In this document: in pieces, positions 1 through 28,759 of the stretch
Layout of the letters: the number at the start of each line of letters is the position of its first letter
Numbering within the stretch: position 1 is the first letter of the stretch
Source: Armatimonadota bacterium
GTDB taxonomy: Bacteria > Armatimonadota > Zipacnadia > Zipacnadales > UBA5352
Direction of reading: 5' to 3'
NCBI GenBank assembly: GCA_034722055.1
Contig: JAYENL010000211.1
Span: 1 to 28,759 of the forward strand
Length of the DNA: 28,759 nt
Position numbers and translations under genes: made by a program
The notes under the pieces: model-generated
The model's input: the letters and a program-made list of their open reading frames with translations, nothing else
Databases searched by the model: none
What the model was told of the DNA's origin: nothing

Positions 1-65
1 TGGGCGACGTGGAGGCCGCGGCCGCCAAGCGCGAGGCCCAGGGCTCCGAGGGCAGCGCGGAGTAG
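1..65 (+). CDS. 3' end of an upstream gene (partial, ...GDVEAAAAKREAQGSEGSAE*)
   Basis: Frame 3 is open with GC-rich host-like codons, ends at TAG 63-65 and is followed by a hairpin. Too short to identify; rpoC commonly precedes rpsL but this cannot be confirmed. Confidence 0.5.
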   Translation, partial: GDVEAAAAKREAQGSEGSAE

Positions 66-82
66 CCACCCACGACACGCGC

Positions 83-114
83 GGGGCCGCCGGGGCGCTC
101 CGGCGGCCCTCTTC
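83..114 (+). terminator. Putative intrinsic terminator of the upstream gene
   Basis: GGGCCGCCGG (84-93) pairs with CCGGCGGCCC (100-109); weak TCTTC tail. Confidence 0.5.
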
Positions 115-145
115 GCCAAACCGATTAGGAATCGGTTTGGCGAAG
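111..145. repeat. Perfect 16-bp inverted repeat
   Basis: CTTCGCCAAACCGATT-AGG-AATCGGTTTGGCGAAG. Confidence 0.9.
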
Positions 146-152
146 GCAATAC

Positions 153-181
153 TTGACATTACTTAACTCTTGAGTTAATAT
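153..181 (+). promoter_or_regulatory. Sigma70-type promoter of the TA module with a palindromic operator
   Basis: TTGACA (153-158), 17-bp spacer, TAATAT (176-181); palindrome TTAACTC-TT-GAGTTAA (163-178) overlaps the spacer and -10. Confidence 0.75.
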
Positions 182-196
182 GGTGCCCGTAAGCGG

Positions 197-619
197 TTGG
201 TCCTCGAGACTGGATCGTTCATGCTTGAGCGGGAACTCATCGAGGATGGCTTCGGATTCGTTGTTGTAGCTCTCAGGACGCGGGAGGGCCATCCTACTTT
301 GTACGACGAGTTCGTTCAGGACGAGTTGAGGGAAGACGAGCAGCAAAAGATCGATTATGCGGTCAGGCGTATGGCGCATTATGGTCCACCCCGCAACCCG
401 GAAAAGGGGCACCCGGTTACGAACCACCGTAATCTCTACGTTCTGAAGGAGCACCAGACGCGTGTGTTCTGGTTCTACACTGGCGAGAATCTGAAGGGAA
501 AGGGAATCATAGCCCTCACGCATGGGTTCAGGAAGAAGAGAGACAAGCCGCCTCCGCAGGAAATCCAACGAGCGGAGAACCTGAAGGCGCGGTACGCGGA
601 AGAGTTCTTGACAAAGTAG
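197..619 (+). CDS. Type II TA toxin, RelE/ParE superfamily (Gp49-like/HigB-like)
   Basis: C-terminal RVFWFY...IIALTHGFRKKRDKPPPQEIQRA matches the Gp49/RelE-like pattern; lies upstream of an XRE gene (toxin-first order). Start may be ATG 221. Confidence 0.8.
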   Translation: MVLETGSFMLERELIEDGFGFVVVALRTREGHPTLYDEFVQDELREDEQQKIDYAVRRMAHYGPPRNPEKGHPVTNHRNLYVLKEHQTRVFWFYTGENLKGKGIIALTHGFRKKRDKPPPQEIQRAENLKARYAEEFLTK

Positions 620-656
620 CTTCTCGTGGACGAGGAGGAGGACGAGGAGGCACCCC

Positions 657-1127
657 ATGAAGAAGTCTCGGGAATACCAGGAGCGCAAGGAGCGTTTCGA
701 GAGCGACCCTGATTACATCTTGCATGGGCTCCTGTACGACATCGCTGAGGACATCTATGCGGCCATGGAGGAGCGAGGATGGAGCCAAGCCGAGCTGGCT
801 AGGAAGGCCGCAATGAAACCGTCGTTCCTGAGTAGATTTCTCAACACGCCGTCGAATACTGAACTACGCACGATCGTCAGATTGGCGGTCGCGCTTGGCC
901 TGAGGTATGAGCATCGCTTCACGCCGGAGAAGGGGACCATGCGCGCGGCAAGGGAGGATATTGCTGGCCGAGTGCAGGAGAAGATTGACGTCATGCGGGC
1001 CAGTCTCGGTTTGGCGCCGGGCGAGCGTTGGGAGCCCGGCGAGTACATGCAGCCCGGAGTCCCGGCACATGCACTCGACGAAGAGGAGGACGGAGATGAC
1101 GATCCTGAGCTCGACGCAGTTGCATAG
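657..1127 (+). CDS. XRE/HTH antitoxin (HigA-like) with C-terminal extension
   Basis: MEERGWSQAELARKAAMKPSFLSRFLN...TIVRLAVAL is an HTH_3-like domain; GAGGAGG SD; about 65-aa tail ending in DEEEDGDDDPELDAVA. Confidence 0.85.
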   Translation: MKKSREYQERKERFESDPDYILHGLLYDIAEDIYAAMEERGWSQAELARKAAMKPSFLSRFLNTPSNTELRTIVRLAVALGLRYEHRFTPEKGTMRAAREDIAGRVQEKIDVMRASLGLAPGERWEPGEYMQPGVPAHALDEEEDGDDDPELDAVA

Positions 1128-1611
1128 CTTCAGGCTGTCTGATCTCCGTGTGGACTACAACGACAACTGGATCTGGGCTGAGGAGAGCGCACGGCGCGGC
1201 GAGGCGTATGATGTTGCGCCGGACTACGAGGTCTTCTGGTCTGACGAAGGCGATGCGCTCGTAATGCTCACCGTCAAGTGCGTGGCCTCCAAGGAGGCTA
1301 AGGGAGCATGTCGGTTCCGTGAGGTCAGTGCGACAGGATGGGGCATACTGAGTTTTGGCGACGAAGTAGAGGAAGATGAGCGGGAACGGCGAGCGTACAT
1401 CAACGGACCCGCGATGCTCCACGGAATGCTTCGCGGGGTGATCAACTCCGCCACGGGGTCTTGCGTCGGAGGCCCTTTCATACTCCCGACGGTGAACTAC
1501 CTTGAGGTCTTCAAGCGGAAGGCCGAGCAGCTTTCGCTTTCCGACCTCGAGGAGGAAGAGCAGGCCGGAATCGAGGACGACGCCACCGAGGCCGCTGGAG
1601 TCAATGAGTAG
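1096..1611 (+). CDS. SecB-like chaperone
   Basis: ATG 1096 after GAGGAGGACGGAG, overlapping the antitoxin end; NGPAMLHGMLRGVINSATGSCVGGPFILPTVNY resembles the SecB C-terminal helix and LxPVNF region; acidic tail. Confidence 0.75.
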   Translation: MTILSSTQLHSFRLSDLRVDYNDNWIWAEESARRGEAYDVAPDYEVFWSDEGDALVMLTVKCVASKEAKGACRFREVSATGWGILSFGDEVEEDERERRAYINGPAMLHGMLRGVINSATGSCVGGPFILPTVNYLEVFKRKAEQLSLSDLEEEEQAGIEDDATEAAGVNE

Positions 1612-1690
1612 TTTCTCAGTCGTGTGGCAGGTCACCTAAGTTGAGTGATGACTGATGATCTAACGCAAAAAGCTGGCGCAGAAAACGGCC

Positions 1691-1720
1691 TTGACAGGAC
1701 GGGCGCGGGTCAGATATAAT
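1691..1720 (+). promoter_or_regulatory. Consensus sigma70 promoter of the str/S10 superoperon
   Basis: TTGACA (1691-1696), 18-bp spacer, TATAAT (1715-1720). Confidence 0.85.
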
Positions 1721-1724
1721 ACAT

Positions 1725-2050
1725 GCTTGCCGCGCGGGCAAGCGGGTCACACTTCGCGCGTAACCCAGGGACCTCGTGGCCGCGAACTGCCCGATGCGGT
1801 TCTTTGCGGTGGGGCTGGGGAAAACAGGGGCTGGCTTGCGACGCACTCGTGACCGGCCACGCAACTGACAAAGGGGCGCACGCCAAGGCAAGGATCTGAC
1901 CCAAACCACGGTGCCTGCTGACCGTGGCAGGTGCCTTCAGCGGCGATGCTTATTGAGGGCCCCTCAGGTGCGAGGGGTTTTTTGCGTCTCGCCAGTCGAG
2001 CCTTCGCGGTGCCGAGTCGAGGCCAAGCAGCGACGTGAAAGGGAGCGACT
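1725..2050 (+). promoter_or_regulatory. Long structured rpsL 5' leader (putative attenuator)
   Basis: About 325 nt between promoter and ATG; hairpin 1725-1743, pseudoknot-capable 1906-1935, terminator 1959-1983. Confidence 0.55.
1959..1983 (+). terminator. Intrinsic terminator inside the rpsL leader
   Basis: GCCCCTC-AGGTGC-GAGGGGT followed by TTTTT. Confidence 0.65.
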
Positions 2051-2464
2051 ATGCCCACAATCAACCAACTGGTGCGTAAGGGCCGAGAGAAGAAGCGGAA
2101 GAAGCAGAAGGCGCCCGCGCTGAAGTACAACTGGAACGCCATCAAGCGGAAGTCCACGAAGGTTGATGGCGCTCCGCAGCGGCGGGGCGTGGTCACCCGC
2201 GTGTGGGCGCAGACCCCCAAGAAGCCCAACTCCGCCCTGCGCAAGGTGTGCCGGGTCCGGCTGTTCAACCGCCAGGAGGTCACGGCCTACATCCCCGGCG
2301 AGGGGCACAACGTGGCGCCGCACAGCATCGTGCTGGTCCGCGGCGGGCGCGTCAAGGACCTCAACTCCGTGAAGTACCACGTGGTGCGCGGCACCCTGGA
2401 TGTGGCGGGGGTCGAGGACCGCCGCCAGGCACGCTCCAAGTACGGGACCAAGAAGCCGGATTAG
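2051..2464 (+). CDS. rpsL: 30S ribosomal protein S12
   Basis: [40 protein letters not shown]. Confidence 0.99.
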
Positions 2465-2521
2465 GCCGGCCGCAGGCGCTAGCGTCGATGGTCGTACCAG
2501 GCCGAAAAGAGGTGCATGCGA

Positions 2522-2992
2522 TTGCCCAGGAAGGGCCCCGCTCCGAAGCGTGAGCTGAAGCCGGACGAGGTGTTCGGCAGCCGTCTGGTGACGCGGTTCA
2601 TCAACAAGATCCTCCAGCGCGGCAACAAGTCGGCCGCCGAGAAGATCTTCTACGGCGCCATGCAGCTCATCGCCGAGCGCAGTGGCGAGAACCCGCTGGT
2701 GGTTGTGCGGAACGCGCTGCGTAACGTCATGCCCAGTCTGGAGGTGCGCCCGCGCCGCGTGGGCGGGGCCACCTATCAGGTGCCGGTGGAGGTTGATACG
2801 CGCCGGCAGCTCACGCTGGCGGTACGCTGGATTGTCACCGCCGCACGGGGGCGGGCGGAGCGCAGCATGGTGGAGCGGTTCGCGAACGAGCTGATGGACG
2901 CCTCCAACCGCGAGGGGGCCGCCGTCCGCCGCCGCGAGGAGATGCACCGCATGGCCGAGGCCAACAAGGCCTACGCGCACTACCGCTGGTAG
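2522..2992 (+). CDS. rpsG: 30S ribosomal protein S7
   Basis: PRKGP..., [29 protein letters not shown] start 7 nt after GAGGTG (ATG 2516 is too close to the SD). Confidence 0.98.
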
Positions 2993-3077
2993 GCAGCCCC
3001 GGCCGCCGCTGGAATCGATGCATCCGATCGGCCAGTGGCCGTTGACATACAGTCGCCGCACTCACGGGTGAAGCAAG

Positions 3078-5144
3078 TTGTCGTTCGAGCAGACGCTGAG
3101 AAAAACCAGGAACATCGGCTTCGCCGCCCACATCGACGCGGGGAAGACCACCACCACCGAGCGCATCCTCTACTACACGGGGAAGGTGCATCGGATGGGG
3201 GAGGTCCATGACGGCGACGCCACGATGGACTGGATGGAGCAGGAGATGGAGCGGGGGATCACCATCACCTCCGCCGCCACCACCTGCAACTGGAAGGACC
3301 ATCGCATCAACATCATCGACACGCCGGGGCACGTGGACTTCACGGTGGAGGTGGAGCGGTCCCTGCGGGTGCTCGACGGCGTGGTAGTCATCTTCTGCGC
3401 CGTCGGCGGGGTGCAGCCGCAGTCCGAGACGGTGTGGCGGCAGGCCACCAAGTACAACGTTCCGCGGCTGGCGTTCGTGAACAAGATGGACCGCATCGGC
3501 GCCGACTTTCATGATGTGCTGCACGAGATGCGCAAGCGTCTGGGCGCCGAGGCCGTTGCCATTCAGCTTCCCATCGGCAAGGAGGACGCCCATCGGGGCA
3601 TCATCGACCTCATCGAGCAGAGGGCCTGGGAGTTCTCGGACGAGGAGGACGTGCCGCCCCGGGAGGTCGAGATGCCTGCGAACATGCGGGACATGGTGGA
3701 CGCCTTCCGGGAGCACCTGGTGGTGAGTCTGGCGGACATCAACCCCGACCTGGAGGAGAAGTTCTTCGCCGGCGAGGAGCCGACGCCGGAGGAGATGTGG
3801 GAGACCATCCGGCGGGCCACCATCGCCTGCGAGCTGGTGCCGGTCATGTGCGGGGCGGCCTTCAAGAATAAGGGCATTCAGCCACTGCTGGACGCTATCG
3901 TGCGCTACCTGCCCTCGCCGATCGACGTTCCGCCGGTGGTGGGCGAGCATCCCGAGACCGGTGAGGAGCTGAGCCGGGCGCCGGATCCGGAGGAGCCCTT
4001 CAGCGCCCTGGCCTTCAAGGTGGCCGTGGACCCCTTCGTGGGCCACATCACCTACATCCGGTGCTACTCGGGCTCGGCGAAGATGGGCGATCGGCTGCTC
4101 AACGCGGACAACGGTCGCAAGGAGCGCATCACGCGGCTTCTGCGCATGCACGCCAATCGGCGCGAGGACATCGAGCAGATCGGCCCCGGCGACATCGTTG
4201 CCGCAGTGGGCCTTGACAACACCACCACCGGTGACACGCTCACGGCCCTGAACGCCCCCATCGTGCTGGAGCGGATGACCTTCCCCGAGCCGGTCATCTC
4301 CATGGTCATCGAGCCCAGGTCACAGGCCGACGAGGATAGGCTGGGAGGGGCCCTGAGGCGCCTGACCATGGAGGATCCCACGCTGCGGCTGGAGACGGAC
4401 ACGGAGACCGGTCAGCAGCTCATCTCGGGCATGGGGGAGCTGCACCTGGAAGTGGTTGTGGACCGCCTGCGGCGGGAGTTCGACGCCGAGGCCAACATCG
4501 GCCGGCCCCGCGTGGCCTACCGGGAGACCATCCGGCAGCCCGCCGAGGGCGAGGGCCGGTTCGTGAAGCAGACGGGGGGCCGGGGGCAGTACGGGCACGT
4601 GATACTGCGGCTGGAGCCCGTCGGAACCGACACGAAGCTGGAGTACGAGGATGAGAGCAAGGGGGACAAGATCCCGGAGGAGTTCAAGTCGGCGGTGGAG
4701 TCGGGCGTGGTGGAGGCCATGGGGGGAGGGACGCTGGCCGGCTATCCGGCGGTGGGGATCCGCTGCACGGTGCTGGGCGGGTCGTTCCACGAGGTGGACT
4801 CCTCGGAGGTGGCCTTCAAGATCGCGGCCGGCCAGGCCTTTCAGCGGGCCTTCGACCGCGGCCGGCCGGTGCTGCTGGAGCCGGTGATGGCGGCGGAGGT
4901 CGTCACTCCCGAGCAGTACTTCGGGGACGTGCTCAACGATCTGACGACCCGCCGGGCGCAGATCGTGGAGGTGAAGGCCACGGCCGGGGACACGCGCACG
5001 ATCGAGCTGAAGGTGCCGCTGGCGAACATGTTCGGGTACGCCACAGCCCTGCGGTCCCTGACGCAGGGGCGCGCGACGTATACCATGGAGCCGGATCGCT
5101 ACCAGCCGGTCCCTGAGGAGCAGCAGCAGGAGCTGGTGAGCTGA
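3078..5144 (+). CDS. fusA: Elongation factor G (canonical)
   Basis: [45 protein letters not shown] start. Confidence 0.99.
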
Positions 5145-5192
5145 GCGGCGGGCGCACGCTTCGTGGGCGACGAGCCCGGAGGGATAGGCACA

Positions 5193-5519
5193 ATGGCCCA
5201 GGAGAACAAGATCAGGATCAAGCTCAATGCGTTCGACCACAAGCTGCTGGACCGGTCGGCGCAGAAGATCGTGGAGACGGCGGAGCGCACCGGCGCCAAG
5301 GTCTCCGGGCCCATCCCGCTGCCCACCGAGAAGCACGTACACTGCGTGGTGAAGCCCACGGCGCTGGGCCGGGCCTCCCGCACCATGGAGCACTTCGAGA
5401 TCCGAGTGCACAAGCGGCTGATCGACATCCTGGCTTCGACGACGCGCACCGTTGACGCCCTCATGAAGCTGGATCTGCCCGGCGGGGTTGACGTGGCCAT
5501 CAAGGCCTACACATCGTGA
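5193..5519 (+). CDS. rpsJ: 30S ribosomal protein S10
   Basis: [29 protein letters not shown]; central loop is divergent. Confidence 0.98.
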
Positions 5520-5551
5520 GCGCAGATGACGGGCGGTAGTTGGTGACAGCC

Positions 5552-6193
5552 ATGCCGAGAGGACTGCTAGGCAAGAAGGTGGGAATGACGCGGGTCTTCG
5601 ACGAGGCCGGCCAGTCGGTGCCGGTCACCGTCGTGGAGGCCGGTCCCTGCGTGGTGGTGCAGTGCAAGACCGCGGAGACGGACGGCTACGAGGCCGTGCA
5701 GCTCGGCTTCGAGCAGGTGCCGCCTCACAAGGTCAACGAGCCCATGCTGGGGCACTTCATGTCCCGGAACGTCGAGCCCCATCGCTACCTGAGGGAGTTC
5801 GGCCTGCGGGATGACGAGGAGCTGGAGCCGGGCAGCACCGTGACGGTGGAGATCTTCCAGGAGGGCCAGCTCGTGGAGGTCAGCGGCACCTCCAAGGGCC
5901 GGGGCTTCGCGGGCGGCATGCGGCGCCACGGGTTCAAGGGCGGGCCGGCCAGCCACGGCTCCAAGGTCCATCGCACGCCCCAGTCCGCCGGCGCCACCGA
6001 CGCCCAGCGGGTCTTCCCGGGCAAGCGCAGCCCAGGACACATGGGCGCTGAGCGCGTCACGACGAGGGGGCTGCAGGTGGTGCAGGTGGATGCCGAGCGC
6101 AACGTGCTGCTGATCAAGGGCGCCGTGCCCGGGCCGCGGGGCGGGCTGGTGGAGATCACGATGCAGTCGCCGGCCGAGGGAGGCGATGGGTGA
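5552..6193 (+). CDS. rplC: 50S ribosomal protein L3
   Basis: GLLGKKVGMT, GTSKGRGFAG, GGPASHGS, IKGAVPG. Confidence 0.99.
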   Translation: MPRGLLGKKVGMTRVFDEAGQSVPVTVVEAGPCVVVQCKTAETDGYEAVQLGFEQVPPHKVNEPMLGHFMSRNVEPHRYLREFGLRDDEELEPGSTVTVEIFQEGQLVEVSGTSKGRGFAGGMRRHGFKGGPASHGSKVHRTPQSAGATDAQRVFPGKRSPGHMGAERVTTRGLQVVQVDAERNVLLIKGAVPGPRGGLVEITMQSPAEGGDG

Positions 6194-6831
6194 TGCCCGA
6201 GGTGGCCCTCTACGACAAGCAGGGCGAGAAGGTGGGCCAGGTGGAGCTGTCGGACGACATCTTCGGCGCCACGGTCAACCACGACCTCATCCACCAGGCG
6301 GTGGTGAGGGTCGAGCAGGAGATGAACCAGGACTCGGCGCGGACGCTGGGGCGCGCGGACGTCCGCATGACGGGAGCGAAGTGGTACCGGCAGAAGGGCA
6401 CCGGTCGGGCCCGGCACGGGCCGCAGTCAGCGCCGCTGTTCGTGGGCGGCGGCGTGGCTCACGGCCCCCGGCGGGCGAGGCGCACGCCCAAGATGGGCCG
6501 CCGGATGCGGCGCAATGCCCTGGCGGCGGCGCTCTCGGCCAAGCTCTACGAGGCCGCCATCATGATCGTTAACGAGGTAAGCATGGAGGAGATCTCCACT
6601 CGTCAGTTCGTGCATATGCTGGAGGACCTGGGGGCGGAGGGCCGGACGCTGATGCTGCTGGGCAGCGACGAGGCCCGGGACGAGAAGGTCTACAAGTCCG
6701 GGCGCAACATCCCGGACCTGATCATGCGCGAGTCCCCGCACATCAACGCCCGGGACGTCATCTGGGCGGAGAACATCATCATCAGCCAGGCCGGGCTGGA
6801 GGCGCTGAGCGAGGTGTGTGCCGATGCTTAG
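6193..6831 (+). CDS. rplD: 50S ribosomal protein L4
   Basis: KWYRQKGTGRARHG, GGGVAHGP; TGATG overlap with rplC. Confidence 0.98.
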   Translation: MPEVALYDKQGEKVGQVELSDDIFGATVNHDLIHQAVVRVEQEMNQDSARTLGRADVRMTGAKWYRQKGTGRARHGPQSAPLFVGGGVAHGPRRARRTPKMGRRMRRNALAAALSAKLYEAAIMIVNEVSMEEISTRQFVHMLEDLGAEGRTLMLLGSDEARDEKVYKSGRNIPDLIMRESPHINARDVIWAENIIISQAGLEALSEVCADA

Positions 6832-7141
6832 CACCGAGCAGATGAACTACTACCGCCAGATCATCCGCAGGCCGGTGGTCACCGAGAAGAGCATGCGGAT
6901 GTCCGACCAGCACCACGTTTACACCTTCGAGGTGGCGCCGGAGGCGAACAAGGTGGAGATCCGGCGGGCCATCGAGGGCATGTTCGACGTGACGGTGACC
7001 AAGGTCAACACCATGCGGGTGGTCGGCAAGAAGCGCCAGCGCAGCTTCCGCCACGGCGCCGGCCGCACCGCGGAGCGGAAGAAGGCCATCGTCTTCCTGG
7101 CGCCCGGCGACACCATCGACGTGGTGGAGATGGGCGGCTGA
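6824..7141 (+). CDS. rplW: 50S ribosomal protein L23
   Basis: [36 protein letters not shown]. Confidence 0.97.
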
Positions 7142-7190
7142 TGCAGAGGCGACGGAGCTGCGCGCAGGGACACACGGGAGAGTGCGACCG

Positions 7191-8030
7191 ATGGCACTGA
7201 AGCACCACAAGCCGACGACACCAGGAGAGCGGCAGCATATCGACGCCGACCGCTCCAAGGTCAGCAAGAAGAAGCCGGAGCGGAGTCTCGTTACGGGCCG
7301 TCGCAGCAGCAAGTCCGGCGGCCGCAACACCGATGGCGGCATCACGGTCCGGCACAGAGGGGGCGGGCACAAGCGCCGGCTGCGCGAGATCGACTTCAAG
7401 CGTGACAAGGACGGCGTGCCCGCCAAGGTGGCGGCCATCGAGTACGATCCGAACCGCTCGGCGTACATCGCGCTGCTGCACTACGCCGACGGCGAGAAGC
7501 GCTACATCATCGCCCCCGAGGGGGTGGATGAGGGGGCCACGGTGGTCTCCGGCCCCAAGGCCCCCATCCGGGCGGGCAACTGCCTGCCGCTGGGGAACAT
7601 CCCGGTGGGGAGCGTGATCCACTGCATCGAGCTCACGCCGGGACGGGGCGCGCAGCTTGCGCGCAGCGCCGGCGCCGAGGCCCGGTTCGTGGCCCAGGAG
7701 GGCACCTACGCCCTGATCCAACTGCCCTCGGGCGAGATGCGGATGGTTGACGCCCGCTGCCGGGCCACCATCGGCCGGGTGGGCAACGCCGATCACGACA
7801 ACGTCTCTCTGGGCAAGGCGGGGCGCAAGCGCTGGAAGGGCGTCAGGCCCACCGTCCGGGGTTCGGCGATGAACCCGGTGGATCATCCTCACGGCGGCGG
7901 GGAGGGCAAGGCGCCCATCGGCCATGACAGCCCCCGCAGTCCGTGGGGCAAGCGCACGCTGGGCAAGCGCACGCGCAAGCGCAGCAAGCCCTCGGACCGT
8001 TTCATCGTCCGGCGGCGCTACGGGCGGTAA
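7191..8030 (+). CDS. rplB: 50S ribosomal protein L2
   Basis: [35 protein letters not shown]. Confidence 0.99.
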
Positions 8031-8061
8031 GCAGCCTGAGCAACAGGAGCGAGGGGAGCCA

Positions 8062-8367
8062 ATGGCACGATCAATCAAGAAGGGACCGTTTGCCGACGAG
8101 CACCTGCTCGGGAAGGTCCGCGAGATGAACCAGATCGGGGAGAAGCGCATCATCCGCACCTGGTCGCGGCGCTCGACGATCTTCCCGGAGATGGTGGGGC
8201 ACACCATCGCGGTCTACGACGGGCGGAAGCACGTGCCCGTGTACATCACCGAGAACATGGTCGGACACAAGCTCGGGGAGTTCGCGCCGACTCGGACCTA
8301 CCGGGGGATGCGGCCCGGTCGGCCCGGGGAGCGGCTCACCCGCGTGGCCGCCGACGAGCGGGAGTAA
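8062..8367 (+). CDS. rpsS: 30S ribosomal protein S19
   Basis: [31 protein letters not shown]. Confidence 0.99.
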
Positions 8368-8382
8368 ACGGGAGGCTGCACG

Positions 8383-8736
8383 ATGCAGGTGAAGGCACAG
8401 GTGAAGTATCTGCGCCGGGGGCCGCGCAAGGTGCGGCGGTACGCGGAGCTGATCGTGGGCAAGGATCTTGATGAGGCGCGGGCGATCCTGGCCGTGCAGC
8501 GCAGCCCGGTCTGCCGGGAGATCGAGAAGGTGCTCGAATCGGCGGTCGCCAACGCTGAGAACAACTTCGGCCTCGACCCCGATGACCTGTGGGTGGAGAA
8601 GGCCTACGTGGATAAGGCCCTGACCATCCCCCGCATCAAGCCGCGGGCGCGCGGCCGGGCGGACAGGATCCAGAAGCGCACCTGCCACGTGACTATCGTC
8701 CTGGACGACGGTGAGGACGAGGAGAGCCAGCAGTAG
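8383..8736 (+). CDS. rplV: 50S ribosomal protein L22
   Basis: PRKVR, SAVANAENN, PRARGRADRIQKRTCHVTI. Confidence 0.98.
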   Translation: MQVKAQVKYLRRGPRKVRRYAELIVGKDLDEARAILAVQRSPVCREIEKVLESAVANAENNFGLDPDDLWVEKAYVDKALTIPRIKPRARGRADRIQKRTCHVTIVLDDGEDEESQQ

Positions 8737-8774
8737 CCGCCGCAGGCGGCAGAAGACCAGGGAGCTGACACTGG

Positions 8775-9851
8775 ATGGGTCAGAAAGTACATCCGTACGG
8801 ATTCCGTCTGGGGATCATCCGCGACACCAAGAGCAAGTGGTTCGCGCGGGGCCGGGAGTACCGCGACCAACTGGTCGAGGACCTGCAGGCCCGCAAGCTG
8901 ATCCACGAGCGGCATCACCACGCCGGCATCTCTGACATCCTCATCGAGCGGGCGGCGGGGATCATAACCATAACCATCGAGTCCGCCAAGCCGGGCATCA
9001 TCATTGGCCGCGGGGGCGCGGACGTGGACCGGCTGCGCCGCGACCTGGATGAGATCATGAGCGGGCGGGTGCGGGTCAACGTGGAGGAGACCAAGAATCC
9101 CGAGGTCAACGCCCAGCTCATCGCCGAGGAGATCGCCAGCCAGATCGAGCGCCGGGCTTCGATCCGCCGGGCCATGAGCCAGGCCATCGACAGGGCGGTG
9201 CGGTCGGGGGTTGACGGCATCCGCGTGGCGGTCTCCGGCCGGTTGATGGGCGCGGAGATCGCGCGCACCGAGCGGATGGGGCCAGTGGGCAGCGTGCCCC
9301 TGCACACCCTCCGGGCGGACGTGGCGAAGGGCTTCTCCGAGGCCGTGACGGGATACGGGCACATCGGCGTGCAGGTCTACGTGTGCAACGGAGAGGTCCT
9401 GCCTTCGCCACCCAGCCCGCCCGAGGGCCAGCGCGAGCAGCTTGAGGCCGAGGCCGAGGCTGAGGAGGCTGCGGCGGAGGCCGAAGAGGCCGCACCGGAG
9501 GCTGAGGAGGCCGCACCCGAGGCCGAAGAGGTCGCCGAGGAGCCCGAGGAGGCCGCCGCGGAGGTGGAGGGGGTCGCTGCCGAGGAGGGCGCCGACGTCG
9601 CCGCCCAGGAGGCTGTCGAGGAGCCGGAGGCCGAGCCCGAAGAGGCTGCGGAGATCGATGAGCTGCTGGCCGAGACGGAGGGCGAGGGGGCCACGACCGT
9701 CTCGGCCTCCACCGACCAGGGGGCGCCCACGGCGGACGAGCCGGCCCCGGAATCGGCCCAGGAGGTCTCGGAGCCCGAAGAGGCGCCCGAGGCGGAGGAG
9801 TCGGAGACCGACACAGACGCCGAGGAGGATGCCGGCGATGCTGATGCCTAA
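8775..9851 (+). CDS. rpsC: 30S ribosomal protein S3 with long acidic C-terminal extension
   Basis: [42 protein letters not shown]; about 145-aa Glu/Ala/Pro tail. Confidence 0.98.
9456..9581 (+). repeat. Degenerate 21-nt tandem repeat (5-6 units, EAEEAAP-like) in rpsC
   Basis: Units such as GAGGCCGAAGAGGCCGCACCG and GAGGCTGAGGAGGCCGCACCC start at 9456, 9477, 9498, 9519, 9540 and 9561. Confidence 0.8.
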
Positions 9852-10254
9852 GCGACAGAAGTTCCGCAAGCAGCAGCGGGGGCGGATGAAGGGTAAGGCC
9901 TACCGCGGCTGCCACGTTGACTTCGGCGACTACGGCCTGCAGGCGCTGGAGCCGGGCTGGATCACGTCGCGGCAGATCGAGGCCGCCCGCGTGGCCATGA
10001 CGCGCCGGGCGCAGCGGGGCGGGAAGGTCTGGATCCGCATCTTCCCCGACAAGCCGGTCACCAGGCGGGGCCAGGAGATGCCCATGGGCAAGGGCAAGGG
10101 CGCCCCGGAGTACTACGTGGCGGTGGTCAAGCCCGGGCGAGTGATGTTCGAGATGGCCGGAGTGGAGCCTGAGGTGGCCCGCGAGGCCATGCGGCTGGCC
10201 TCGCACAAGCTGCCCATCAAGACGCAGTTCGTGACCCGGGAGGGCAAACAGTAA
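9838..10254 (+). CDS. rplP: 50S ribosomal protein L16
   Basis: [43 protein letters not shown]. Confidence 0.99.
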
Positions 10255-10493
10255 TGCTGCTGCCTGATGACGCCGACACCACCAGGGAGTTCATTGACGC
10301 CCTCCGGGAGTCCACGGTGCAGGAGCTGACGGAGGCCCGGGCTCAGGTGCAGGAGAGCCTCCAGAACCTGCGCTTCCGGACGGCATCGGGGCAGATCGAC
10401 GACCCCAAGCGCATCCGCAAGTACCGCAAGGCCATCGCGCGCATCAACACCATCCTGCGGGAGCGCGAGCTGGGCATCAACCAGGGCCGCTGA
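10254..10493 (+). CDS. rpmC: 50S ribosomal protein L29
   Basis: [12 protein letters not shown]...[13 protein letters not shown]; position between rplP and rpsQ. Confidence 0.95.
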
Positions 10494-10513
10494 GGCAAAG
10501 CGAGGCAGGGATC

Positions 10514-10774
10514 ATGAGCGAGCGCACAGTGACCAGGCCGATCCGCGAGGGCGTCGTGGTCAGCGACAAGATGGACAAGACTGTGGTGGTGCAGGTGGAG
10601 CGCACCACCCGCCACCCGCTGTATGAGAAGGTGCTGCGGCGCAACACCAAGTTCAAGGCCCACGATGAGACCAACGAGTGCCGGACCGGGGACGTGGTGC
10701 GGATCATGGAGTGCCGGCCACTGTCGAAGACGAAGGCCTGGCGGGTCGTGGAGATCCTGCGCCGGGCCCGGTAG
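10514..10774 (+). CDS. rpsQ: 30S ribosomal protein S17
   Basis: [35 protein letters not shown]. Confidence 0.99.
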
Positions 10775-10832
10775 CGCACTGCCCCGGCCGGGTGGGGGCA
10801 GGCCGTGACGAGCACATCGGGAGGAACGCCAA

Positions 10833-12902
10833 GTGAGCTGGGAACCCAAGGATCTGCGCAACATCGCCCTGGTGGGACACCGGGGCGTGGGCAAGACCTC
10901 GCTGTGCGAGGCCATGCTGCACGCCGCCGGGGTGACCGAGCAGCTCGGCTCGGTGGAAGAGGGCACTGCCGTGGCGGACTTCGAACAGCAGGAGCGAGAG
11001 CGGCAGATATCGATCTCCCCTGCGCTGTGCCACCTGGAGCACCGGGGGGCGAAGATCAACATCATCGACTGCCCCGGCTACTCGGAGTTCTACGTGGACG
11101 CGCTCTACGGACTGTGGGCGGTGGAGAACGCGCTGCTGACGGTGGACGCGGTGGCGGGGGTCGAGGTGCACACCATCAAGATGTACGAGGCGGCGCGGGA
11201 GATGGGGGTGCGCGTGATCGGGGTGGTCAACAAGCTGGACGTGGAGCGCGCCGACCTCGATGGCGCCGTGGCAAGCATGAACGAGAGCCTGCCCGACTGC
11301 GAGGCCGTGGCGGTGCAGATTCCCATCGGTCAGGGCGCGGACTTCCAGGGCATCGTGGACCTTCTGTCCATGACCGCCTACATGAGCTCGGGTGAGAGGG
11401 CGGAGGTCCCTGCTGAGATGGCCGACGAGGTGGAGATGGCCCGGGAGCTGCTCATCGACTCCGTGGCGGCCAGCGACGACGACCTGACCATGCAGTACCT
11501 GGAGGAGGGCACGCTCACCGAGGAGGAGCTGATCGGCGGGCTGGAGAGCGCCGTCCGCGAGGGCCTGCTGGTGCCGGTGCTGTGCGCCTCGGCCACCGGT
11601 GAGACGGGCATCACGCCGCTGTTGGACTTTGTGGCCGACGCCGCCGTCTCGCCGGCCGACGCCGCCCCCCGGGTGGCGATGAAGGGCGAGGAGGAGGTCG
11701 AGCTGTCGGCCGACCCGGATGGCCCTCTGGCCATCATGGTCTTCAAGACCCTCACCGACCCCTACGTGGGTCGGGTGAGCCTGCTGCGAGTGGTATCCGG
11801 CAGGGCGAAGGCCGATGGGGACGTCTACAACACCACCTCGGGCGAGCGGGAGCGGCTCTCGTCGCTGGGGGCGGCGCAGGCTCGGGAGACCGAGGACGTC
11901 GATGAGCTGGTGGCCGGCGACATGGGGGCGGCGGTGCGCCTGGAGGAGACGGCCACCGGCGACACGCTCGCCGGGCAGGGCAGCGAGGTGCAGATACCGC
12001 GTCCGGTGACCCCGGAGCCGATGTACGCCGTGGCCGTGACCGCCGCCTCTCGCGCGGACGCCGACAAGCTCTCCGATGCGCTGGGGCGGCTGACCGCGGA
12101 GGACATGGGGCTGCAGTACGAGCGGAACCTGGAGACCGGGGAGCTGCTCGTGAAGGGCCTCGGACCGATGCACCTGGACGTCGCGGTGGGCAAGCTGCGC
12201 AACCAGTACGATGTGGACGTGAGCATGAGCGAGCCGCGCGTGGCCTACCGGGAGACGGTGAGGCGGGGGGTTCGGGTGCAGGGCCGGCACAAGAAGCAGA
12301 CCGGCGGGCGGGGGCAGTTCGCGGACGTGTCGATCCGCGTGGAGCCGATGCAGCGGGGCGAGGGCTTCGAGTTCGTGGACGAGATCAGGGGCGGGTCGGT
12401 GCCCACACAGTACATCCCGGCGGTGGAGAAGGGCGTCGTCAAGCAGATGGAGCGGGGCTACCTGGCCGGCTACCCCATCGTGGACATTCGCGTGACTCTC
12501 GAGGATGGGAGCTCGCACCCGGTGGACTCGTCGGACATCGCCTTCCAGACGGCGGCCGGCATGGCGCTGCGCAGCGCCATGGAGCAGGCGGAGCCGGTGC
12601 TGCTGGAGCCGATCATGAACGTGACCGTCACCGGCCCGGAGGACGTCATGGGCGACATCATGAGCGACCTCAACGCCAAGCGGGGCCGGATCCTGGGCAC
12701 CGACCAGGCGGGGTCGCTGCAGGTGATCAAGGCCCAGGTGCCCCAGAGCGAGATGATGCGCTACGCCGCGGACCTGCGCTCCATCTCCCAGGGCCGGGCC
12801 AGCTACGAGATGGAGTTCTCGCACTACGAGGAGCTGCCCTCGCACCTGGCCGAGCAGGTCATCGCTGAGGCCAAGCAGCGCGAGGAGAGCGACGAAGAGT
12901 AA
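10833..12902 (+). CDS. fusA2: Elongation factor G paralog (EF-G II type)
   Basis: Full five-domain EF-G layout: [53 protein letters not shown] start after GGGAGG. Confidence 0.95.
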
Positions 12903-12949
12903 GGCCGGGGACACCGAAGGTCCGGCCAGGACAGAGGCAGGGAGGCGGC

Positions 12950-13318
12950 ATGATTCAGACTACAACCCGGCTGAGGGTGGCCGACAACTCGGGCGTCAGA
13001 GAGCTGTTCTGCATCCGCGTGATGGGCAAGAGTGGGTCGCCATATGCGTCGCTGGGCGATGAGATCATCTGCTCGACGAAGGCGGTCACCCCCCAGAGCC
13101 CGATTCCGGCGGGGGAGGTGGTGCGGGCGGTGGTGGTGCGCTGCCGGGACCGGGTGCAGCGCCCGGACGGCACCACCATCAGCTTTGACGACAACGCCGC
13201 CGTGATCGTGGATCAGCACAAGAACCCTCAGTGCACCAGGGTCTTCGGGCCGGTGGCGCGGGAGCTGCGCGATCGGGAGTACATGCGCATCGTGTCCCTG
13301 GCCCCGGAGGTCATCTGA
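12950..13318 (+). CDS. rplN: 50S ribosomal protein L14
   Basis: [42 protein letters not shown]. Confidence 0.99.
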
Positions 13319-13338
13319 GGGACACCGAGGTGTGTGAG

Positions 13339-13701
13339 ATGAGCAGAGACATACGGACCAAGCAGAAGATGCGGATCAAGGTCGGCGACACGGTGGAGGT
13401 CATCGCCGGCAAGGATCGCTCCCTGCCCGGGCGCAGGCGGCGGGGGAAGGTCATCGACGTTGACCCGCGGGCGAACCGCGTCATCGTTGATGGCATCAAC
13501 GTCGTCAAGAAGGCCGTCCGCGAGACCCAGCGTGTGCGGCAGGGGGGGATCGTGGAGACGCCGGCGCCGATCGACGCCTCCAACGTCATGCTGGTGTGCA
13601 CCTCGTGCGAGGAGCGCACGCGGGTGGGCAAGCGGGTGGCGGAGGACGGGACGAAGGTCCGCGTGTGCAAGAAGTGCGGGGCGGATATCGAGTACGAGTA
13701 A
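13339..13701 (+). CDS. rplX: 50S ribosomal protein L24
   Basis: KOW motif IKVGDTVEVIAGKD, VDGINVVKK, APIDASNV; two CxxC pairs. Confidence 0.98.
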   Translation: MSRDIRTKQKMRIKVGDTVEVIAGKDRSLPGRRRRGKVIDVDPRANRVIVDGINVVKKAVRETQRVRQGGIVETPAPIDASNVMLVCTSCEERTRVGKRVAEDGTKVRVCKKCGADIEYE

Positions 13702-13743
13702 GGCAGTGACCGGGCGGCGCGACCGCCGGAATCGGTGAGAGTC

Positions 13744-14319
13744 ATGGCTGAGACAGCAGAGGCGACACAGACCGTAAAGCCGCGGCTGAAGGTGCGCTTC
13801 GAGGAGGAGATCCTCCCGGCGCTGATGGAGCGCTTCAGCTACACGAACGTGCTGGAGGTGCCGCGGCTGCGGAAGGTATGCGTGAACATGTCGGTGCCGG
13901 AGGCGGACACCGACATCGAGAAGCTGGACGCGGCGCGGCAGGAGCTGGCCCTGATCGTGGGCCAGGCCCCGGCGGTGACGCGGGCCCGCAGGTCGATCTC
14001 GAACTTCGGGATCCGCAAGGGCCAGCCCATCGGCCTGCGCGTGACGCTGCGGGGCGCTCGCATGTGGGAGTTCGTGGACCGGCTGCTGAACGTGGCGCTG
14101 CCCCGCATCCGTGACTTCCGGGGGCTGTCGCCGGATGCCTTCGACGGCCGGGGCAACTACTCCCTGGGCATCGGCGATGAGCTGGTCTTTCCGGAGCTGA
14201 GCTACGACGACGTGGAGACGTCCAAGGGCATAGACATCACGATCGTGACGACCGCGGAGAGCGATGAGGAGGCCCGGGAGCTGCTGACGGCGCTGGGCCT
14301 GCCTCTGGCGCGCAGCTAG
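13744..14319 (+). CDS. rplE: 50S ribosomal protein L5
   Basis: [35 protein letters not shown]. Confidence 0.99.
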
Positions 14320-14343
14320 GCGAGAGGACGGGAGGTACGTGTA

Positions 14344-14529
14344 ATGGCGAAGACGTCGTGGATCGTTGACGCGAAGCGCGAGCACAAGTTCAGCACCCGC
14401 GACTACAATCGGTGCGAGCTGTGCGGCAGGCGACGCGGCTACATGCGCAAGTTCGGCATCTGCCGCATCTGCTTCCGGGAGAACGCCCTGGCGGGCAACA
14501 TCCCCGGGGTGCGGAAGGCGAGCTGGTAG
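14344..14529 (+). CDS. rpsN: 30S ribosomal protein S14, short zinc-binding (type Z) form
   Basis: 61 aa, RCELCGR...[16 protein letters not shown]. Confidence 0.98.
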
Positions 14530-14628
14530 TCGGGTCCGCCGACCCCGCCGGTCGGACGAGGCCACGCCTGCACGTTCGGTCCCGAGATGGAGGGCGGTCG
14601 CGGTCGTGGCGGCCGCAGGAGGAGAGCA

Positions 14629-15024
14629 ATGGCTGCTCTGACAGACCCAATCGCAGATATGTTGACTCGCGTGCGCAACGCGGCGCTGGCACGACACCTG
14701 GACGTGGACGTGCCGGTCTCGAAGATGCACCTGGAGATCGCCAAGATTCTGCACCGCGAGGGCTATGTGCGCGGCTACCAGCTCATCAATCGCGGCCGCA
14801 CGGTCCGCATCAGGCTGCGCTACGATGAGCACCGGGAGCCGGTGATTCAGGGCCTGAAGCGGATCAGCAAGCCCGGGCGCCGGGTCTACGCCGGCAAGAA
14901 CGACCTGCCGCGCGTGCTGGGCGGTCTGGGTATCGGCATCGTCAGCACCAGCCAGGGCGTGATGACCGACCGCGATGCCCGCAAGCGCGGGCTGGGCGGG
15001 GAGGTCATCGGCGAGGTCTGGTAG
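14629..15024 (+). CDS. rpsH: 30S ribosomal protein S8
   Basis: [40 protein letters not shown]. Confidence 0.99.
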
Positions 15025-15049
15025 CGCGCGGAGACTGGGAGAGCTGATC

Positions 15050-15604
15050 ATGTCCAGAATCGGCAACATGCCCATCGAGATACCCGGCGGCGTGAAGGTT
15101 GACATCGACGACGGCAACGTCGTCACGGTCAGCGGGCCCAAGGGTGAGCTCACCCAGGGGCTGAGCCGCCGTATGCAGATCGACGTGGAGGACGACGTCA
15201 TTACCGTCAGTCGGCCCAGCGACGACCGCCAGGACCGGTCCCTGCACGGGCTGACCCGGGCGCTCTTGGCGAATATGGTTGAGGGCGTGACCGAGGGCTT
15301 CGAGAAGCGCCTGGAGATTCAGGGCGTGGGCTACCGAGCGGAGATGCAGGGCAAGCAGCTCATCATGCGCCTGGGCTTCTCGCATCCGGTGGTCATCGAC
15401 CCGCCGGAGGGTGTGGAGCTGGCGGTGGACGACAACACCAAGATCATCGTTCGCGGCGCCGACAAGCAGGTGGTGGGGCAGATCGCGGCCGACATCCGCA
15501 TGAGCCGGCCCGCCGAGCCCTACAAGGGCAAGGGCGTGCGCTACGAGGGCGAGCACATCCGCCGCAAGGCGGGCAAGGCCGCGAAGGTCGGCACGGAGAT
15601 GTAA
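15050..15604 (+). CDS. rplF: 50S ribosomal protein L6
   Basis: [33 protein letters not shown]. Confidence 0.99.
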
Positions 15605-15634
15605 CCGGCCCGCCGGCAACACGAGGTGTCATGA

Positions 15635-16006
15635 GTGAAGGCAGAGGTCGATCGCAAGCGACAGAGGCAGAAGCGACACAGGCGAGCGCGCCGCAAGCTG
15701 GAGGGGACTCCCGAGCGGCCGCGGCTGGCCGTCTACGTCAGCCTCCAGCACGTCTACGCCCAGGTCATCGACGACTGGGCCGGTGAGACGCTGCTGGGGG
15801 CGGCCACCGTGGAGGACGAGGTGGCGGGCGAGTGCAGCGGCTCCACCGCCAACACGGAGGCCGCCCGGGTCGTGGGCCGGGTAATCGCCGAGCGGGCGCT
15901 GGATGAGGGCATCGAGCGGGTGTGCTTCGACACCGGCGGCCGGAAGTATCACGGCCGCGTCAAGGCGCTCGCCGACGCCGCCCGCGAGGCGGGGCTGGAC
16001 TTCTGA
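15635..16006 (+). CDS. rplR: 50S ribosomal protein L18
   Basis: [39 protein letters not shown] start. Confidence 0.98.
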
Positions 16007-16016
16007 GGTGCAGGCA

Positions 16017-16217
16017 ATGGCTGACCGGATCACGGTGACGCAGACGCGCAGCACCATCGGGGTCAAGCCCAAGCTGCGCCAGACGCTCCGCGCCCTGGGC
16101 CTGCACGGCATCGGCAGCAGCAACGTGCTTCCCGACAACGGGGCGACGCGGGGCATGATCCGCGCCGTCTCCCATTTGGTTGACTACGAGCCCGGCGACG
16201 GGCAAGAGGACGAGTGA
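16017..16217 (+). CDS. rpmD: 50S ribosomal protein L30
   Basis: [11 protein letters not shown]...TLRALGL...[11 protein letters not shown]. Confidence 0.96.
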
Positions 16218-16219
16218 CG

Positions 16220-16684
16220 ATGGACCTGAGCGACCTGCGGCCCAATCCGAGGGCAAAGAAAAAGAGGAAGCGAGTGGGGCGGGGCATCTCCGCCGGCCAG
16301 GGCAAGACCGCCGGCCGGGGGGAGAAGGGCCAGAAGCACCGCTCCAAGCTGCCCCCGGGATTCGAGGGCGGTCAGACTCCCCTGTACCGGCGGGTGCCGA
16401 CTCTGCGCGGCGTCTCCAAGGCCGCGCACAACATCGGCATCTTCCGCACCGAGTACGCGGTGGTGAACGTGGGCGCGCTGGCCGAGCGCTTCGAGGCCGA
16501 CGAGGAGGTCACCCCCCAGCGGCTGCTGGAGGTGGGGCTGGTGGGCAAGCTCCTCGACGGCGTGAAGATCCTGGGCGACGGTGAGATCGACAAGCCGCTG
16601 AAGGTCAGCGCGCACGCCTTCAGCGCCTCGGCGCGGGAGAAGATCGAGGCCTCCGGGGGCAGCGTGGAGGTGATCGGCGAATGA
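16220..16684 (+). CDS. rplO: 50S ribosomal protein L15
   Basis: [36 protein letters not shown]; alternative GTG start at 16214. Confidence 0.99.
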
Positions 16685-18015
16685 GAGAGCGGTTGGCTGC
16701 GCTGGGGCAGGCCATCCGAGTCCCGGACATTCGCAAGCGCATCATCTTCCTGTTCACCATGTTCGCGGTGTACGTGGCCTGCGCACATGTGCCCCTGCCG
16801 GGCATCGACAAGGTCCAGCTGGAGCGGCTGTTCCGCGCCACCGGCGGGCTGGGCGAGATGCTGGACGCCTTCGCCGGGGGGTCGCTCAAGCGCTTCTCGG
16901 TGCTGGCGCTGGGGATCATGCCCTACATCTCGGCCTCCATTATCATGCAGCTTCTGGCCATGGCCATTCCGGCGCTTGAGGAGCTGCAGAAGGAGGGGGA
17001 GTACGGTCGGCGCAAGATCAACGCGTGGACAAAGTACCTGACGGTGGGCGTGGCGACGCTACAGGCTTTCGGCATGATGGCCATGCTTCGCGGCGGCGGC
17101 GCGTTCATGGGCGGCACGGTGCTGATGCTCTACGTGGTGCTCATGATGGTGGGGGGGACGGCGTTCCTGATGTGGATCGCCGACATGATCACCGAGCACG
17201 GCATCGGCCAGGGGGTATCGATCATCATCTTCGCGGGGATCATGACCCGCATGCCCCAGGACGTGGCCCGGACCATCCGACTGTGGCGGAGCGGCAACAT
17301 CACGGCTGCGAATATCGCCTTCCTGGCCATCCTCATGCTGCTTACGGTCTACCTGATCGTGAAGTTCCAGCAGGCGCAGCGGGAGATCCCGGTGCAGTAC
17401 GCCCGGCGAGTGCGGGGGCACCGCGTCTACGGCGGGCAGACCAGTTACCTGCCGCTGCGTGTGAACCAGGCGGGCGTGATGCCCATCATCTTCGCCATCT
17501 CGGTGTCGCTGTTCCCGGGGCAGATCGCGCAGGCCCTGGGGTCGGCGACGGCCACGGCCAGGCTCTCGGAGCTCTTCCACGTCAGCGAGGCGGCCATCAG
17601 CCGAGCCATGTTTGCACTACAGACCTACACAGATCCCAGCGCGAGCCATTTCGCGGCCTTCCTCTACTTCCTGCTGGTCATCCTGTTCACGTACTTCTAC
17701 ACCGCGGTGACCTTCAACCCCGAGCAGATCGCTGAGAACCTGCAGAAGTCCGGCGGTGCCGTGCCGGGCATTCGCCCCGGCTCCAGCACCCGGGACTACC
17801 TGGACCGGATCCTCTACCGGATCACGCTGGCGGGGGCGCTGTTTCTGGGCGTTATCGCGCTGATGCAATACTACGTGGGGGACATCACGGGCGTCACCAC
17901 CTTCACGCTGGTCGGTGGCACGTCGCTGCTCATTGTTGTTGGCGTCGCACTGGACACCATGCAGCAGATTGAGGCGCAGCTTCTGATGCGCCACTACAGC
18001 GGCTTCCTCAAGTAA
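16681..18015 (+). CDS. secY: Preprotein translocase subunit SecY
   Basis: [57 protein letters not shown]. Confidence 0.99.
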
Positions 18016-18025
18016 GGGGCGAGCT

Positions 18026-19489
18026 ATGGCTCTCGGAGAGTGCAATATCGTGCTGCTGGGGCCGCCGGGGGCGGGAAAGGGCACCCAGGCCAAGATGCTC
18101 AGCGATGAGCTGGACGTTCCGCACATCTCCACCGGGGATATCCTGCGGGAGGCGGTCGCGGAGGACACGGACCTGGGCCGAAAGGCCGAGGCGTACATGG
18201 ATCGTGGTGAACTTGTGCCCGATGAGCTCGTCATAGCTATAGCCCGGGAGCGCCTGGCCCAGGAGGACTGCGAGGGCGGCTTCATTCTTGACGGCTTCCC
18301 TCGAACCGTGGCCCAGGCCGAGGCGCTCGGCGAGGCCATGGACGACCTCGGCCGTGATCCCCTGACCGTCATCAACCTGGTCGTGGACGAGGACGAGATC
18401 GTGCGCCGGCTCTCGGGCCGGCGGCTGTGCAGCGAGTGCGGCGGCATCTATCACGTGGATCAGGAGGGTGTCGAGGACGGCGGGCAATGCCCCGATGCGG
18501 ACTGCGACGGCGAGCTGTATCAGCGCAGCGACGACCGTCCGGAGGCAGTCCGGGAGCGCCTGTCAGTCTACCGGGAGCAGACCGAGCCGCTGATCGAGTA
18601 CTACGATCAGCGCGGCGTGTTGGTCAACGTCTCCGGGGAGGGCGAGCCGAAGGAGATCTTTGACCGCATGGTGGAGGTCGTGGGTGGCGGGGGGGCAGTG
18701 ATGACCGGCCCGCGGATCAAGGGCCATGAGGTCAGGCCCAAGACTCAGGCCGAGCTGGAGACAATGCGGCATGCCGGCAAGATCCATGCCCGCACGCTGG
18801 CGCGGCTCCGCGAGGCCATCGAGCCGGGGGTCACGACTGCGGAGCTGGATCGGATCGCCGAGGAGGTGATCGGCGAGGCGGGGGGTGAGCCCTCATTCAA
18901 GGGCTACCAGGGCTATCCGGCGGCGATCTGCGCGCAGCGCAACGACGTGGTGGTGCACGGCATTCCGTCGGAGGACGAGGTGCTGGTGGAGGGCGACATC
19001 TTCGGCGTGGACCTGGGGGTGCAGTGGGGAGGTTATCATGCCGATGGTGCTTTCACGATGGGCGTCGGCGAGATCGACGAGCCCTCCCGACGGCTGCTGG
19101 AGGTGACCGAGCGAGCCCTGGAGCTGGCCATCGAGCAGGTGCGCCCGGGAAATACCATCCGGGACATCGCCTCGGCCGTGCAGACGCACGTGGAGGCGGC
19201 GGGATTCTCGGTGGTGCGAGCCCTGGTGGGGCACGGCATCGGTCAGCGGATCCATGAGCCGCCGCAAGTGCCGAACTTCATCGACGACGACCGGAACGCG
19301 ACGTATGACTTCGAGCTCGTTCCGGGCGTCACGGTGGCCATCGAGCCGATGGTCAACGCCGGCGGGTATGAGGTGGTGCAGGACGCCGACGGGTGGAAGG
19401 TTCGCACGCGGGACGGCAGCCGGTCGGCGCACTTCGAGCACACAGTGGCCGTCACCGAGGACGGCTGCTGGATTCTCACCGCGCCCTGA
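18026..19489 (+). CDS. adk: Adenylate kinase, fused in frame to methionine aminopeptidase as assembled (Adk domain about 18026-18700)
   Basis: GPPGAGKGTQA, STGDILR, GFILDGFPRT, Cys-containing lid, QRSDD; no stop codon before the map sequence. Confidence 0.9.
   Translation: MALGECNIVLLGPPGAGKGTQAKMLSDELDVPHISTGDILREAVAEDTDLGRKAEAYMDRGELVPDELVIAIARERLAQEDCEGGFILDGFPRTVAQAEALGEAMDDLGRDPLTVINLVVDEDEIVRRLSGRRLCSECGGIYHVDQEGVEDGGQCPDADCDGELYQRSDDRPEAVRERLSVYREQTEPLIEYYDQRGVLVNVSGEGEPKEIFDRMVEVVGGGGAVMTGPRIKGHEVRPKTQAELETMRHAGKIHARTLARLREAIEPGVTTAELDRIAEEVIGEAGGEPSFKGYQGYPAAICAQRNDVVVHGIPSEDEVLVEGDIFGVDLGVQWGGYHADGAFTMGVGEIDEPSRRLLEVTERALELAIEQVRPGNTIRDIASAVQTHVEAAGFSVVRALVGHGIGQRIHEPPQVPNFIDDDRNATYDFELVPGVTVAIEPMVNAGGYEVVQDADGWKVRTRDGSRSAHFEHTVAVTEDGCWILTAP
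18701..19489 (+). CDS. map: Type I methionine aminopeptidase (C-terminal part of the fused ORF; has its own ATG)
   Basis: VVHGIP, DLG...GYHAD, GHGIG..IHEPP, AIEPMVN, SAHFEHTV. Confidence 0.95.
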   Translation: MTGPRIKGHEVRPKTQAELETMRHAGKIHARTLARLREAIEPGVTTAELDRIAEEVIGEAGGEPSFKGYQGYPAAICAQRNDVVVHGIPSEDEVLVEGDIFGVDLGVQWGGYHADGAFTMGVGEIDEPSRRLLEVTERALELAIEQVRPGNTIRDIASAVQTHVEAAGFSVVRALVGHGIGQRIHEPPQVPNFIDDDRNATYDFELVPGVTVAIEPMVNAGGYEVVQDADGWKVRTRDGSRSAHFEHTVAVTEDGCWILTAP

Positions 19490-19522
19490 GCGTGGCGCGG
19501 GGGAGTGAGGCACGATAGGGTT

Positions 19523-19765
19523 ATGGCGAAAAAGCAGACCGCGCAGAAGAAAGAGCCCAAGATGCTCCGGGTCCTTGGGACGGTGGTCGAGAAGCTCCCG
19601 GACGCCGTCTTCAAGGTTGAGCTGGAAAACGGGCACGAACTTCTGGCTCATGTCTGCGGCAAGATCCGCATGAAGTACATCCGGATCATGCCCGGCGATA
19701 AGGTCACGGTGGAGATCTCGCCCTACGACCTCTCGCGCGGGCGGATCGTCTGGCTGCACAAGTAG
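19523..19765 (+). CDS. infA: Translation initiation factor IF-1
   Basis: [35 protein letters not shown]. Confidence 0.99.
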
Positions 19766-19878
19766 CCGGGCGGCTCCGGACCGAGCATGGCGGGGGCGCA
19801 TGCCCCCGGAGGATGAGTACGTCCCGGCGGTCAGGAGGCCGCCGGTGGAGACAGGTACGTCCTGCAGGAGTGAGCTGG

Positions 19879-19992
19879 ATGAAGGTCAAGGCGTCAGTGA
19901 AGAAGCGGTGCGACAAGTGCAAGATCATTCGGCGCAAGGGTGTCGTGCGGGTGGTCTGCTCCAACCCGCGGCACAAGCAGCGCCAGGGGTAA
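19879..19992 (+). CDS. rpmJ: 50S ribosomal protein L36 (zinc-ribbon form); absent from the ORF track
   Basis: Manual translation: [37 protein letters not shown]. Confidence 0.98.
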
Positions 19993-20048
19993 GCGGCTGA
20001 CCGAGTGGATGCCGCATTGAGCGTGCTGCCGGACGAGGAGGAGTGTCA

Positions 20049-20432
20049 GTGCCCAGGATTGCAGGCGTAGATCTGCCGGCGAACAAGCGAGTGGAGATCG
20101 CCCTCACCTACATCTACGGCATCGGGCGCTCGACCGCTGAGAAGATTCGCGAGCAGGCGCAGATCGACCCGCAGGCGAAGATGCGGGACCTCACGGAGCA
20201 GGAGGCCGCGCGTCTGCGGGAGATCATCGACAGCGACTACACCATCGAGGGCGACAAGCGCCGGGAGGTCGCGGCCAACATTCAGCGGCTGATCGAGATC
20301 GGGACCTACCGCGGCCAGCGCCATCGGCGCGGCCTGCCCGTGCGCGGGCAGCGCACGCGCACCAACGCCCGCACCCGGAAGGGCAAGCGGAAGACGGTCG
20401 CCGGGAGGAAGCGAGCGACCGCCAAGAAGTAG
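20049..20432 (+). CDS. rpsM: 30S ribosomal protein S13
   Basis: [38 protein letters not shown] start at 20049 (or 20043). Confidence 0.99.
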
Positions 20433-20486
20433 GTCTCCCACGCCGGCGTTGCACCGGCGTGAGGCTGAGAAACAGGAGGAGCGAGG

Positions 20487-20987
20487 ATGGCTGACGAGCG
20501 CGAGCAGGCGGCGGAGCCTGAGGAGGAGGGCGCCGCGGAGGGGGCCGGCAACGAGCGGGCCCAGGATGATGACCAGGCCCGTGAGGAGCAGGCCCCGGAA
20601 GAGCGGGGCGAGGAGCGGCCGCGGGAGCGGCGGGCGCCGCGTGGCGCCCAGGGCCGGGCCTACATCAAGTCCACCTTCAACAACACCATCATCACTATCA
20701 CCGACCAGCGTGGCAACACGGTGACGTGGGCCAGCGGGGGGACGGTGGGCTTTGAGGGCACCCGCAAGGGTACGCCCTTCGCCGCCCAGCTCGCGGGCGA
20801 GAACGCCGCCCGGCGGGCCATCGACGCCGGCATCCGCCGGCTGGAGGTCCTCACCAAGGGCCCCGGCTCCGGACGCGAGACGGCCGTCCGGGCGATGCAG
20901 GCGGTGGGCATCGAGGTGGGCGACATCAGGGACGTGACGGCCACGCCGCACAACGGCTGCCGCCCCAAGAAGCGACGGCGCATGTAA
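20487..20987 (+). CDS. rpsK: 30S ribosomal protein S11 with acidic N-terminal extension
   Basis: [41 protein letters not shown]. Confidence 0.99.
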
Positions 20988-21039
20988 CAGCAGGTGAGCT
21001 CGCGGCCCACGGCCGCCACCTGCGGAGGTGAATGGATTC

Positions 21040-21669
21040 ATGGCGCGATACACTGGACCGGTCTGTCGGCTCTGCCGGCGTGAGGGGCAGAAGCTGTTCC
21101 TCAAAGGGGAGCGGTGTCACGGCCCGAAGTGCCCCCTTGAGCGCAAGGGCTACCCGCCCGGCGAGCACGGCAACCAGCGCCGCGGGCGGCGGCGCCCCTC
21201 CGACTACGCCCTGCAGCTTCGTGAGAAGCAGAAGCTGCGCGCTATCTACGGGCTGCAGGAGCGGCAGTTCCGGCGCTACGTGAGGCAGGCGGTCAAGTCC
21301 AAGGCTGTGACGGGGCACATGCTGCTGTCGCTGCTGGAGCGGCGGCTGGACAGCGTCCTGCGCCTGGGCGGGCTCGCGGCCAGCCAGAGTCAGGCCCGAC
21401 AGCTCGTGCGGCACCGGCACATTGCCGTCAACGGCCGGGTCTGTGACATCCCCTCGCGCGTCGTGCGGGAGGGCGACGTCATCGAAGTGCGAGAGGGCAG
21501 CCGCGACCTGCAGCCGGTGGTGGAGGCGATCAGCCGGGGCTACGACTCCCCCAACTGGCTACAGGTGGACCCTGACAGCCGCACCATCGAGGTCACGCGC
21601 CTGCCCGAGCCTGACGATATCAACGTGGACATCGACGAGCAGCAGGTCGTCGAGTTCTACGCCCGATAG
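21040..21669 (+). CDS. rpsD: 30S ribosomal protein S4 (zinc-binding form)
   Basis: MARYTGPVCRLCRREG...C...C, QLREKQK, LERRLD, ARQLVRH, VVEFYAR. Confidence 0.99.
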   Translation: MARYTGPVCRLCRREGQKLFLKGERCHGPKCPLERKGYPPGEHGNQRRGRRRPSDYALQLREKQKLRAIYGLQERQFRRYVRQAVKSKAVTGHMLLSLLERRLDSVLRLGGLAASQSQARQLVRHRHIAVNGRVCDIPSRVVREGDVIEVREGSRDLQPVVEAISRGYDSPNWLQVDPDSRTIEVTRLPEPDDINVDIDEQQVVEFYAR

Positions 21670-21716
21670 ACCAGTCCGGACCGTTCCGTGAGACGACGGT
21701 GAAGGGAGACCACCCG

Positions 21717-22703
21717 ATGATTGAGGAGCTGGCCCCCAGCATGGTGGCGCTGGAGCTTTCCGAGAAGTACGGGAAGTTCGCCATCGGGCCGCTGGAGAGG
21801 GGCTTTGGACATACGCTGGGCAATGCCTTCCGCCGCGTGCTGCTGGGGCACATCCCCGGGGCCGCGGTGACGGACGTGCGGATCGACGGGGTGCCGCACG
21901 CCTTCACGACCATCGAGGGCGTCTACGAGGACGCCACCGAGATCTGCCTGAACATCAAGGAGCTGGCGATCAAGTTCAGCGAGGAGGCCGAGGATGAGGG
22001 CGAGAAGATCGCCCGCATCGAGGCTGAGGGGGAGGGCGAGATCGTCGGCGGGGACGTCACCTGCCCGCCGGGGGTGGAGATCATCAACCCCGAGATCCAC
22101 ATCGCCACAATCACCGACGATGACACCAGCCTCTACATGGATTTGTGGGTGGAGCGCGATACCGGCTACCACCCGGTGGAGGAGCCGGGGCGGGAGAAGC
22201 GCCCCGGTGACGTCATCGCCCTGGATGCCCTCTTCTCGCCGATCGCCCGCTGCACCTACCGGGTGGAGCCCACGCGCCTGGGGCACCGCACCGACCTGGA
22301 CCGGCTGATGCTGGAGGTGTGGGGCGACGGGACGATCATGCCCGACGATGCGGTGCGGGAGGCCGCCGAGGTCCTCGTCCGCTACATCACGGTCTTCTCG
22401 GAGATCGAGATGCCGGAGGAGGAGGAAGAGGAAGAGGTGGCTGAAGAGGAGGAGGTCCTCAACAAGATCCTGGGCTGGCCCATCGAGGAGATGGAGTTCT
22501 CGGTGCGGACCTTCAACTGCCTCAAGAAGGAGAACATCGACACCGTCGGCGAGCTGGTGGAGCGGACCGAGGACGATCTGCTGGACATCCGGAACTTCGG
22601 CAAGCGCTCGCTGGAAGAGGTCATCGAGAAGCTGGCGGCCGTGGACCTGAGTCTGGAGGAGCCGGCAGCCGCCGAGGAGCTCGTGGAGGAAGAGGACGGA
22701 TAG
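21717..22703 (+). CDS. rpoA: RNA polymerase subunit alpha
   Basis: PLERGFGHTLGNAFRRVLL, DALFSP, FSVRTFNCLK, IRNFGKRSLEE. Confidence 0.99.
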   Translation: MIEELAPSMVALELSEKYGKFAIGPLERGFGHTLGNAFRRVLLGHIPGAAVTDVRIDGVPHAFTTIEGVYEDATEICLNIKELAIKFSEEAEDEGEKIARIEAEGEGEIVGGDVTCPPGVEIINPEIHIATITDDDTSLYMDLWVERDTGYHPVEEPGREKRPGDVIALDALFSPIARCTYRVEPTRLGHRTDLDRLMLEVWGDGTIMPDDAVREAAEVLVRYITVFSEIEMPEEEEEEEVAEEEEVLNKILGWPIEEMEFSVRTFNCLKKENIDTVGELVERTEDDLLDIRNFGKRSLEEVIEKLAAVDLSLEEPAAAEELVEEEDG

Positions 22704-22743
22704 ATAATCGGCGGCCGGCGCGCGCCGCTTGCGAGGGAAAGAC

Positions 22744-23097
22744 ATGCGACACCGCAAGGACCACAGGAAGCTGGGGCGGCCCACCGACCAGCGCATGGCC
22801 ATGCTGCGCTCCCAGGTGGACGCCCTGTTCCGGCACAGCCGCGTGAAGACCACCGTGCAGAAGGCCAAAGAGACCCGGCGCCTGGCCGAGAAGCTCATCT
22901 CCACCGCCAAGCGGGGGGACCTGCACGCCAGGCGCCAGGTGCTGGAGAAGGTCCGCGACAAGGACCTGGTGGCGTATCTGTTCGAGGAGCTGGCGCCGCG
23001 GTTCGCCGACCGCGACGGCGGCTACACGCGGGTGATCCGAGCCGGCCGCCGGAGCGGCGACAACGCCGAGATGGCCATCCTGGAGCTGACCGACTGA
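22744..23097 (+). CDS. rplQ: 50S ribosomal protein L17
   Basis: MRHRK..RKLGR, KTTVQKAKE, RDGGYTRVI, GDNAEMA. Confidence 0.99.
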   Translation: MRHRKDHRKLGRPTDQRMAMLRSQVDALFRHSRVKTTVQKAKETRRLAEKLISTAKRGDLHARRQVLEKVRDKDLVAYLFEELAPRFADRDGGYTRVIRAGRRSGDNAEMAILELTD

Positions 23098-23113
23098 CGG
23101 CAGCGAGTTGACC

Positions 23114-23872
23114 ATGCGCCGGGTGCTGCTGGTCATTCAGTATGACGGCACCGACTACCACGGCTTCCAGCGGCAGCCGAACGTGCCCAGCGTTCAGGAG
23201 GAGCTGGAGGGGGCGCTGAGCCGACTGCTGGAGCATGAGGTGGAGGTCACCGGCGCGGGGCGCACCGACGCCGGCGTGCACGCTCTGGGGCAGACTGTGA
23301 CCTTTGAGACCGACAGCACCATTCCGACCAGGCGCATCTCGCTGGCCCTCAATGCGCTGCTGCCCGACGCGGTGAGCGCTGTGGGGGCGCAGGAGGTGCC
23401 CGCCGGGTTCCACCCGCGCTACGACGCGACGGGGAAGCTCTACGGCTATCGGATTCTCAACCGAGAGCTGCCCTCGCCCTTCATCTGCCGCTACGCCTGG
23501 CACGTGCGCCGGCCGCTGGATGTGCCGATGATGGGCCAGGCGGGCGACCGGCTCATCGGGGAGCACGACTTCGCGGCCTTCAGCTCCGGGGGGATGTCGG
23601 TGAGCACCACGGTCCGGACGCTGCGGCGGCTGGATGTGGCTGAGGAGGGCGACCTGATAGAGCTGCGCGCGGAGGCGGACGGCTTCCTGTACATGATGGT
23701 CCGGCGCATCGTGGGAGTGCTGGTGGAGGTGGGGCGAGAGCGGCTGTCGGTGGAGGAGGTGGGGCGGATCCTGGAGAGCGGGGACCGCACCCGGGCGGCC
23801 TTCGTGGCCCCGCCGCAGGGCCTGTCGCTGATCAGGGTGATCTACGGGGGCGAGCCGCGGGCTCGCCCATGA
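23114..23872 (+). CDS. truA: tRNA pseudouridine(38-40) synthase TruA
   Basis: YDGTDYHGFQRQ, AGRTDAGVHA, GEHDFAAF, FLYMMVR, APPQGL; alternative TTG start at 23108. Confidence 0.98.
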   Translation: MRRVLLVIQYDGTDYHGFQRQPNVPSVQEELEGALSRLLEHEVEVTGAGRTDAGVHALGQTVTFETDSTIPTRRISLALNALLPDAVSAVGAQEVPAGFHPRYDATGKLYGYRILNRELPSPFICRYAWHVRRPLDVPMMGQAGDRLIGEHDFAAFSSGGMSVSTTVRTLRRLDVAEEGDLIELRAEADGFLYMMVRRIVGVLVEVGRERLSVEEVGRILESGDRTRAAFVAPPQGLSLIRVIYGGEPRARP

Positions 23873-23884
23873 GGAGGAAGCAGC

Positions 23885-24322
23885 ATGGAGGACAGGACGC
23901 TGTCGGTCAACCCGGCCGACGTTGAGCGCAACTGGTACATCGTCAGCGCGCGAGGGAGAGTCCTCGGCCATCTGGCCGCAGAGGTCGCGACGGTGCTGCG
24001 CGGCAAGCACAAGCCGTCCTTTACCCCGCACGTGGACTGTGGGGATTACGTCATCGTCACCGACGCCGAGCGGGTGCAGCTCACCGGCAACAAGCGGGAG
24101 ACCAAGGTGCGCCGCTGGCACACCGGCTACCCCGGGCACCTGCGATCCAAGACCTACGACGAGCTGCTCGAGAGCGAGCCGGAGGAGGTCATCAGGCGGA
24201 CCGTTCGGGGGATGCTGCCCAAGAGCCGGCTGGGCCGGAAGATGCTGCGGAAGCTGAAGGTCTACGCCGGCTCCGAGCACCCGCACTCGGCGCAACAGCC
24301 CCAGCCGCTGCCAGAGCGGTAG
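23885..24322 (+). CDS. rplM: 50S ribosomal protein L13
   Basis: [36 protein letters not shown]. Confidence 0.99.
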
Positions 24323-24356
24323 AGCAGACCAGAGCACTATTCAGGAGGCGAATGTA

Positions 24357-24752
24357 GTGCCCAACTACGCAGGATACGGAACCGGACGGCGGAAGTCCGC
24401 CGTCGCCAAGGTGTGGCTGGTGCCCGCGGGGTCCGGCCGGATCACCATCAATGACCAGAGCGCGCGCGAGTACCTCAAGCGCGAGAGGCTGGCGGTGCTG
24501 GTCAGCGAGCCCTTCCAGGCCACCGGCACCGGCGAGGCATATGACGCCAAGTGCGTGGTGCTCGGCGGCGGGCTGTCGGGGCAGGCCGGGGCCGTGAGGC
24601 ACGGCATCGCCAACGCTTTGGTTGATGCGGATCCCGAGCACCGCACCGTCCTGGGGCCGGCAGGGCTGCTGACCCGCGACCCGCGCGTGAAGGAGCGCAA
24701 GCACGCCGGCTTCCGGAAGGCGCGGCGCGGCAAGCAGTTCTCCAAGCGCTGA
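24357..24752 (+). CDS. rpsI: 30S ribosomal protein S9
   Basis: [37 protein letters not shown]. Confidence 0.99.
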
Positions 24753-24813
24753 GGCGCCGGAGAGGGACATCTGGCACGTTCAGGGCGCCTCGAAGGAGCA
24801 CCGCTGGACGCGC

Positions 24814-24846
24814 GGGCCGCCACGGAGACATCGTGGCGGCCCTTTT
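24814..24846 (+). terminator. Intrinsic terminator ending the ribosomal superoperon
   Basis: GGGCCGCCACG-GAGACAT-CGTGGCGGCCC-TTTT. Confidence 0.8.
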
Positions 24847-24915
24847 GATGCCGGCCAGGCGAAACATCGTTACCGCCGGGGCAGTCTATGCACGAAACTG
24901 CGGAGGAGGAGCCCC

Positions 24916-26862
24916 ATGACCCGCCGCGCCGCGTGTGTTGCGATGCTGATGCTGCTGGTCGCCTGCGCGCCGCTGTGGGCGGCGCCGCATGGCCGCCACC
25001 TGGCCGCGCTCGTTGTCCGCTACGGCGATGAGGTCTACGGCCGCCGGGAGCAGCAGACTCATTACGACGAGGCCACGCACCTGATGCGGGATGGTGCGGG
25101 GCGGCTGAATCTGGTGGAGACCAGCCTCAACTACGCTGCGGCGCTGCTGGCCGTGGGGGAGGCCCCCGAGCGGGCTCAGAGCGTGATCGAGGCCGTCCTC
25201 GAGAAGCAGGTCGCCGACGAGTCCTCGCCGAGCCTGGGGCTCTTCCCGTGGTACGCCGAGGAGGGCGCCGAGGCCGACCCGGACGCCACCATGTACATCG
25301 CGCCCACGCTGGCGCACCTGGCGATGACCTACGAGGGCGACGCGGCGCTGCGGCGGCTGCTGGGCGAGCGCGCTGAGCTTGCCCTGCAAGGCCTGATGGC
25401 GGCTGAGGGGCGGCCCGAGGAGGGCTTCGGGCTGGCGATGTGGGCGGGGGCGGTGGCGAGTCTGGGCGCGGCGGCCGATGACGATGAGGCCCGGGCTGCC
25501 GCCGGCGACGCTGTCCGCCGGGGGCTGGCGCTGGTGCGCTCGCGTGGCCCCGGGGGGATCCACAGTCCCACCTACGACGCCCTGCGTATCGGTGGCCTGC
25601 GGTGGGCGTGGCAGTACGCGGCCGATGAGGAGGCGCGGCGGGAGTGCGAGCTGGCGTTGCGGCTGTGGTACCTGGACATCCTGCAGCGCTACGAGCCCAC
25701 GTCGGCGATGGTGACCGGCGCCATCGGCCGATCCTACGCCGCCGACTACCTCGGGAGCACAGGTGTTGCCCGCTACCTGCTGGCCTGCGACCTGCCGTCG
25801 GCGATGGCGGCGACCGGCTGGGCCGGGCCGCTGGCGATGTACTTCGCGCTGTGCGACTACGCGCTCCCCGAGGACCTGGTGGCCCTGGGGGAGAGCGATG
25901 CAGTGGTGCAGATGCGCACCCGCCTGCCCCCGCGGGAGGAGGACGTCCTGGAGGATGCCGGCACCTGCACGTGGGTGGGGCCGGGCATGAGCCTGGGGAC
26001 CATGAGCGGGGTGGTTGAGTCCTCGAGCATCCCCATCCTGGCCACCTGTGACCTGCCGCTGCGGCCCACGAGCTACTTCTACGTCTTCGGGGCTCCAGCC
26101 ACCGTCCAGAGCGTGCAGGCGGGGCCGCTGGCGCTGTGCAGCTTCAACTTCGACGCCGTGGGCCCCGGGCGCCGGGTGCAGGTGGGCGTGCGGGGCATCC
26201 TCGGCCGCCGGGATCAGATCCAGCGCGTCATCGTCGGCGGGCACGAGTGGATCGGCGAGCCGGAGGCGGTGGGGCAGAACGCGGTGGTGGCGGTCCGGAG
26301 GGGCAGCTCCTACGTGGGAGTGAAGATCCTGGAGGTCGCCATCGGCGCGGAGATGCGCTCGGGGGTCAAGCCCGGGGCCCTGGAGTGGCTGCGCGAGGGG
26401 AACATGGACTCGCTGATGCTCCAGGTGTACGGGCGGGAGGCCGAGTACCCTCCGCCCAAGCCGCTGTATGATGTCCGGGTGGGGCTGCTGGTGGAGGTGG
26501 CGCCGGTCTCCGAGCACGAGTCCCTGGAGGCCTTCGCGGAGCACGTGGGCCAGCGGAAGGTCTCCCAGCACATCCAGAAGCAGCGCGTGCGCGTGGATAG
26601 GGAGCAGAGGCGAGAGATCCCGGGCCGCCACGAGCTGAAGACGCTACAGGAGATGCGCTTCCTGAACCTGCTGCATCACTCCATGGCGCTGACGGACGAG
26701 GCCCTGCCGCTGGGGCTGAGCGAGGAGCTGGCGCGGAATGTGCTGGTGTCGCGAACGCTTCCCACCGAGCCGCCGGAGGACTACCTGTGGGTGTCGCCGG
26801 AGCTGACGCTCACGACCGGCGGGGAGCTGCTCGGGGCGGAGGAGGGGCCCGCCGCGCAGTAG
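24916..26862 (+). CDS. Secreted hypothetical protein (648 aa)
   Basis: GGAGGAG SD, host-like codon usage, signal peptide (MTRRAACVAMLMLLVACAPLWA); helical N-half and beta-rich C-half by eye. Confidence 0.8.
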   Translation: MTRRAACVAMLMLLVACAPLWAAPHGRHLAALVVRYGDEVYGRREQQTHYDEATHLMRDGAGRLNLVETSLNYAAALLAVGEAPERAQSVIEAVLEKQVADESSPSLGLFPWYAEEGAEADPDATMYIAPTLAHLAMTYEGDAALRRLLGERAELALQGLMAAEGRPEEGFGLAMWAGAVASLGAAADDDEARAAAGDAVRRGLALVRSRGPGGIHSPTYDALRIGGLRWAWQYAADEEARRECELALRLWYLDILQRYEPTSAMVTGAIGRSYAADYLGSTGVARYLLACDLPSAMAATGWAGPLAMYFALCDYALPEDLVALGESDAVVQMRTRLPPREEDVLEDAGTCTWVGPGMSLGTMSGVVESSSIPILATCDLPLRPTSYFYVFGAPATVQSVQAGPLALCSFNFDAVGPGRRVQVGVRGILGRRDQIQRVIVGGHEWIGEPEAVGQNAVVAVRRGSSYVGVKILEVAIGAEMRSGVKPGALEWLREGNMDSLMLQVYGREAEYPPPKPLYDVRVGLLVEVAPVSEHESLEAFAEHVGQRKVSQHIQKQRVRVDREQRREIPGRHELKTLQEMRFLNLLHHSMALTDEALPLGLSEELARNVLVSRTLPTEPPEDYLWVSPELTLTTGGELLGAEEGPAAQ

Positions 26863-26936
26863 CGGCGGCAATCACCAGAAGTGAAAGGGCACGTCCCATG
26901 GTCCGGGCGTGCCTGTCGGTGCCTTGGGACGCGCTG

Positions 26937-27170
26937 CTACTCGAGGACCGGCGGGTCGGGTGGCTGCAGCCCAGCCCCACCGTCCGTCGGGGGCGGAGTG
27001 GGAGGCGTGGTGCCGCCGTCGCCACCGTCACCACCGTTGGAGGGCGGCGGTTGCACACCGCCATCTCCCCCCTCTCCGATGTACGGAGGGTTGCCGTCCC
27101 CGGCAGCACAGGCGGACAGGATGATGACCGTCACCATCATGAGAGCGAGCAGCAGGTAGATAGCCTTCAC
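26937..27170 (-). CDS. Small Gly/Pro/Asp-rich putative lipoprotein (77 aa)
   Basis: MKAIYLLLALMMVTVII-LSAC lipobox; GAGGGGAG SD upstream of the GTG on the minus strand. Confidence 0.7.
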   Translation of the reverse strand: MKAIYLLLALMMVTVIILSACAAGDGNPPYIGEGGDGGVQPPPSNGGDGGDGGTTPPTPPPTDGGAGLQPPDPPVLE

Positions 27171-27418
27171 GGCGTCTCTCCCCTCGTGCCAGCTTCTGTG
27201 CGCGTCATAACGCTTCGCCGCCAGCCTCAGGAATCCTTCCCGCCCTCTATGGTATCAGCCCTGGCCCGCTCTGTCCAGCGCCTTCGCAGACGGGGTTGCG
27301 AATTCCAATTGTCCGTGATACGCGCGGGCGGGGGCGCCCACGCCCCAGTCTGACCTGGGCTGCGGGCGCCCCGCCCGCAGCCGACAATCTGAGGCCGCAC
27401 CCCAGATGGTGCCCCGGC

Positions 27419-27464
27419 TTGACGCAGGGCCCGGTGCGTGTTACTATTCGCGGAAACGTGTGAC
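27419..27464 (+). promoter_or_regulatory. nikR promoter with an overlapping candidate NikR box
   Basis: TTGACG (27419-24), 17 bp, TGn-TACTAT (27442-47); GTGTTAC-N13-GTGTGAC at 27438-27464. Confidence 0.6.
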
Positions 27465-27474
27465 GGAGGTCGGA

Positions 27475-27882
27475 ATGCCTACCGAACGCTTCGGCATCTC
27501 GATGCCGCACGAGCTGCTGCAGCAGTTCGACCGCGCCATCGAGGAGGCCGGATACGCCAACCGGTCCGAGGCCGTCAGGGACATGGCCCGGGACTACCTC
27601 GTCCGCCGGCGCTGGAAGGCGCCCGAGGGCGAGGTCGTGGGCAGCATCACACTCGTCTACGACCACCATGTACATGGCGTCGAGGAGAGCCTCACGACGA
27701 TGCAGCACGACGCCGAGGCGCAGGTCGTCTGCAACACTCACGTGCACCTCGACCACCACAACTGCGTTGAGGTCATTGTGGTGCGCGGCCGGGCGGACGC
27801 CATCCGGCGGCTGGCCGACCGCATGATCAGCATCCGCGGGGTCAAGCACGGGGAGCTGACCTGCACCGCCGCTCAGCCGTGA
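27475..27882 (+). CDS. nikR: Nickel-responsive transcriptional regulator NikR
   Basis: RHH domain RFGISM...GYANRSEAVRD; metal site YDHH and HVHLDHHNCVEV; GGAGGT SD. Confidence 0.97.
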   Translation: MPTERFGISMPHELLQQFDRAIEEAGYANRSEAVRDMARDYLVRRRWKAPEGEVVGSITLVYDHHVHGVEESLTTMQHDAEAQVVCNTHVHLDHHNCVEVIVVRGRADAIRRLADRMISIRGVKHGELTCTAAQP

Positions 27883-27916
27883 CGTGCCACCGGGCGGCGT
27901 TTCTTTTTGCGCGCTG

Positions 27917-27943
27917 GTAGCACGTTCTTGAGAATCGTGACAC
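27917..27943 (+). promoter_or_regulatory. Second candidate NikR box, upstream of the prepilin-like gene
   Basis: GTAGCAC-N13-GTGACAC, with the same geometry as the box at the nikR promoter; overlaps a weak TTGCGC-17-GAGAAT promoter. Confidence 0.5.
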
Positions 27944-27959
27944 TCTGGGAGGTCTTCAC

Positions 27960-28646
27960 ATGTCACTCAGTAGACGGGCAGGCCGGGGGTTCACACTCAT
28001 TGAGCTACTTGTGGTGATCGCGATCATCGCCATCCTGGCAGCGATCCTGTTTCCGGTCTTCTCGCGGGCGCGCGAGAAGGCCCGCGCCATCACCTGCCTG
28101 AGCAACATGAAGCAGCAGGGGTTGGCCTTTGAGATGTATGTCAGCGACTACGATGAGCTCTATCCGCCCACCTACCAGTGGAAGACGCGGCTGGACCCGT
28201 ACATGCGCAACCGGGAGCTGTTCAAGTGCCCCAGCCGGCGGCATCTTCCCTGGTTCTACGGCCACGGCTACAACGGGGGGCTGATGCCGTCCGAGGTCGC
28301 CTATGGCGCGCCGGCCGCCGGCTTCTCGGCGATGCCTCGCGCCGCCATCGCCAGCCCCAGCCACAAGATCCTGAGCGTCGAGTGGGACCGCTGCGTCTCC
28401 GGGCCGCCCAACGGAGACCAGGCCATCCACCGGGGAGGGTCGCTGCACGCCTGGGCGGTGTGCCGGATTCACAACGACGGCTCCAACCTGCTCTTCGGGG
28501 ACGGGCACGTCAAGTGGCTCAAGCCCGAGCAGTATCACTCCACCACCGAGCGGGAGGAGGACGGCACGGTGATTCCCGCCGACGCCACGGCCGTCCCGGA
28601 AGATGTGTGGCGCACATACTGGGACACGCAGTATGAGGTGAATTGA
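27960..28646 (+). CDS. Prepilin-type N-terminal cleavage/methylation protein with DUF1559 and H-X9-DG motif
   Basis: [61 protein letters not shown]. Confidence 0.92.
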
Positions 28647-28759
28647 CCACGAGTGCGACAGAGCAGGGCCCCAGCGTCGCGGAGGAGTTCGCCCGGGCGC
28701 GCGAGCTGAGCCTGGGGGGTCTGTTCATCGCCCTGGGCGTGATCATCCCCATGGCGGTG
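28643..28759 (+). CDS. Partial membrane protein, ECF transporter S-component-like N-terminus
   Basis: TTG overlapping the previous stop codon (TTGA); translation ...[22 protein letters not shown] runs off the window and resembles the first helix of ECF S components. Confidence 0.55.

Follow-up and report, generated by a model that had tools for sequence, protein, structure and literature searches.

What is a second elongation factor G gene doing inside a ribosomal-protein operon? The question is raised by a stretch of DNA of 28,759 nucleotides from an Armatimonadota bacterium, hereafter called the window. The window is one whole contig (C211 of assembly G000) and carries the str, S10, spc and alpha clusters. 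Our first-pass annotation reported a complete EF-G gene between rpsQ and rplN, with spacers of only 58 and 47 nt. The open reading frame, which begins with GTG and has no internal stop codons, bears this out (Table 1). Note that a second EF-G, fusA, is encoded in the same window, and that the two proteins are 38% identical. In the 93%-complete assembly, these two are the only full EF-G matches.

Table 1. Positions of the two EF-G genes, their motifs and the neighbouring features in the window.
Feature	Position	Strand	Remarks
fusA (EF-G I), str cluster	3078..5144	+	canonical G domain; loops I and II intact
fusA third tip loop KGDKIP	4659-4676	+	in place of xGGxxP
rpsQ (uS17)	10514..10774	+	upstream neighbour
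58-nt spacer	10775..10832	+	GGAGG at 10820-10824
EF-G II (EF-G2) gene	10833..12902	+	689 aa; five EF-G domains; predicted EF-G fold
G1/P-loop GHRGVGKT	10875..10898	+	aa 15-22; Gly for Ala, EF-G II type
G2/switch I RQISI	11001..11015	+	aa 57-61; Ser for Thr, RGITI lost
G3 DCPGY	11067..11081	+	aa 79-83; Tyr83 in catalytic His position
Domain IV loop I QTGGRGQ	12297..12317	+	intact (E. coli Q507 and both glycines)
Domain IV third tip loop RGGSVP	12387..12404	+	GG intact
Domain IV loop II HPVDSS	12516..12533	+	intact (E. coli H583, D586)
47-nt spacer	12903..12949	+	GGAGG at 12941-12945
rplN (uL14)	12950..13318	+	downstream neighbour

Several other features of the window were recorded. Upstream of rpsL, at positions 197-1611, a Gp49-like (DUF891) gene and an XRE HTH gene are followed by an ORF that looks SecB-like by eye and has no family match; this is a possible toxin-antitoxin-chaperone module. 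The uS3 protein (8775-9851) ends in an acidic stretch of about 145 aa, rich in Glu and Ala, and acidic extensions are also present on uS11, uS5 and RpoA. The rpsE gene is absent between rplR and rpmD (16006-16017), as in all class members read. In G000 it lies alone on another contig (L163, G000:C321:175-639), behind the promoter-like sequence TTGACA-17-TACAGT. Adenylate kinase and methionine aminopeptidase (adk and map) form one ORF of 487 aa (18026-19489), which is either a fusion or a read-through. Directly after rpsI, a probable secreted protein of 648 aa is encoded (24916-26862), with no Pfam or NCBIfam match.

The protein encoded between rpsQ and rplN belongs to the EF-G II subfamily. 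It clears the cut-off of the PRK12740.1-5 subfamily model (854 against 583 bits). It is not a member of EFG I, as its TIGR00484 score is below the cut-off for the canonical protein (634.6 against 659.4 bits) and its motifs differ. Cut-offs of the Bacteroides EF-G2 family NF058620 (544 against 1000) and the actinobacterial EF-G2 family NF009377 (613 against 890) were also missed. An AlphaFold model, made with a 34-row alignment as input, has a pLDDT of 91 and resembles EF-G structures. A Tet ribosomal protection protein was considered and rejected (NF012153, 276.5 against 775). Residues diagnostic of EFG II have been tabulated by Margus, Remm and Tenson 2011 (PMC3150367). Mapped onto the window protein through an alignment with T. 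thermophilus EF-G1, 12 of the 13 residues are present. All seven type II residues agree (Asp216, Val250, Leu264, Lys471, Lys472, Glu513 and Gly603, which is G622 here). Type I positions Gly16, Leu25, Ser61, Thr291 and Lys/Arg352 are found as G15, L24, S60, T306 and R369. The exception is type I Gly333, replaced by Ala in the window and retained as Gly in 57 of 72 operon-encoded EF-G II proteins. The subfamily's other marks are also found: RGITI is absent, with Ser at the fourth position of G2, the G1, G3 (DxPG), G4 and G5 motifs are all kept, and fusA accompanies the gene. In a tree built without the reference set of Margus 2011, the protein falls among EF-G II and is separate from EF-G I, here represented by 18 fusA (stem 0.42, support 0.945). 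Hence, the phylogeny that the first-pass annotation proposed as a check supports its assignment of an EF-G II paralog, as do the subfamily score, the diagnostic residues and the conserved synteny described below. Named Armatimonadota records carry proteins that are 92% and 77% identical.

The same annotation highlighted three G-domain motifs, GHRGVGKT, RQISI and DCPGY. All are present exactly as claimed. They represent the ordinary state of EF-G II. None of 89 Armatimonadota and none of 29 Chloroflexota EF-G II proteins has a catalytic His, which occurs once among 30 EF-G II proteins of other phyla. We rejected the His-to-Tyr change as a novelty, since Tyr, Phe or another non-His residue is usual here. 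Tyr likewise occupies this position in T. thermophilus EF-G2. Hence, with non-His being the rule across the EF-G II proteins sampled, the G-domain changes of the window protein are ordinary. We conclude that the unusual feature of the gene is its genomic position, not the His-to-Tyr change.

How widely is this position shared? Among 30 relatives, the EF-G II locus was found in 28. The order rpsQ-EF-G II-rplN is seen in 27 of these, and the remaining locus is cut by a contig start. An assembly chimera, named in the first-pass annotation as a possible source of error, does not explain an order that recurs in this way. The annotation also proposed a synteny survey. For this, EF-G, rplN and rpsQ were located in 151 genomes of the phylum, including G000, and 53 doubtful or unsettled genomes were searched again; most site calls are from coordinates, with neighbours read directly in a subset of loci. 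EF-G II lies in the S10-spc operon in 106 of the 151 genomes. Site A, the arrangement of the window, accounts for 47 (one split across two contigs), and site B, rplE-EF-G II-rpsN, for 59 (two cut on one side by a contig end). Of the others, one has 2.5 kb between rplE and EF-G II, 16 have the gene elsewhere in the genome, and one is unassigned. No EF-G II was found in 27 genomes, some of them in 1-3 contigs. Counted by family, the operon position occurs in 34 of 39, with 15 at site A, 19 at site B, and none with both. The term 'core factor', used in the first-pass annotation, is therefore too strong at the level of the phylum. With no copy detected in those 27 of the 151 genomes, EF-G II is not universally essential.

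Some lineages have arrangements that are as expected if EF-G II left site B. In families f18 and f21, the operon breaks directly after rplE in all five loci read. In two f15 genomes that lack EF-G II, unrelated genes stand between rplE and rpsN. As a separate observation, at locus L185 (G076:C67), an opposite-strand UmuC/DinB-like gene is located between rplE and EF-G II, and the operon ends after EF-G II. In a control from another phylum, Chloroflexota, a ribosomal-protein gene of the query set lay within about 1.5 kb of EF-G II in 0 of 29 loci (five of these loci are cut on one side). A second control sample, meant to represent Bacillota, was set aside because its genomes, of 0.5-2 Mb and with at most one EF-G match each, evidently belong to a different phylum. 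None of the other non-Armatimonadota EF-G II loci adjoins a ribosomal-protein gene; one is 4.7 kb from an rplF match. Of 80 loci from metagenomes, a single one has EF-G II in spc, at site B. We also searched the literature on EF-G paralogues in combination with Armatimonadota, operons or gene order, with most subscription journals outside the coverage, and found no report of the S10-spc position or of EF-G II as a main translocase. We conclude that the arrangement is real, old, and phylum-scale, and that it involves a known protein subfamily.

Is the gene expressed with its neighbours? The first-pass annotation noted no evident promoter or U-tailed terminator. Our scan of positions 9500-14500 agrees, with neither a sigma70 promoter nor a U-tailed terminator detected, but the blank is weak, since chance expectation was just 0.2 and 0.9, and the scan has little power. 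The spacers fold no better than shuffled sequences (z 0.23 and -1.44), and their lengths are in line with those at other junctions of the cluster. Rfam finds zero families in the window. Codon usage is host-like, as had been claimed. Briefly, GC3 is 0.94 and the codon adaptation index, calculated against ribosomal proteins of the window, is 0.766 (93rd percentile of 2625 long ORFs), close to the 0.755 of fusA, although the index discriminates poorly in this 68% GC genome (0.726 for truA and 0.741 for a hypothetical gene). In several relatives (L113, L165, L117, L175, L124, L184, and L178), the stop or start codon of EF-G II overlaps that of a neighbour, in the sequences TAATG, ATGA, GTGA, and ATGGCTAA. 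Hence, these relatives have no room for separate signals. Together, conserved synteny and overlapping codons suggest that EF-G II is likely to be co-transcribed with the ribosomal-protein genes. This much of the co-expression that the first-pass annotation proposed can be kept.

The history of the locus can be followed in part. A ribosomal-protein tree (63 rows) and the EF-G II trees have the same shallow clades. On the EF-G II tree, two changes of site are needed; site B comprises one large clade plus family f24, and site A is spread over three deep clades. The five outgroup rows of the ribosomal-protein tree are partial and not monophyletic, and neither tree is reliably rooted, so that either site may be the older. 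Deep nodes of the EF-G II trees lack resolution, and these trees give no support for monophyly of all Armatimonadota EF-G II. The shared shallow clades and the spread of the two sites fit early insertion, vertical inheritance, and a move across the rplN-rplX-rplE block. Family f24 uses site B though its tree neighbours use site A. In two f24 loci (L174 and L175), EF-G II is shortened to about 657-660 aa, and its profile match is split in two by about 40 unmatched positions in the G' region. Measured against three family members, dN/dS is 0.15-0.19 for EF-G II and 0.12-0.13 for fusA. For domain IV, values are 0.10-0.16 for EF-G II and 0.18-0.26 for fusA, across three overlapping pairs.

We turn now to what the two proteins might do. 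In E. coli, Q507, H583, and D586, in loops I and II of domain IV, are needed for translocation and frame keeping (PMC7749637). Equivalents of these residues, and of the loop I glycine pair, are present in 119 of 119 aligned EF-G II proteins; the intact tip is general to EF-G II, including copies outside operons. For 47 genomes with both genes, mean identity in domain IV is higher for EF-G II (63.5%) than for fusA (53.0%), and domains I-III show the reverse. The Pfam EFG_IV score in the window is 152.5 for EF-G II and 127.2 for fusA, and the domain IV score of fusA is below that of EF-G II in 15 of 15 family pairs. Domain III is part of the interface with RRF (PMC9067457). Its fit to the EF-G I profile is 0.92-1.08 in EF-G II of the window's order, 1.22-1.39 in other EF-G II, and 1.72-1.92 in fusA.

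The window fusA keeps all four key features (equivalents of Q507, GG, H583, and D586), as do 88 of 91 Armatimonadota fusA and a further 20 of 20. The third tip loop differs, with GD or GN in place of GG in 16 of 16 fusA from the window's family. Changes are also found in f7 (3/4), f4 (7/11), and f24 (3/3). Among outside reference fusA, 46 of 48 retain the GG pair, as do 117 of 119 EF-G II, 16 of 16 fusA from genomes with no detected EF-G II, and 6 of 6 from genomes with EF-G II outside the operon; all of these counts include kin and are not independent. Our literature search turned up nothing on what the third tip loop does. A relaxation of fusA domain IV throughout the phylum was tested and rejected, the mean score being 1.60 where EF-G II is missing versus 1.79 with EF-G II at site B (the fusA of G080, with its broken frame, was left out). 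In that genome (L439), tuf is broken likewise. The fusA at G134:C6:2625492-2627629 matches in two pieces, with a 225-nt gap. An insertion or a sequencing error may lie behind either case. All 16 loci of family f1 (window 5144-5193), and some other lineages, have no tuf after fusA, so that str is joined directly to S10. The one tuf of G000 is elsewhere (G000:C130:43014-44213).

A more extreme situation was found in f2, a family of the window's order represented by four draft genomes (84-92% complete). Here, fusA has its usual position, rpsL-rpsG-fusA(-tuf), and a canonical G domain. All four key features are lost in the three full copies, where the loop I sequence is DRILAGKRH or DRVISGKHQ and the His of loop II is gone; the fourth copy is cut short of domain IV. 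The same tip loss is seen in 11 protein clusters of the f2 fusA clade, two or three of which are the same proteins as the genome copies. What is new here is that one family in the window's order has a str-operon fusA lacking the residues that domain IV uses in translocation. On columns outside domain IV, f2 fusA is placed inside the order's fusA clade, where its neighbour is the window's family (two trees, with support of 0.57 and 0.95). The stem branch is 1.2 for domain IV versus 0.1-0.3 for other domains. Alteration of the loop I glycines, Q507 and H583, with an intact G domain, is the criterion for spdEFG2/mtEFG2 proteins, and f2 fusA has this combination. Descent from the spdEFG2 clade was not found, as f2 fusA nests among fusA of the order on domains I-III and V. 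Its domain IV matches six tip-less EF-Gs of other lineages, picked for similarity, at 34-46%, against 26-39% for sister fusA. With rows selected in that way, convergence and a domain swap would both be compatible with these data.

Which EF-G could translocate in f2? A PF03764 search of G018 and G276 detected two domain IV copies in each, one from EF-G II at 146-156 bits and one from the eroded fusA at 47-68 bits. In both drafts, an intact tip is found on the operon EF-G II alone. The same search of G029 detected EF-G II only. G024 has a third gene, which is EF-G I-like, long-branched, and outside str, with loops I and II intact (L428, G024:C34:9729-11780); no such extra EF-G was found in G018, G276, or G029. 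Loss of the loop I glycines marks the recycling-only EF-G2mt and Borrelia EF-G2 (PMC8203779), and by analogy f2 fusA looks recycling-only. Calling it a recycler is complicated because loop II, also changed, is needed for recycling in E. coli, where loop II deletions block the process and loop I is dispensable (PMC4666400). The first-pass annotation had suggested that EF-G II divides its work with fusA. Within the window's order this has genomic support, since EF-G II keeps the tip while fusA erodes; it does not extend to a relaxation across the phylum.

Our preferred reading, to which we give a probability of roughly 0.55, is that the window EF-G II is a co-expressed housekeeping translocase that shares work with fusA, and that fusA is drifting towards recycling. 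EF-G II would have entered the S10-spc operon early in Armatimonadota and been inherited vertically, coming later to occupy one of two sites flanking the rplN-rplX-rplE block. Carried on ribosomal-protein mRNA, it would be made in proportion to ribosomes during growth. Judging by its motifs and by other EF-G II proteins, it would bind the ribosome and, using its intact domain IV, move tRNA-mRNA with weak or non-canonical GTP hydrolysis. A steady supply of this second translocase may relax selection on the fusA tip in the window's order. In the window's family, erosion would be slight, with fusA probably still doing both jobs. In f2, erosion would be complete, with fusA recycling-only in appearance and EF-G II probably the main translocase. 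More tentatively, and at less than even odds, the EF-G jobs may be splitting in this one order, such that the His-less operon EF-G II is the main translocase (in f2, the only one) and the str fusA a recycling factor. If so, translocation during elongation in these cells would involve little GTP hydrolysis, or hydrolysis of a non-canonical kind.

Could EF-G II instead be an accessory factor, a slow or stress-time translocase riding in the operon and comparable to the EF-G2 of Bacteroides or mycobacteria? The window fusA would then do both jobs, and f2 would use an EF-G I that is unassembled or acquired. We consider this rather unlikely, given that the position is retained in 34 of 39 families with tight coupling, that no extra EF-G was found in G018, G276, or G029, and that ribosomal-protein operons are, as is generally known, induced by growth and not by starvation. 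Even so, an accessory role would sit well with the 27 genomes where EF-G II was not found and the 16 or 17 more where it is outside the operon, with the retention of loops I and II in the window fusA, and with the additional EF-G I-like gene of G024. Doubt that translocation is the main role of EF-G II has also been published (PMC4342817).

A role in recycling, rescue, or ribosome assembly, and not in elongation, would make the operon position a matter of stoichiometry with new ribosomes. The position suits assembly, and EF-G II has an intact loop II, as recycling in E. coli requires, but loop I is invariant too, though dispensable for recycling (PMC4666400). Furthermore, domain III fits the EF-G I profile worst in EF-G II of the window's order, whereas fusA keeps this part of the RRF interface, and M. 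smegmatis EF-G2 cannot recycle (bioRxiv 10.64898/2026.05.25.727771). We regard such a role as improbable. It is more improbable still, to the point of being nearly negligible, that the insertion is a local accident or an assembly chimera, or that the gene is transcribed alone. Some site-B spacers exceed 100 nt (100-250 nt or more, with start codons set by a simple rule) and could hold promoters, which a scan of little power might miss. Yet the same order recurs in 27 of 28 relatives' loci and in 47 of 151 genomes, and codons overlap in several.

EF-G II is widespread and regarded as accessory. A phylum with EF-G II in the operon, and a family with a tip-less fusA, offer natural test pairs for its role. 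Whether growth is possible with a translocase that lacks the catalytic histidine can be tested, and bears on the need for GTP hydrolysis in translocation. In addition, the two operon sites provide a gene-order marker for deep Armatimonadota clades.

Both EF-G II and split EF-G systems are already known (PMC4342817; PMC3832671; PMC12172202). Like the EFG II subfamily as described (PMC3150367), the window protein has a relaxed G domain, an RxxSI G2 motif, a conserved domain IV, and another EF-G always alongside. Unlike that description, EF-G II of the window's phylum has a conserved S10-spc home, and the window protein has Ala at Gly333; the accessible text gives a conserved gene context for EFG I (the str operon) only. 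T. thermophilus EF-G2 (PDB 1WDT/2DY1) is 36% identical, of EF-G II type, and has both loop I glycines. It has ribosome-dependent GTPase and some poly(Phe)/elongation activity (PMC9067457; PMC3150367), and it is not known to take over from EF-G I in vivo. The EF-G2 proteins of B. thetaiotaomicron (fusA2/BT2167; PDB 8DMF) and M. smegmatis (PDB 9K0Z) are EF-G II with little GTPase. The Bacteroides protein supports GTP-independent translation (PMC10294740). M. smegmatis EF-G2 has Tyr98 at the catalytic position, equivalent to Tyr83 of the window protein, and neither recycles nor replaces EF-G1, the GTPase of which is almost abolished by H88Y (bioRxiv 10.64898/2026.05.25.727771). In the absence of GTP hydrolysis, translocation slows by as much as 30-fold; His91Ala EF-G shows this slowing and stays bound (PMC4718068). 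Both EF-G2 proteins are described as non-essential and linked to stress or starvation, whereas the window EF-G II is in a growth-linked operon.

In split systems (Borrelia spdEFG1/spdEFG2, EF-G1mt/EF-G2mt, and P. aeruginosa EF-G1A/1B; PMC3832671), the tip is present in one copy and lost in the other, as in f2. The f2 sequence DRILAGKRH has Ala for the first glycine, as does Borrelia EF-G2, and the Lys-Arg that follows is as in EF-G2mt (PMC8203779). Unlike in those systems, the eroded f2 copy descends from the lineage's own fusA. The translocase of split systems is an EF-G I-type protein, or spdEFG1, with a canonical GTPase site, whereas the translocase proposed here is a His-less EF-G II.
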